Shown here piece after piece: positions 1-64,000 of a stretch of 64,000 bases of DNA. A program made the position numbers and the translations under genes. A model generated the notes under the pieces. The model saw only the letters and a list, made by a program, of their open reading frames with translations, was not told where the DNA came from and made no database searches. This DNA is from an uncultured delta proteobacterium. GTDB taxonomy: Bacteria > Myxococcota > Myxococcia > Myxococcales > Anaeromyxobacteraceae. Where the stretch lies: NCBI GenBank assembly GCA_963828255.1, contig CAWHDZ010000003.1, positions 128,001 to 192,000 on the forward strand. Direction: 5' to 3'. The stretch's first letter is position 1. Each line of letters begins with the position of its first letter.

Positions 1-84
1 GAACGATTCGAAGTCGAAGTCGGGAATGATCCGGGACCGGATGTAGTCCCGCTCGATGTCGGCGAAGGGCTTCACGAGTGGCAC
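1..84 (-). CDS. Possible 5' part of a CDS running off the window start (VPLVKPFADIERDYIRSRIIPDFDFESF...)
   Basis: Manual translation gives an open frame from GTG at 84 with GC3-rich codons; too short to assign. Confidence 0.35.
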   Translation of the reverse strand, partial: MPLVKPFADIERDYIRSRIIPDFDFESF

Positions 85-304
85 ATCCGACTCGACACTC
101 GACGAAAGCCCTGCATCTCTAGGCGATTGGGCTCGTACTAGCAAACCAAGCCCGCCGCGCGGAATCGCGACCCTTGGCGCTTGGCCAGAGGGGTCAAGGT
201 GCAATGCGTTGCTGCAGCGGTCGCGGAGTGAGAAGGGAACGCGCGGTGCGACTCCCAGGCCAGATCTGGAATACAGGCAAGCACTGGCTCCTCGAGGCGC
301 TCGG

Positions 305-333
305 TTGACCCGTAGCCCTGTTGTAGCTACATT
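305..333 (+). promoter_or_regulatory. Sigma70-type promoter with palindromic operator for TA pair 1
   Basis: TTGACC(305-310)-N17-TACATT(328-333); perfect palindrome TGTAGCTACA (322-331) overlaps the -10; ATG lies 6 nt after the -10. Confidence 0.6.
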
Positions 334-339
334 GGAACC

Positions 340-588
340 ATGCGCAAGGACGCCGTCTACCGGATGCGGGTTCCCAAGAGGACGCTGGCCGCCATCAAGC
401 GGGTGGCCGCCGCCAGGGGCGAGGACGCTTCCGAGTGGGGGCGCAGCATCATCGAGATCGAGGTGCGCCGCGACCTCGCCGCCATACAACTCCGCGAACA
501 GCTCCAGGCGGCGAAGCCGGGCAGCCTGACCGAGGACGAGGCCATGAGCCTCGTCAACCAGGCGAAGCGGGCCACGAGGGCAGGGTGA
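340..588 (+). CDS. Ribbon-helix-helix-like antitoxin
   Basis: 82 aa; N-terminal beta-strand/helix pattern (VYRMRVPKRTLAAIKRVA..GEDASEWGRSII); GTGA overlap with the PIN gene. Confidence 0.7.
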   Translation: MRKDAVYRMRVPKRTLAAIKRVAAARGEDASEWGRSIIEIEVRRDLAAIQLREQLQAAKPGSLTEDEAMSLVNQAKRATRAG

Positions 589-1013
589 TCCGAGCGGTCC
601 TCGACTGCAACGTGGTGATCACCGCAGCGCTCTCTGCCGGGAAATGCTCCCAGTTGCTATCCCGAGCCCGGCAGCGCGACGGGTTCGAGCTGGTCTGGTC
701 ACCGCCCATTGTTGCCGAGTGTCTCCGGGTCATCGAGTACCCCAAGTTCACCGGGAAGTTCCGGACCGATCCTCGGGTCCTCGTCGAGCGGGCCATGGCG
801 AGCGCCCACATGGTGGCGACGGACCTACTCCCGGCGATCGACGTCGTGAAAGCCGACCCGTCCGACAACGTCTACCTTGCGACGGCCCTGGCCGGCGGCG
901 CCCGCTGGGTGGTCACCGGGAACACCAGGCACCTGGCCAGGCAGGACGGCTATGCGGGGCTCCGGGTCGTCGAGCCGGCCGCCTTCCTAGCGCAGTTGGA
1001 CGCGCAGGGCTGA
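585..1013 (+). CDS. PIN-domain toxin (VapC-like, PIN_3 type)
   Basis: GTG start overlaps the antitoxin stop; motifs RAVLDCNV, E in IVAECLRV, DPSDNVYLATA, VVTGN. Confidence 0.85.
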   Translation: MIRAVLDCNVVITAALSAGKCSQLLSRARQRDGFELVWSPPIVAECLRVIEYPKFTGKFRTDPRVLVERAMASAHMVATDLLPAIDVVKADPSDNVYLATALAGGARWVVTGNTRHLARQDGYAGLRVVEPAAFLAQLDAQG

Positions 1014-1173
1014 GGTCCTGGCTCGAACCGACGCGCCATCGGATCCGTGGACTCGTCACGGAGTGAGCGCGCCTGCCGGGATCCGGATGGAGTTCGAGAT
1101 CCTCAAGACGGGAACGGCCCCGGCCTGGACCAAGTAACGTCCAGTTGAGTGGTGTACGGAGCTGGCCCCGAAG

Positions 1174-1734
1174 TTGAGAAGGGCGCCCACCGCGCCGGGA
1201 CGGCCGGCGGCGGTGTCGGTCTCGTCGTCCCAGCTCTTCGTGGGCTGGGACCCATCCACGGACGACGTGGGCGTCGTCGGGTACGAGGTGCTTCGCGACG
1301 GCGTGCCGGTCGCCAAGGTGGCGACGACGCGGATGCGCGACCTCGGGCTCCCCGCCACCCGCGAGTTCTGCTACACGGTGCGCGCCATCGACGCCGCCGG
1401 CAATCGCTCCGAGGCCGGCGGGCTGGCCTGCGCCGTCACCGCCGACCCCTCCCAGCTCGCCTCGCCGTCCGATCTCCGGGTGGTGCGGGTGTCCGCCACG
1501 GAGGTCCTCCTCCAGTGGGAACCCTCGGAGGTGGAAGGGGTGACGTACGTCATCTACGCCGACGGGACGAAGCGCATCGGGCTCACCCGCTGGAACACCT
1601 ACAACGCCTCCGGGCGGCTCGGCGCGCAGGCGAACTGCTACCGGGTGGCCGCGCAGGACGACAAGGGGCGCGAGTCGTCGAAGTCGAACGAGGTCTGCGC
1701 CCGGCTCTCCCCTGGCCAGGTCACGCATCGCTGA
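1174..1734 (+). CDS. Tandem fibronectin type III domain protein, possibly 5'-truncated
   Basis: APTAPG..WDPSTDDVGVVGYEVLRDG..YTVRAIDAAGNRS and a second FN3 (PSDLRV..LQWEPS..YRVAAQDDKGRES); TTG start, no signal peptide. Confidence 0.75.
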   Translation: MRRAPTAPGRPAAVSVSSSQLFVGWDPSTDDVGVVGYEVLRDGVPVAKVATTRMRDLGLPATREFCYTVRAIDAAGNRSEAGGLACAVTADPSQLASPSDLRVVRVSATEVLLQWEPSEVEGVTYVIYADGTKRIGLTRWNTYNASGRLGAQANCYRVAAQDDKGRESSKSNEVCARLSPGQVTHR

Positions 1735-1736
1735 GC

Positions 1737-1765
1737 TGGACCGGGAGGTAGCGAAATGCTACCCT
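1737..1765 (+). promoter_or_regulatory. Promoter and inverted-repeat operator for TA pair 2
   Basis: TGGACC-N17-TACCCT; GGTAGC-N5-GCTACC (1747-1763) overlaps the -10; ATG lies 6 nt after the -10. Confidence 0.5.
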
Positions 1766-1771
1766 TGGGCC

Positions 1772-2146
1772 ATGGGCCAACCCGTCAAGCTCTCCGATGC
1801 CCTCGTCCTCGACGCCCGCGTCGTCGCCAAGGCGGCCGAACGATCCATCGCCGGCCAGATCGAGTTCTGGGCGCGCGTCGGAAAGGCCGTGGAGGGAGTC
1901 CTCCGGGGCGATCAAGTGATGCGGCTCAAGCAGCGCGGCGAGGCCGCTCCGCTCTCCGAGGCGCTGCGGTCGGTCGACTCGAAGGCGGGGCGCGAGAGGG
2001 TGAAGGCGCAGCAGGCTGCACGCCCCTTCCCGCACTTCGAGCAGGCGCCCGGCAAGTCCGGCTTCCTCGTGAAGATAGACGCCGACGGGAAGCGCACCGT
2101 CGGCCGGTTCGTGAACCGCGAGTTCCGACCCGCCAGCCGCAAGTGA
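1772..2146 (+). CDS. ParD-like antitoxin (DUF3423 type)
   Basis: N-terminus MGQPVKLSDALVLDAR..AERSIAGQIEFWARVGKAVE is typical of the family. Confidence 0.8.
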   Translation: MGQPVKLSDALVLDARVVAKAAERSIAGQIEFWARVGKAVEGVLRGDQVMRLKQRGEAAPLSEALRSVDSKAGRERVKAQQAARPFPHFEQAPGKSGFLVKIDADGKRTVGRFVNREFRPASRK

Positions 2147-2718
2147 CCTCGCCCTTCGACGCGCGCCCCATCGTCGTCGCCATCGCCGGGCCGAACGGCG
2201 CGGGCAAGACCACCTTCCACGAGGCGCACCTCCAGCCGGCCGGTCTGCGGTTCGTCAACGCCGACGACCTGGCCCGGGAACTGGATGTGGGCGCCTACGA
2301 GGCGGCCGAGGTCGCGAGCAGCCTGCGAGAGACGCTGCTGGAGCAGGGCGAGAGCTTCGTCTTCGAGACGGTCTTCTCCGACCCCGTGGGCGAGAAGGTG
2401 GCCTTCCTCGGGCGGGCTGGGGCGAAGGGCTACACCGTGGTCCTGTGCTTCATCGGCATCGATGGCCCGGAGGTGAGCGAGGAGCGCGTGGCGATGCGCG
2501 TCATCCAGGGCGGACACGACGTGCCCTCGAGGAAGCTCGAGGAGCGCTTCCCCCGGACGCTCAAGAACCTGGCGAGGGCGGTCCGCGACCTGCCGCACGT
2601 GCTGGTGTTCGACAACAATGACCTGGCGCGGCCGTTCCGCATGGTCGCCGGCTTCGAGAGGGGAGCCATGGTCGAGAAGCATCCGCCCATGCCCCGGTGG
2701 GTCCCGCGCGGACGGTGA
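2143..2718 (+). CDS. Zeta-toxin-like P-loop kinase/ATPase
   Basis: IAGPNGAGKTT Walker A, FVNADD, SFVFETVFS, RVIQGGHDVP, VFDN; GTGA overlap with the upstream gene. Confidence 0.85.
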   Translation: MTSPFDARPIVVAIAGPNGAGKTTFHEAHLQPAGLRFVNADDLARELDVGAYEAAEVASSLRETLLEQGESFVFETVFSDPVGEKVAFLGRAGAKGYTVVLCFIGIDGPEVSEERVAMRVIQGGHDVPSRKLEERFPRTLKNLARAVRDLPHVLVFDNNDLARPFRMVAGFERGAMVEKHPPMPRWVPRGR

Positions 2719-2787
2719 ACCCGTCGGTCGAGGAGCCGGGCCGCCTTGAGGCCGGCGTCGAAGCCGGGTGGCGGCAGCGGCGCTCCT

Positions 2788-3072
2788 CTACCCGCCGTGT
2801 CCCGATGCCCTCCCGAGCGCCACGACCTGGAACTCGAGCCGCCGCCGTCGATCGGTGTCGACGGGGAGCAACCCGATTCGCTCGAGTAGCTTTTCGTCCG
2901 CCAGATTGGGATGGCGGAGCGGATAGATATCCGCCTCCATCGTCTGTGCCAGGTCGGCGGGTGGGCTGGGCACGGAGCCGAGGAGCGCGGCGGCGCCGAT
3001 GACGACGATCTCCGAGTCGCCCGAGATGGCGGCTGCGGCCCGGATGACGTGCTCGAGATCCTCACGCCGCAT
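2788..3072 (-). pseudogene. DUF6036-like nucleotidyltransferase, apparently internally deleted
   Basis: N-terminus MRREDLEHVIRAAAAISGDSEIVVIG..MEADIYP is typical, but the protein is only 94 aa and jumps from LAD to a C-terminal-like segment EKLLERI. Confidence 0.55.
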
Positions 3073-3388
3073 GGGTGGCGGTCCAGGCCTTCAGGAAGGC
3101 GAACCGCTCCGTCGGCGAGAGGATGCCGGCGAAGGGCGAGCACTGCCGAAGCGCCGCGGCACGCTCCGACTCCTCGACGGCGGCGGCGAGCACCTGCTCG
3201 AGCCCCTGCGCCATGAGCCGCTCCCACTCCGCGAGGTACGGCTCGGCGCGGCTCGGGTTGCCTGGGTCGCGCCACCGCTGGAGCGTCAGGCGCACCCGAT
3301 CGAGGAGCGCCGGCTCCCGGCGAACCTTGGCGGCGATCAGCCGGTGCAATTCCAGGCTGCGCGCGTCGATCTCCTGATGGCTCCTCAT
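3062..3388 (-). CDS. Helical antitoxin-like partner of the nucleotidyltransferase
   Basis: 108 aa; DARSLELHRLIA..YLAEWERL..ALRQCSPFAGIL pattern; overlaps the start of the NTase gene. Confidence 0.65.
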   Translation of the reverse strand: MRSHQEIDARSLELHRLIAAKVRREPALLDRVRLTLQRWRDPGNPSRAEPYLAEWERLMAQGLEQVLAAAVEESERAAALRQCSPFAGILSPTERFAFLKAWTATHAA

Positions 3389-3462
3389 GGCGGTGCCTTG
3401 ATGCTCATGAGTCCAATCCTAGCGGAGGTTGCCGGGCGCCGCGATAGACTGCCGCTGACCCC

Positions 3463-4479
3463 ATGCCGCGCCTCGACGCCAACCACCCGGTTGCCGCCGT
3501 CCTCAGCGGCCTGCTCGACCGCCTCCGCGTCCGGCGCGAGATCCCCCCGCTCTCCCCCGACGATCGGCTGGACGGCAAGCTCGCGCTCGTCACCGGGGGC
3601 GCCTCGGGTCTGGGCTTCGCCACCTCGGTGGACCTGGCCCGCCGGGGCGCCCGGGTGCTGCTCGCCGATCGCCGCGAACCGGAGCGCGCCCGGGACCGGG
3701 CCGTCGCCCTGGGCGTTCCCCCGGACCGGATCGTGCCGGTGCAGGTGGACCTCTCCGACCTCGACGCCGTCGATCGGCTGGCCGGGGACCTGGCCCGGCA
3801 GGGAACGCGCCTCGATCGGCTCGTCCTCAACGCCGCCATCGTTCCCACCGCCGCGCGCACCACGCCCCAGGGGCTCGACGAGATGTTCGTGGTGAACTAC
3901 CTGTCCTCCTTCGCGCTGGTGACGCTGCTGCTGGAGAACGGCGTCCTGCCTCGCGACCGGCGCCCCGGCGACGTGCCGCGGGTCGTCGTCGTCTCCTCGG
4001 AGGCGCACCGCTGGAGCCAGGGCCTCCCGCCCGGCCGGCTCGACGCCCCGCGCGATGGCTCACCCCGGCGGGTGCTCGCCTGGTACGGAACCTACAAGCT
4101 CATGCTCACCACCTTCGCCTGGGAACTCGCCCGGCGGATGCAGGCCGACGGTGGCCCCCGGGTGGCGGTCCTGGCGCTCTGTCCAGGAGCGATGCGCACC
4201 GGGATCGCGCGCGAGCTTCCCGCGCCGCTCCGCGTCCCGCTCGACGGACTGATGCGCCTCCTCTTCCAGGACCCGTTCGTCGCCGACGAACCGGTGCTCC
4301 ACCTCGCCTGCAGCCGGGCGCTCGAGGGGCGGACCGCGGTCTACCTGCACCGGATGGCGGTGAAGCAGGTGGACCCCCGCGCAGCGGACGAGGGCGCGGG
4401 GCGCGAACTCTGGGCGAGGAGCGAGGAGGTGCTGGCAGCCCCTACGACCGCTGCCGCGTCCCGCTCGCACTGCTCGTGA
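3463..4479 (+). CDS. Short-chain dehydrogenase/reductase (retinol-DH-like)
   Basis: ALVTGGASGLG, LVLNAAI, VVVVSSEAH, YGTYK (YxxxK). Confidence 0.9.
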   Translation: MPRLDANHPVAAVLSGLLDRLRVRREIPPLSPDDRLDGKLALVTGGASGLGFATSVDLARRGARVLLADRREPERARDRAVALGVPPDRIVPVQVDLSDLDAVDRLAGDLARQGTRLDRLVLNAAIVPTAARTTPQGLDEMFVVNYLSSFALVTLLLENGVLPRDRRPGDVPRVVVVSSEAHRWSQGLPPGRLDAPRDGSPRRVLAWYGTYKLMLTTFAWELARRMQADGGPRVAVLALCPGAMRTGIARELPAPLRVPLDGLMRLLFQDPFVADEPVLHLACSRALEGRTAVYLHRMAVKQVDPRAADEGAGRELWARSEEVLAAPTTAAASRSHCS

Positions 4480-4924
4480 CGGTCCCCCGGATCGGCGCGG
4501 CGGGGGTCCACCCCTCCGGGACGACGATCTCGGTTCCCAGCACCGAGAAGGCCGTCCGGGAGAAGCGGGTCGCGATCCTGCCGCTCACGTCGAACTGCAG
4601 ATCCAGGGTGAGCCGGCCGTCCCGCACCGTGCCGCGCCCCGCGCGGAGCCTGGCATCGACGTGCCCGCGGGCGTCCGGGTGGCGAACGTCCACCGGGCAG
4701 GCGGCCGGCGTGGAGAACTCCAGGGCGCCGCTTCCGGAGCGGGTGGCGTCGAGGACGCAGGCGTACCCGCGCGACTCGATGCGCACCGAGACGTGCCCCT
4801 TCGTCCGGGCCGGTTCCAGCGTGACCCGCATCTCGCCGGGGTGATCCCCTGCCGGGAACGGCGCGACCTGGACGCGCGTGTTGCCGGAGAGGAGGAACAC
4901 GGCGGCCAGGGCGACGGGGTTCAC
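4442..4924 (-). CDS. Hypothetical exported protein
   Basis: Likely GTG start at 4924 (VNPVALAAVFLLSG); beta-rich; coding-like codon bias. Confidence 0.5.
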   Translation of the reverse strand: MNPVALAAVFLLSGNTRVQVAPFPAGDHPGEMRVTLEPARTKGHVSVRIESRGYACVLDATRSGSGALEFSTPAACPVDVRHPDARGHVDARLRAGRGTVRDGRLTLDLQFDVSGRIATRFSRTAFSVLGTEIVVPEGWTPAAPIRGTVTSSASGTRQRS

Positions 4925-5025
4925 CCGGCCATTGTGCGCGTGCGCCCCGGCGGGGTCACGATTCCGGACGACGGTTGTCCGCTCCCCCCGCCCACCCGTC
5001 GCCGTTTCCCGACAACCCTCACTCG

Positions 5026-5071
5026 TAAACCCTTGAAATTCCCTGCCGTGCGGCTTGGCAGGCCAGATGCA
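5026..5071 (+). promoter_or_regulatory. Sigma54 promoter with upstream IHF-like site
   Basis: TGGCAGGCCAGATGCA (5056-5071, GG-N10-GC); TAAACCCTTGAAA (5026-5038) resembles the IHF consensus YAANNNNTTGATW. Confidence 0.6.
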
Positions 5072-5118
5072 GAACCTCCTCCCGTCTATCAACCTCGACG
5101 CAACCCAAGGAGAACACC

Positions 5119-5421
5119 ATGAACCGCAAGACCCCCAGCATCATCGGCGCCGCAGTCGGTCTGGCTCTCTTCCTCGCCATCGCGCTTCTCCCCGCCCTCC
5201 TCTACGGCGGCTACGCGGGCGTGATGCTGGCCGGCGGGATCTTCGGGACGCCCGTTCAGCCCACCTTCCTCGTCCGCGCCCTGATCGTCTTCGGGATGGT
5301 GATGGGCGTCACGGGAGTCGGCGCGCTGTTCGCGGTCGGCGGAGCGGTCGCCGGCGCCGCGGTGGGCGTCCTCGCCGAGACCCCTGCCAAGAAGGCTGCT
5401 GCCCAGGCCAACAAGGCGTAA
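5119..5421 (+). CDS. Small Gly/Ala-rich membrane protein
   Basis: AAGGAG RBS; 100 aa with 2-3 hydrophobic segments. Confidence 0.8.
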   Translation: MNRKTPSIIGAAVGLALFLAIALLPALLYGGYAGVMLAGGIFGTPVQPTFLVRALIVFGMVMGVTGVGALFAVGGAVAGAAVGVLAETPAKKAAAQANKA

Positions 5422-5505
5422 GCGAGAAGCCCCCCCCGGGCCAGGGGCCCGACGACACGAGAGGCTGGTCCGCGAGGGCCGGCCTCTTCGTGTATTCTCG
5501 CCTCC

Positions 5506-7929
5506 ATGGAACGCACGAGAATCCAGCGCGCAGGCGTGGTCCTGTTTGCCTTGCTGAGCGTCGCCGCGACACCGGCGCCTTCCGCGACGCCCGACCGCAC
5601 GGTGCTGCCCATCCCGGAGCCCACCTATCCGCCCATCACCATCCTCGACGCGCGCAATGCGACCCCGCCTCCGCGGTTCGAGGTGAAGGCGCCCGCCGGG
5701 GCGCCCAACGTCCTCATCATCCTCATCGACGACATGGGCTTCGGGATGCCGGGCGCATTCGGCGGGCCCATCCACACGCCGACCGCCGACACCCTGGCCA
5801 GCGGGGGGCTCCGCTACAACCAGTTTCACACCACGGCGCTCTGCTCGCCCACCCGCACCGCGCTCCTCTCCGGCCGGAATCACCACACCAACAACATGGG
5901 CTCCATCACCGAGACCGCCACCGCCTTCCCGGGGAACACGGGCGTGCGGCCGGACAGCGTGGCCCCGCTCGCCGAGATGCTGCGCCTGAACGGCTACAGC
6001 ACGAGCTTCTTCGGGAAGAACCACGAGACGGCGACCTGGGAGATCAGCCCCTCCGGCCCGACCACCCGCTGGCCGAACCGCTCCGGCTTCGACGAGTTCT
6101 ACGGGTTCATGGGGGGCGAGACCAACCAGTGGGCGCCGCTCGTCTACCACAACCTGGCGCCGGTCGAGGTCCCCCGGGACGGCAACTACCACTTCATGAC
6201 GGACATGACCGACAAGGCCGTCGCCTGGATCGAGTTCCAGAAGTCGCTCACGCCCGACCGTCCCTTCTTCATGTACTTCGCGCCCGGCGCCACGCACGCG
6301 CCGCACCACGTCCCCAGGGAGTGGATCGCGAAGTACAAGGGCAAGTTCGACAAGGGATGGGACGTGATGCGGGAGGAGGTGCTGGCCCGCCAGATCAAGC
6401 TCGGCGTGGTCCCCCCCGGCACGAAGCTCGCCCCCAAGCCGGAGGCCATCAAGGACTGGGACAAGCTCACGGCGGAGGAGAGGAAGCTCTTCACCCGCCA
6501 GATGGAGGTCTACGCCGGGTTCGCCGAGATGGCCGACACCGAGATCGGCCGCCTCATCGACGCGCTCCAGTCGACGGGACAGCTCGACAACACGCTCGTC
6601 TTCTACATCCTGGGCGACAACGGCACGAGCGCCGAGGGCGGGATGAACGGCATGTTCAGCGAGATGTCGTACTTCAACGGCGTCGTGGAGACGGTGCCCG
6701 AGATCATGAAGCACTACGACGAGCTGGGCGGGCCCATGTCGTACCCTCACATGGCGGCGGGCTGGGCGGTGGCGGGCGACACGCCCTTCACCTGGACGAA
6801 GCAGGTGGCCTCCAACTTCGGCGGCACCCGCAACGGCATGGTCGTCCACTGGCCGAAGGGCATCAAGGCCAGGGGCGAGGTGCGCTCCCAGTTCCACCAC
6901 GTCATCGACGTGGCGCCGACCATCCTCGAGGCCGCCGGCCTCCCCGAGCCAAAGAGTGTCAACGGAACCGTGCAGAAGCCCATCGAGGGCGTGAGCATGA
7001 CCTACACCTTCGCCGACCCGAAGGCCGAGGGCCGGCACAAGGTCCAGTACTTCGAGATGTTCGGGAACCGGGCCATCTACGCGGACGGGTGGTTCGCGGG
7101 GACCATCCACAGGGCCCCCTGGGAGACGAAGCCGCGGGCCGCGCTCCAGGACGACCGGTGGGAGCTCTACGACACGCGCGACGACTTCAGCCTGACGAAC
7201 GACCTGGCGGCGAGGAACCCGGCCAAGCTGAAGGAGCTCCAGGATCTCTTCATGAAGGAGGCCCCCCGTTACAACGTCCTTCCCATCGACGATCGGACCG
7301 TCGAACGGCTCGATGCCAAGCTGGTCGGACGGCCCGACCTGATGGGCGACCGCATGTCGCTCACCCTGCACGCGGGGATGACCGGGATGTCGGAGAACGC
7401 CTTCATCAACGTGAAGAACCGTTCCGTGACCATCACCGCGGATCTGGACGTCCCGAAGGGCGGCGCCAACGGCGTCATCCTGGCGCAGGGCGGACGGTTC
7501 GGCGGGTGGAGCCTGTACATGAAGGGCGGCAAGCCGCACTACACCTACAACTTCCTCGGAATGAAGCGGACCACCGTCGCCGCGGCGAAGCCGGTCCCGG
7601 CCGGCAAGGCCACCGTGAAGATGGACTTCGCCTACGACGGCGGCGGAGCCGGCAAGGGAGGGGTGGTGAGCCTCTTCGTGAACGGCAAGAAGGTGGGCGA
7701 GGGTAGGGTGGAGCGAACCCAGCCCGGGATCTTCTCCGTGGACGACGCCGCCGACGTGGGGCTGGACGAGGGGACGCCGGTGGTCGAGGACTACCAGCCG
7801 AGGAGCACGAAGTTCACGGGCGCCATCCGCAAGGTGGTGGTGGACGTGAAGGAGATGGGCGTGGGGGAGAAGGCCGCCGTGAAGAAGGCCGGCGCCGAGA
7901 CCGCAAGGAAGGTCGAGGAGGCCAGGTGA
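5506..7929 (+). CDS. Exported arylsulfatase with C-terminal LamG-like domain
   Basis: Signal peptide; PNVLIILIDDMG, CSPTR formylglycine motif, GKNH, DNG. Confidence 0.95.
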   Translation: MERTRIQRAGVVLFALLSVAATPAPSATPDRTVLPIPEPTYPPITILDARNATPPPRFEVKAPAGAPNVLIILIDDMGFGMPGAFGGPIHTPTADTLASGGLRYNQFHTTALCSPTRTALLSGRNHHTNNMGSITETATAFPGNTGVRPDSVAPLAEMLRLNGYSTSFFGKNHETATWEISPSGPTTRWPNRSGFDEFYGFMGGETNQWAPLVYHNLAPVEVPRDGNYHFMTDMTDKAVAWIEFQKSLTPDRPFFMYFAPGATHAPHHVPREWIAKYKGKFDKGWDVMREEVLARQIKLGVVPPGTKLAPKPEAIKDWDKLTAEERKLFTRQMEVYAGFAEMADTEIGRLIDALQSTGQLDNTLVFYILGDNGTSAEGGMNGMFSEMSYFNGVVETVPEIMKHYDELGGPMSYPHMAAGWAVAGDTPFTWTKQVASNFGGTRNGMVVHWPKGIKARGEVRSQFHHVIDVAPTILEAAGLPEPKSVNGTVQKPIEGVSMTYTFADPKAEGRHKVQYFEMFGNRAIYADGWFAGTIHRAPWETKPRAALQDDRWELYDTRDDFSLTNDLAARNPAKLKELQDLFMKEAPRYNVLPIDDRTVERLDAKLVGRPDLMGDRMSLTLHAGMTGMSENAFINVKNRSVTITADLDVPKGGANGVILAQGGRFGGWSLYMKGGKPHYTYNFLGMKRTTVAAAKPVPAGKATVKMDFAYDGGGAGKGGVVSLFVNGKKVGEGRVERTQPGIFSVDDAADVGLDEGTPVVEDYQPRSTKFTGAIRKVVVDVKEMGVGEKAAVKKAGAETARKVEEAR

Positions 7930-9172
7930 TGGCTTGCGTCCCGGATCGTCTCCGAAGTCCGCATCGCCCGGCGCGCGCCTTCCTGGCGATCTTCTGCGCC
8001 GCGTTGCTCGTCCCCTGGGAGGGCGCGCCCCTGGCCCAGCAGCCTGCCCCGGCCGACGCCGCCGATGCGCCCGCGCCGAAGCTCCCCCCGACCAGCTCGA
8101 CTCCCTGGTCGCGCCCATCGCCCTCTACCCCGATCCCCTGCTTGCCCAGACGCTGGTGGCCTCGACCTACCCGCTCGAGATCATCCAACTCCAGCAGTGG
8201 CTCGCCAAGAACAAGGACCTGAAGGACAAGGCCCTGGAGGAGGCGGTCGCCAAGCAGCCCTGGGACCCGAGCATCCAGTCGATGGCGTCGATTCCCGAGG
8301 TCGTGAAGCGGCTCGGGGACGACATCCAGTGGACCACGGCGCTGGGGAACGCATTCCTCGACCAGCAGTCGGACGTCATGGACGCCGTCCAGCGCATGAG
8401 GGCGAAGGCGGAGGGAACCGGCGCGCTGAAGAGCTCCGAGCAGCAGACGGTGGAGACGAAGGTCATCGAGCAGAAGACCGTCATCATCGTGGAGCCCACC
8501 GACCCCCAGGTGATCTACGTCCCGACCTACAACCCGGTGTACGTCTACCCGCCGCCGATCTACCCGTATCCGCCGGTCTACTACCCGCCTCCCCCTGTCT
8601 ATGGCGCCGCGCTGGTGGGCTTCACGGCCGGCGTCATGATCGGCGCGGCGGTGGGCGGTTCCTGCTGCGGCTGCCGCTGGGGGAGCAACAACGTCAACAT
8701 CAACGTGAACAACAACTTCAACCGCAACGCCAACATCAACACCGGCGGGAACAACAACTGGAACCACAACTCCCAGCACCGCGGCGGCGCGCCCTACTCG
8801 AACAAGGCGACGGCCAGCAAGTACGGCGGCTCGACGCAGGGTGGTTCGCGGTCCGCCAGCGGCGGCGCCTCGGCGAGCACCCGCGCCGGCGGGGGAACGG
8901 GCGGGGGCGCGGGGGGGCCCAGCGCCAGCAGTCGGGCCAGCCCCGGTGGTGGGGGCGGGGGCGGTGGAGGATACGGAGGATCCAGCGCCAGCAGCCGCGC
9001 CAGCCCCAGTCCCAGCGGTGGATCCGGGAACTCCGGCGGTTTCGGGGGCGGGTCCGGGGGCTACAGCGGAAGCAGCGCCAAGGCGAGCAGCTCGAGGGGC
9101 GCATCCAGCATGTCGTACGGCGGCTCCAGGGGTGGTGGCGGCGGCCGAGGCGGCGGAGGGGGGCGGCGATGA
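7929..9172 (+). pseudogene. DUF3300 domain protein with a one-base frameshift near 8084-8089 (possibly an assembly error)
   Basis: Signal peptide in one frame (..APKLPP) and DQLDSLVAPIALYPDPLLAQ in another; one extra C in the C6 run joins them; Gly/Ser-rich tail. Confidence 0.8.
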
Positions 9173-10113
9173 GGACCATGAACGCGATCCTGGTGGCCTG
9201 CGCGGTGCTTCTCCCGCCGGCACTCGCCGTGTCCGCAGAGCCGGCCGCCAAGGCAGCGACCCCGGCCGGGCAGCGCACCTTCGACACCCCGAGGGCTGCG
9301 GCCGACGCGATCATCGCCGCCGCCGCGGACTACGACGTGCCGGCGCTGAAGGCGATCCTCGGCCCATCCGGCGTGGACCTCGTCGTCACCGAGGACGCCG
9401 TCCAGGACCGGAACCAGGGAGCGGCCTTCGCCGCGCGGGCCCGGGAGAAGAGCGAGATCGTCATCGACCCGAAGAAGCCGGACCGGGCCACCCTGGTCGT
9501 CGGGAACGAGGACTGGCCGTCGCCCATTCCCATCGTCCGCAAGGACGGCCGGTGGTCCTTCGACGCCAGGGCCGGGCGGACGGAGATCCTCAACCGGCGC
9601 ATCGGCGGGAACGAGCTCGACGCCATCGGGATCTGCCGCGGCTTCGTGGACGCGCAGCGCGAGTACGCGTTCCAGAAGCGCGACGGGTCCGCCGTGAACC
9701 AGTACGCCCAGCGCATCGTCAGCACCCCCGGGAAGCAGGACGGCCTGGTGTGGCGCAACGCCGACGGGACGTGGGGAGGGCCGCTGGGCGAGGAGATCGC
9801 CGGAGTGATCGCCGAGGGGTACTCCGACCGCGCCCGGCCCTATCACGGCTATTACTTCAAGGTCCTGAAGGGGCAGGGGCCAGCCGCTCCACTCGGGCAG
9901 ATGGACTTCGTGGTGAACGGCGCGATGATCGGCGGCTTCGCGCTGGTGGCGGCGCCGGCCGACTACCGGGTGACCGGCGTGAAGACCTTCATGGTCAGCC
10001 ACGCCGGTGTGGTCTACGAGCAGGACCTCGGCCCGAAGTCCGTCGAGCGATTCCAGGCCATGGAGCGCTTCAATCCCGACAAGGCGTGGACCCCCGTGGT
10101 CGACCCGGACTGA
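9169..10113 (+). CDS. DUF2950 family protein
   Basis: ATGA overlap; DWPSPIPIV, RRIGGNELDAI, YAQRIVSTPGKQDGL, PYHGYYFKVL, TGVKTFMVSH. Confidence 0.9.
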   Translation: MRTMNAILVACAVLLPPALAVSAEPAAKAATPAGQRTFDTPRAAADAIIAAAADYDVPALKAILGPSGVDLVVTEDAVQDRNQGAAFAARAREKSEIVIDPKKPDRATLVVGNEDWPSPIPIVRKDGRWSFDARAGRTEILNRRIGGNELDAIGICRGFVDAQREYAFQKRDGSAVNQYAQRIVSTPGKQDGLVWRNADGTWGGPLGEEIAGVIAEGYSDRARPYHGYYFKVLKGQGPAAPLGQMDFVVNGAMIGGFALVAAPADYRVTGVKTFMVSHAGVVYEQDLGPKSVERFQAMERFNPDKAWTPVVDPD

Positions 10114-10117
10114 AGCC

Positions 10118-11173
10118 TCAGGCGCCCACGAAGTAGGCCAGCACCGCGATCAAGGAGTACACGACGACGAGCTGCACGCCCTTGAACCAGTTCGACTTGC
10201 CGTCCCCGATCACCACCGCCGTGACGATCACGGAGATGAAGGTGATCACGACCAGCAGGCGCGGGAAGAGCAGCAGGAGCGGCCGGGGCGCGACCGCGTA
10301 GCTGAGGAGCACGAGGAGCGGCGCCACGAAGAGCGCGATCTGGATGCAGCTCCCGACCGCGATGCTCACGGCCAGGTCCATCCGGTTCGCGCGCCCCATC
10401 GCGATGGCCGAGCCGCTCTCCGCCGCCCCTCCGACGATGGCGAGGAAGACGAGCCCGACGAAAGCCTTGGAGAGGCCCAGCGACTCCCCGGTTCCCTCGG
10501 CGGCGCCGACCAGCACCTCGCTCATCCAGGCCGCCAGGACCGACGCGGCGGCCAGGGTGCCGAGCGCACGGGTCACGCTCCAGCGCGGGCCCTCCTCGCC
10601 GTGCCCCTCGTGACCGCCCTCGGCCGCGAAGAGGTGCTTGTGGGTCTTCAGCATGAAGAGCACGTAGAGTCCGTAGGTGGCGAGGAGGATGGTGGTCACC
10701 GCCAGGTTCAGCCGCCCCTCGGCCACGGGGGCCGACCCCTCCGAGACCGCGTGCAGGGCCGAGGGCACCGCCATGCTCGTGACCGCGAGCAGCATCATCG
10801 AGACGTAGGCGCGCGTGGCCTCGGGGCGGAACGACTGGTCGCGGTGCCGGAGCCCGCCCAGGAAGAAGGCCACGCCGAGGGCGAGCAGCAGGTTCGCGAG
10901 GATCGCGCCGACCAGCGACGCGATCACCATGTCGAAGAGGCCGGCCTTCAGGGCCACCACCCCGATGATGACCTCCGGCGCGTTTCCGAAGGTGCTGTTG
11001 AGCAGGCCCCCGACGGCCTCGCCCGTGTAGGTCGCGAGTTGCTCCGTGGCCCGCACGATCCAGTTCGCGATGGGGACGATGGCGAGCGCCGCCGCGAAGA
11101 AGACCAGGGGCGGGGTCGCGCCCGTGCGGTCGAGCACGACGGCCACGGGGACGAAGATCAGGAGCCAGTTCAT
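10118..11173 (-). CDS. cax: Ca2+/H+ antiporter (CaCA family)
   Basis: GGLLNSTFGNAPE and GGAAESGSA alpha repeats, GSCIQIALFVAP; alternative GTG start at 11209. Confidence 0.9.
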   Translation of the reverse strand: MNWLLIFVPVAVVLDRTGATPPLVFFAAALAIVPIANWIVRATEQLATYTGEAVGGLLNSTFGNAPEVIIGVVALKAGLFDMVIASLVGAILANLLLALGVAFFLGGLRHRDQSFRPEATRAYVSMMLLAVTSMAVPSALHAVSEGSAPVAEGRLNLAVTTILLATYGLYVLFMLKTHKHLFAAEGGHEGHGEEGPRWSVTRALGTLAAASVLAAWMSEVLVGAAEGTGESLGLSKAFVGLVFLAIVGGAAESGSAIAMGRANRMDLAVSIAVGSCIQIALFVAPLLVLLSYAVAPRPLLLLFPRLLVVITFISVIVTAVVIGDGKSNWFKGVQLVVVYSLIAVLAYFVGA

Positions 11174-11201
11174 CGAGACCTCCGAGGAATCGGGCCGAGG
11201 G

Positions 11202-11909
11202 TCATCCACCCAGGGCGATGGTGAGTCCGACCAGGCCTGCTCCCAGGACGACCATGGCGAGGCCGAGGAGCCAGGGCCGGGCCCCGGTCCACCTGGCCAG
11301 CCAGTAACCCGCCAGGAAGAGGCTCACCACCGCCACCCCGTTCGAGATCCGGAGGGCGCGCGGCGCCTCCTCGACGAGCAGGAAGGGGATGGTGGGCGGG
11401 AAGGTGGCCAGGACCACGAGGGCGCAGCTTCCCAGCGCGCCGCGCAGATCGGTCGCCGTGATGCCCGGACGGCCAGCCGGCTCGGGGAGGGTGCGGATCC
11501 GGGAGATCATCCGGTCCACGTCGGCCTCATCGGTGACCACCGACACCGCTTCCGGCAGGGCGGCCGAGAGGATGGCCCGGGCTGCCGCGGGCTCGGCGGC
11601 GCGGATCCCCCGGAGGACGAGCGCCCTCCTCGAACGCTCGGCCATCGAGGTGAAGACGTACATCACCCCGTCCACCAGCCCCCAGGCCACGTTGCAGGCG
11701 AGCGCGGCGACGAGCATCTGCCGCACCTCCTGCTGCCCGCCCTCGGCCACGCTCATGGCGCAGGTGAAGGTGAGCACCATGATGAGGCCGAAGATGATCT
11801 CGGAGAACCGATCCACCGGGTCGAGGGGGCTCTTCTGGTACTCGACGGCGACCCGGAGCGCCTGGGTCGCGTGCCCGCCGGGCGACGACGCAGTGGAGGA
11901 GGGGCTCAT
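11202..11909 (-). CDS. VIT1/CCC1-like membrane protein
   Basis: LDPVDRFSEIIFGLIMVLTFT, CNVAWGLVDGVMY, ATFPPTIPF; about 5 TM segments. Confidence 0.7.
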   Translation of the reverse strand: MSPSSTASSPGGHATQALRVAVEYQKSPLDPVDRFSEIIFGLIMVLTFTCAMSVAEGGQQEVRQMLVAALACNVAWGLVDGVMYVFTSMAERSRRALVLRGIRAAEPAAARAILSAALPEAVSVVTDEADVDRMISRIRTLPEPAGRPGITATDLRGALGSCALVVLATFPPTIPFLLVEEAPRALRISNGVAVVSLFLAGYWLARWTGARPWLLGLAMVVLGAGLVGLTIALGG

Positions 11910-11949
11910 GGTGCGAGGAGTGTAGCCGCTGCCCGCGCGCCGTGACAGC

Positions 11950-12633
11950 ATGTCGGCCATGATTCCGAAGACGACGACCCGCCATGCCGTCCTGGCTGCC
12001 GCGATCGCCGCCGCGATCGCCGCCGCGATCGCCGCCCCCCTCGCGGGCAGGGCCGGGGAGGGTGACGCGAACGGCGCGGCGAAGGAGGCGCTGACCTGGG
12101 AGTGGGGCCCGTCGATCCTGCTCTACCTCGTCCCCGGGGAGTCGGCGTTCCTCCAGCCGACACTCACAGTCGACCGCGGGCACCTCCACCTCGAGGCCCG
12201 TTACAACTACGAGGCCAGGGACGCCGGTTCGGCCTGGGTGGGCTGGAACCTCTCCTTCGGCGAGGAGTTGACGCTTGGTCTCACCCCCATGGTGGGCGGG
12301 GTCTTCGGCTCGATGAGGGGAATCGCCCCGGGGCTCACGCTCACGCTCGAATGGGGGCCGCTCGCCCTCTGGTCCCAGAGCGAGTACGTCTTCGACCTCG
12401 GCGACTCGACGCAGAGCTTCTTCTACGCCTGGACCGAGCTCAGCGTCACCGGCCCCGACTGGCTCCGGGTGGGGGTGGTGCTGCAGCGGACCCGCGCCTT
12501 CCGGACGACGACCGAGTTCCAGGGCGGCCCGCTCGTCGGGCTGTCCCTCTGGAAGCTCTCGGCAACCGCCTACCTCTTCGCGCCCGGCCAGGACGACCAG
12601 TTCGTGGTGGTGGCGCTGGCCGGGAGCTTCTAG
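11950..12633 (+). CDS. Hypothetical exported beta-barrel-like protein
   Basis: Signal peptide; amphipathic beta pattern (HLEARYNYE); terminal Phe. Confidence 0.7.
   Translation: MSAMIPKTTTRHAVLAAAIAAAIAAAIAAPLAGRAGEGDANGAAKEALTWEWGPSILLYLVPGESAFLQPTLTVDRGHLHLEARYNYEARDAGSAWVGWNLSFGEELTLGLTPMVGGVFGSMRGIAPGLTLTLEWGPLALWSQSEYVFDLGDSTQSFFYAWTELSVTGPDWLRVGVVLQRTRAFRTTTEFQGGPLVGLSLWKLSATAYLFAPGQDDQFVVVALAGSF
11998..12033 (+). repeat. Three perfect 12-bp tandem copies of GCCGCGATCGCC
   Basis: Read directly; encodes AAIA x3 in the signal peptide. Confidence 0.9.
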
Positions 12634-12646
12634 GAGCCGCCCCCCG

Positions 12647-13270
12647 CTACTTCGTCGCCTTCTCCAGCGTGATGGCCACCGCCTCGACGTAGGTCGCGAG
12701 GAGCTTGTCGCCGACCTTGAGCTTATCGAGTTTCACCTTGGATCCGGCCTTCACCTTGTAGACGTTGCCTCCCGGACCCTCGATCGTCACCAGGCGCTTG
12801 GCGGAGTTGATCGCGGTCACGGTCACCGTGCCGCGCATCCCCTGGCCGGCCGTGCCCGCCGAGATCTGGCCCCGGTCGTCGCGGGTGGCGACCTCCACGT
12901 CCGTGGGAGGGACGAACTCCGTCCCGGCCGGCTGGAACTCCAGCGCGAGTCCCTGCTCGAAGTCGATCACGACGGTGTCGCCGACGGCGAACTTGTCGAG
13001 ATTCTTCACCGCAGGTCCGACCTTCATCGTCTCCTTCCCGCCCATGTCGTGCTGCAGGGTCACGATGCGGGTGGGGACGTCGATCGCGTGGACGGTGGCG
13101 GTGATCTTCAACGTCCGCGTGGCCACTGCCTTCCCGGGCGTGCCGCTCTGCTTCATCTCGACCGGACGCCGGGTGGAGAGGGGCGGGGCCGCGGCCGGCT
13201 CAGGCGCCTGGGCGTGGGAGGAGACGGCGATCAGGATCGATGCGAGCGGGACCACGAGCTTCGAGTTCAC
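12647..13270 (-). CDS. Exported protein with two OB-fold-like repeats
   Basis: GTGA overlap with ydiK; signal peptide; repeated ATVHAID..RIVTL..KVG..GD and VTVTAIN..RLVTI..KVGD. Confidence 0.7.
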   Translation of the reverse strand: MNSKLVVPLASILIAVSSHAQAPEPAAAPPLSTRRPVEMKQSGTPGKAVATRTLKITATVHAIDVPTRIVTLQHDMGGKETMKVGPAVKNLDKFAVGDTVVIDFEQGLALEFQPAGTEFVPPTDVEVATRDDRGQISAGTAGQGMRGTVTVTAINSAKRLVTIEGPGGNVYKVKAGSKVKLDKLKVGDKLLATYVEAVAITLEKATK

Positions 13271-14373
13271 TTGGAGTCTCCTTCGGGGATCGGGGGTGAC
13301 GGGGGAGCGTCCTCCGGAGCGCGGTCGAGGTCGCCGACCCAGGCCACGAGCAGCGTCCAGGTGACGGCCAGCAGCACCGGACCGACGAAGAGCCCGACCA
13401 CGCCGAAGGCCAGCACCCCGCCGATGACGCCGGACATGATGAGGAGCAGCGGGAGGTCGGCGCCCTTCCTGATGAGCACCGGGCGGACGAGGTTGTCGAG
13501 CGTCACGGCCAGGAGGGAGAAGATGAGCAGCACCGTTCCGCGCCAGGTCGCACCCGTCGAGTAGAGCCAGATGGTCGCCGGCGCAACCACCAGGAGCGGG
13601 CCGACCTGCGCGATGCAGAGGACGAGGACCACGGCGGTGAGCAGACCCGCGTGCGGCACCCCGGAGAGCGCGAGCCCCAGCCCGGCGAACAGGGTCTGGG
13701 CCAGGGCGGTGACCACGATCCCCAGCGCCACGGCCCGCACCGCCTTGGCAGCCAGCCGTCCCGAGCTCTCGCCCCGCTCCCCGGCCAGGCGGCGGAGGAA
13801 GCGGAGCACGCCCCGCCCCGCGGTCTCCCCGGAGGCGTAGAGGATGCCCGCCACGATCACCGTGAGCACGAGCTGGACGAGCGTGGTGCCGATTCCCCCC
13901 GCCCTGGCCGCGATCCAGGTCGCGGCCCCCTTCATGTAGGGCTGGAAACGGGCGAGGAGCGACTCGGGGCTCCCGGCCATTCCCTGCCACGCTGCAGCGA
14001 CACGCTCGCCCACCAGCGGAATGCCGCCGAGCCAGGCCGGGGGTGGGGGAAGCCCGTCGGTGGCGAGGGAGTACGCGAGCTTGCCGACCCTCTCGGAGTT
14101 GTCGGCGATGGTGGAGATGCCGAGCCAGGTCGGGACCACGAGCACGGCGAGCAGGGCGAGGACCATCACGGCCACCGCCGGCCCCCGGCGCCCCCCGAGC
14201 CTCGCCTGGACCGCGACCAGGACGGGCCAGGTGGCGACGACGATCATGGTGGCCCAGACCACGGCCGCGGCGAAGGGCAGCATCACCCAGATGCAGGCGC
14301 CGATCATTGCTGCCAGAGCCAGGACACCCAGGGTGATGCGGGGGAGGTCGTACGAAGGCGGCGAGACGTTCAC
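13267..14373 (-). CDS. ydiK: AI-2E family transporter YdiK
   Basis: WATMIVVATWP, AVRAVALGIVVTALAQ, DNLVRPVLIRKGADLPLLLI..GGVLAFG. Confidence 0.85.
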   Translation of the reverse strand: MNVSPPSYDLPRITLGVLALAAMIGACIWVMLPFAAAVVWATMIVVATWPVLVAVQARLGGRRGPAVAVMVLALLAVLVVPTWLGISTIADNSERVGKLAYSLATDGLPPPPAWLGGIPLVGERVAAAWQGMAGSPESLLARFQPYMKGAATWIAARAGGIGTTLVQLVLTVIVAGILYASGETAGRGVLRFLRRLAGERGESSGRLAAKAVRAVALGIVVTALAQTLFAGLGLALSGVPHAGLLTAVVLVLCIAQVGPLLVVAPATIWLYSTGATWRGTVLLIFSLLAVTLDNLVRPVLIRKGADLPLLLIMSGVIGGVLAFGVVGLFVGPVLLAVTWTLLVAWVGDLDRAPEDAPPSPPIPEGDSK

Positions 14374-14394
14374 GGGATGTCCTTGGAGGGTCGG

Positions 14395-16521
14395 TCAGCG
14401 CGACCTGGACCAGCCCACCCAGGCCTCGTCGTGGACGCGGACATCGGGGAAGCCGAGGTAGCGGAGGATGAAGAAGGCATCGGTGGCGGCGAGGCCGGTG
14501 TCACAGGTGGTGATGACGGTCCTGTCCGGGGTGATCCCGCGTGTCCGGAGCATCCACAGGAGCTCCCTGGGCGGCTTCAGCTTGCCATTGTCCATGATGA
14601 GCGCGCCGAGCGGTAGGCTGATCGAGCCCGGGATGGCGCCGGCCCGGGAGGCCTTCTCGTGCTTCGTCTCGCCCAGGACCCGGTGGATGGCGCGGGCGTC
14701 CACGACCACCACCTTCGGCCTGCCGAGGAGAGCGGCCAGCTCGGCCCCGCTCACCACGAAGTCCGGCCGGGCGGCCCCCCGGAAGATGCGCGGCTTCGGG
14801 GCGAGGGGAGCCGTGCCCGCATGGAAGCCTGCCGCGTGCCAGCCCTCGATGCCGCCGTCGAGGTAGGAGACGTTCGAGGCGCCGGCCCACTGCAGCACCG
14901 CGAGGAGAGCGGTCGCCGTCAGCCCGGACTGGTCGTAGACGACCACGTGATCCTCGGCGGCGATTCCGGCGCGGCCGAGGATGGCCGCCACCTTCTCGTG
15001 CTCCACCAGCGTGAAGGGCCGCTCCGCGTCGGCGCCGGTGCGCAGGCCGCTCGTCAGGGGGTCGAGCCAGACGGCCCCCTCGACGTGCCCCTTGTCGTAG
15101 GCGTCCTTGCCGCGGGCGTCCACGACCACGACCCCCTTCTTCCCCAGGTTCTCGTGCAGCCACCGGGCGTCCACCACCATCCCGGTCCGGACCTTGCTCG
15201 TGTCCACCGAGAGCGGCTGGGTCCGCTCGAGGCGCTTCGGCACCTTGCCGTCGGGGACGACCACCTTCCGGTTGGCCTGCTTCTCGAAGTCCTGGACGTC
15301 GGCGCCCGCCAGGAAGAGCGCCCGGTTCCCGTGGCAGTTGTTGCAGCTTGCCGACTGCCAGGTGCGCCGCTGGACGTTGTGCGGCGAGGCCCGCTTCCAG
15401 GTGGGGACGTTCCCGAAGCCGGTGAAGAGGTCCTTGCCGTAGAAGTCGAACATCTCGGGGTAGGCCGGGACGTGGCGGACCAGCTCGTAGCGGACCCCGG
15501 ATCCGCCTGCGTTCGTCCCCGCTGCGAGCCCGATCTTGAAGGACTCCACCTCGAGCCGGTTCTGGAAGTAGGCCGTCCCCTCGGCATCCTTGCCCACGTG
15601 GCAGCCCCAGCAGTTGACGTAGGTCTGGGAGTGGCACACCTGGCACTGCACCTTCCCCAGGTGGATGGCGTGATCCCGGACCGACCCGTACTGCAGGTCC
15701 TCGTGACAGCCGGTGCAGCGCGCGGCCTCGGCGAGCTGGTACCGGCCAGGGAGCCCCGGGGGGGCCGCCGCGTGCATCTCCCTGGCCCCGTGGCAGGAGG
15801 TGCAGTCCATCGCCCTGGCCGCGTGGACGTCCCCCAGGCCGCGCTCGCCGAAGAACTCGCTGCCCACGCGGCTCCCGTGGCAGGCGGTGCACTGCTCGAT
15901 GGGGTCCGGACGCTTCCGGAAGGTGTGCCCCTCGACGAATCCCCTCCCGGCGAACCCGGGGCGGCTCACGTGACAGCCGCCGCAACTGGTGTGGCAGGCC
16001 GAGCAGTGGTTCCGGCGCGCCTCGTCCGCGTGCCGCCACTTCCCCTGGCTCGCCCGCTTCCCGAGCACCCGGGGGAAGGTGGAGAGCGTGGCGTGCAGCG
16101 AGTCCTTTGCCGTGGCCACGATCTCGCCGTGGCAGTCGCCGCAGGCCTTCCCGGGGCTGGTCACGGAAGGGACGGGGACGAAGCCTGCGTGTGCGGCGCC
16201 CTTGTCGAGGCTGGCCGGATCGCCGCCGTGGCAGCCCTCGCAGGCCAGCGCACCGTGGGTGGTGGCCAGAAACTCCTTCGAGACCAGGACCTTCGCCTGT
16301 GGCTCCAACGGAGCCACCGAGCCGCCTCAACCGGCGCCCGACTGCAGCGCCGATTTCCTTGCGGTGGACACGGCGAGGTTCCGGGCGAGCATGGCCTCGT
16401 CCAGGTGGCAGGTGACGCATCCGGACGGCTCGGCGGCCCGCGAATCCATCGGGACGCCGGCGGCGAGCAGGCCGGAAAACGCGCTCGCCACTGCCGCGAC
16501 GGCCCTGAATCCCTGCGACAT
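14395..16521 (-). CDS. Predicted selenocysteine-containing 11-haem cytochrome c fused to tandem rhodanese domains (708 aa, U65)
   Basis: ATG at 16521 with AGGAGG; in-frame TGA at 16327-16329 (SGAG-U-GGSVAP) followed by a SECIS-like hairpin; 11 CxxCH; rhodanese motifs with CDTGLAA. Confidence 0.8.
16299..16317 (-). promoter_or_regulatory. Bacterial SECIS-like stem-loop
   Basis: GTGGCTCC-GTT-GGAGCCAC: perfect 8-bp stem; loop starts with GU, 17 nt after the UGA. Confidence 0.75.
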
Positions 16522-16666
16522 GTCCCCCTCCTGGTGATGATCCCGACGACAGGAAGACACGCTGCGTCAATCCGAGTCTTGACCCCCGACAGGCCGACCC
16601 ATGTGGGATAGGATGCGCCCCAGCATCGGAATCCACTTCCCTGGGTGCTCCTGGAACTGATCGGCA

Positions 16667-17893
16667 GTGGCGCGCGACCCCACCATCCAGAGGATGCTCC
16701 TCCGGCGGGTGGGGGTCGCCACGCTGCTGGTCTCGGCCGTCGCGGCCGCGCTGGTCGGCGCCCGCGAGGCGGGGCGCACCGAGCAGCTCGTGCTGGAGCG
16801 CGCGGTGCAGGGCGCGGCGATGATGAACCTCGCCCTGATGCCCCAGCTCGACGCGGGGCTCTCCGACGGACCCGCCGTCCAGCGCATCCTCGATCGGCTG
16901 TCCGCGTCGCGGGCCGGAGCGGCCAGCGGGCGCTTCGTCACCGTGGCCATCCGGGACCCCTCCGGACTGGAGGTGGCGCGCATCACGACGGCGGACCGGC
17001 CGGCGGGAGGGCAGGGGCTCCTCCCGGTCGAGGTCCCGCTCCACGACTCCACCGGTCGCGTGGCCGGGAAGGTGGCCGCATGGTTCGAGGTCTCGGAGGA
17101 GGCGCGCGCCGAGGCGCGGCGCCGCCTGGCGGGAGCCATCGCGCTGGCGGTGGCGATCGTCCTCGCCACCGCGGCCATCCTCCACCCCATCGTGGCCCGC
17201 CTGCTGCGCAGGCTCGAGACCCTCTCCCTGAGCCTGCTCGACGCCAACCTCGAGACCCTCGGCGTCCTGGGAAGCGCCATCGCCAAGCGCGACAGCGACA
17301 CCGACGCCCACAACTTCCGGGTCACGGCCTACGCCGCCCGCCTCGGCGAGGCGGCGGGCCTGCGCGGGGACGGCATGCGGGCGCTCCTCAAGGGCGCCTT
17401 CCTCCACGACGTGGGAAAGCTGGGCATCCGCGACGCGGTCCTGCTCAAGCCGGGGAAGCTCGACGCCGCCGAGTTCGGCGAGATGAAGCGGCACGTCGCC
17501 CACGGGCTCGACATCATCGACCGCTCGGGCTGGCTGCGCGACGCCAGGCCGGTGGTGGGGCACCACCACGAGAAGTGGGACGGATCGGGCTACGGGGGCG
17601 GCCTCGGCGGCGACGCGATCCCCCTCCCGGCCCGCGTCTTCGCGGTGGCCGACGTCTTCGACGCGCTCACCTCGCGACGCCCCTACAAGGAGCCGATGTC
17701 GGTCGAGGAGGCCATGGCCATCGTCGAGAAGGGGCGCGGCAGCCACTTCGACCCGCAGGTTCTCGACCTCTTCGCCGGGATGGCGAAGGAGCTTTATCTG
17801 AGGTTCGCCTGCGACGAGGGGGAGGCGGCGCACGCCGAGGTGAAGGCGCTCCAGGAACGGCACTTCCGCGGGGAACTGGGCGCGCTCCTCTGA
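16667..17893 (+). CDS. Membrane-anchored HD-GYP domain protein
   Basis: Two TM segments; RDSDTDAH, LHDVGK, HHEKWDGSGYGGGL, ADVFDALTSRRPYK. Confidence 0.9.
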   Translation: MARDPTIQRMLLRRVGVATLLVSAVAAALVGAREAGRTEQLVLERAVQGAAMMNLALMPQLDAGLSDGPAVQRILDRLSASRAGAASGRFVTVAIRDPSGLEVARITTADRPAGGQGLLPVEVPLHDSTGRVAGKVAAWFEVSEEARAEARRRLAGAIALAVAIVLATAAILHPIVARLLRRLETLSLSLLDANLETLGVLGSAIAKRDSDTDAHNFRVTAYAARLGEAAGLRGDGMRALLKGAFLHDVGKLGIRDAVLLKPGKLDAAEFGEMKRHVAHGLDIIDRSGWLRDARPVVGHHHEKWDGSGYGGGLGGDAIPLPARVFAVADVFDALTSRRPYKEPMSVEEAMAIVEKGRGSHFDPQVLDLFAGMAKELYLRFACDEGEAAHAEVKALQERHFRGELGALL

Positions 17894-17897
17894 CGCG

Positions 17898-18512
17898 TCA
17901 CCCTCCGATGAGCCGCGAGGCCTCGTCGATCCGGGCGGCCAGCGACTGGTAGTCGCGCACCACCGGATACTGGGGGAAGGCGTCCACGACGTTCTGGGGC
18001 GGCCGGAAGAGGATGCCGGCGTGGGCCTCCGCGAGCATGGCGGTGTCGTTGTACGAGTCCCCCGCCGCGATGACCCGGAAGTTCAGGTCCTTGAAGGCCT
18101 TCACGGCGGCCCGCTTCTGGTCGGGCAGGCGCAGGTGGTAGGCCGACACGAAGCCCGCCGCGTCGGTCTCCAGCCGGTGGCAGAAGAGCGTCGGCATGCC
18201 CAGCTGCTCCATGAGCGGCATGGCGAACTCGTAGAAGGTGTCGGAGAGGATGACGACCTGGTAGCGCCGGCGCAGGTCGTCGAGGAACTGCCGGGCTCCC
18301 GCCTCCGGGCCCATCCCGGCGATGACCTTCTGGATGTCCGGGAGCCCGAGCCGGTGCAGCCGGAGCAGCTGGAGCCGCCCGCGCATGAGCTTGTCGTAGT
18401 CGGGCTCGTCGCGGGTGGTGCGGCGCAGCTCCGCGATGCCGGTGCGGTCGGAGAACGCGATCCAGATCTCCGGGACGAGGACCCCTTCGAGGTCGAGGCA
18501 GACGATCTGCAC
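17898..18512 (-). CDS. thrH: Phosphoserine phosphatase / homoserine phosphotransferase ThrH
   Basis: CLDLEGVLVPEIW, TTRDEPDYD, ILSDTFYEF, AAGDSYNDT. Confidence 0.95.
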   Translation of the reverse strand: MQIVCLDLEGVLVPEIWIAFSDRTGIAELRRTTRDEPDYDKLMRGRLQLLRLHRLGLPDIQKVIAGMGPEAGARQFLDDLRRRYQVVILSDTFYEFAMPLMEQLGMPTLFCHRLETDAAGFVSAYHLRLPDQKRAAVKAFKDLNFRVIAAGDSYNDTAMLAEAHAGILFRPPQNVVDAFPQYPVVRDYQSLAARIDEASRLIGG

Positions 18513-18528
18513 GTGGCGATCTCCCTGG

Positions 18529-19116
18529 TCAGGGCTCGATGCGCGAACCCAGGAGGAGGAGGAACTGGCGCATCCACTCGGGGTGGGCCGGCCAGGCCGG
18601 GGCCGTGACCAGGTGGCCGTCGGTCAGGGCGTTGGAGGCCGTCTCGTTCACCGCGCCGAAGCGGGCCCCGGCCGCGGTGCACTCCGGACCGCAGGCGGGG
18701 TAGGCGATGGCGTTCCGGCCCTTCAGGACGCCGGCGGCGGCGAGGATCTGCGGTCCGTGGCAGATGGCGGCGATGGGCTTCCTGGCCCCGTCGAACTCCT
18801 GGACGAGCTCGATCACCCTGGGGTTCAGGCGGAGGTACTCGGGTGCGCGACCGCCGGGGATGACCAGCGCGTCGAAGTCGGCGGCGCGCGCCGTCTCGAA
18901 GGAGGCGTTGATGCCGAACCGGTGCCCGGTCAGCTCGACGTAGGTCTGATCGCCGACGAAGTCGTGGACGGCCGTCTTCACGGTGTCGCCCGGCTTCTTT
19001 CCCGGACAGACGGTATGGACGGAGTGGCCCACCATGGTGAGGATCTGGAACGGGACCATGGCCTCGTAGTCCTCGACGAAGTCGCCGACCAGCATCAAAA
19101 TCTTCTTCGCGGCCAT
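18529..19116 (-). CDS. DJ-1/PfpI family protein
   Basis: ILMLVGDFVEDYE, PGGRAPEYLR, AICHGPQ, APAWPAHP. Confidence 0.95.
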   Translation of the reverse strand: MAAKKILMLVGDFVEDYEAMVPFQILTMVGHSVHTVCPGKKPGDTVKTAVHDFVGDQTYVELTGHRFGINASFETARAADFDALVIPGGRAPEYLRLNPRVIELVQEFDGARKPIAAICHGPQILAAAGVLKGRNAIAYPACGPECTAAGARFGAVNETASNALTDGHLVTAPAWPAHPEWMRQFLLLLGSRIEP

Positions 19117-19256
19117 TGCCTGCTCCTCGGGCGTTTTGCAGCCCGTGCGTCGAGAGATGTCACGATCTTCCTTGCCCCTCGTCTTATACACCGGGCGTCG
19201 GTGTGCGCGGATGTTCCCCGTTGACGAGGACCCCGTCCGGATCGTCTTCTCCTCCC

Positions 19257-20327
19257 ATGGCGAACGTCCTCATCGTCGACGACGACGCGCTGATCCTGGA
19301 ACTGCTGTCCCAGACGCTGAAGCGGGCCGGGTTCACCACCACCTGCCACTCGAGCCCCCTGGAGGCCCTCTCCGCGGTCGAGCTCGAGCGGCCCGACGTC
19401 ATCATCGCCGACTTCGTCATGCCCGAGATGAACGGCATCGCCTTCCTGGAGATGTCGATCGCCCGAAGCCCCGGGTCGGCCCGCATCCTCTGCACCGGCC
19501 ATGCGGACTCCGACGTCGTCATGCATGCGGTCAACGCGGGGCAGGTGAACCGCATCATCGAGAAGCCACCCAGCGAGGTGGAACTGGTCTCGGCGGTGAC
19601 CCAGGCGGCCGACACCGTGGCGCTCCGGCGGAGGAACGAGGAGCTCGCGGAGCAGCTCCGGCGCCAGAACCTCCACCTGGAGGAGATCGTCCGGGAGCGC
19701 ACCGAGGCCCTGCTGCAGGGCTTCGTGGGGTCGCTGGACGCCCGGGACTCCGGCACGCGGACGCACTCCCAGCGGGTGGCGCGCTACGCGCGGCGCCTGG
19801 CCCTCCAGATGGGCATCGCCGAGCCCGATCTCGGAGTCATCGAGCGCGGCTCGCTGCTTCACGACATCGGGAAGATCGCCGTCCCCGACCGGATCCTGCT
19901 CAAGGACGGGCCCCTCTCCGGCGAGGAATGGGTTCAGATGCGCGAGCACCCCCGGCGCGGGTGGGCGCTGCTCCAGGGGGTGGACTACCTGCGCGAGGCC
20001 TCCAGGGTCGTGCTCCAGCACCACGAGCGCTGGGACGGGGCGGGGTACCCCTCGGGCGTCTCCGGGGACGCCATCGACATCGGCGCCCGCGTGTTCCAGG
20101 TGGTGGACGCCTACGACGCCATCACCACCGACCGCCCCTATCACCGGGCCAGGCCCCACGAGGAGGCCTGCGGGGAGATCGCGAGGGCCAGCCGGACGCA
20201 GTTCGACCCGGCGGTGGTGGCGGCCTTCCTGCTGGTGCGCCTGGAGGACTGGAGGCAGATCCGCGCCCGGGTCGAGGCGGCGGCCGCGCGGGATCAGGGC
20301 GATCCGCTCCCGAGCACCTCGGGGTAG
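19257..20327 (+). CDS. Response regulator with HD-GYP output domain
   Basis: VLIVDDD, IADFVMPEMNG, EKP; LHDIGK, HHERWDGAGYP, DRPYH. Confidence 0.95.
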   Translation: MANVLIVDDDALILELLSQTLKRAGFTTTCHSSPLEALSAVELERPDVIIADFVMPEMNGIAFLEMSIARSPGSARILCTGHADSDVVMHAVNAGQVNRIIEKPPSEVELVSAVTQAADTVALRRRNEELAEQLRRQNLHLEEIVRERTEALLQGFVGSLDARDSGTRTHSQRVARYARRLALQMGIAEPDLGVIERGSLLHDIGKIAVPDRILLKDGPLSGEEWVQMREHPRRGWALLQGVDYLREASRVVLQHHERWDGAGYPSGVSGDAIDIGARVFQVVDAYDAITTDRPYHRARPHEEACGEIARASRTQFDPAVVAAFLLVRLEDWRQIRARVEAAAARDQGDPLPSTSG

Positions 20328-20490
20328 AGCTTCCGCCAGAATGCGCAGTGGTGCGCCGCTCCGGCATCAGGGGCGCTTGCCAGATCGACAATTCACCCGG
20401 AGCGGAACGATGGGTCCATGGTCGTATGAGGGGCCCTGCGCACCTTCGCGGCGTTAGGATCACCTTCCCCTCGATCTGGAGAAAGCGCTC

Positions 20491-23400
20491 TTGGCGGCGA
20501 TCCTCGACACCCTTCCGTTCCGGGACGAGCTGCTCAGCATCGAGCGGCTGGAGGAGCGCGCCCGCGCGCTCGCCGCCCGGTTCACGGTGGATCCCCACCG
20601 GCGCAAGGCCCGGAGCGTCTTCCCTCGCTTCGACGACAACGCCCAGGTCCTGCGGCAGGCCTACCGTGCCCTCGCCGCCGACGTGCACCAGGGGAAGTTC
20701 ATCACCCCGGCGGGAGAGTGGCTCCTCGACAACTACCACCTGGTGGACTCGGAGATCCGCGTGGTCCGGCAGAACCTCCCGCGCGGCTACTACCGGGAGC
20801 TGCCCAAGCTCGCGGCCCGCGACCTGGCGGGCAACGCCCGGGTCTACGCCCTCGCCGTCGAGCTGATCCGCCACAGCGACAGCCGCCTCGATCGGCAGCA
20901 GCTGGCCCGTTTCCTCGACGGCTTCCAGACCGTCGCCCCGCTGACCATCGGCGAGCTCTGGGCCTGGCCCAGCATGCTGAAGCTCGCACTCATCGAGAAC
21001 CTGAGGCGGCTCGCCGACCAGACGATGGACGCCCGTGCGGCGCGGCGGGCCGCCGACGGCTACGTGGCCCGGATCGACGCGGCGGGGAAGGGGGCCGTGC
21101 CACCGCTTCCCCGCTCGCTCCACGCCGCACACGTGGTGCAGCTGATGCACCGCGTCCGGGAGTATGGTCCGCGCCTCTCTGCCCTCCGCCGCGAGCTGGA
21201 TGCGCACGTGGCCCAGGGGGGCCACACGGCCGAGGAGGCCATCCGCAGCGAGCACCAGCGCGAGGCCGCCACCCAGGTGTCGGTGGCGAACGCCATCACC
21301 AGCCTCCGGCTCTGCGCCGAGATCGACTGGCCGCAGTTCGTGGAATCGGTGAGCCTGGTGGAGCGCGTCCTGCAGCGGGACCCCGCCGGGGTGCATGGCC
21401 GGATGGAGTTCCTGAGCCGGGATCGCTATCGCCAGGCCGTCGAGGAGCTCGCCGAGCCCTCCGGGGAGGCCCAGGTGCGCGTGGCCCTTCGCGCCGTGGA
21501 GAGCGCGCGCGAGGTGGCCGAGGTGGAGGGGCCCGGCGCACGCGCCGCCCACGTCGGCCACCACCTCATCGGGAAGGGGCGGCGGGGACTCGAGTCCGAC
21601 GTGGCCTGGCGCCCGGGCTTCGCAAAGGGACTTCGCCGCCTCGCCTTCTCGCACGCCCCGTTCCTCTACCTGGCGGCGATCACCATCGCCACCGCCGGGC
21701 TGGTCGCCGCAGGGGTCGCCTACGCCCGAATGGAGCACGGCACCCTCCGGGGCCAGGTCGCCGTGGCGCTCCTGCTGCTCCTGCCGGCGAGCGAGCTCGC
21801 CATCGCCTTCGTCCAGCGCCTGGCCGCCCACCTGGCCCCTCCGCGGCGCCTTCCACGCCTCGACTTCGAGGCAGGGATTCCCGACGAGGCGCGGACCCTG
21901 GTGGTCGTGCCCACGCTCCTCTCCAGCGTGGCGGGGGTCGACGAGCTGCTCGGGCACGTCGAGGTACTGGCCCTCGGAAACCTCGACCCGCGCATCCACT
22001 TCGCCATCCTGGGAGACTTCACCGACGCCGAGGCGCGGGAGATGCCCGGCGACGAGTCCATCCTCGACACTGCGCGCCTGGGCGTCGAGGCGCTGAACGC
22101 CCGGCTCTCGGAGGGGCGAGGGGACCGGTTCTTCCTGCTCCACCGCACGCGGCAGTGGAACCCGGGTGAGGGTGTGTGGATGGGGTGGGAGCGGAAGCGC
22201 GGAAAGCTCGAGGAGCTGAACCGGCTCCTGCGCGGCGCCACCGACACGAGCTTCGCGGTGCAGGTCGGCGCGACGGCCATCCTCCCGGCGGTGCGCTACT
22301 GCATCACGCTCGACACCGACACCCGTCTGCCGCGGGACGCCGCACGGAAGCTCATCGGGATCATCGCCCACCCGCTCAACAGGCCCCGCTTCGACGCGGC
22401 CAGCGGCAGGGTGACCGAGGGGTACGGGATCCTGCAACCCAGGGTCAGCGTGGCCACGTCGAGCGCGGCGGGCTCACGCTTCGCCCGGATCTTCGCTGGC
22501 CAGACCACGGTGGATCCCTACACGACCGCGGTCTCGGACACCTACCAGGACCTCTTCGGCGAGGGGACCTTCACCGGCAAGGGGCTGTACGACGTGGACG
22601 CCTTCGCCGCCGCGCTGACCGGCCGGGTTCCCGACAACGCGCTCCTCTCGCACGATCTCTTCGAGGGGCTGCACGCGCGAGCGGCCCTGGTCACCGACGT
22701 GGAGGTGGTGGACGACTACCCCTCGAGCGTCCTCACCCATGCGCGCCGGCAGCACCGGTGGGCCCGCGGCGACTGGCAGATCCTGGCCTGGCTCTTCCCC
22801 TTCGTTCCCACCCGCAGGGGGCTGCAACGCAACCACCTCCCCATCCTCTCGCGGTGGAAGATCCTCGACAACCTGCGGCGCAGCCTGCTCGCGCCGGCGA
22901 CCGTGGCCCTCCTGCTCGCCGCGTGGACGATCCTGCCTGGGAGCCCTGCGGTCTGGACGGTGCTGGTCGTCCTGGCCACCGCCTTCCCGCTCCTGCCGCT
23001 GGCGTTCGAGGCCATCGCCGGTCCAACGCCGCAGCAGCCGTGGCGGGCCTTCGTTCGCGGGCTCCGGGAGGACGCCGGGGGCGGGCTGGCGCGCGTCCTG
23101 CTCCAGCTCGCCTTCCTCGCCAACCAGGCCCACGAGATGCTGCACGCCATCCAGATCACCCTGGTCCGGCTCGTGTTCACGCGGCGGAGGCTGCTCGAGT
23201 GGGAGACGGCGGCGGCGAGCGCGGCCCGCGGGGCGGCGGGCCCGGGAGGCGCCGGAGCGCGCCCGTTCTGGGTCGAGATGGCGGCCAGCCCGGTCATCGC
23301 CGGCGCCGGACTCCTCGGGGTCATGGCCTTCCGACCGTCCGCGCTCTGGGCCGCGGCGCCGGTCCTCGGGCTCTGGGCCGTCGCGCCGTTCATCGCCCAT

Positions 23401-26400
23401 GGCCTGAGCCGTGTCGCTCCCCGGCGCGCCCTGGGCGCCGAGGACCGCGCCTTCCTCCTCGCCGTTGCGCGCAAGACCTGGGGATGGTTCGACGCCTTCA
23501 TGGGCGTGGAGGACCACGGCCTGCCTCCCGACAACTTCCAGGAGGTCCCCGATCCGAAGGTTGCGCACCGGACCTCGCCGACCAACATCGGCATGGGCCT
23601 GCTCTCCATCCTGTCCGCCCACGACCTCGGCTTCATCGAGACGGCGGAGCTCGTCGAGCGGGTCGACGCGGCGCTCACCACGGTGGAGGGGCTGGAGCGG
23701 CTCGAGGGGCATCTCTACAACTGGTACGACACGGTGAGCCTGGCGCCGCTCGAGCCCCGCTACGTCTCCACGGTCGACAGCGGCAACCTGGCGGGAGCGC
23801 TCGTCGCGCTCGCCGAGGGGCTCCGTGAGCTGCCTCCGTCGGATGGGCTGGCGGCGCTCGCGACGCGTTCCTCCGCCCTCGCCTACGGGATGGACTTCCG
23901 GTTCCTCTACGACCTGCGGCGCAGGCTCCTGTCGATCGGGTACCGCGCCGCGGACGCCGACGGGCCGGGGGAGCTCGACGCCTCCCACTACGACCTGCTC
24001 GCCTCGGAGGCCCGGCTGGCCAGCTTCTTCGCCATCGCCAAGGGCGACCTGCCGGAGCTGCACTGGTTCCGGCTCGGTCGCACGGTCACCGGCGTCCACG
24101 GCGTGCCCACGCTGCTCTCCTGGAGCGGGACGATGTTCGAGTACCTGATGCCGCTCCTGCTCATGCGGAGCTACCCGGGCACGCTGCTGGAGGAGAGCTG
24201 CCGGGCGGCGGTCCGGCGCCAGAGGGACTACGCCGTGGAGCGGGGAGTCCCGTGGGGGATCTCCGAGTCGGCCTACGACCTCGTCGACCGCCACGAGAAC
24301 TACCAGTACAAGGCCTTCGGCGTGCCCGGGCTGGGACTCAAGCGCGGACTGGGGGACGAGCTGGTGGTCGCCCCCTATGCGGCCGCGCTGGCCACCCTCG
24401 TCGACCCGGAGGCCGCCGTGCGGAACCTGCGCCGGCTCACGGCCGAGGGGCTCGAGGGCGCCCACGGCTACTTCGACGCCGTGGACTTCACGCGGCGTCG
24501 CAGCGACGACCCCGGGGCTCCGGTTCCCGAGAAGGGCCCGGTCGAGGGAGCGATCGTCCGCACCTACCTGGCCCACCACCAGGGGATGACCCTGACGGCG
24601 ATCGCCAATGCACTGCAGGGAAACCGGATGGTGGAGCGCTTCCACGCCGACCCGCGGGTCCGGGCCACCGAGCTGCTCCTCCAGGAGAAGGCTCCCCGGC
24701 ACGCCCCGTTCGCCCGGCCCCGTCCGGACGAGGCCACGACCCGGGCGCCGCCGGTGCCCCCCGTGGAGGTCCGCCGCTTCCGCTCGGCCCACACTCCCTA
24801 CCCGCACGCCCAGTTCCTCTCCAACGGAAACTACACCGCGGTGGTGACCAACGCGGGCGGAGGCTCGAGCTTCTGCCGGGGACGGGCCGTGACCCGATCG
24901 CGCCTGGACGCCACCTGCGACCCGGGAAGCCAGTTCCTCTACCTGCGTGACGTGCGCAGCGGCCGGGTGTGGTCGGCCACCCAGCACCCCACCCCGGGAG
25001 AGGCCGAGGACTACCTCGTGACCTTTGCGGTGGAGCGGGCCACCTTCCACAGGCGAGAGGACGAGATCGGAACACGGCTCGACATCGCCGTTTCCCCGGA
25101 GGACGACGTGGAGGTCCGGCGCCTGGTGGTGACGAACCACAGCGACCGCGTCCGCGAGATCGAGGTGACGAGCTACGCCGAGATCGTGCTGGGACCGGCA
25201 GCCGACGACCTGGCCCATCCCTCCTTCGGAAAGCTCTTCGTGGAGTCGGAGTACGTCGCCGGGAGCGCCGCGCTCCTCTGCCATCGCCGGCCGCGCGCGC
25301 CCGACGACGCACCCGCCTGGGGGCTGCACGTCATCAGCCAGGAGGGCAGGACGCAGGGGCCCGTGGAGTGGGAGACCGATCGGGCCCGGTTCCTCGGACG
25401 GGGACGCAGTCCCCGGGACCCGCAGGCGCTCGACGGACGGTCGTTGACCGGCACCACCGGCGTCCTGCTCGACCCGATCGTCAGCCTGCGGCAGCGCATC
25501 CGGCTCGCCCCGGGCGGCGTGGCCAGGATGTCCTTCGCCACCGGGATGACCGGGAGCCGGGAGACGGCGCTCGCGCTGGCCCAGCGCTACAGGGATCCCA
25601 GCGCCACGGCCCGGACCTTCGCGCTCGCCTCGGCGCACGCGCGGAGCACGCTCCGCCACCTCGGGATCTCGGCCGACGAGGCCCTGGTGTTCGAGCGCCT
25701 GGCCTCGCGCGTGCTGCGGAGCGATGCCTCGCTGCGCGCGCCCTCCGAGCTCCTGGCCCGCACCACCCTCGGGCAGGCCGGGCTCTGGCCGCACGGCATC
25801 TCCGGCGACCTGCCCATCCTGCTCGCACGGGTGGTGACGGCGGACGGGCTCTCGCTGGTGCGGCAGGTCCTGCAGGCACAGGAGTACTGGCGGCTGAAGG
25901 GGCTCCAGGCCGACGTGGTGATCCTGAACGAGCACCCCACGAGCTACCTCGACGAGGCCCACGGCGCGCTGACCGCGCTGCTCGACGACGGCCCGTGGAG
26001 GGCCTGGAAGGACCGTCCGGGCGGGGTGTACCTCCTCCGGCGCGACCGCATGCCCGACGCCGAGCACCTGCTGCTGACCACTGTGGCGCGGGCCATCGTC
26101 AGCGACGACCGGGGCGAGCTGGCACGGCAGCTCGACCGGCCCACCCCGCCCTGGACCGAGCCGCCCGCCCAGGTCATCGCCCCGGCGCCGGCCGCGCAGC
26201 TCGCGCCCGCGCCGGTTCCGCCGCTCGCCCTGGCCAACGGGCTCGGCGGGTTCGCCGATCAGGGGCGCGCGTACGTCGTGGTCCTGGAGGGCGCGGAGGA
26301 GACCCCGTCACCGTGGGTGAACGTCATCGCCAATCCGGGCTTCGGGACCATCGTCTCGGCCTCGGGATCGGCCTTCACCTGGTCCATGAACAGCCGCGAG

Positions 26401-28638
26401 AACCGGCTCACCCCCTTCGCCAACGACCCGGTGACCGACCCGACCGGCGAGGCCATCTTCCTCCGGGACGAGGACACGGGCACGGCCTGGACGCCCACGC
26501 CGGGGCCGCTTCCGCGCACCGGGACCAGCGGGCGCCACGTGGTCCGCCACGCCGCCGGGGTCACGCGGTTCGCCCGGGCGGCGAACGGCATCCGGAGCGA
26601 GCTGGCCGTCTTCGTGCATGACGCCGACCCGGTGAAGTTCTCGGTCCTCACCGTGACGAACGAGGGCCCGGCTCCGCGGCGGCTCGGTGTCTTCGGCTAC
26701 GCCGAGTGGGTCCTGGGGCCGCCGCAGGAGGGCCAGCACCTGCACGTGGTCACGCGACTCGACGAGGAGACCGGGACCATCCTGGCAACGAACTCATGGA
26801 ACAACGAGCTCGCCGGGCGCGTGGCGTTCGCCCACGCGAGCGAGCCGCTCCTCTCCTCCACCGGGGACCGGACCACGTTCCTGGGGCGGAACGGCTCGAT
26901 CGAGGCCCCGGCGGCTCTCCTCCACGCCTCGCTCCACGGCCGGTTCGGGGCCGGGCTGGATCCCTGCGCGGGCCTCCACGTCGCCGTCTCGCTCGATCCG
27001 GGACAGACCCGGCAGGTCGTCTTCCTGCTCGGCCAGGGCAGGGACGGGGCGCACGCGCAGGATCTCGTTGCCCGCCACGGTTCCGTCCCCGCGGCGGAAG
27101 CCGCGCTGGAACGGGTGACGCGCGGCTGGGACGAGACGCTGGGCGCGGTGCAGGTGAGCACCCCCGACGACTCCTTCGACCTCCTCATGAACTGCTGGCT
27201 CCTGCAGCAGGACCTGGGCTGCAGGCTGTGGGCGCGGTCCGGCTACCACCAGCCGGGCGGGGCCTTCGGCTTCCGCGACCAGCTCCAGGACGTGATGGCG
27301 CTCGTGCTGGCCCGGCCCGACCTGGTGCGGGAGCACCTCCTGCGGGCCGCGTCCCGGCAGTTCCAGGAGGGCGACGTGCAGCACTGGTGGCACGAGCCCA
27401 GCGGCCGGGGCACGCGCACGCGCTGCTCGGACGACATGCTCTGGTTGCCCTTCGCGGTCGCGCACTACGTGCGAACGACGGGCGATGCCGCGGTGCTGGA
27501 CGAGAGCGTCCCGTTCCTCTCCGCGCCCGCGCTCCGGCCCGACGCCCAGGAGACCTACGCCCGGCCGGAGGTCGCGGCCGAGCGGGGGACGCTCTTCGAG
27601 CACTGCGCCCGCGCCCTCGATCGCGGGATCACCACCGGCGCCCACGGACTTCCCCTCATGGGAAGCGGGGACTGGAACGACGGGATGAACCGGGTCGGCC
27701 GGGCGGGCAGGGGAGAGAGCGTCTGGCTCGGCTTCTTCCTCCACGCGGTGCTGAACGACTTCGCGCCCCTGTGCGCGTCCCGGGGGGACGCCGCGCGGGC
27801 CGATCGCTATCGGGGCGAGGCCGAACGGCTGGTGGCGGTCCTGGCGCGGGCGTGGGACGGCGAGTGGTACCTGCGCGGCCACTACGACGACGGGGCGCCG
27901 CTGGGGTCGTCGCAGAACGACGAGTGCCGGATCGACTCGATCGCCCAGTCCTGGGCGGTCCTCTCCGGGGCCGCCCCGCCGCGCCTCGCCGACCGATCCA
28001 TGGACGCGGTCCGCACCCACCTCGTCCGCCGGGGCCCGGGCGTCATCCTGCTGCTCGCGCCCCCGTTCGACCACACGGCGCAGGATCCCGGCTACATCCG
28101 GGGCTACCCGCCCGGCGTCCGGGAGAACGGCGGGCAGTACACCCACGCGGCGGCATGGACCGTGATGGCCCTCGCGAAGCTCGGGAGCGGAGACGAGGCG
28201 GCGGAGCTCTTCCACATGCTGAACCCCATCAACCACACGCGCTCGCGCATCGACGTCGAGAAGTATCGAGGGGAGCCCTACGTCCTCGCCGGCGACGTGT
28301 GCGCCCATCCCGACCACGCCGGCCGCGCGGGGTGGACCTGGTACACCGGGTCGGCGGGCTGGATGTACCGGGCCGGGCTGGAGAGCATCCTGGGCCTCCG
28401 GCGACACGGAGCGACCTTCGAGGTGGACCCGTGCGTGCCCGCCTCATGGCCGGAGTACTCCATCACCTGGCGCGTCGGCCGGACCACCTACGAGATCGCC
28501 GTCGCGAACCCGGACCGGGCCTGCCGGGGAGTCGCCCGGGCGGAGCTGGACGGCGCACCGGTCGATCACCGCGCCGTTCCCATCGTCGACGACGGCCGGG
28601 TCCACCAGGTGCGGCTGGTGCTCGGGCCCACCGGCTAG
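20491..28638 (+). CDS. ndvB: Cyclic beta-1,2-glucan synthase (GT84 plus GH94-like domains)
   Basis: 2715 aa; [72 protein letters not shown]. Confidence 0.95.
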
Positions 28639-28639
28639 A

Positions 28640-29248
28640 TCAGCCGTGCCCCAGTTGCAGCGAGGAGCTGGTCGACCGTCGGACCTGGGATCGGCGCCGC
28701 CATGCGTCGTCGGTCCGAACCCGTCCGAACGGCCCGGACCAGACGCGGGACATGAGCTCGAGGCGGCTCCCGCAGCCCGACTTGCCGAGCAGGGCGGTGA
28801 CGTGGATCTCCACCGTGGCCTCCGCGCAGCCCAGCTCGCTCCCGATGGCCTTGTTCGAGCGCCCGAGCGCCAGCAGCCCGAGGACCTGGGTCTGGCGGGG
28901 AGTGAAGCCAAACCTCGACGCCGCGTCCGCGAGGCGAGGACCCGGGTCCACGGCGCCACCGGCCTGGACGGCCAGGAAGTGGCGCGGGGCTCCGGGCGCG
29001 AGGATCCGGGTCACGCGGTAGGCCTCGCTCCGCCCCCCCAGGCTCTCGAGCAGGCCCGCGTCGATGGAGTCCGGCGCAAGCTCACGGGCGAAGTGTCCGA
29101 TCCGGTTGTCGCAGGCGATGCGGCCGTCGGCCCAGAGGACGAAGGCTGCGGAGGGGATCTCCTCGAGCACGGCGGCGAGCGCTGCGGCCTCCGTCGGTTC
29201 GAGCATGAATCCATCTCCACCTGCGACTTCGGTCTGGGCGGTCATCAT
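28640..29248 (-). CDS. LuxR-family HTH regulator
   Basis: FTPRQTQVLGLLALGRSNKAIGSELGCAEATVEIHVTALLGK; PAS-like N-terminus. Confidence 0.85.
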   Translation of the reverse strand: MMTAQTEVAGGDGFMLEPTEAAALAAVLEEIPSAAFVLWADGRIACDNRIGHFARELAPDSIDAGLLESLGGRSEAYRVTRILAPGAPRHFLAVQAGGAVDPGPRLADAASRFGFTPRQTQVLGLLALGRSNKAIGSELGCAEATVEIHVTALLGKSGCGSRLELMSRVWSGPFGRVRTDDAWRRRSQVRRSTSSSLQLGHG

Positions 29249-29354
29249 GACTCACGGAGCAGAGCAAGCTCCGGGCCAACGGGCTGCCGGCTGGCGTGTG
29301 GCGAAAATCCCACGCGGCTCCAGACCACGTGTCCCCTGACCAGGGGGCGCCGCC

Positions 29355-29446
29355 CGTTCGCGAACGTCCCGTGAACGGTCCCCGGTCGCCCGGGTTCCGG
29401 GATTCGTCCGGAACATGCTGACGCCCTCGCTGGCGCGATGCGTGCA
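29355..29446 (+). promoter_or_regulatory. Sigma54 promoter with GAACG enhancer (site A)
   Basis: CGTTCGCGAACGTCCCGTGAACG (29355-29377); TGGCGCGATGCGTGCA (29431-29446). Confidence 0.7.
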
Positions 29447-29474
29447 TCCCCTGGTCGACGAAAGGAAGTGCTCC

Positions 29475-29912
29475 ATGAAGATCGTCCCGAAGATTCTCGT
29501 CGCGGTCGTGCTGTTGTCCGGCAGCGCCGGCGCCCTGGCGGGCGAGGCCGCACGGCTGGCAGGTGAAGTGGGAAGGCTCGCAACCGGACAGGTGGTCATC
29601 ACCCTGGGCCTACCGGTCGTGCTCCCGACGCTCGTCGTCGTTCAGCCCGGTGTGAGCGTGATCCCGAACCAGCCCGTCGAGGTGTTCTACAGCGGCGGGT
29701 ACTACTGGACCCGCCGGGACAACGGCTGGTACCGGACGCACGATCACAATGGCGGCTGGGCGCGCATCGAAGAGCGCCAGGTGCCGGTCGTGATCGTCCA
29801 GTCACCCCCTGGCCAGTACAAGCACTACAAGGGGAACGGAAAGGGCAACGGCAAGGGCAAGTCCGACAAGGGGCACGACAAGTCGGACAAGCACGGTGGC
29901 GACGGCCACTAG
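29475..29912 (+). CDS. Small exported protein with Lys/Gly/His-rich tail
   Basis: AAAGGA RBS; signal peptide; YYW..GWY core; PPGQYKH tail. Confidence 0.75.
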   Translation: MKIVPKILVAVVLLSGSAGALAGEAARLAGEVGRLATGQVVITLGLPVVLPTLVVVQPGVSVIPNQPVEVFYSGGYYWTRRDNGWYRTHDHNGGWARIEERQVPVVIVQSPPGQYKHYKGNGKGNGKGKSDKGHDKSDKHGGDGH

Positions 29913-30058
29913 ACCACGCGGCGCCCCTGGATGACGCGGACGAGCACCACGATGATGGCGAGCACGAGCAGGATGTGGATGAAGCCGCCCATCGTGGTGG
30001 AGGTGACGAGGCCGAGCGCCCAGAGGACGAGAAGAACGACGGCGATGGTCCAGATCAT
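29909..30058 (-). CDS. lmo0937/DUF5670-family 49-aa membrane protein (absent from the ORF track)
   Basis: Manual translation MIWTIAVVLLVLWALGLVTSTTMGGFIHILLVLAIIVVLVRVIQGRRVV; GAAGGGAG RBS. Confidence 0.9.
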   Translation of the reverse strand: MIWTIAVVLLVLWALGLVTSTTMGGFIHILLVLAIIVVLVRVIQGRRVV

Positions 30059-30098
30059 GATTGCTCCCTTCGGTGTGGTTCCGCGCCCTCATTCCAGG

Positions 30099-30207
30099 AG
30101 CAACGACCGTGCCCAACGGCTCGGAGCTCCAAGCGTCCGATTTCCCACGCTTTGTCCAGGCGACGGGATGTTTTCGCTGCGCGTGAAATCGTACACCGAA
30201 CGTTCGG
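30099..30207 (-). promoter_or_regulatory. Sigma54 promoter with GAACG enhancer (site B)
   Basis: Minus-strand GGGCACGGTCGTTGCT (30114-30099); palindrome CCGAACGTTCGG (30196-30207). Confidence 0.7.
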
Positions 30208-30319
30208 GGACAACCGCCCGAGCGTTCGGCTGCCAGGAGGTGTATGATGAAGCCTCACTCGAACCACCGACCTGGGCCGCACCCCTGGACCCGAGCCTCC
30301 GTCCGAGAGGGTCCAAGGC

Positions 30320-33301
30320 ATGCGCACGCGTTCGAAACCAACGGTGAAAGTCCGCAGCACGGCACCCCCGACCGCCTTTCCGATCGTGGGGGTGGGTGCG
30401 TCGGCCGGGGGCCTGGAAGGGTTCCGGCAGCTGCTCGCCCATGTCCCGGACGGCTCGGGCCTGGCGCTCGTCCTGGTGCAGCACCTCGAGTCCTCCCGGG
30501 AAAGCCTCCTCAGCGACGCGCTGTCCACGGCGACCTCCATGAAGGTCGCGCAGGCGGTGGACGGAGTCCGCGTCCAGCCGGATCGGGTCTACGTCATCCC
30601 GCCGGGCGCCCAGATGGCGATCGAGCAGGGCGTGCTCAAGCTGTCCCCGCTCCAGGGAGATGAGCGCCGGCCCCACCTTCCCATCGACTTCTTCCTCCGT
30701 TCCCTGGCCGCCGACCGCGGAAGGCAGGCCATCGGCGTGGTCCTCTCCGGCAACGCCTCCGACGGAACGGCGGGGCTCACCGCCATCCGCGAGCACGGCG
30801 GGATCACCTTCGCGCAGGACCCCCGGACGGCGCGCTTCGGTGCGATGCCCCAGAGCGCGGTGGACGCAGGGGTGGTCGACTTCTGCATGCCGTTGCCGGC
30901 GCTCGGCGCGGAGCTGGTCCGGCTGGCCAGCCACCCGTACCTCGCGCGGAACGAACCCGTACCTCCCACGCCATCGGGTGACGCCTCCCTGGCCGAGGTC
31001 GTCGCGCTGATGCGACGGATCACCGGTGTCAACTTCGCCGAGCACAAGCAGGCGACGTTCAAGCGGCGGCTGGCCCGGCGCATGGCGGTCCGGAAGGCGG
31101 CCGACGTCGCCTCCTACCTGGCGCTCCTGACCACCGAACCGCAGGAGGTTCGCCTCCTGTACGGGGACCTCCTCATCAAGGTCACGTCGTTCTTCCGGGA
31201 CGAGGGGAGCTTCGCCGAGCTGAAGGCGGTGGCGTTCCCGGAGATCCTGAAACACAAGGCCCCGGGCGCCCCCGTTCGCGCGTGGGTGGTGGGATGCGCC
31301 ACGGGCGAGGAGGTCTACTCCCTCGCCATCGCGCTCATCGAGCATCTCGGCGAGGTCCCGGCCGCCCACCCGGTCCTGATCTTCGGCTCGGACCTCGACG
31401 AGAGGGCCATCGAGCACGCGCGAGCCGGCCTGTACCCGGAGTCCGCGGTCCAGGGGCTCGGAGAGGAGCGGCTGAAGCGCTTCTTCGTCCGGACCGATGG
31501 GGGCTTTCGCGTCACCCAGGCCGTGCGCGAGTCGTGCGTCTTCGTCCGCCACGACGTGGCCCGCGACCCCCCCTTCTCCCGGCTGGATCTGGTGACCTGC
31601 CGGAACGTCCTCATCTACTTCGGCCAGACCCTTCAGCGGCGGGTGATCGCGGCGGCCCACTACTGCCTCAACCAGCCCGGGTACCTGCTCCTCGGTCCTT
31701 CGGAGAGCACCTCGGGCGTCACGAAGTGGTTCACGTCCGCCAGCAACGGGCAGGGGCTCTTCGCCCGCAGGCCCGGGCGCAGCACCTTCCGCTTCGAGCC
31801 GCGCGGCGGCACGCTCCACTTCCCCAGGCCAGCGTCCGTCACGGGTCTCCTGGCGCCGCCCCGGGCCGATGGCTCCCTGGCCCGCCAGGCCGACGACGCG
31901 GTCCTGGAGCGGTACGGCCCTCCGGGCGTCGTCGTCAACGACCGGCTGGAGGTGGTCCAGTTTCGCGGACGGACCGGTCCCTACCTCGAGCCGCCCGACG
32001 GCGAGCCCCAGAACCAGCTCCTCAAGATGGCCCGGGCCGGCCTCGCCGCGCCGCTGCGCATCGCCATGGCGGAGGCGCGCAGGTCGTTGTCCCCGGTCAG
32101 GAAGGAGAACGTCCAGGTCGAGGGCAACGGGCAGGCCTGCGACCTCGTCGTACTCCCGGTGAAGGCGAACGACAGGGGCGATGGAGCCTTCGTCGTGCTC
32201 TTCGAGGAGCGCACGCCGCGCGTGCAGGCGCCTCCGGGTGGTCGTCGTGCCGGGGGCCGCACCACCCGGTCCCAGGGGGAGCAGCGGCGCACGCTCCAGG
32301 AGGACCTCAGCACCACGAAGGAGTACGTCGCGGTCCTGCTCGAGGAGCAGGGTCGCACCACCGACGCGCTCGCCTCGGCCAACGATGAGCTGCTCTCGGG
32401 CAACGAGGAGCTCCAGAGCCTGAACGAGGAGCTGGAGACCGCCAAGGAGGAGCTCCAGGCGACCAACGAGGAGCTCACCACGGTGAACGACGAGCTCAAC
32501 GGGCGGAACCAGGAGATCCAGTCAGCCAGCGCCGACATCCTGAACCTCCTCGAGGCCGTCGAGATCCCCATCCTGATGCTCGACTCCGAGCGCCGCATCC
32601 TGCGCTTCACCCACCGTGCATCCACCGTCCTGGGGCTCACCGAGGCCGACCTGGGGCGGCGGGTGACCGAGGTGGCCGTGCCCCTGGCGTTGCCCGATCT
32701 CGAGCAGTGGATCGCGCGGTCGATGAGGGAGTCGATCCTGGTGGAGGCGGAGGTCCAGGACCGCTCCGATCACTGGCACCGGCTGCAGGTGCGGCCTCGT
32801 CGGGGTCCCGGCGGCAAGATCGACGGCGCCATCCTCTCGCTGGCGGATATCGACGCGCTCCGGCACGAGATCGTGGATGCCCGGTTGGCTCGCGACTACG
32901 CGCGCAGCATCGTGGAGGCGGTCCAGGTCCCGCTCCTGGTCCTCGACGCGGGGCTGCACGTCCTCTCGGCGAACGCTGCCTACCACGGCGCCTACCCGGA
33001 AAGCCCCGCCCCGATCGAGGGGAGAGACTTCTTCGGGCTCGGGGCCGGGCAGTGGAACACGACGGAGGTCCACCGGGCCGTGGGAGGGATCCTCGGCGAC
33101 AGGGGCAGCTTCCAGGGGCTCGAGCTGGAGTGGGAGGTACCCGGAGCCGGACGCCGGGCCACCACGGTCTCCGGTTCGATGGTGCCTTCCCTGGCGGGTG
33201 AGGCGATGGTCCTGCTCTCCATCGAGGACGTCACCGATCGTCGGCTGGAGGACCGTCGGCGCGCCGACATTCGGGTCGTGGGCGAAGGGACCGGGTCATG
33301 A
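30320..33301 (+). CDS. CheB/CheR fusion with coiled coil and PAS domains, no kinase domain
   Basis: GASAGG, VQHL, LSGNASDG; VTSFFRD, GCATGEEVYS, CRNVLIYF; NEELQSLNEELETAKEELQATNEEL; ends after the PAS region. Confidence 0.9.
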   Translation: MRTRSKPTVKVRSTAPPTAFPIVGVGASAGGLEGFRQLLAHVPDGSGLALVLVQHLESSRESLLSDALSTATSMKVAQAVDGVRVQPDRVYVIPPGAQMAIEQGVLKLSPLQGDERRPHLPIDFFLRSLAADRGRQAIGVVLSGNASDGTAGLTAIREHGGITFAQDPRTARFGAMPQSAVDAGVVDFCMPLPALGAELVRLASHPYLARNEPVPPTPSGDASLAEVVALMRRITGVNFAEHKQATFKRRLARRMAVRKAADVASYLALLTTEPQEVRLLYGDLLIKVTSFFRDEGSFAELKAVAFPEILKHKAPGAPVRAWVVGCATGEEVYSLAIALIEHLGEVPAAHPVLIFGSDLDERAIEHARAGLYPESAVQGLGEERLKRFFVRTDGGFRVTQAVRESCVFVRHDVARDPPFSRLDLVTCRNVLIYFGQTLQRRVIAAAHYCLNQPGYLLLGPSESTSGVTKWFTSASNGQGLFARRPGRSTFRFEPRGGTLHFPRPASVTGLLAPPRADGSLARQADDAVLERYGPPGVVVNDRLEVVQFRGRTGPYLEPPDGEPQNQLLKMARAGLAAPLRIAMAEARRSLSPVRKENVQVEGNGQACDLVVLPVKANDRGDGAFVVLFEERTPRVQAPPGGRRAGGRTTRSQGEQRRTLQEDLSTTKEYVAVLLEEQGRTTDALASANDELLSGNEELQSLNEELETAKEELQATNEELTTVNDELNGRNQEIQSASADILNLLEAVEIPILMLDSERRILRFTHRASTVLGLTEADLGRRVTEVAVPLALPDLEQWIARSMRESILVEAEVQDRSDHWHRLQVRPRRGPGGKIDGAILSLADIDALRHEIVDARLARDYARSIVEAVQVPLLVLDAGLHVLSANAAYHGAYPESPAPIEGRDFFGLGAGQWNTTEVHRAVGGILGDRGSFQGLELEWEVPGAGRRATTVSGSMVPSLAGEAMVLLSIEDVTDRRLEDRRRADIRVVGEGTGS

Positions 33302-34623
33302 CCACGACCGCGACCGCGCTCCCGGTTTCCCCGGCGGATCCCCAGCCTCCGGCCCTGCTGCTCGCCTTTCCTCGCCCCGGCGACCGGCCGTCGCAGAGCC
33401 GACCCGTTCCACGCTCGGGACTCCTCCTGGGGCGCGGCGAGGTGATCTTCGACGAGCCGTTCGACGACCCGGCCATGGCTCCCCGGCACGCGGAGATCCA
33501 GATCCAGGGCAAGAGCGCCGTGGTGAACGACCTGGGGAGCGGCGCCGGCACCCGCCTGAACGGCGCCGCGCTCCGCAAGTCGGTCACGCTCGTGGAGGGA
33601 GACGTCCTCCGGGTCGGCGACACCGTGTTCGTCTACACCAGCCGGGGACGATTCCCCGCCGTTCCGGGGAAGTCGACGGCCGAGGAGCCGGAGCTGACCG
33701 GCTCGACCCCCTCCATCGAGGCCGTCCGGCGAAGCGTCGAGGCGGTCGCGCGTCACCCGCGCACCGTGGTGGTCACCGGCGAGACGGGAACCGGGAAGGA
33801 GATCGTGGCCAGGTTGATCCACCGGCGGAGCGGGAGGAAGGGCCCGTTCGTGGCGGTGAACTGCGGCGGGTTCAACGAGGGTCTCCTGGCCAGCGAGCTC
33901 TTCGGCCACGTGCGCGGAGCCTTCACCGGCGCGGTCGGCGACCAGCAGGGGCTCTTCCGCGCCGCGCAAGGAGGAACGCTCTTCCTCGACGAGGCGGGGG
34001 AGATCCCGATGGCCCTCCAGCCCACCCTGCTGCGGGTGCTCGAGACCTGGCAGGTTCGCCCGGTAGGGAGCACCCGCGACGTCGCGGTGGACGTGCGCGT
34101 GGTCGCCGCGAGCAACCGGGAGCTCGTCTCGCTGGTGCGGCAGGGGTTGTTCCGCGCCGATCTCTACGCCCGGCTGGCGCAGTGGATCGTCCGGCTTCCG
34201 CCCCTGCGCGATCGCCGGGAGGACATCCCGTGCCTCTCCCGGGCGCTGCTCGGGCAGCTCGGGGCAGCCGATCGATCCCTGGCGCCCGACCTGGTGGAGG
34301 CGCTTCTCGTCCACCCGTGGCCGCTCAACGTGCGCGGGCTCTCCAACGTCCTCTCCACTGCGCTGATCGCCTCTCCACCCGAGCACGCGCTGGAGTTCGG
34401 GCCCGAGGTGCGTGCGGCGCTCGAGGACAACCGCATCGACGAGCCGGAGCCTCCCCCCGACGAGCCGAGGGTGGAGCTGGACCGGGCCAGCCTGGAAGGG
34501 CTCCTCCAGCGGTTCCAGGGGCGCGTGGCGGAGATGGCCCGGCACGTGGGGGTGTCGCGCCCCAAGCTGTACCGCATGCTCTGGTCGGTGGGTCTCGACC
34601 CGGCCGGGTTTCGCGCGAAGTGA
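33298..34623 (+). CDS. FHA-domain sigma54-dependent enhancer-binding protein
   Basis: FHA-like N-terminus; GETGTGKE, SELFGH, GAFTGA, LFLDE, FRADLYARL, WPLNVRGL; C-terminal HTH. Confidence 0.92.
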   Translation: MTTTATALPVSPADPQPPALLLAFPRPGDRPSQSRPVPRSGLLLGRGEVIFDEPFDDPAMAPRHAEIQIQGKSAVVNDLGSGAGTRLNGAALRKSVTLVEGDVLRVGDTVFVYTSRGRFPAVPGKSTAEEPELTGSTPSIEAVRRSVEAVARHPRTVVVTGETGTGKEIVARLIHRRSGRKGPFVAVNCGGFNEGLLASELFGHVRGAFTGAVGDQQGLFRAAQGGTLFLDEAGEIPMALQPTLLRVLETWQVRPVGSTRDVAVDVRVVAASNRELVSLVRQGLFRADLYARLAQWIVRLPPLRDRREDIPCLSRALLGQLGAADRSLAPDLVEALLVHPWPLNVRGLSNVLSTALIASPPEHALEFGPEVRAALEDNRIDEPEPPPDEPRVELDRASLEGLLQRFQGRVAEMARHVGVSRPKLYRMLWSVGLDPAGFRAK

Positions 34624-34644
34624 AGCCGGCCCCGGCGACCTGAG

Positions 34645-34746
34645 CCGTCCCGAACGTTCGCGAACGGTCACGATCCCGGGCGGCGAGGCCGGATCCGTCC
34701 GGGAACCAGGACCTTGGGCGTCCCGTCCCCGGGCATGAACCGTGCA
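34645..34746 (+). promoter_or_regulatory. Sigma54 promoter with GAACG enhancer (site C)
   Basis: CCGTCCCGAACGTTCGCGAACGG (34645-34667); GGGCATGAACCGTGCA (34731-34746). Confidence 0.7.
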
Positions 34747-34805
34747 AAAGCACCTCCTGTCGGATCGCGCCCTCCTTCGAGCGCCTTCGAATGGGAGGAC
34801 GAAAG

Positions 34806-35594
34806 ATGCGCCATCTGATCGTCGCGCTTGGCTTGCTGCTCGCCCCGCTGACCCCTGCCGTTGCCCAGATAAGCATCCAGATCGGCCTGCCCGGCGTCAA
34901 CATCGGGATCAACCAGCCGGTCTACCCGCAGCTGGTCCAGGTGCCGGGGTATCCCGTGTATTACGACCCGGGCGCGCCCTCGAACTACTTCTTCTACGAC
35001 GGCATGTACTGGGTCTTCCAGGGAGACAACTGGTACGCGAGCTCCTGGTACAACGGCCCCTGGGCGCTGGTTGTCCCGCAGTACGTGCCCGTGTTCATCC
35101 TCCGGGTCCCGGTGAGCTACTACCGGCATCCCCCGGCGTACTTCCGCGGCTGGAACCCGACCGCTCCGCCGCAATGGGGGCAGCACTGGGGCAATGACTG
35201 GGAGCGGCAGCGCCACGGCTGGGACCAGTGGGACCGCGGGTCTGCGCCGCATCCTGCGCCGCTGCCCATGTACCAGAAGCAGTACTCGGGGAACCGGTAC
35301 CCGCGCGCCGAGCAGCAGCAGGAGCTGCACCGCGAGAAGTACAGCTACCAGCCGCGCGATGCCGAGGTGAAGCGGGTCGAGGAGGCGCATTTCGCGAGGG
35401 GCAACCAGCAGCAGGAGCGCGGCAAGCAGCAGCAGGAGCAAGCCAAGCAGCAGGACCAGGCCAAGCAGCAGCCCACTGCGCATGCCCCGCAGGCTCCTCA
35501 GCAGAAGCAGGACAATCGCGGCCAAGACAAAGGCGGCCAGGACAAGGGCGGCCAGGACAAGGGCGGCCAGGGCAAGCACGGGGAGGCGCAATGA
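34806..35594 (+). CDS. Exported Tyr/Trp/Pro-rich protein with Gln-rich tail
   Basis: GGGAGG RBS; signal peptide; YFFYDGMYWVF..WYASSWYNGPW. Confidence 0.8.
   Translation: MRHLIVALGLLLAPLTPAVAQISIQIGLPGVNIGINQPVYPQLVQVPGYPVYYDPGAPSNYFFYDGMYWVFQGDNWYASSWYNGPWALVVPQYVPVFILRVPVSYYRHPPAYFRGWNPTAPPQWGQHWGNDWERQRHGWDQWDRGSAPHPAPLPMYQKQYSGNRYPRAEQQQELHREKYSYQPRDAEVKRVEEAHFARGNQQQERGKQQQEQAKQQDQAKQQPTAHAPQAPQQKQDNRGQDKGGQDKGGQDKGGQGKHGEAQ
35520..35576 (+). repeat. 15-bp tandem repeat GGCCAGGACAAGGGC, about 4 copies (GQDKG)
   Basis: Read directly. Confidence 0.85.
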
Positions 35595-35800
35595 CCCCGA
35601 CAGACAGCTGTCGAGCGGCAATCGAGGCCGTCAATCGCGAGGTCTCCGTGCTCCTGGAACTGGAGCGCGCGACGGTGGCCGACGGGAAGACGCTCGGGCC
35701 GTTGCGCTCGTCCTGGGCCGACCTCCTCGGACACCTGGTGCCCGGGCCAGGCCCCGGACGTGGCGGACCACGACAGCTGACGGGCAAGGACTCACCGTGA
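35591..35800 (+). CDS. Small hypothetical protein, paralog of 35981-36244
   Basis: ATGA overlap and GGAGG; RAAIEAVNREV..LRSSWADLL aligns with the neighbour. Confidence 0.55.
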   Translation: MTPTDSCRAAIEAVNREVSVLLELERATVADGKTLGPLRSSWADLLGHLVPGPGPGRGGPRQLTGKDSP

Positions 35801-35826
35801 CCCATGCGAGACCAAGGCACCGAGCC

Positions 35827-35931
35827 GGACGCTCGCGAACGTTTGGCTCCGTGTGCTGGACTCCCTCCCGGCTGCTGCAAGGTCCGAATTTCCAGGACTT
35901 GGCCAGCCGATCGCGGGGCATGGACCGTGCA
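35827..35931 (+). promoter_or_regulatory. Sigma54 promoter with GAACG enhancer (site D)
   Basis: GGACGCTCGCGAACGTTTGG (35827-35846); GGGCATGGACCGTGCA (35916-35931). Confidence 0.65.
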
Positions 35932-35980
35932 TCACCCCAATCTGGAGTCCATCGCGAAGACCGGCGACCCGAGGAGTGCC

Positions 35981-36244
35981 GTGCAGCTCACGAGCGCAGT
36001 ACGAGAGGCAGTCGAGGCCGTGGACCGGGAGGTGGCACGACTCGCCGGACACACGTCGGTGGAAGACGCTCCGGCGCTCGACCGGCTGCGCGCGTCGTGG
36101 GGAAGACTCGTCGATCTCCTGGCCCTCGGTCCGGCGCCGGAGCGACGGGCATGCCCGCACTGCGGGGGCGTCGGGATGCTCGACGCGACCCTGTGCGGCA
36201 GGTGCTGGACGGAACTCGCTCCACTGCAAGGGAGTCACACATGA
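35981..36244 (+). CDS. Small protein with C-terminal zinc ribbon
   Basis: GAGGAG RBS before GTG 35981; CPHC..CGRC. Confidence 0.7.
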   Translation: MQLTSAVREAVEAVDREVARLAGHTSVEDAPALDRLRASWGRLVDLLALGPAPERRACPHCGGVGMLDATLCGRCWTELAPLQGSHT

Positions 36245-36762
36245 CCAGGATCCTCCTCGCAGGCATGTCGGCGCTGGCGATCCTGTCCGCCAGTTCCAAC
36301 CCCCCACAGGCGGATGATGGCGTCGTTCCCTCCCCGCCCACCGTGCAGGTGTCCGTGGACTCCAGCCACCTCCTGGCGATGTGCCCCATGAGCGTGACGG
36401 GGACGCAGGTCGTCGCCGGCGACGCGGTGAACGGCGGGACGCTCACCTTCACGACCACGGGTGCGATCGCGGAGCTCCGCATCCGCGTGATGGAGATGGC
36501 GCAGCGGCACAACGCGCACCACGCGGACACCGCAGCCCCCTCAGGCGTCGGTCGCGGGGGAACGATGGCGTCCGAGAGCCCGATGGGCGCCCCGGCCATG
36601 CCGCCCTCCTGGGCCACGGTCGTCGAGGTGGAGCGCGGGGCGATGATCGTGGTGGTGCCCAACGAGAGCGCCGATCTCGCGAGGCTCCAGTCTGCGATCC
36701 GCACCCGCGCCGAGCGGATGCAGCGGAACGGTTGTGACCTGGTGGGGCAGGCGCGGCGATGA
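36241..36762 (+). CDS. Hypothetical exported protein
   Basis: ATGA overlap; GGAG RBS; signal peptide; MCPMSVTGT..GGTLTFTT..ELRIRV. Confidence 0.7.
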   Translation: MTRILLAGMSALAILSASSNPPQADDGVVPSPPTVQVSVDSSHLLAMCPMSVTGTQVVAGDAVNGGTLTFTTTGAIAELRIRVMEMAQRHNAHHADTAAPSGVGRGGTMASESPMGAPAMPPSWATVVEVERGAMIVVVPNESADLARLQSAIRTRAERMQRNGCDLVGQARR

Positions 36763-38495
36763 CCCGGCTCAGCTCCAGGCAGGGGGATCGCAACCCGGGA
36801 CCGGGCTTCTCCGCGCTGGCGGCGGCCGTGGTCGTGTTGCTCTGGGTCACGTTCGTCCCCCACCCGACCGACGCCTACACGATCTCGAGCGTGCTCACCC
36901 CGGGGTGCCACGAGGACCTGACCACAGAGGCCCTCCGGACGGTGCGCCTCGACGTCCCGGGCGCCGCGCCCATTCCCCTCAGCGCGAACGAGAAGGCCCT
37001 CGCCGACGACGTGCAGTTCACAGCCCCGGCGGACATGATGGACCTGGGCGGCGTCACGCTGCTCCTGAGCGTCCGGGACAACGACCTGAAGGGGCGGTCC
37101 TCCGACGACCTCACCGAGCTCGCCGAGGTCCACGGAAACCCCGACAACCAGGACGAGCACTGCCTGCGGAGCAGGACCCAGGACGAGCCAGGGGGGTCCG
37201 AGGCCGCGGTGGCGAGCTGCCGGACCTTCATCCGCGGCCGGATCGCCGAGGCGCTCGAGGGGCTCGACGCCAGCGGCGTGCCGGATCCCGCGCTGCGGAT
37301 CGCACTCCCCGTCCACCTGTCCCTGCGCGGGGACGTCGACGCGCTGCTGCCGACGTTCTACGTCCGGATCGGCCAGGCGATCCACGGGGTGGAGGACAGC
37401 TTCACGCACGCCTATCGGACCCCCGACGGGATGAAGATCACGGTGGTGATGAACTGGGTCGACAAGGCGGAGCGGCAGTTCGACGAGGCGCGCGACGGCC
37501 CCGCCCATGCCACCCGGATGGACGCCTGCGACGACTCCGACGCCCTGATCACGACCCGGCGCACGCTCGCCACGGAGGCGTCGACGGCGATCCTCCGGGC
37601 GGTGCTCGATCCACTCCAGACAAAGGCGGAGAAGATGGCCACGGTCGACGGAATCCTCGATAGATATCTGAGCTATTCACCAGGTTGCGGCTACGAGAAC
37701 GGGTGGTGCAGCGCGCCGGAGATCCAGTACCAGGACGTGGGGTCGACCTTTCTCGGGTGCTCGTCCGGGGGAGGGGGCCTGCTGGGCGTGGCCGCGAGCC
37801 TCCTGGCCCTCGGACTGATCTTCCGACGGCGCAGGTTGGCCCCTTCCGTCGTGGCGCTGTCCGTCATCGCGGGGCTGGCCGCCTTCGCCCCGGCACTTGC
37901 CCGCCCTGCGCCCCCCGACGCCCCGCCGAACACGGCAACCCCGGAGCGCGTGGCGGCGGAAAAGGAGGCAGCCCCTGCCCCGACCACGGTTCCCGTGCCG
38001 CAGCCCGGTCCGGCCGATCCATCCGAGACGGCCTGGGGCGCCTACCTGGGAATCTCCGGCTCCGTCGACAAGCCGGCGATGGCGGTCCAGCTCGGCGTGC
38101 GACTCCGGCTGAGCACCCACTGGACGATCGGGCTGGACGTCGAATCGAACCCCTGGATCTCGACCACCGGCCCCACTCCCGTCCGGGCCGGAACGCTCAA
38201 CACCTTCGGGACGGTGATCCTCCGCTTCCCGCTGGCCTACGAGAACTTCAACCTGCGGACCACCGTGAACCTCGGCGTCTCCTACCTGCTCATCGACCTC
38301 TACGGCGCGCCCAAGGGCAGCATCGGCGTCTACGCAGCGATCTACCCCCTCGGTCTCGAGTGGAAGCTCTCGCGGGTGTTCATCCTCATCATCAATCCGC
38401 TCGGGATCGCAGTGCCCGTACCCCAGCTCCAGGGCGTTCCGCTCACCTATCCGCAGTACCGTTTCAGCATCGGCCTGGGAATCCTGTCGGGCTGA
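36759..38495 (+). CDS. Exported protein: metal-binding helical domain, internal MYXO-CTERM-like segment, C-terminal beta-barrel-like domain
   Basis: CHEDLT and GQAIHGVEDSFTH; GCSSGGGG-TM-RRRR followed by a second signal-like helix. Confidence 0.7.
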   Translation: MTRLSSRQGDRNPGPGFSALAAAVVVLLWVTFVPHPTDAYTISSVLTPGCHEDLTTEALRTVRLDVPGAAPIPLSANEKALADDVQFTAPADMMDLGGVTLLLSVRDNDLKGRSSDDLTELAEVHGNPDNQDEHCLRSRTQDEPGGSEAAVASCRTFIRGRIAEALEGLDASGVPDPALRIALPVHLSLRGDVDALLPTFYVRIGQAIHGVEDSFTHAYRTPDGMKITVVMNWVDKAERQFDEARDGPAHATRMDACDDSDALITTRRTLATEASTAILRAVLDPLQTKAEKMATVDGILDRYLSYSPGCGYENGWCSAPEIQYQDVGSTFLGCSSGGGGLLGVAASLLALGLIFRRRRLAPSVVALSVIAGLAAFAPALARPAPPDAPPNTATPERVAAEKEAAPAPTTVPVPQPGPADPSETAWGAYLGISGSVDKPAMAVQLGVRLRLSTHWTIGLDVESNPWISTTGPTPVRAGTLNTFGTVILRFPLAYENFNLRTTVNLGVSYLLIDLYGAPKGSIGVYAAIYPLGLEWKLSRVFILIINPLGIAVPVPQLQGVPLTYPQYRFSIGLGILSG

Positions 38496-38513
38496 GGCGC
38501 CCTCGTCCTGTAT

Positions 38514-38610
38514 CCGTGAACGTTTGCGAACGGAATCGGGATGCGCCTGGACGGGGGCCACCAGGTAACTGCTCGCGCTTCCGGCGCGGCCGGGCGGCAC
38601 GGGCCGTGCA
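38514..38610 (+). promoter_or_regulatory. Sigma54 promoter with GAACG enhancer (site E)
   Basis: CCGTGAACGTTTGCGAACGG (38514-38533); CGGCACGGGCCGTGCA (38595-38610). Confidence 0.7.
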
Positions 38611-38675
38611 GTCCTACCGGAAACACAACCCTGACATGACGGCGACCTGCTCCGTCAAAGAAAGCGAGAAGACTC

Positions 38676-39215
38676 ATGAACGCAATTCACAAGACGACCA
38701 TCGCCGCTGGCCTGGCAGCCCTCCTGGCGTTCCCCGCTGCCGCACTCGCCGACGCCACCGTGAAGGAGGCGGAAAGCGCGGTGACGGTCCTGAAGAAGGC
38801 CGATCCGGGCCTGAAGAAGTTCTTCGATCACTCGGCGGGCTACGCCGTCTTCCCGAGCGTGGGCAAGGGCGGACTCGTCGTCGGCGGTGCTGGTGGCAGC
38901 GGCATCGTCTTCGAGCACGGCAAGGCCGTTGGCACCACCACCCTCTCCCAGGTCACCATCGGAGCGCAGGTCGGCGGGCAGGCCTACTACGAGATCATCT
39001 TCTTCGAGACCGCCGAGGCGCTCGCCGCCTTCAAGAAGGGGGAGTGGACCATGGCCGCGCAGGTGAGCGCGGTGATGCTCAAGTCCGGAGCCTCCGCCGA
39101 CGCCAAGTACAAGGACGGCGTGGCCGTGTTCACCCTGAGCAAGGGCGGCGCGATGGCCGAGGCCAGCGTGGGCGGGCAGAAGTTCAGCTACGAGCCTCTC
39201 GACAAGAAGAGCTAG
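38676..39215 (+). CDS. YSC84/SYLF lipid-binding domain protein
   Basis: GYAVFPSVGKGGLVVGGAGGSG, TIGAQVGGQ, GGAMAEASVGGQKFSY. Confidence 0.9.
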   Translation: MNAIHKTTIAAGLAALLAFPAAALADATVKEAESAVTVLKKADPGLKKFFDHSAGYAVFPSVGKGGLVVGGAGGSGIVFEHGKAVGTTTLSQVTIGAQVGGQAYYEIIFFETAEALAAFKKGEWTMAAQVSAVMLKSGASADAKYKDGVAVFTLSKGGAMAEASVGGQKFSYEPLDKKS

Positions 39216-39238
39216 GCCAGGCAGGAGGAGGAAGCGAG

Positions 39239-39457
39239 ATGGGATCCATCAAGATGGCCGGCATCGTCCTCATCGCGGCAGGCCTGCTCGGCCTGGCGTA
39301 CGGCGGGTTCACCTTCACCAAGGATACGCACGACACGAAGATCGGGCCCCTGGAACTGTCCGTGAAGGACAAGGAAAGGGTCAACATCCCGATCTGGGCG
39401 GGTGTGGCCGCCGTGGTCGCCGGCGGGGTCATGCTGGCGATTCCGAGGAAGGCCTAG
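39239..39457 (+). CDS. Small two-TM membrane protein (DUF3185-like)
   Basis: AGGAGGAGG RBS; GLLGLAYGGFTFTK..KIGPLELSVK..IPIWAG. Confidence 0.8.
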   Translation: MGSIKMAGIVLIAAGLLGLAYGGFTFTKDTHDTKIGPLELSVKDKERVNIPIWAGVAAVVAGGVMLAIPRKA

Positions 39458-39477
39458 CGCTGTCCCGGGCGGGGGCG

Positions 39478-40542
39478 TTGCTCACCAGGCTTGCGATCGG
39501 GGCACTGGTGGTGGCGATTCTCGCCCGGGGGCGCCCGGTGTTGCTGCCCATCGCCTTCGCGGCGGTGCTGGCCCTCATCCTCACCCCGCCGATGAGGTGG
39601 ATGGAGCGCAAGATCCCCACGGCTGCGGCCCTGGCGCTGGTCCTTCTCCTCGCCGCGGGCGCGCTGGGGGGCGGTGGCTTCTTCCTGGTGAGGCAGTCCG
39701 ACGAGCTGGCCACGCAGCTCGGAAAGTACACCGAGTCGATGCGGCGCAAGGTGGCGGCCCTGCAGGCTGGTGGCGGCGGACCGCTGGCGCGCGTCGAGCT
39801 CATGGTCGCGCGGGTCGCCGATGGCCTCGAGAGAAGGGTCGCATCCGACGACGTCCCGGTGCAGGTGGCCCCGGCCCGGGTCTCTCGTGCCACCCACCTG
39901 TGGGATCTGCTCAGGCCGCTGGCCGAGCCGGTCATCACCGGCCTCTTCGTCCTCGTGCTGTGCGTCTTCATGCTGGGCCGCAGGGACGACCTGCGAGGGC
40001 GGCTCAACCGCCTGGTGGGTCCCGGAAACGTGGAGCTCACGACGCGCATCCTCGACGAGGGGGCGCACCGGATCACCCGTTACCTGCGCGATCAGACCGC
40101 GATCAACGCCATCTTCGGCCTGGTCGTCGGCGTGGGGCTCTACTTCATCGGGGTCCCCTACTTCGTGCTCTGGGGCGCCGTCGCGGCACTGGCGAGGTTC
40201 GTCCCCTACCTCGGGGCGATCGCCTCGATGCTCCTTCCGGCGGCGCTCGCCTTCGCGATCTTCCCCGGCTGGTCACGGGCCCTCCTCACCGTGGGGCTCT
40301 TCGTCGGGATGGACCTCGTCACCGCCTACGCCATCGAGCCCGTGCTCATCGGCTACAGGAGCGGGGTCTCGTCGATCGCGCTCCTGGTCTCCGCCTTCTT
40401 CTGGGCCTGGCTCTGGGGCCCGGTGGGGCTCGCCCTCGCCATCCCGATGACCCTGGCGCTCGCCGTCCTCGGACGCCACGTTCCGGACCTCCGCTTCCTG
40501 GAGGTGCTCCTCGGGGACGACCACGCTATCGACTCCGGGTAG
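39478..40542 (+). CDS. AI-2E family transporter
   Basis: ITRYLRDQTAINAIFG, RFVPYLG, IEPVLIG..GVS, WAWLWGPVGLALAIPMT. Confidence 0.9.
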   Translation: MLTRLAIGALVVAILARGRPVLLPIAFAAVLALILTPPMRWMERKIPTAAALALVLLLAAGALGGGGFFLVRQSDELATQLGKYTESMRRKVAALQAGGGGPLARVELMVARVADGLERRVASDDVPVQVAPARVSRATHLWDLLRPLAEPVITGLFVLVLCVFMLGRRDDLRGRLNRLVGPGNVELTTRILDEGAHRITRYLRDQTAINAIFGLVVGVGLYFIGVPYFVLWGAVAALARFVPYLGAIASMLLPAALAFAIFPGWSRALLTVGLFVGMDLVTAYAIEPVLIGYRSGVSSIALLVSAFFWAWLWGPVGLALAIPMTLALAVLGRHVPDLRFLEVLLGDDHAIDSG

Positions 40543-40575
40543 GGACTCCCCCTTCCCGCCCGAGGCCCCGAACCG

Positions 40576-40845
40576 TCAGCGCGGAGGGACGGGAAGAGGC
40601 GCCGCGGCGTGACCTGGCCCCAGGAGGCCTCGCGCCTGCTCGACCGCCGAGGCCTTGGCCGCCACCAGCGACTCGGCGGAACCGCCGGCGACCTCTCGCT
40701 GGGATCCATCCACGAGGAAGCAGAGGCTGCGCCATCCCCTGGAACTGGAGCGGAGCTCGAGCCGCGGGAGCGAGAAGACGAGCGCCGCGTCGGAACCGTC
40801 GAGGTTCATCGCCCATCCGTCCGTGGTCCGCGCCCAGCCGCTCAT
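40576..40845 (-). CDS. Small hypothetical protein
   Basis: Coding-like frame downstream of the PRTase gene; start uncertain. Confidence 0.4.
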   Translation of the reverse strand: MSGWARTTDGWAMNLDGSDAALVFSLPRLELRSSSRGWRSLCFLVDGSQREVAGGSAESLVAAKASAVEQARGLLGPGHAAAPLPVPPR

Positions 40846-40885
40846 CCTCCCATCGTAACACCCGCGGCGAAGGGGCGCTCGCGGG

Positions 40886-42217
40886 TCAGGAACCGCCCAG
40901 GCTCCACGACGCGCCCGGCACGAATGCCGCCAGACGCCTCCCGAACCAGCCGGCCGCGAGGCGGGCCACCTGGTCGAGCGTGCCGGGCTCCTCGAAGAGG
41001 TGGGTTGCGCCGGGGACGACGGTGAGCTGCGCGGACGGCATGTGGCGCAGCACCAATCGGTTGAGCCGGAGGACGTGCTCGTCCCGGCTCCCCACGAGGA
41101 GGAGCACCGGTGCCTGGATCCGCGCGAGCACCTGCGCCGGGACCAGGTCCGGGCGGCCGCCACGCGACACCACCGCCGCGATCGCCCCGGGGTTCTCCGC
41201 CGCCGCGGCGAGCGCCGCCGCGGCGCCCGTGCTCGCCCCGAAGAGTCCGATGCCCATCCCGCGGGTCTGCGGCCACGCCGCCAGCCATCGCGTCGCGGCC
41301 GTCACCCGGGAGGTGAGGAGCGGGAGATCGAAGGCGAACCGCGCCGTGGCCCTGTCCTCGGCCGCCTCCTCCGGCCGGAGGAGGTCGAAGAGGAGCGTCG
41401 CGAAGCCTGCACGCTGGAGCTCCCCGGCGACGAGGAGGTTCCGGGGGCTGCGCCGCGTCGAGCCGCTCCCGTGCACGAACAGCACCACGCCCCTCGCGCC
41501 CGGGGGAACGGTCAGCTCACACTCGAGCCCCTTCTCCCCGGCGGGGGAGCCGGTGAACGGGATCCTGGCGACGTCCACCGCGGCGTTCCGGGCCTGGCGC
41601 AGGCACTCCAGGACCTCCTCGTCCGACACCTGGTCGAAGCGCTCGTACCAGCGCCCCACCGCCATGAAATCGTCGGGCAACTCCACCGCCACCACGTCGT
41701 CGAAGTCGGATCGGAGGTCCGCCAGGGACGACGCGGCGATCACCGGCGCCGCCAGGACCACCTGCCGGGCTCCGCGCAGCCGGGCCGACCGGGCCGCGGC
41801 GCGCGCGGTGGCCCCCGTGGCGACGCCGTCGTCCACGACGATCGCGGTCCTGCCGGAAAGGTCCGGCATCTGGCGCCCGACCCGGTAGACGTGGACCCGG
41901 CGGGCCAGCTCCGCCACCTCTCGCTCGGCGAGCGTCGCGACCTGCTCCTCGTCGAGCCCCACCTCGGGGAGCGCCTCCCGGCGCACGTAGACGGCGCCGC
42001 CCTCGGCGATCGCGCCGAGGGCGTACTCCGGGTAGCCGGGGGCGCCGATCTTCCTGGCCACGATGATGTCGAGGTCGGTCTTCAGGCCCCGCGCCACCTC
42101 GAGCGCGACCGGAACGCCTCCGCGCGCCAGACCGAGGATCATCGGGTGCACCGGACGGTACCGCTCCAGGCGGCTGGCCAGGAGCCGCCCCGCTTGCTTC
42201 CTGTCCTGGAACGTCAT
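40886..42217 (-). CDS. Phosphoribosyltransferase fused to an alpha/beta-hydrolase (DLH-like) domain
   Basis: [68 protein letters not shown]. Confidence 0.92.
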   Translation of the reverse strand: MTFQDRKQAGRLLASRLERYRPVHPMILGLARGGVPVALEVARGLKTDLDIIVARKIGAPGYPEYALGAIAEGGAVYVRREALPEVGLDEEQVATLAEREVAELARRVHVYRVGRQMPDLSGRTAIVVDDGVATGATARAAARSARLRGARQVVLAAPVIAASSLADLRSDFDDVVAVELPDDFMAVGRWYERFDQVSDEEVLECLRQARNAAVDVARIPFTGSPAGEKGLECELTVPPGARGVVLFVHGSGSTRRSPRNLLVAGELQRAGFATLLFDLLRPEEAAEDRATARFAFDLPLLTSRVTAATRWLAAWPQTRGMGIGLFGASTGAAAALAAAAENPGAIAAVVSRGGRPDLVPAQVLARIQAPVLLLVGSRDEHVLRLNRLVLRHMPSAQLTVVPGATHLFEEPGTLDQVARLAAGWFGRRLAAFVPGASWSLGGS

Positions 42218-42427
42218 GACGGGCCTCCAGATCGAGGGTAACTCCGGGCGGCGAGGGTGGCGTCGATGGCGGACGGGTCAGCCGGGTTGCTCCCAATGGG
42301 GCGTCAGGGCCCTCGAAGTCGGTGCCGTTGTAGATCATCCAAGCTCGGCGCCGCGGCGCCGCAGCCAGCGAGGGTTGCGGGTGCGAACGAGCGCAGCAGA
42401 CCGTTCATCCGGAGGACTATAATCTGT

Positions 42428-43801
42428 ATGTCCATGCAGCCCGCCCGCCCGCGCGCCTTCCTCACCGCCCGCGATACACCGGACTGCCTCGCCCCGAAGC
42501 CCGGGTGGGGGAGCGGGCCCGCAGAAGCGGATGCCGCGGTCCTCCTCGTCGACCCCTCCCACGCCTTCCAGGAGATCGAGGGGTTCGGGGGAGCCTTCAC
42601 CGAGGCCGCGGCGGTCACGCTCCACCAGGCCGCCCCGGAGCAGCAGGACGAGATCCTCCGGGCGTACTTCGATCCCGTCCACGGCCTCGGGTACACGCTG
42701 TGCCGCACCCACATGAACAGCTGCGACTTCTCGCTCGGGAACTACGCCCACGCCGACGTCCCGGGAGACCTCGCCCTCGCCCATTTCACCATCGACCGGG
42801 ATCGCCGCGATCTCATCCCCATGATCCAGGCCGCGCAGCGCGTGGCCGGCGGTCGCCTGAAGCTCTTCGCCTCCCCGTGGAGCCCGCCGGCCTGGATGAA
42901 GACCAACGGCGAGATGAACCACGGGGGCTCCCTGCGCCCCGGGTGCCGGGAGGCCTGGGCAGGCTGCTACGTGAAGTTCATCGAGGCCTACGAGGCCGAG
43001 GGAATCCCCATCTGGGGGCTCACCGTGCAGAACGAGCCGGCCGCGGTGCAGCGCTGGGACTCCTGCGTCTACAGCGCCGAGGAGGAGCGCGACTTCGTGC
43101 GGGACCACCTCGGCCCGGCCCTCCACCGGGCCGGCCGGCGCGACGTGAAGCTCATGGTCTGGGACCACAACCGCGACCTGCTCTACCACCGGGTGAAGCC
43201 CGTCTACGACGACCCGGAGTGTTCCCGCTTCGTCTGGGGCGCGGGCTTCCACTGGTACGGCGGCGACCACTTCGAGAACGTCCAGCGGGTCCACGACGCC
43301 TGGCCGGACAAGGGGTTGCTCTTCACCGAGGGTTGCATGGAGGGCGGGCCGCACCTCGGGGAATGGGCGTCCGGGGAGCGCTACGGCGCCTCGCTGGTGA
43401 ACGACCTGGAGCGCTGGGCGGCGGGCTGGGTGGACTGGAACCTGCTCCTCGACGAGACCGGCGGCCCCAACCACGTGGGCAACCTCTGTGGCGCGCCCAT
43501 CCACTACGACCGGCGCTCCCGCACCATTCACTACCAGTCATCATACTTCTACCTGGGCCACTTCTCCCGGTTCGTCCGGCCGGGGGCGCGCCGCGTCGCC
43601 GTCGGCAATCCACGCGACGACCTCCTGGCCACCGCCTTCCGGAACCCCGACGGGAGCGTCGCCACGGTGGCCATGAACCGGACCGACGCCCCCATCGCCC
43701 TGGACATCCGGATCGGCGAGGAGGTCGCCTGCGGGTCCTTGCCCCCGCACGCCATCGTCACGCTGGTCAGCGGCGAAAGGCCCGACGGACGATCCCGATG
43801 A
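42428..43801 (+). CDS. GH30 glycoside hydrolase (glucosylceramidase / beta-1,6-glucanase-like), no signal peptide
   Basis: GFGGAFTE, SCDFS, ASPWSPPAWMKTN, TVQNEP, WDHN, FHWY, FTEGC, GGPNH. Confidence 0.92.
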   Translation: MSMQPARPRAFLTARDTPDCLAPKPGWGSGPAEADAAVLLVDPSHAFQEIEGFGGAFTEAAAVTLHQAAPEQQDEILRAYFDPVHGLGYTLCRTHMNSCDFSLGNYAHADVPGDLALAHFTIDRDRRDLIPMIQAAQRVAGGRLKLFASPWSPPAWMKTNGEMNHGGSLRPGCREAWAGCYVKFIEAYEAEGIPIWGLTVQNEPAAVQRWDSCVYSAEEERDFVRDHLGPALHRAGRRDVKLMVWDHNRDLLYHRVKPVYDDPECSRFVWGAGFHWYGGDHFENVQRVHDAWPDKGLLFTEGCMEGGPHLGEWASGERYGASLVNDLERWAAGWVDWNLLLDETGGPNHVGNLCGAPIHYDRRSRTIHYQSSYFYLGHFSRFVRPGARRVAVGNPRDDLLATAFRNPDGSVATVAMNRTDAPIALDIRIGEEVACGSLPPHAIVTLVSGERPDGRSR

Positions 43802-43877
43802 CGGTGTCCTGGTCCTCCCGGCCGAGGGAGCTCGAGCTGGGGAGGCAGAGAAGGCATGCACGCGGGTCCCCTGAACC

Positions 43878-46523
43878 TCAGGGCCGCGTTGCCACCCACC
43901 AGAACGCGTTGGTCCGGCTGTTTCCGTCGTCCCAGGCGGTCAGGGTGTTGACCTCGGTCCAGGCAGCCTCCCGGGCCGTGGTCGCGTGGGCCATGTAGAG
44001 GAACCCCCTCCATTCCTGGGGCGCGACGGCGGCGGCCGCCTGCATGTTCGGCCAGGCGTCCCCGACCCAGGTCGGCGACACGAGATCCTCGCTCGCCGGC
44101 GTGTACGGGAGCATCTGGATCCCGAAGATGTACTCGGCGCCGGCCGCGAAGAAGGTGGCGAAGACCGCCTTGGTCGCGAAGAGGATGCCGACGCACATGT
44201 TGGCCGCGAACGGATCCTGGTACACGACGGACGCCGCCGGGATCTGCCAGTAGGTGCGGGCCGAGTCGACCTCGAGCGCGAGGAGGACGCGTCCGAGCTC
44301 GCTCATCCGCGCGTCGCCGGTGGCGAGCCCCAGCAGGCGCAGCGCGTACCATGCATTGACGGCCTCCGAGGTCGATTCCTGGTTCTGGCCGTCAGCCAGG
44401 GCGGAGAGCCCGGCGGCCCAGGAGTGGCCCCGGAAGAAGTCCATGTGGCGGAAGCGCGGGAAGCGGGGATCCGACGCGCTGGGGTTGGCGATGTCGCGCA
44501 CCAGGGCGAGCAGCCCGGCGCGGTGGGTCGCCGCGAAGGCCGGGTCGGAGCGGGCCAGGACGGCGGCGGCGTAGAGGTGATACCCGTAGTGAAAGTGGTG
44601 GTCGTTGTAGTGGCCGGCCCCGAACTCGGCGCCCGGATCGGCGAGCCCCCGGGTCGTGACCACGCCTCCCCAGGTGGTGTCGTAGACGAAGGGGTTCCCG
44701 TTGGTGCCGTCGAGCCAGGCCGCGACCAGCGGCGAGAGGCGGGCGCGGAGGGTGGCCGCGGTGGCGGTCTCGCCCAGCTCGTCGGCGATCACCGCCAGTC
44801 GCGCCAGCTTGGCCAGCTGCTTGCCGCCGAAGTAGGTATCCACGTCCACCGTGCTCGGGTCGGGGACGAAGGAGGCGTCGGCCGCCAGCGCGGCACGCAC
44901 CGCCGCCAGGTGGGCCGGGGCCACCGGCCGGGGGGCCGCGAAGCCGATGGTCGAGAGGGGGAGGCTCATCGTCCAGGTGCTGCCCTCCACGCCCTGGAGC
45001 GTGCCGCGCAGCGTGGAGTAGGTGAGGGCGGTGGTCACCGGGGAGACCAGGCGCGCCATGTGATGGGGCAACGCCACGAGGAGCAGGGGGCCGGTGCCGG
45101 TGGTGGTGTAGACGAAGCGGAGGGTGGCCACGTCACAGGCGGTGGAAGCTTCCAGGCGCGCCCCGCGCGGCACGGCGCCCGCGTGGGCGTCGAGCACCGC
45201 CACGGAGGCCGGGGCCGGCGCGTTGGCCACCCGGAGGGTGCCCACGAAGGCGGAGGCCGCCGCCATGCTGCCCGTGGTCCAGTTGAAGGTCACCGGGGTC
45301 GAGGCGTAGAGCACCCAGGTGCTCCCGTCGCTCAGCCCGAGCACGAACCGGGTGCCGCTCACCGGGCCCGGGGAGCTCACGCCGTTGACGCTGGTGAAGG
45401 CGAACGTCCCGGGGATGAGCATGGGCCGGAGGCCCCCCGCGTAGTCGACGGTGACGTAGGGCATTCCCTGGACGAGCGGGGCGGTCATCGTCCCGCTGGC
45501 CGCGCGGTACCGCAGCGTCACCGAGAAGAGGTCGTAGGACTGCACGGCGTGCTGGGTGCTCCCGTCGAACTCGAGCGCGCCCAGCATGATCTGCTTGCGC
45601 TCGGGGACGATGACGGAGGTCGCGGTGTTGATGGGAGCCGCGGCGGCGACGTCGAGCCAGACGGGCTCGGCCTTGAGCTGGTAGGGGAGGAAGTCGATGC
45701 GGAGCCCGCCGTCGCCGAGCACCAGGTTCTGCCAGGAGGTGTTGGTCGGGAGCGGGGCCGTGGTCGATGCCCAGAGGGCGGTCGGCGTCTGCTGGCCGTT
45801 CCGGGGGGCGAACGGCGGGATGTCGGTGGCGAAGGGCGTGTCCAGGTCCAGGGCGACCTCCCGGCAATCCTGGGAGCAGATGCCGCCCTGGCAGGTCTGC
45901 CCAGGGGCGCAGGTGGCGCCGGCCTGGGCGCCGGTGCAGGTTCCGCTGGCCCCGCAGTAGGTCAGGCTGGTCTGGGGATCGACGCACGCGCCGCCGCAGA
46001 CGAGCTGGCCCGCTGTCGGGCACGCGCAGGTTCCGCCCTGGCAGGTCTGCCCAGGGGCGCAGGTGACACCTGCCTCGGCGCCGGTGCAGGTCCCGCTGGC
46101 CCCGCAGTAGGTCGGGCTGGTCTGGGGATCGACGCACGCGCCGCCGCAGACGAGCTGGCCCGCTGTCGGGCAGGCGCAGGTTCCGGCCTGGCAGGTCTGC
46201 CCCGAGGTGCAGGTGACGCCTGCCTGGGCGCCAGTGCAGGTTCCGCTGGCGCCGCAGTGGATCGGGCTGGTCTGGGGATCGACGCACGCGCCCTCGCACG
46301 CCACCTGTCCGGACGGGCAAGGCACGGCGCAGACGCCACTCGAGCAGACCGAGCCGACCGCGCAGATGTTGCCGCAGTCGCCGCAGTTGAGGTTGTCGGC
46401 CTGGGTCTGCACGCAGGCGCCGCCGCAGGACACGGAGCCGTTCGCACAGGTCGAGGCGACGCTGCAACCGGTCAGGGTGGAGACCGCGAATAGCAGGACC
46501 AGCCAATTCGTTCGGGTGAGCAC
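43878..46523 (-). CDS. GH81 endo-beta-1,3-glucanase lipoprotein with Cys-rich stalk
   Basis: AGGAG before GTG 46523; lipobox LTGC; PLPTNTSWQN, PLVQGMPY, YNDHHFHYGY, GHSWAAG, NQESTSEA. Confidence 0.92.
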   Translation of the reverse strand: MLTRTNWLVLLFAVSTLTGCSVASTCANGSVSCGGACVQTQADNLNCGDCGNICAVGSVCSSGVCAVPCPSGQVACEGACVDPQTSPIHCGASGTCTGAQAGVTCTSGQTCQAGTCACPTAGQLVCGGACVDPQTSPTYCGASGTCTGAEAGVTCAPGQTCQGGTCACPTAGQLVCGGACVDPQTSLTYCGASGTCTGAQAGATCAPGQTCQGGICSQDCREVALDLDTPFATDIPPFAPRNGQQTPTALWASTTAPLPTNTSWQNLVLGDGGLRIDFLPYQLKAEPVWLDVAAAAPINTATSVIVPERKQIMLGALEFDGSTQHAVQSYDLFSVTLRYRAASGTMTAPLVQGMPYVTVDYAGGLRPMLIPGTFAFTSVNGVSSPGPVSGTRFVLGLSDGSTWVLYASTPVTFNWTTGSMAAASAFVGTLRVANAPAPASVAVLDAHAGAVPRGARLEASTACDVATLRFVYTTTGTGPLLLVALPHHMARLVSPVTTALTYSTLRGTLQGVEGSTWTMSLPLSTIGFAAPRPVAPAHLAAVRAALAADASFVPDPSTVDVDTYFGGKQLAKLARLAVIADELGETATAATLRARLSPLVAAWLDGTNGNPFVYDTTWGGVVTTRGLADPGAEFGAGHYNDHHFHYGYHLYAAAVLARSDPAFAATHRAGLLALVRDIANPSASDPRFPRFRHMDFFRGHSWAAGLSALADGQNQESTSEAVNAWYALRLLGLATGDARMSELGRVLLALEVDSARTYWQIPAASVVYQDPFAANMCVGILFATKAVFATFFAAGAEYIFGIQMLPYTPASEDLVSPTWVGDAWPNMQAAAAVAPQEWRGFLYMAHATTAREAAWTEVNTLTAWDDGNSRTNAFWWVATRP
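45883..46292 (-). repeat. About three near-identical 150-bp tandem repeats (50-aa Cys-rich module)
   Basis: GCAGGTCTGC recurs at 45891, 46041 and 46191; CVDPQTS..CGASGTC..C..GQTCQ. Confidence 0.9.
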
Positions 46524-46564
46524 GAGGTCTCCTGGGGGTTTTTCCATGAACCAAGCTTGGGGAC

Positions 46565-46613
46565 TTGACAGTCCCAGAGGCAGCATATACTTGGTTCGGG
46601 GAGCGAACAAAGT
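46565..46613 (+). promoter_or_regulatory. Sigma70 promoter with ROK-type operator 1
   Basis: TTGACA (46565-46570); ACTTGGTTCG-N5-CGAACAAAGT (46589-46613). Confidence 0.75.
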
Positions 46614-46644
46614 GGCAGTGCGCACCGAACCCAGAGGCAAGAAC

Positions 46645-49600
46645 ATGACACTCCGAAGGCAGTCGTTGCTGGTCGCCCTCGCCGTCCTCCCGGGCCTCCT
46701 TCTCGCAGGCTGCAGCAGCTCCAGCAGCGGCGCGACCCTGTCCGCGATCGCCGTCACGCCCAGTCCGCTCCGGCTGGCGGTGGGCGGGGCGGGGCAACTC
46801 GTCGTGACCGGGATCAACAGCGACGGCACCAGGTTCCCCATCACCGCGGGCCTGACCTTCTCCTCCGACGATTCGGCCGTCGCGGCGGTCAGCAGCTCGG
46901 GTGTCGTGACCGGCCTCGCCGAAGGCTTCGCTACCATCACCGCCGCGGCCTCCGGCCTGACCGCCAGCGTGACCGTGACCGTGTCCTCGCTGGCGCCGAC
47001 GCTGGTCGCCATCGACATCATCCCCCCCAGCGCCCAGATCGCGGTCCGGGGGACCGAGCAGCTGACCGTGTCGGGGCTGTACAGCGACTTCTCGACCTTC
47101 AACGTGACGGCCGGATCGACCTTCGTCTCGTCCTCGCCCGCCGTGGCCACGGTCAGCGCGGGCGGTCTCGTGACCGGGGTCTCGGCCGGAAGCACGACCG
47201 TCGTCGCCACCCACACCGCCTCGGGCCGGATCGCGACCGCCACCATCTTCGTCGTCGGCGGCAGCCTGGCGCCCACCCTGGTGTCCATCGCGGTGACCCC
47301 GGCCAGCCCCACGCTGGCCCCGGGGGCGACGCAGCAGCTGACCGTCACCGGAACCTACAGCGACTCCTCGACGGCCAACCTCACGGCCGGCTCGACCTTC
47401 GTCTCCTCCTCCACCAGCGCGGCCACGGTCAGCGCCGCAGGGCTCGTGACCGCGGTGGCCGTCGGGACCGCGACCGTCACCGCCACGCACACCGCGTCCG
47501 GCAGGACCGCGACCTCCTCGGTCACGGTCAGCAGCGGCGGGACCCCCACGCTCACCTCCATCGCCGTGTCGCCGGCCGCCGTCTCGCTCGCGGTCGGCGC
47601 GACCCAGCAACTGACGGTCACCGGCACCTACAGCGACGCGTCCACCGCCAACCTCACCTCCGGCTCGACCTTCGCCTCCTCCGCCACCGGCGTGGCCACG
47701 GTCGGCTCCACCGGGCTGGTGACCGCGGTGGCCGCCGGAACGGCGACCGTCACCGCCACCCACACCGCGTCCGGCAGGACCGCCACCTCCGCCATCACCG
47801 TGAGCAGCGCGACGACCGACGGCGGCCTGGTCTTCGTCGACGGCTTCGACGCCGGCGTGACCTTCGTCGGCTTCGGCGGGGCCGTCAACGACGTGACCAT
47901 CGACACCACCGAGAAGAACAACGGCCGCAACTCGCTGAAGTTCGTCGTCACCAGCAGTGCGACCGCCTACTCGGGTGGCGCCTTCGTGGCGTCCGTGCCC
48001 AGGAACCTGTCGGCCTTCAACGCGCTGACCTTCTGGGCCAAGGCGAGCACCTCCAACACCCTGCCCGTGACCGGGATCGGGAACGACGCGGCCACGTTCC
48101 AGGGCTTCTCGGCGGAGTCGCTCGACATCCCGCTGACCGGGACCTGGACCAAGTACATCATCCCCATCCCCGTTCCGGCCAAGCTCACGGCGAACAAGGG
48201 ACTGTTCCACCTTGCCGACGGGGCCAACAAGAGCTACACGATCTGGCTCAACGACATCCAGTACGAGAACCTGCCGTCGTCCGAGGTCGGGCCGCCCACG
48301 CTCACCGGCACGAACATCGGATGGGAGTCGGCCATCACCCTGGCGGCCGGCGACACCCACCAGATCCCGTACCCGCCCAACACCGTGGGGTTCGCGCTGC
48401 CGGTGCTGCCGCACATCGGCAGGCTCACCAACGTGAGCTTCCGCTACTTCGACCTCACCTCGAGCGCCCCGTCGGTCGCCACGGTGAACGCCGACGGCCT
48501 CGTGACCGGCGTCTCCGCCGGGACCGCGAACGTCACGGCCACGCTGAACGGTCTCTCGATCCCCGGCCAGGGAGACTTCACGGTGTCCGGCACGGCGGCT
48601 CCGGCACCCACCGCCCCCCCGACGGCGCCCACGCCGCTCGCGGCCGACGCGATCTCCCTCCTCAGCACCACCTACGCGGGCACGGTGGCCGACAAGAGCG
48701 CCAACGTGGAGACCTGGCTGACGCCGTGGAGCGGAGGGGGCAGCACGGTGGCCGACTTCACCATCCCGGGCACCACCCACGTGGTGAAGAAGTACGAGGC
48801 GAAGAACTACATCGGCATCGAGTTCATCGGGGGCAACAACACCGCCGGTGACCCCCTGCTGGGCACGAAGCAGATCGACCTGACCACTCCCGGGATGACC
48901 AACTTCCACCTGGACGTGTGGACGCCGGACGGGAGCCACATGGTCATCAAGCTGCAGGACGCCGGGCCCGACATGGTGGTGGGCACGGCCGACGACTCGA
49001 CCAAGATCACCATGGGCGGGGTCGCGATCACCAGCCAGAACCAGTGGGTGTCCCTCGATTTCGACCTCGCCAGCCTGGCCGTGCAGCAGGCGGCGTGGAC
49101 CGGGAGGAACGTCGCGCAGATCGTCATCTCGCTCGACACCCCGACCGCGGGCGGGACGTTCTACCTGGACAACCTTTACTTCTACAAGGGAAGCGGCGGT
49201 GGTGGTGGAGGCGGCGCTGGCCCCACGACCGTGGCCGCCCTTCCGACGGCGCCGGTCGCCAACGTGATCTCGCTCTTCAGTTCGGCCTACACGGGCACAG
49301 CGGCCGACAAGAGCGCCCAGGTCGAATCCTACAACGCCACCTGCTTCGGCCCGTCCGGCACCAGCGTGGCCGACTACACCATCCCCGGCACCTCGCACGT
49401 CGTGAAGGCGTACTCGATCCTGGCCAACACCTTCGGGATCATCGAGATGATCGGCTCCACCGGCGGAACCCCCTCGCCACCCGACTCGCCGATCTGCTTC
49501 GGCGCCACGCAGACCGGCACCAACCTGATCGACGTCACCACCATGACCGGGCTCCACTTCGACATCTGGTCGGCGGTCGGCTCGACCCAGGGGACCAACG

Positions 49601-49851
49601 TGGGCGTCGTCAGCGCCGACGCCACCAACACCATCGCCGGCCCCGGCGCGGCGAGCGGCGCGTCGCAGGGGACCACATACTCGAGCGGCAACGCCGCCTT
49701 CGCCGCAGGCCAGTGGGTGGGAGTGGACCTCCCGTTCTCGACCTGGGGCCCGCCCGGCGCTCCCCTGGGGCTCGACAAGGCGGGGCTCGTGAAGTTCTTC
49801 TTCTTCGAGGCCGGGACCTACTACATCGACAACGTCTACTTCTACAAGTAG
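46645..49851 (+). CDS. Large lipoprotein with Big_2 Ig-like repeats and CBM-like domains
   Basis: Lipobox LAGC; four N-terminal SIAVTP..QLTVTG..SS..VATV..GLVT repeats; modules ending FYLDNLYFYK and YYIDNVYFYK. Confidence 0.85.
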   Translation: MTLRRQSLLVALAVLPGLLLAGCSSSSSGATLSAIAVTPSPLRLAVGGAGQLVVTGINSDGTRFPITAGLTFSSDDSAVAAVSSSGVVTGLAEGFATITAAASGLTASVTVTVSSLAPTLVAIDIIPPSAQIAVRGTEQLTVSGLYSDFSTFNVTAGSTFVSSSPAVATVSAGGLVTGVSAGSTTVVATHTASGRIATATIFVVGGSLAPTLVSIAVTPASPTLAPGATQQLTVTGTYSDSSTANLTAGSTFVSSSTSAATVSAAGLVTAVAVGTATVTATHTASGRTATSSVTVSSGGTPTLTSIAVSPAAVSLAVGATQQLTVTGTYSDASTANLTSGSTFASSATGVATVGSTGLVTAVAAGTATVTATHTASGRTATSAITVSSATTDGGLVFVDGFDAGVTFVGFGGAVNDVTIDTTEKNNGRNSLKFVVTSSATAYSGGAFVASVPRNLSAFNALTFWAKASTSNTLPVTGIGNDAATFQGFSAESLDIPLTGTWTKYIIPIPVPAKLTANKGLFHLADGANKSYTIWLNDIQYENLPSSEVGPPTLTGTNIGWESAITLAAGDTHQIPYPPNTVGFALPVLPHIGRLTNVSFRYFDLTSSAPSVATVNADGLVTGVSAGTANVTATLNGLSIPGQGDFTVSGTAAPAPTAPPTAPTPLAADAISLLSTTYAGTVADKSANVETWLTPWSGGGSTVADFTIPGTTHVVKKYEAKNYIGIEFIGGNNTAGDPLLGTKQIDLTTPGMTNFHLDVWTPDGSHMVIKLQDAGPDMVVGTADDSTKITMGGVAITSQNQWVSLDFDLASLAVQQAAWTGRNVAQIVISLDTPTAGGTFYLDNLYFYKGSGGGGGGGAGPTTVAALPTAPVANVISLFSSAYTGTAADKSAQVESYNATCFGPSGTSVADYTIPGTSHVVKAYSILANTFGIIEMIGSTGGTPSPPDSPICFGATQTGTNLIDVTTMTGLHFDIWSAVGSTQGTNVGVVSADATNTIAGPGAASGASQGTTYSSGNAAFAAGQWVGVDLPFSTWGPPGAPLGLDKAGLVKFFFFEAGTYYIDNVYFYK

Positions 49852-49876
49852 GGTTGGTTCGACCAACGAACAAAGT
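49852..49876 (+). promoter_or_regulatory. ROK-type operator 2
   Basis: GGTTGGTTCG-N5-CGAACAAAGT directly after the stop codon. Confidence 0.7.
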
Positions 49877-49924
49877 CCCGTGGCCGACTCACGGGACTCG
49901 CGATCCGCATGCGGAGGCGAGGGC

Positions 49925-51346
49925 ATGGCTACTCGAAGCAGGTCCCTGCAGTCCGTGCTCGGGGTCCTGGCGGCCCTGGCCGCCGGCTGCATCCAGAACC
50001 CCAGCCTGACCTCTCCCGAGGTCTTCGTGGGCAGGTTGGCCGACGGCGCGCGCTTCGACCCCTTCGCCAACACCAGCGGGGCGAACGTGATGCCGGACGC
50101 CACCGTCTGCTTCCCGGACACCTCCCTCTACTGCCCGGACGTCGGGGCGACGCTCAGGGTGGTCGTGCCCGGTCCGGGCGACCCCGAGAACGCGTTCGCG
50201 GGCGGCGCGATCGTGGCCAATTTGCCGAGAAACCTCTCGGGATTCGACGCGGTGACCTTCTGGGCGAAGTCCACGCGGGCCGCCCCGCTGATCATCGGCC
50301 TGGGAGCGGACCAGACCGACAACCCCAGGTACATCGTGGCGGCAGCCGTATCGCTCTCCGCCGAGTGGACGCAGTACGTCCTTCCGATCCCGCTCGCCAC
50401 CAAGCTGACCGCCGAGAGAGGGCTGTTCTACTTCTCCGCCGGCGCGGACGGGAGCCCGGCGACGGGCTTCACCTTCTGGCTCGCCAACATCCAGTACGTG
50501 ACGCTCGGCGCCACAATCCAGGGGCCGAACCCGGTGCTCCCGCCGGTCTGCATCGCGAAGAACGTCGGCGACGGAGCCTTCCCGGCATTCCCGTCGGGCA
50601 TCACCGGGGCGGTGCCGGTGGCCTTCGACGTGAACTCCGGCGTGGGCGTGATCACCGGGTCCAACCGGTACTTCACCTTCACCTCGTCGGATCCCGCCGT
50701 GGCGAGCGTGGACCCGGGTGGCGCGGTGAGCGTCCAGGGGAACGGGACCGCCACCGTCACCGCATTCCTGGGGGGCGTCGAGGCCGCCGGGCCGCTGACC
50801 GTGAAGGTCGGGCCGGCGAACGCCTGTCCGCCGCTCGCCGTGCCGGCCGACATCGCCCCCACGCCGACCGTCCCGGCGGCGAACGTGATCTCGCTCTTCG
50901 GATCGGCCTACGTGGCCCGCCCGGTGGTTGCCTGGCAAACGGTCTGGAGCACCTGCTGCAGCGACTACGCGCAGCTGAACGTCCCCGGCACCAGCCACCC
51001 CGTCAAGAAGTACGCCCTGTACCCCTTCGTGGGCATCGGCTTCGGGCCCGACGGCAGCACCCTCAACCAGATCGATGCCAGCGCCATGACCTGGTTCCAC
51101 GTCGACGTGTGGACCCCGGACGGCCATGCCTTCGACGTGAAGCTCGTCAACGACCCGACCGGTTACGCTTCGGAGTCGACCGTGAGGAGCTACATCCAGG
51201 AAACCGGCACCTGGATCGGCCTGGAGATCCCCATGACCGCCTTCCGGAACCTCGGCGGCACGTCCAGGCTGGGCCAGATGCTCTTCCTCGTGCCGGACGG
51301 CACCTCCGCCACCTTCTACGTGGACAACATCTACTTTCACAACTAG
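49925..51346 (+). CDS. Lipoprotein with CBM-like / Big_2 / CBM-like domains, paralog of the upstream gene
   Basis: Lipobox AAGC; PRNLSGFDAVTFWAK, ANVISLF, FHVDVWTPDG, FYVDNIYF are shared with the upstream protein. Confidence 0.85.
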   Translation: MATRSRSLQSVLGVLAALAAGCIQNPSLTSPEVFVGRLADGARFDPFANTSGANVMPDATVCFPDTSLYCPDVGATLRVVVPGPGDPENAFAGGAIVANLPRNLSGFDAVTFWAKSTRAAPLIIGLGADQTDNPRYIVAAAVSLSAEWTQYVLPIPLATKLTAERGLFYFSAGADGSPATGFTFWLANIQYVTLGATIQGPNPVLPPVCIAKNVGDGAFPAFPSGITGAVPVAFDVNSGVGVITGSNRYFTFTSSDPAVASVDPGGAVSVQGNGTATVTAFLGGVEAAGPLTVKVGPANACPPLAVPADIAPTPTVPAANVISLFGSAYVARPVVAWQTVWSTCCSDYAQLNVPGTSHPVKKYALYPFVGIGFGPDGSTLNQIDASAMTWFHVDVWTPDGHAFDVKLVNDPTGYASESTVRSYIQETGTWIGLEIPMTAFRNLGGTSRLGQMLFLVPDGTSATFYVDNIYFHN

Positions 51347-51369
51347 TGGAGCACGAGGAGCGGCGCACC

Positions 51370-52605
51370 GTGGGGGTTTCGACGGCAACCAGGGCGGAGC
51401 CACCCGAGGCGTGCCAGCGGCCGAGCGTCACCGGCGTGCTGCAACTGCTCTGGAAGGAGCGACGGCTCTCCCGCGCCGACATCGCGCGCACGACGGGGCT
51501 GAGCCGCTCCACGGTCTCCGAGGTCGTGTCCGAGCTCCTGGAGACCCGCCTGGTTGCCGAGGTGGGAGACGGCCCCTCGAAGGGCGGCAGGCGGCCCATC
51601 GTCCTGCAGTTCCAGGACGACGCATACGGCCTCCTCGGCATCGACATGGGCGCCGGCCACGTCTCGGCCGCGCTCGCCAACCTGAGGGGACAGGTGGTGG
51701 CCTGGGAGCATCGACACCACCCGGTGCGCGACGACCCGGACGGGACGATGGCGCTGATGGCCGAGTTCTCCGAGGCCTGCCTGGCGAAGTGGAAGCTCGG
51801 CACGGACCGGCTCGTCGGCATCGGCGTCGGCGTCCCGAGCCCCGTCGATCCACGGAACCCGGAACGGGTTTCCGAGGTGGTGATGCCGGCCTGGCGGGGG
51901 CGGGAAGTGGGAGAGCCGCTTCGCAAGCGGTTCGGCGTGCCGGTCATGGTCGACAACGACGCCAACCTGGCCGCGCTCGGCGAGCACTGGTGGGGTGCGG
52001 GGCGCGGCATCCTGGACTTCACCTACGTGAAGGTCGCCACCGGCGTCGGCGCGGGCCACATCATTGGCGGCCAGATCTACCGGGGCGTGCACGGGGTGGC
52101 GGGCGAGATCGGCCACCTCGCCATCGACCCGCAGGGAGACCCGTGCATCTGCGGGCTACGGGGATGCCTGGCGACGCGGGTCGGCTCCAGGGCGCTCCTG
52201 GCGCGCGCCGCGGCGCTCCTGGCGGAGCACCCCGGAAGCATGCTGGCAGGTCGCGAGATCACGCTCGCCGCGTTCGAGGAAGCGGCACTGGCCGGGGACG
52301 TGCTCGTGCTCCAGGTGGTCGCCGAGGCGGCCGACCACCTGGGCATCGCGGTGGCGACCCTGATGAACCTCATGAACCCTTCGCGGGTCATCATCGGCGG
52401 TCGCCTGGCCCGGCTCGGGGAACTCCTGCTGTCCGCGCTGCGCCAGTCCGTCCGCAGCCGCACGCTGGTCAGCGCCCACGCCCCGACCGACATCGTCACC
52501 GGAGAGCTGGGCGGCCGCGCCGTCGCCCTGGGATCCGCCACCCTCGTCCTGCAGACCGCACTCGCCGACATGCGCCTCTTCCGGAGCGCAGCGGCAGGAA
52601 GCTGA
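51370..52605 (+). CDS. ROK family transcriptional repressor
   Basis: HTH LSRADIARTTGLSRSTVSEVV; GGRRP, DNDAN, AGEIGH, CICGLRGCL; start 51346 or 51370. Confidence 0.93.
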   Translation: MGVSTATRAEPPEACQRPSVTGVLQLLWKERRLSRADIARTTGLSRSTVSEVVSELLETRLVAEVGDGPSKGGRRPIVLQFQDDAYGLLGIDMGAGHVSAALANLRGQVVAWEHRHHPVRDDPDGTMALMAEFSEACLAKWKLGTDRLVGIGVGVPSPVDPRNPERVSEVVMPAWRGREVGEPLRKRFGVPVMVDNDANLAALGEHWWGAGRGILDFTYVKVATGVGAGHIIGGQIYRGVHGVAGEIGHLAIDPQGDPCICGLRGCLATRVGSRALLARAAALLAEHPGSMLAGREITLAAFEEAALAGDVLVLQVVAEAADHLGIAVATLMNLMNPSRVIIGGRLARLGELLLSALRQSVRSRTLVSAHAPTDIVTGELGGRAVALGSATLVLQTALADMRLFRSAAAGS

Positions 52606-52614
52606 GAGGCCCGA

Positions 52615-53481
52615 ATGAGCCGAGACCCACGATCACGCTTTCATCCCGCTTCCCTGGCCGTCGCGGGCCTGGCCATGTCCCTGCTCGCGACCGCGTGCAG
52701 CAACCAGCCTCCCAGCTGGACCCTGGTCTGGCAGGAGGAGTTCGAAGGGGCTGAGGGCACGTCCCCGAATCCCGCCTACTGGGACCCCGACGTGGGGGGA
52801 GGGGGCTGGGGAAACGACCAGCTCGAGTTCAACACCGCGCGCCCCGAGAACGTGTCGCTCGACGGACTCGGCAACCTCGCCATCACCGCGCGGAAGGAGG
52901 CCTATCAGGGGCGCGCCTACACCTCGGCGCGGATCACCACGCGGGCCAGGTTCGAGCAGGGGCTCGGCCGCTGGGAGGCACGCATACGGCTGCCGTCGGG
53001 CATGGGGATCTGGCCGGCCTTCTGGCTGCTGGGTGCGAGCTATCCCCAGCTGGGCTGGCCGGCCTGCGGCGAGATCGACGTCATGGAGATGCGGGGCCAG
53101 GCGCCGGGCGTGGTGAACGGATCCCTCCACGCGACCGGATACTCCGGCGGCAGTGCCCTCACCGCGCAGTACACCTGCCAGGTCCCGCCGACCTGCGCCA
53201 CTCCGCCCTGCACTCCGCTGTGCCCCTTCGACCAGGACTTCCACGTCTTCGCGGTGGAGGTGGAAGCCAACCGGATCCGGTTCGAGGTGGACGGCGCCGT
53301 CTACCACGAGGTGAGGCAGGAGCTCATGCCCAGGGGCGCCAGCTGGCCCTTCGGCAAGCCCTTCTTCGTGATCCTGAACGTGGCAGTGGGAGGGTCATAC
53401 GTCGGGGCGCCCGACGTTTCCACGGTCTTCCCGCAGACGATGCTCGTCGACTACGTCCGCTACTACCAGCTCGATCGCTGA
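52615..53481 (+). CDS. GH16 laminarinase-like lipoprotein
   Basis: Lipobox ATAC; GWGNDQLE, YTSARI, WPAFWLLG, GEIDVME. Confidence 0.93.
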   Translation: MSRDPRSRFHPASLAVAGLAMSLLATACSNQPPSWTLVWQEEFEGAEGTSPNPAYWDPDVGGGGWGNDQLEFNTARPENVSLDGLGNLAITARKEAYQGRAYTSARITTRARFEQGLGRWEARIRLPSGMGIWPAFWLLGASYPQLGWPACGEIDVMEMRGQAPGVVNGSLHATGYSGGSALTAQYTCQVPPTCATPPCTPLCPFDQDFHVFAVEVEANRIRFEVDGAVYHEVRQELMPRGASWPFGKPFFVILNVAVGGSYVGAPDVSTVFPQTMLVDYVRYYQLDR

Positions 53482-53502
53482 AGCGATCGGCGCCCGAGGA
53501 CC

Positions 53503-54969
53503 ATGGGTTCCACCAGAGAGGCAGAGCACTTCACGACGGCGCCCCGGGATCGGATCTCCTTCCCGCGGAAGCTGGCCTACGGGGCCGGAGCCTTCGTCAA
53601 CAACCTGCTGGCGGCGGCCATCGGCGGGATGCTCATCGTGCTCAACCTGGGGCTGGGCATGAACCCGGCGCTGGTGGGGCTGGTGGCGGCGCTGCCTCGC
53701 CTCCTCGACGCCCTCATCGACCCGGTCATGGGGTACGTCTCCGACCACACCCGCTCGAGGTGGGGACGGCGGCGCCCTTACATCTTCGTGGGGGCCATCG
53801 CGTCGGGAGTCGTCTTCGCCCTGCTCTGGCAGGTGCCGCGGGGCCAGAGCGAGAACTTCTACTTCTGGTTCTTCGTCGTCGGCTCCAACCTCTTCTACGT
53901 CGCCTACACGATCTTCGCCGCGCCCTGGGTCGCGCTGGGCTACGAGCTCACCCCCGACTATCACGAGCGCACCCGGCTCATGGGAGTGCAGAACTTCCTC
54001 GGGCAGATCGCCTACATCGTGTCGCCCTGGTTCCTCTGGTTCATGACCTACAAGACCTGGTTCAAGGATCAGGTCGAGGGCGCCTCGGCCCTGGCCATCG
54101 CCATCGGGGTGCTCGCCGCCTGCCTGGGCGTCCTGCCCGCCATCTTCCTCCGGGAGCGCTTTCAGCACGTGGCGGAGAAGGAGGGGGAGGAGCAGGCCGG
54201 GAAGGGCGGAGTCGGCGAGAGCATCATGGGGTTCCTGAGGGGGATGAAGTCGACCATCTCCTCCGGCCCCTTCCTGAAGCTCTGCGCGGCCACCTTCCTG
54301 GTCTTCAACGGATTCATGCTGATCTCGTCGTTCCAGTTCTACGTCATCATCTACTACGTGTTCCGTGGCGATCAGGCGCGCGGGGCGGAGTACGCCGGGT
54401 ACGCCGGAACCCTCGGGGCCATCTCCACGTTCGCGGTGATCTTCTTCATCACCTGGCTCGGCACGAAGATCGGCAAGCGCAGGGCCTTCTTCGTCTCCAC
54501 CGGGATCTCCATGCTCGGGTACGGGATGAAGTGGTTCGCCTACGACCCGAACCACCCCCTGCTCATCCTGCTCCCCACGCCGTTCCTGGCCTTCGGGCTG
54601 GGGGGGCTCTTCACGCTGATGGGCTCGATGATCGCCGACGTCGTGGACGTGGACGAGGTCCAGTCCCACCAGCGCCGCGAGGGGATGTTCGGCGCGGTCT
54701 TCTGGTGGGTCGTCAAGCTGGGCATGGCGGCCGCGCTCGCCGGAGGAGGCTTCCTCCTCAACATGACCGGGTTCGACGTGGACCTGGGCGGGAACCAGGC
54801 CGAGCGGACCATCACCCTGATGCGGGTCTGCGACGCGTTCATCCCGATGATCACCTCCGGCCTGGCGATCTGGGCCATCGCGACCTACCCGATCACCGAG
54901 GAGGCGGCCCACGAGGTGCGGGCGACGCTGGAAGCCCGACGAGGAACCGGGACGCCCGCCGCCGGATAG
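53503..54969 (+). CDS. MFS glycoside-pentoside-hexuronide symporter
   Basis: DALIDPVMGYVSDHTRSRWGRRRPY, ELTPDYHERT, RREGMF. Confidence 0.92.
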   Translation: MGSTREAEHFTTAPRDRISFPRKLAYGAGAFVNNLLAAAIGGMLIVLNLGLGMNPALVGLVAALPRLLDALIDPVMGYVSDHTRSRWGRRRPYIFVGAIASGVVFALLWQVPRGQSENFYFWFFVVGSNLFYVAYTIFAAPWVALGYELTPDYHERTRLMGVQNFLGQIAYIVSPWFLWFMTYKTWFKDQVEGASALAIAIGVLAACLGVLPAIFLRERFQHVAEKEGEEQAGKGGVGESIMGFLRGMKSTISSGPFLKLCAATFLVFNGFMLISSFQFYVIIYYVFRGDQARGAEYAGYAGTLGAISTFAVIFFITWLGTKIGKRRAFFVSTGISMLGYGMKWFAYDPNHPLLILLPTPFLAFGLGGLFTLMGSMIADVVDVDEVQSHQRREGMFGAVFWWVVKLGMAAALAGGGFLLNMTGFDVDLGGNQAERTITLMRVCDAFIPMITSGLAIWAIATYPITEEAAHEVRATLEARRGTGTPAAG

Positions 54970-54977
54970 GGAGGTCC

Positions 54978-56627
54978 ATGACCCGGGTGGCCTCGACCTC
55001 CTGTGCGCTCGCAATCCTGGCGCTCGCCGGGTGCACGCCGGAGCGACGGCCCGTGCCGCGCGGCACGCTGGTGGTCTCGCAGGAGAAGCAGGCCTCCTGG
55101 GTGCGGAACTTCAACCCGCTCGCGCCCGGGGGGGCGGAGCTCTGGCCGACCAAGGCCGGCATCTACGAGCCGCTGCTCGTGTTCAACACGGTGAAGGGCG
55201 CGTACGTCCCGTGGCTCGCCGTGGGGCACGAGTGGCGGCCCGGTCACCGGGTTCTCCGCGTGAAGACCCGGGAGGGGGTTCGCTGGTCCGACGGCGCACC
55301 CTTCGGCGCGCGCGACGTGGCCTTCACGTTCGAGCTCCTGAAGAAGTTCCCGGCGCTCGACGCGGGTGGGGTGTGGAGCTTCCTCCAGGAAGTCCGGGTC
55401 GTCGACGCGAGCACGGTCGACTTCGAGTTCTCCAGGGTGTTCGTTCCCGGCCTGGACAGCCTGGCCATCGTGCCCATCGTGCCCGAGCACGTCTGGAGCA
55501 AGGTCGCGGACCCGGTCACCTTCCGCAACGAGAACCCCGTCGCCACCGGGCCCTTCACGGAGGTCCGGGTCTTCAAGAACCAGGTGTACGAGCTGGGGCG
55601 CAACCCGAACTACTGGCAGCCGGGAAAGCCGGCGGTGGAGGCGCTTCGACTCCCCGCCTACCCCGGGAACGATCGGGCCAACCTCGGCCTGGTGTTCGAC
55701 GAGGTGGACTGGGCGGGCAGCTTCGTTCCCGCCATCGAACGCGTCTTCGTGAAGCGCGACCCGGAGCACCACCGGTACTGGTTCCCCCTCATCGGCGGGA
55801 CCATCTTCCTCTACGCCAACACCAGGCGTCCGCCGTTCGACGACGTGCGCGTGCGCAAGGCCATCAGCATGGCCATCGACCGCAAGCGGGTGGTCGACGT
55901 GGCCCTCTTCGGCTACTCGCGCCCCTCCGACGCCACGGGGCTCAGCGACGCCTACGCGGGATGGCGAAACCCCGAGATCGCCGCGACCGGGGACTGGGTG
56001 CGCCACGACGTGTCCGCGGCCAACGCAGCGCTCGACGGGGCTGGCTTCCCGCGGGGAGGGGACGGCATCCGCCGCCTTCCCGACGGCCGCCCCTGGAAGT
56101 TCGAGATCCTCGCCGTGGCTGGATACTCCGACTGGGTGCGGACCGCCCAGGTGGTCGCCGGCGGGCTCAAGGAGATCGGGATCGACGCCACCGTCCGCAA
56201 TTCCGACTACGGGGCCTGGTTCCAGAAGCTCGGGGAGGGGCGCTTCGACCTGGCCCTGGGCTGGTCGGTGGACGGGCCCACGCCCTACACCTTCTACCGG
56301 GGGCTCATGACGACCTCCACGGTGAAGCCCGAGGGCGTCCCGTCGTTCTGGAACTGGCACCGCTACGGGAGCGAGCGGGGAGACGCGCTCGTCGCCGCAT
56401 TCGAGCGTGCGGTGGACCCTGCCGAGCAGCGGCGCCTGTCGGACGAGCTCCAGCGGGCCTTCGTCGCCGAGGCCCCGGCCATCCCGCTCTACCCGCAGCC
56501 GTCCTGGGGGGAGTACAACTCCCGGCGCTTCAAGGGGTTCTCCTCCGCGGACGATCCCTACGCGGCGCTCTCGCCCAACAAGTCCCCGGACTACCTGCTC
56601 GTCCTCACGACGATCGAACCGCGCTAG
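54978..56627 (+). CDS. ABC transporter substrate-binding lipoprotein (family 5)
   Basis: GGAGG RBS; lipobox LAGC; RNFNP, IYEPL, VRWSDGAPF..DVAFTF, PVATGPF. Confidence 0.92.
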   Translation: MTRVASTSCALAILALAGCTPERRPVPRGTLVVSQEKQASWVRNFNPLAPGGAELWPTKAGIYEPLLVFNTVKGAYVPWLAVGHEWRPGHRVLRVKTREGVRWSDGAPFGARDVAFTFELLKKFPALDAGGVWSFLQEVRVVDASTVDFEFSRVFVPGLDSLAIVPIVPEHVWSKVADPVTFRNENPVATGPFTEVRVFKNQVYELGRNPNYWQPGKPAVEALRLPAYPGNDRANLGLVFDEVDWAGSFVPAIERVFVKRDPEHHRYWFPLIGGTIFLYANTRRPPFDDVRVRKAISMAIDRKRVVDVALFGYSRPSDATGLSDAYAGWRNPEIAATGDWVRHDVSAANAALDGAGFPRGGDGIRRLPDGRPWKFEILAVAGYSDWVRTAQVVAGGLKEIGIDATVRNSDYGAWFQKLGEGRFDLALGWSVDGPTPYTFYRGLMTTSTVKPEGVPSFWNWHRYGSERGDALVAAFERAVDPAEQRRLSDELQRAFVAEAPAIPLYPQPSWGEYNSRRFKGFSSADDPYAALSPNKSPDYLLVLTTIEPR

Positions 56628-56637
56628 ACAGGGGCCG

Positions 56638-57617
56638 ATGCGCTTCATCCTCCAACGACTCGGCTTCTACCTGCTCGCGGCCTGGGCGGCGCTCACGCTC
56701 AACTTCTTCCTGCCGCGCCTCATGCCGGGCGACCCCGCCACGGCGCTCTTCGCGCGATTCCGCGGCCAGCTCCGTCCGGAGGCCATGCAGGCGCTTCGCG
56801 AGGCCTTCGGGCTGACCCCGGAGCCGCTCCTGGGGCAATACGTCACCTACCTCGGCCACGTGCTGCGGGGCGACTTCGGCGTCTCGGTGGCCTACTTCCC
56901 GTCCCCCGTCTCCACCATCATCGGCACGGGGCTCCTCTGGACGATGTTCCTGGCCGGGACGGCGGTGGTGGTGAGCTTCGTCCTCGGGACCTGCTCGGCG
57001 TGGCCGCGGCCTGGTGGCGCGGCGGCTGGATGGACACGCTCCTGCCCCCGGCGCTCGCGCTCCTGGGCGCGTTCCCCTACTTCTGGCTGGCCATGGTGGC
57101 CCTCTACGTCTTCGGCTTTCAGCTGGCATGGTTCCCGCTCGGCCACGCCTACGCCGACGACCTGACGCCCGGCCTGAACCTGCCGTTCCTCGCCAGCGTC
57201 CTCCGGCACGCGGCGCTCCCCGTCGGCACGGTGGTGGTGGCGACGCTGGGCGGATGGATGCTCTCCATGCGCAACACCATGGTGTCGGTCCTGGGCTCCG
57301 ACTACGTGAACCTGGCGCGGGCCAAGGGGCTGCCGCCCTCCCGCGTGGTGCTCCGGTACGCGGCCCGCAACGCGCTCCTGCCCAGCGTCACCGGCTTCGG
57401 GATGGCGCTCGGCTTCGTCCTGGGCGGTTCGCTGCTCACCGAGATCATCTTCTCCTACCCCGGGCAGGGATACCTGCTCCTCCAGGCGGTCCGGAGCCAG
57501 GACTACCCGCTCATGCAGGGCATCTTCCTGGTCATCACGCTTGCCGTGCTGGGCGCGAACTGGCTCGTGGACATCGCCTACCTGTGGCTCGACCCGCGCA
57601 CCCGGGAGGGTTCGTGA
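56638..57617 (+). pseudogene. ABC permease (DppB-like) with a one-base frameshift near 56990 (possibly an assembly error)
   Basis: MRFILQRLGFY..PRLMPGDP in one frame, LGVAAAWWRGG..ARAKGL in another; span is 980 nt, one short of a multiple of 3. Confidence 0.8.
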
Positions 57618-58555
57618 CCGCGCCTGCAAGCCGCCGGTCCACCGGGGCCAGGGCCTGGCTGGACGCCATCCGGCGCGACCGGAAGGCCAGCGTGGGTGCG
57701 CTGATCCTGGTCCTCTTCGCACTGCTCGCCGTCGTCGGACCGTTCCTCGTGGGCGACCCCACGGCGCTCGTGGCCGTGCCCCTCGAGCCTCCCTCCTCGG
57801 CCCACTGGCTCGGGACCACCGGCCAGGGGCAGGACGTTCTCGCGCAGACCGTGGTGGGGACCCGCGTCTCCCTGGTCATCGGCTTCGGCGTCGGGATCCT
57901 CGTGGTGCTGGTCGGCTCGCTGGTCGGCGTCGCAGCCGGCTACTTCGGCGGGCGGGTGGACGGGATGCTCTCCCTCCTCTTCAACGTCTTCCTGGTGATC
58001 CCCGGGCTGCCGCTGGCCATCGTCCTGGCTGCCTACCTGCCGTCCGGGCCGCTCACCGTGGCGGCGGTGCTGGTCTTCACCGGATGGGCCTGGAACGCCC
58101 GCGTGGTCCGCGGCCAGACCCTTTCCCTGCGCCGGCGCGACTTCGTGCTGGCGTCGGTGGTGAGCGGCGAGTCGAGCCTGCGCATCATCACCCGCGAGAT
58201 CCTTCCCAACATGACCTCCCTCCTCGTGGCCCAGGTCATCGGCAGCAGCGTCTACGCCATCGGCGCGCTGGTGGGGCTCGAGTTCCTCGGCCTGGGCGAC
58301 GTCTCCTCGGTCACCTGGGGGACCAACCTCTACTGGGCCAGCAACGACTCGGCGCTCCTCACCGGCGCCTGGTGGACCTACGTCCCGACCGGCGTCTGCG
58401 TGGCGCTGGTGGGCTTCGGCCTGGTGATGCTCAACTCCGGCTTCGACGAGATCACCAACCCGCGCCTGCAGATGGAGCGCGCCTGGCGCGCGCACCTGGC
58501 CGCGGCGGGGCAGCCTGCGTCCCGGTCGACCCCGGTGGTGGTGCGAGATGGCTGA
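57614..58555 (+). CDS. ABC permease (DppC-like)
   Basis: GTGA overlap; PPSSAHWLGTTGQGQDV, ARVVRGQTLSLRRRDFV, EILPN. Confidence 0.92.
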   Translation: MTAPASRRSTGARAWLDAIRRDRKASVGALILVLFALLAVVGPFLVGDPTALVAVPLEPPSSAHWLGTTGQGQDVLAQTVVGTRVSLVIGFGVGILVVLVGSLVGVAAGYFGGRVDGMLSLLFNVFLVIPGLPLAIVLAAYLPSGPLTVAAVLVFTGWAWNARVVRGQTLSLRRRDFVLASVVSGESSLRIITREILPNMTSLLVAQVIGSSVYAIGALVGLEFLGLGDVSSVTWGTNLYWASNDSALLTGAWWTYVPTGVCVALVGFGLVMLNSGFDEITNPRLQMERAWRAHLAAAGQPASRSTPVVVRDG

Positions 58556-59513
58556 GCCGATCCTGTCGATCCGCGACCTCTGCGTGGACTACGTGTCGGC
58601 GGACGGCCCGGTTCGCGCCCTCGACCACGTCTCCCTGGACCTCATGCCCGGGGAGGTGGTCGGCGTCGCCGGCGAGTCGGGCTGCGGCAAGTCCACCATG
58701 GCCCAGGCCATCCTGAGGATCCTGCCGCCTCCGGCGGTGATCAGCGGTGGCCAGGTGCTCTTCGAGGGGCGCGACCTGCTCGCCATGGACGAGGGCGCGC
58801 TGCGCCGGATGCGCTGGGAGCGGATCGCCATGGTCTTCCAGGGCGCCATGGACGCGCTCAACCCGGTGCTCACGGTGGGCGAGCAGATCGCCGACACCCT
58901 GCGGGCCCACGGTGCGGCCCCCTCCGGGCGTGCCGCGCGGGCGCGGGCCGCGGAGCTGCTCGGGACGGTGGGCATCCACCCCGACCGCCTGGCGAGCTTC
59001 CCGCACCAGCTCTCCGGCGGCATGCGCCAGCGGGTGGGCATCGCCATCGCGCTGGCGCTCGATCCCGCGCTCGTGATCCTCGACGAGCCCACCACCGCCC
59101 TCGACGTCATCGTGGAGCGGGAGATCCTGGAGGAGATCCAGGAGCTGCAGCGGAAGCGCGGGTTCGCCGTGATGTTCATCACGCACGACCTGACGCGGAT
59201 GCTCCAGTTCGCGAACCGCGTGGCGATCTTCTACGCGGCAAGGCTGGTCGAGGTGGCTCCCGCGGGCGAGCTGCGGACGGCGGCGCGCCACCCGTACACG
59301 CAGGGGCTCCTGCGGGCCTTCCCGTCGGTGCACGGCGGCGACGTCGAGCTGTCGAGCATCCCCGGGTCGCCGCCCAGCCTGCGCAGCCCGCCCAGGGGAT
59401 GCCGCTTCCATCCCCGCTGCACCCTCGCCGTGGACCTGTGCCGGGAGCGGGAGCCGGAGCTGGTCGCGCTCGGCCCCGGCCACGCGGCCGCCTGCCACCT
59501 GGTCACAGGCTGA
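58548..59513 (+). CDS. ABC ATP-binding subunit (DppD-like)
   Basis: GESGCGKST, LSGGMRQR, ILDEPT, HPYT, GCRFHPRC. Confidence 0.95.
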   Translation: MAEPILSIRDLCVDYVSADGPVRALDHVSLDLMPGEVVGVAGESGCGKSTMAQAILRILPPPAVISGGQVLFEGRDLLAMDEGALRRMRWERIAMVFQGAMDALNPVLTVGEQIADTLRAHGAAPSGRAARARAAELLGTVGIHPDRLASFPHQLSGGMRQRVGIAIALALDPALVILDEPTTALDVIVEREILEEIQELQRKRGFAVMFITHDLTRMLQFANRVAIFYAARLVEVAPAGELRTAARHPYTQGLLRAFPSVHGGDVELSSIPGSPPSLRSPPRGCRFHPRCTLAVDLCREREPELVALGPGHAAACHLVTG

Positions 59514-62500
59514 CGTTCAGGTAGGTCCGGATCTCCCACTCGTTGCCCAGCGCACCCGGGTCGGCTGGATTGGGCAGGAAGCGGTTGGAGAAGCCGTTCA
59601 GCGTCCGGTAGGTGCCGCGCAGGCCGATGCTGGTCTGCGGGGCGGCGATCCACATGGGGATGCCGAAGGAGTAGGAGAGGTCGCCCATGACCTGCATCGG
59701 GTAGGTGAGGTTGAAGTCCTTGTAGTAGTCGTAGGCGCCCCAGTCGTTGAACCGGAGGAAGGTCTGGAAGAGCACCGACCTCCAGGACGCCCGCCCCTCG
59801 AGGCCGTAGCGGTTCACGATGCGCGTGTTCGGTCCGATGGCCTGCTGCTGCCCGCCGTAGATCTTCCCGGCGAACCGGAGGTCGGCGTGGGGCGAACCCA
59901 CGAGCCGCAGCGAGAGTTCCCACACGTTGGCGGGCTCCCAGCCGATGGCGAAGGACACGCGCTCCAGGGTTCCATTCGGGATGAAGGTGGCCGCGTCGCT
60001 GGGGGTCGGCTGGTGACGGAAGGTGAAGTCGAGGCTCGCCGTCAGGAATCCGTCCTCCCGGGCATCGTTGTCCCACTGCCACATCCAGGAGCCCGGCGTC
60101 GGGTCGAAGGCGATGAGCAACTCGCCGGCGATGGTCTCCCGGTTGTCGCGGACGGCGAAGGGGTCATCGAGGACGTTCCGGGCCGGGAGGCCGGAGTTGC
60201 TGGGTCCGGCCCCCTCGATGGGCTTCTGCCAGAGGAAGTTGGGAGCGAACTGGAACAGGCCCAGGTTGTAGGCGACGCCGGTGAGGAAGTTCACCTGGTT
60301 GCCCGAGCCGGAGTCCTTGAGCGTCCACCCGGTGAAGGTGTGGTTCTTCTCCCAGCCCGTGTCCGCCACGAGCCCCATGTAGGCCCCGGCGCCGTACCAG
60401 TGCCAGTTGCCGGACTCGATGGAGAGCTTGGCCTTGCCGCCGAAGGTGTCACCGACGGTGATCACCTTCGATGCCACCTGGTCTGCGACCTGGTAGCGCT
60501 GGCCGACCTTGCCGGTGCTGTTGGGGGCGAAGATGGTGGAGGCCCCGGACTGCACGACGCCGGCCTGGAGCCGGGCGATGCCCCACCGGGCGCTCAGGGA
60601 GAGCGCCGTCTGTCGCTGCTGCTTCTGGGGGACGACCGACGAGGTGTTGAGGGCCGTGTTCACGCCCACCTGCTCCTGGTCCACGAAGGTGAGCTCGTAG
60701 TCGCCGAAGGCACGCGTGTACTTGAGGAAGAGGGCCGGGTTGGCGCCCCACCAGAGCTGCGGGCCGTAGGCCACCTTGAGGCCGTCCAGCGCCTTCTTGC
60801 CGCTCACCACGAAGCCGCTCGGCGCCGCCGCGTTGTAGATGTCGATGTCCCGCTGGTTCCAGGCCGGGTTGTTGGCGTAGTAGGCGTCCTGGTAGAGCGT
60901 GAAGAAGTCGCCCTCGTGGGACCAGGAGATGTGTCCCGTGCGGTAGAAGGCGTTCAGGTTGAACCAGGGCTCGTCCCAGTTGACCTTGGCGTCGTAGACC
61001 TGCACGCGCTCCCGGGCGTTCAGCGTGACCGTGGTGCCGTCCATGCTGGTGACCTGTATCGGGCGTGGCGCCTGGTAGAAGATCTCGTCGATGGGGTTGA
61101 GCGCCACGCCGGCCAGCACGTTGACGGATACGCTGGCGGTGAGCTGCTTCACCGGCTGCACCTCGACCTCCACGAAGAAGGACTCCATGTTGCCGAATCC
61201 CAGGTAGGAGGGGAGCGTCGGCTGCGGATTCTGCTTGTTCGGGGTGGTGATGTTCGTGCCGCCGGTGCTGAAGGTCCAGAACTGGAGCTGGACGTTCTTG
61301 AGCCGCACGCGCTCGGAGAAGGCGGAGGCCAGGCTGGCCTGGTTGGCGCGGCCGGTGACCTCGAGCAGCGCCGGCTCGATGGCGTTGAAGGTGACGCTGA
61401 TCGCGGCGAGGTCGGTGGTGGGCGCGTAGGGCGGGAGCTTGAAGGCCTCCCGCAGCGCGTAGTAGGCGGCGCGGGGATACAGGTTGAAGAGGCCTCGCTC
61501 GTCGGGAGGGCCCTTGGCGCAGAGGCCGAACCACTCCTCGTTCATGTTGTTCTCGCCCTCGACGTAGTCGAACCTGTACCCGCCGTTCGACCAGGAGGCG
61601 TTGGTGTCGTGGACGTCGAGGTTCTCGGTCTGCTTGTACTTCCACCAGCCGTCGCTCCACTGGAAGGTGAAGCCGCCGACGGCGTTGCCGACGCGCCCCT
61701 TGCCGGCCGACTGCTCGTAGATCTCCTGCCAGTTGGCGAGCAGGTAGATGGCCTGGTTGAGGCCGTCCTCGCGCATCTCCTTTGCGTTGAAGGCGTCGGA
61801 GCCGAACTCGGCGAACAGTACCGGGAGGCCGAGCTTGTCCTGGACGACCTGGAAGAGGTCGCCGGCCGACTTGCCGCGGTAGACGTTGGTGCCGAAGACG
61901 TCGAGCCCCTTGCACTCCTGGGCGATGAGGTCGATGTACTGCACGTCACCGTTGGCCATCGTGATCAGGTGGTCGGGATCGCGCGCCTTGGTCTCGCGGA
62001 TGATCTCGCCGAAGAGGGAGTAGAGGTAGCGGGCGCGGCCGGCGTCCCGCTCGCCCACCGGCAGGTTCTCGATCTCGCTGGAGCGCCAGGAGAGGCCGTA
62101 GTTGTTCTCGTTGCCGAGCATCCACATGAGGACGCCGGGCGTGTTCTTGAGCGCGTCCACCATGGCCAGGAACTCCGCCTTGGCGGCGGCGCGGAAGCGA
62201 GGGTCCGAGTAGTCGACCTTGTTCTCCGGGATCCAGACGCCGTCGAGGTTGATGCCGTAGCGCCCCACCGCGTGGTTGACGACGCTGTAGATGCCGTACC
62301 GCTCGAAGATGTGCTTCACCCACTTCGCAGGGATGCCGTCGTAGACGCGGATGGCGTTCACGCCCATGGCCTTCAGGAGCGGCATCTCCCGGGCCAGCGC
62401 CGCCTCGATCATGTCGTCGGGCTGCTTCCACAGGCTGAAGTTGTAGTTCGTGCCGATGGGGAAGTAGTCCCAGTTCACGCCGACGACCATGAAGTCCCGT

Positions 62501-62682
62501 CCGTCGACCTGGATCCGGAAGCCCTTCCCGTCCTTCACGACCTTGGCGTCGCGCCCGCCGCTGGGCGGCAGGCGCGCGGCCTGGGCCGACGCGGCCCCCG
62601 GGCAGAGCAGGAGCAGGGCCACCGCCAGCGCGGGGACTGCCGCGGAGCGCAAACGGGCGAAGATTCTGGGGGACGGATTCAT
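59503..62682 (-). CDS. Exported clan-A glycoside hydrolase (GH2-TIM-like) fused to a probable outer-membrane beta-barrel
   Basis: MGVNAIRVY, WMLGNEN, AEFGSD, FQWSDGWWK, NEEWFG; about 600-aa amphipathic beta C-terminus ending WEIRTYLNVSL. Confidence 0.75.
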   Translation of the reverse strand: MNPSPRIFARLRSAAVPALAVALLLLCPGAASAQAARLPPSGGRDAKVVKDGKGFRIQVDGRDFMVVGVNWDYFPIGTNYNFSLWKQPDDMIEAALAREMPLLKAMGVNAIRVYDGIPAKWVKHIFERYGIYSVVNHAVGRYGINLDGVWIPENKVDYSDPRFRAAAKAEFLAMVDALKNTPGVLMWMLGNENNYGLSWRSSEIENLPVGERDAGRARYLYSLFGEIIRETKARDPDHLITMANGDVQYIDLIAQECKGLDVFGTNVYRGKSAGDLFQVVQDKLGLPVLFAEFGSDAFNAKEMREDGLNQAIYLLANWQEIYEQSAGKGRVGNAVGGFTFQWSDGWWKYKQTENLDVHDTNASWSNGGYRFDYVEGENNMNEEWFGLCAKGPPDERGLFNLYPRAAYYALREAFKLPPYAPTTDLAAISVTFNAIEPALLEVTGRANQASLASAFSERVRLKNVQLQFWTFSTGGTNITTPNKQNPQPTLPSYLGFGNMESFFVEVEVQPVKQLTASVSVNVLAGVALNPIDEIFYQAPRPIQVTSMDGTTVTLNARERVQVYDAKVNWDEPWFNLNAFYRTGHISWSHEGDFFTLYQDAYYANNPAWNQRDIDIYNAAAPSGFVVSGKKALDGLKVAYGPQLWWGANPALFLKYTRAFGDYELTFVDQEQVGVNTALNTSSVVPQKQQRQTALSLSARWGIARLQAGVVQSGASTIFAPNSTGKVGQRYQVADQVASKVITVGDTFGGKAKLSIESGNWHWYGAGAYMGLVADTGWEKNHTFTGWTLKDSGSGNQVNFLTGVAYNLGLFQFAPNFLWQKPIEGAGPSNSGLPARNVLDDPFAVRDNRETIAGELLIAFDPTPGSWMWQWDNDAREDGFLTASLDFTFRHQPTPSDAATFIPNGTLERVSFAIGWEPANVWELSLRLVGSPHADLRFAGKIYGGQQQAIGPNTRIVNRYGLEGRASWRSVLFQTFLRFNDWGAYDYYKDFNLTYPMQVMGDLSYSFGIPMWIAAPQTSIGLRGTYRTLNGFSNRFLPNPADPGALGNEWEIRTYLNVSL

Positions 62683-63716
62683 GCCAGCCTCCTGACGAAA
62701 AGCGCACTGTCCTGTTCCGGGTAGAGGTGACAGCGAACCCGGCGTCCGGGCGCGATCACGCGAGAGGATGGCTCGCTGGCCGCGCAGGCGTCCACGACCT
62801 CCGCACAGCGGGGGGCGAACGGGCAGCCGGCCGCCGCGTGCTCCTCGCCCGCCGAGCGCCGCTTGCCGCCCCCCGGGGCCGCCACCCCGACCCCGGAGAT
62901 CGAGGCGAGCAGGGCGCGGGTGTACGGGTGCGCCGGCGACTCGAGGAGCGCCCGGCTGGGGCCGTCCTCGACCACGCGCCCCCGGTACAGGACCAGGATC
63001 CGGTCCGCCAGGTAGCGCGCCGCCGCGAGGTCGTGGGTGATGAGGAGGATGGCCAGCCCTCGATCGCGCTTCAGGGTGGCGAGCAGGTTGAGGACGCCCG
63101 TGCGGATGGAGACGTCGAGCATCGAGGTTGGTTCGTCGGCCACGAGCAGGTCGGGCTCCACCGCAAGCGCCCGGGCGATGGCCACGCGCTGGCGCTGGCC
63201 GCCGGAGAGCTCGAAGGGCAGCCGGTCGATGAAGTCCTCGGCGGGCAGGAGGCCGACCGTCCGGAGCAGGTCGAGGGCCCGCTCCCGGAGCAGCCCGCCG
63301 CCGCCGGCGCCGAATCGCCTCAAGGGCGGCTCGAGGTGCTCGGAGACCATGCGCACGGGGTTCAGGGAGCCGAACGGGTCCTGGAAGATCATCTGCACCC
63401 GTCCGCGGTAGGCGAGCGAGGCGGCGCGGGGCTCGCGCTCCAGCACGTCGACTCCGTCGAGCCGGATCTGGCCGGAGTCGGGCTGGTCGAGCCGGAGGAG
63501 CAGTCGCGCGATGGTGCTCTTGCCGCTGCCCGACTCGCCCACCAGTGCGACGGCCTCGCCCCGCTCGACCCGGAACGACACCCCCTCGGCGGCGACGACC
63601 CTGCGGACGGGCCGGAAGGGAGTGCGGGTGACGAAGGCCTTCTCTACGTCCCGCACCTCGAGCAGGTGGGGGGTCGGAGGGAAGCCGGTTTCTGCGCCAC
63701 GAGCCACCCAGATCAC
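62679..63716 (-). CDS. ABC ATP-binding subunit (DppF-like)
   Basis: GESGSGKST, FQDPFGSLNP, LSGGQRQR, ADEPT, GCPFAPRC. Confidence 0.93.
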   Translation of the reverse strand: MIWVARGAETGFPPTPHLLEVRDVEKAFVTRTPFRPVRRVVAAEGVSFRVERGEAVALVGESGSGKSTIARLLLRLDQPDSGQIRLDGVDVLEREPRAASLAYRGRVQMIFQDPFGSLNPVRMVSEHLEPPLRRFGAGGGGLLRERALDLLRTVGLLPAEDFIDRLPFELSGGQRQRVAIARALAVEPDLLVADEPTSMLDVSIRTGVLNLLATLKRDRGLAILLITHDLAAARYLADRILVLYRGRVVEDGPSRALLESPAHPYTRALLASISGVGVAAPGGGKRRSAGEEHAAAGCPFAPRCAEVVDACAASEPSSRVIAPGRRVRCHLYPEQDSALFVRRLA

Positions 63717-63750
63717 CTGAGCCTTCTCGTCGGGGGGAAGGGGAAGCGAC

Positions 63751-63799
63751 GCTTTGTTCGATAGCCGAACAAACTAGCCATGGCGGCGTGGAGTGTCAA
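63751..63799 (-). promoter_or_regulatory. Sigma70 promoter with ROK-type operator 3
   Basis: Minus-strand TTGACA-N17-TAGTTT; GCTTTGTTCG-N5-CGAACAAACT (63751-63775). Confidence 0.75.
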
Positions 63800-63830
63800 G
63801 TGCGGCGGCGTCGTGGCGGCGGCGGTCCGG

Positions 63831-64000
63831 TCAGCAGCCCGGAGCCGTGTGGACGTCGATCCGGCGGACGCGACCGGTGCGCTCGAAGACGCTCGCCGAG
63901 GTCTCCCGGTCGAGCGTGTCGCCGGCCACCGGGACGACCCGTCCGTCGGCCAGGGTGACCTCGATCCGGGGCTCGCCGGAGAGGTGGTAGACCACCGGGA
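63831..64000 (-). CDS. 3' end of a CDS resembling the C-terminus of GH149 beta-1,3-glucan phosphorylases
   Basis: Manual translation PVVYHLSGEPRIEVTLADGRVVPVAGDTLDRETSASVFERTGRVRRIDV; resemblance is from memory and fits the locus context. Confidence 0.55.
   Translation of the reverse strand, partial: PVVYHLSGEPRIEVTLADGRVVPVAGDTLDRETSASVFERTGRVRRIDVHTAPGC

Follow-up and report, generated by a model that had tools for sequence, protein, structure and literature searches.

The window (the whole stretch of DNA analysed, 64,000 nucleotides long) carries on its (-) strand a gene at 14395..16521 that, as judged from its readthrough translation and from homologues, encodes a 708-aa protein in which the TGA of codon 65 is read as selenocysteine (Sec). 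All the features described next lie on that strand. The ATG at 16521 is preceded at a distance of 5 nt by a Shine-Dalgarno-like AGGAGG (16527..16532) and opens a predicted Sec-pathway signal peptide (residues 1–29, 16435..16521), recognised by eye and similar to the leaders of homologues. The first haem motif, CVTCH (residues 35–39, 16405..16419), lies 5′ of the TGA and is absent from the standard annotation. The TGA itself (16327..16329), assigned by translation and homologue comparison, falls within SGAG-U-GG and is followed by a SECIS-like hairpin (16299..16317; folding and comparison) with an 8-bp stem, GTGGCTCC/GGAGCCAC, and a GTT loop at 16309-16307. Next come a multihaem core with haems 2–11 and an OTR-like fold according to the predicted model and profile alignment (residues about 86–430, 15232..16266) and two rhodanese domains identified by Pfam and alignment. 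Domain 1 (residues 452–564, 14830..15168) is of the inactive type, with Asp530 at the catalytic position, and domain 2 (residues about 590–706, 14404..14754) carries the catalytic Cys673 (14503-14505) in a CDTG loop.

An earlier, sequence-only reading had joined a small ORF and a 640-aa ORF that share one frame and are split by the TGA, and the 708-aa readthrough product bears this out; the ribosome-binding site and the signal peptide noted then are present at the start of the gene. No AGGAGG-like site stands upstream of GTG 16317, at the base of the hairpin, and the downstream half of the ORF has neither leader nor ribosome-binding site. The product contains eleven CxxCH motifs (starting at residues 35, 94, 127, 173, 180, 211, 240, 269, 293, 304, and 393), and its single Cys outside the haem motifs is C673, in TTCDTGLAA. 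Pfam returned two rhodanese stretches and generic multihaem matches; the motif count, Pfam, Asp530 and C673 thus agree with the eleven haems and the Asp-type and Cys-type rhodanese domains of the original description. The tandem rhodanese part is nearest to TST/MST structures and shares with TST/MST and YnjE the layout of tandem rhodanese sulfurtransferases, with Asp in the first domain and Cys in the second, but differs from TST/MST in its CDTG/CNTG loop. The SseA/MST equivalog NF008557 was rejected as an assignment (100.7 bits against a cut-off of 250).

Standard annotation splits the gene, as had been anticipated. All 120 protein database matches listed are 490–654 aa long, their query coverage never exceeds 90%, and among 150 distant representatives 40 start just past the Sec column, which indicates that annotation truncates the family. 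The databases searched hold it only in truncated form, with the leader, the first haem and the Sec missing. The full-length gene was found in 5 of 40 relatives, with one TGA in each.

Conservation of the site was followed in 101 loci from three homologue sets (6, then 15 of 20 after leaving out 1 duplicate and 4 weak partial matches, then 80 of 80). The codon is TGA in 98 of them and TGC in one, and the site is uncovered in two; TAA, TAG or any other codon was found in none of the 99 aligned loci, and TAA or TAG in none of the 29 wider-family loci inspected. After de-duplication, all 94 distinct TGA loci read G-U-G-G. Three loci look broken: L064 has a TAA 10 codons past the TGA, and L065 and L090 end early. 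A Gly or Trp at this position, which the sequence-only reading had taken as the mark of a simple nonsense mutation, is thus missing from close homologues but does occur farther out. While 17 of 40 full-length representatives have Cys at the Sec column, as does the homologue L067 (V-E-G-C-G-G), the other 23 carry a different residue there (among them W, Y, A, L, M, G, and S, in a region where the alignment is loose). One of these, P0146, is a rhodanese-fused protein of 715 aa with Tyr at the Sec position (G-E-G-Y) and a CNTK rhodanese loop. The fold would therefore not need Sec or Cys, which speaks against Sec being essential. However, Sec forms are under-represented among full-length records, and Trp, Gly, Leu and Ser codons are one change away from TGA, so the non-Cys residues may be losses.

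Bacterial SECIS elements are hairpins located just 3′ of the UGA with a loop starting in GU, and the perfect hairpin noticed at this locus, whose GUU loop begins 17 nt after the UGA, has this form. Its geometry is found at 4 of the 70,152 TGA triplets of the genome, and the gene's sole TTG among 54 Leu codons sits in its loop; the folding z-score of the 100-nt region is modest (-2.1, with 6 of 200 shuffles folding equally well). The loop is GTT in all 82 distinct downstream sequences. Synonymous sites in the stem and loop are locked (Pro+6 is CCG in 88/88, Leu+7 is TTG in 92/94, and GTG is used for 91 of 93 Val codons), whereas the Gly codons flanking them on either side vary freely. In the stem alignment, 96% of the cells are paired and 18 cells carry a double change, and none of 500 shuffles scored as high; kinship among the loci inflates this shuffle test, of which the codon locking is independent. 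The double changes turn C-G into U-A, and U-A into G-C or C-G, and some alter the amino acid. Registers of the stem slid out of place are 37–50% paired. The same register is kept in most of the loci without a rhodanese fusion, and other hairpin shapes occur in deeper clades. The conserved TGA with a covarying hairpin, proposed as a check in the sequence-only reading, was found.

The genome also carries the machinery that Sec insertion calls for, with selA, selB, tRNA-Sec (selC) and selD all above their cut-offs, a check that the sequence-only reading had proposed; the host selD is itself interrupted by an in-frame TGA. Of the carrier genomes, 48 of 50 have selB, and selA was found in all 5 checked. 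On contig C30 of the host genome (93412-93504), ARAGORN reported a further tRNA of TCA anticodon, which is absent from the Rfam tRNA-Sec list and is possibly a false call or a contamination (6.6%).

The TGA might still be a true stop, separating two proteins, or it might be due to a sequencing error or mark a pseudogene. In public annotations a protein always ends or begins at this codon, and although near-identical DNA was found in freshwater-sediment assemblies, none of the sequencing-run assemblies checked holds a contig that bridges the TGA with at least 31 bases on each side; a single RNA run gave short divergent pieces only. Yet TAA and TAG never replace it, the downstream part lacks a leader and a ribosome-binding site, and the Cys homologues, the covarying hairpin and the co-occurrence of selB all favour Sec. 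We regard a true stop as scarcely credible; from this comparative sequence evidence, TGA65 almost certainly encodes selenocysteine.

An AlphaFold2 model of residues 31–430, with Cys in place of Sec, reached a pLDDT of 93.7 and a pTM of 0.90. The full-length model (pTM 0.84) has a low-confidence N-terminus, as only 6 of 116 rows cover it. The Sec had been placed on a flexible Gly loop. The flanking glycines are there (G-U-G-G), but the loop is predicted to be fairly ordered, with a pLDDT of about 84, which does not support flexibility.

Among solved structures, the Shewanella OTR 1sp3 ranks first by sequence profile (E 2e-13), by Foldseek (prob 0.98, TM 0.40, E 2.8e-3) and by VIA-align (Z 8.9, rmsd 4.6, 265 aligned residues; next match 4.6). 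In ESM Atlas, the cluster names recovered were all generic ones for cytochrome c. Profile alignment by HHalign with 14 fetched OTRs gave 98.8% (E 6e-16) and placed haems 3–9 and 11 collinear with OTR haems 1–8, leaving haems 1, 2, and 10 as extras. As far as profiles and the predicted model can tell, the haem domain is distantly related to OTR and has three haems more, and the haem part is not the mere wire that it had been taken for, since both the fold and HHalign point to an OTR-type enzyme core. Formal OTR membership was rejected (TIGR04315, 11.7 bits against a cut-off of 375).

OTR (TIGR04315, PDB 1sp3) and the window protein have in common the collinear eight-haem core, a similar fold and the existence of Sec forms. 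OTR differs in lacking haems 1, 2, and 10 and any rhodanese coupling, in its GK lysine, and in its Sec, which is at NNF-U. In OTR, haem 2 is the catalytic haem, and a Lys ligates the haem iron. According to HHalign, neither the GK lysine nor the NNF-C/U before haem 2 is kept in the window protein; Arg156, close to the position of the GK lysine, is conserved in 132 of 144 sequences. The OTR NNF-U site aligns near residue 165 and not with U65, which would mean that this protein and the Sec-OTRs recruited Sec at different places on the OTR scaffold. A TGA is present at NNF-U before haem 2 in 5 of the 14 fetched OTR loci (L209, L210, L215, L220, and L222), where the sequence 3′ of the TGA is strongly conserved, and many further TGA rows for OTR were seen across 61 genomes.

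Of 401 Desulfobacterota genomes sampled, 45 matched the haem-domain profile, at 48 places, 47 of which have one TGA; the remaining place starts 3′ of the site. Inspection of 29 loci showed the TGA at the same column, mostly as G-E-G-U-G-G. These Desulfobacterota members are nearly all stand-alone 11-haem proteins (open frames of about 420–500 aa), and the family also occurs in Nitrospirota and Anaeromyxobacteraceae records. Downstream of the non-fused genes, a rhodanese domain lies on the same strand at 77–423 nt in 32 of the 35 evaluable places (38 distinct places minus 2 at contig ends and 1 fused copy), as found with an HMM built partly from those same partners; at 3 of the 35 there is none. 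Pfam confirmed the rhodanese in all 6 partners tested. The partners carry leaders, and CDTG, CNTG, CKSG, and CYTG are examples of their Cys loops; of the 74 full-length fused loci, 72 show DTG or NTG as the loop that follows the rhodanese Cys. A quick midpoint-rooted tree of 75 rows groups the 13 fused Sec proteins on a single branch (support 97) nested in a branch dominated by stand-alone Sec forms (support 99), and Sec, Cys and neither-type members are scattered across the deeper branches. The single chain of haems, Sec and rhodanese proposed at the outset is therefore true of the window gene and its clade, but in most of the family the 11-haem protein stands alone and a secreted rhodanese is encoded by its own gene next door.

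This appears to be a widespread and apparently undescribed selenoprotein family, in which the fusion is confined to one clade, and it would add a large family present in about 11% of the sampled Desulfobacterota genomes. No NCBIfam model (June 2026) reached its cut-off for the window protein or for 15 representatives, so that the ExtKL/MccSep, OTR, GSU2204-type and DG families were rejected as assignments; the hypothetical selenoprotein DG (NF049953, GUxG motif) gave no HMM match at the window locus. Table 1 of a 2026 review (PMC13188914) lists 119 prokaryotic selenoprotein families, including Sec-OTR as GenBank-annotated, and the window family is absent among its three cytochrome-type entries (ExtKL, the GSU2204 type and OTR) and its five rhodanese forms. 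A rhodanese-paired Sec 11-haem family was not found described in the full-text literature searched, which did not take in the family table of BSepDB, a compilation of previously reported families (PMC13326102).

The closest parallel is MccSep/ExtKL of Geobacter sulfurreducens (GSU2937-2936, NF040886), which is likewise a periplasmic multihaem c selenoprotein split at the UGA by annotation, with a SECIS-like hairpin, Cys-type homologues, a range covering Desulfobacterota and Nitrospirota, and a rhodanese-like protein in its cluster (ExtH, by its NCBIfam name). MccSep is a 5-haem Sec enzyme shown to reduce polysulfide at a His/Cys haem (PMC13510729). The difference from ExtKL asserted earlier holds: MccSep has 5 CxxCH haems against 11 here, its Sec325 comes from a C-terminal Ig-like domain and not from an N-terminal arm as does Sec65, and its His/Cys239 haem has no counterpart in a haem domain devoid of spare Cys. 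Identity with NF040886 was rejected, as no HMM match was obtained at E<=0.1 (the best of the genome, 19 bits, lies elsewhere). MccSep was not among the fold matches listed for the protein model, from libraries that may not contain it, and as a raw count it occurs in 1 of 50 carrier genomes.

Two further likenesses concern single elements. SoxY has a GGCGG carrier arm, and SoxA and TsdA have His/Cys haems, so that a Gly-flanked chalcogen residue near c-type haems (G-U-G-G here, GGGCGG in P0148 and P0210) recalls these systems, as a resemblance of motif only; the Sec arm differs from that of SoxY in being internal, part of the cytochrome. The His/Cys haem of TsdA is also mentioned in PMC13510729. 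Secreted sulfur carriers of Psr operons, such as the secreted rhodanese encoded in that of Desulfurivibrio dismutans (PMC12142623), are also encoded near a reductase but have a molybdoenzyme as partner, whereas the partner here is a haem/Sec protein.

Outside the CxxCH motifs, nine His are at least 94% conserved across the family (89, 111, 143, 199, 233, 250, 284, 287, and 381), and His350 is 80% conserved. Ten conserved spare His for eleven haems would leave one haem, likely haem 4 (the equivalent of OTR haem 2), with a site that is probably open or occupied by something other than His, and Sec65 would reach this haem. Since there are ten His for eleven haems, the haem domain has no spare Cys, the Sec loop is ordered, and His, Met or Tyr takes the Sec column in a few relatives, Sec65 could even be the distal ligand of a c-type haem. 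The protein would then be a natural selenolate-ligated cytochrome c (His/Sec), and multihaem sulfur enzymes would have recruited Sec independently for a third time; the Sec would swing off to strip sulfur from the rhodanese. We hold this only tentatively and find it rather doubtful: the fused clade conserves H172 at 90% or more, Trp, Gly or Ala is found at the column in other relatives, and the Sec of MccSep is not a haem ligand. A natural Sec-ligated P450 has already been reported (PMC11703216). If His/Sec ligation were true, it would mean a polysulfide reductase of this kind in hundreds of anaerobes without MccSep.

The UGA65, its hairpin, the Sec machinery, the Cys homologues and the rhodanese coupling are well established at the level of sequence comparison; export, c-type haem attachment and the OTR-like fold are predicted. 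The gene very likely encodes an 11-haem selenoprotein that is exported and combines an OTR-like core with a rhodanese in one chain, and we infer that it probably acts as a periplasmic reductase of rhodanese-bound persulfide or polysulfide by means of its selenocysteine. Cys673 would take sulfane sulfur from polysulfide or thiosulfate to form a persulfide, whose S-S bond would be attacked by the selenolate of Sec65, carried on a Gly-flanked arm folded back on the core. The Se-S intermediate would then be reduced at the haem without a second His, and sulfide would be freed. The quinol pool would supply the electrons by way of partners of the NapC/NirT-like, cytochrome b/c or c3 type, which are encoded beside some homologues. 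By analogy, the rhodanese-paired Sec cytochrome probably works like MccSep, although it belongs to neither the MccSep nor the OTR family, and the pairing gives a testable candidate for periplasmic sulfur or polysulfide respiration in anaerobes, most of them without MccSep and many without dsrA.

Other functions can be argued from the same material. The OTR-like core and a tandem rhodanese nearest to TST/MST structures would also suit an enzyme that handles a sulfur or selenium oxyanion (tetrathionate, thiosulfate, selenite) in the manner of OTR, with the rhodanese merely accepting the sulfane or selenane product. This seems unlikely, given that the GK lysine and the NNF-C/U site of OTR are missing and that the active-site loop of thiosulfate sulfurtransferases has basic residues, whereas CDTG or CNTG has none. 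MccSep reduces selenite too but is inactive with thiosulfate or tetrathionate (PMC13510729).

The flow could also be oxidative, sulfide or polysulfide being oxidised at the Sec, the sulfur passing onto the rhodanese and the electrons through the haems to quinone or to the porin-cytochrome conduits of iron or nitrate respiration. The loci L198 and L199, which lie in MtrB/PioB porin and multihaem clusters, and the lack of dsrA enrichment speak for it; however, a porin context was seen in 2 of 20 wide loci only, and the known precedent for a Sec-haem enzyme is a reductase, which makes this direction rather improbable. It would be more surprising still if the protein were non-respiratory, serving in periplasmic persulfide or disulfide repair or detoxification, or were an electron-transfer cytochrome whose Sec tunes one haem. 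The many full-length relatives without Cys or Sec, the missing operon conservation in the fused clade and the patchy spread (5 of 40 relatives) would fit such a role, but the rhodanese pairing is near-constant, quinone-linked neighbours recur, and eleven haems plus a Sec would be costly for housekeeping. Reduction of rhodanese-bound sulfur thus remains our preferred reading.

A link to sulfate reduction was rejected, as dsrA is not enriched in carriers (18 of 45 against a background of 204 of 401); it is found in none of 6 genomes of the host's own family. Across 42 fused loci, no conserved operon was found, only partial neighbours, among them a NapC/NirT-like gene in 8 loci and a cytochrome c3 in 6. 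The window neighbours, an HD-domain gene, an AI-2E transporter, VIT and an Na/Ca exchanger, offer no sulfur context, and a promoter and terminator scan gave nothing useful. The AI-2E (YdiK) transporter gene (13267-14373, (-)) begins 21 nt past the stop, and a similar gene is present in 5 of 42 homologous loci. Divergently, at 16667-17893 (+), the HD-domain gene, which has an HD-GYP-like motif, encodes an N-terminal membrane sensor region. Farther off, 20491-28638 (+) encodes a 2715-aa glycosyltransferase/GH94 protein, which we take to be cyclic beta-1,2-glucan synthase-like.

Several homologous loci have a richer setting. In L200, the Sec 11-haem gene is accompanied by a rhodanese, more multihaem genes, a second rhodanese and a 9-haem/cytochrome b561 fusion, and L201 and L204 have similar clusters; this arrangement looks like a complete quinone-linked module. 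The members in L198 and L199, within clusters of MtrB/PioB porin and 8–20-haem cytochromes, are probable lipoprotein-type Sec proteins, and their rhodanese partners have Cys in both domains. Finally, haem 3 reads CxxCK in L058, L059, L065, L092, and L134, with a His 7 residues later (e.g., C-G-Q-C-K...H), which may mean that CxxCK itself binds the haem or that the motif is extended; in the group's four long loci, a NapC/NirT-like cytochrome is also encoded upstream.
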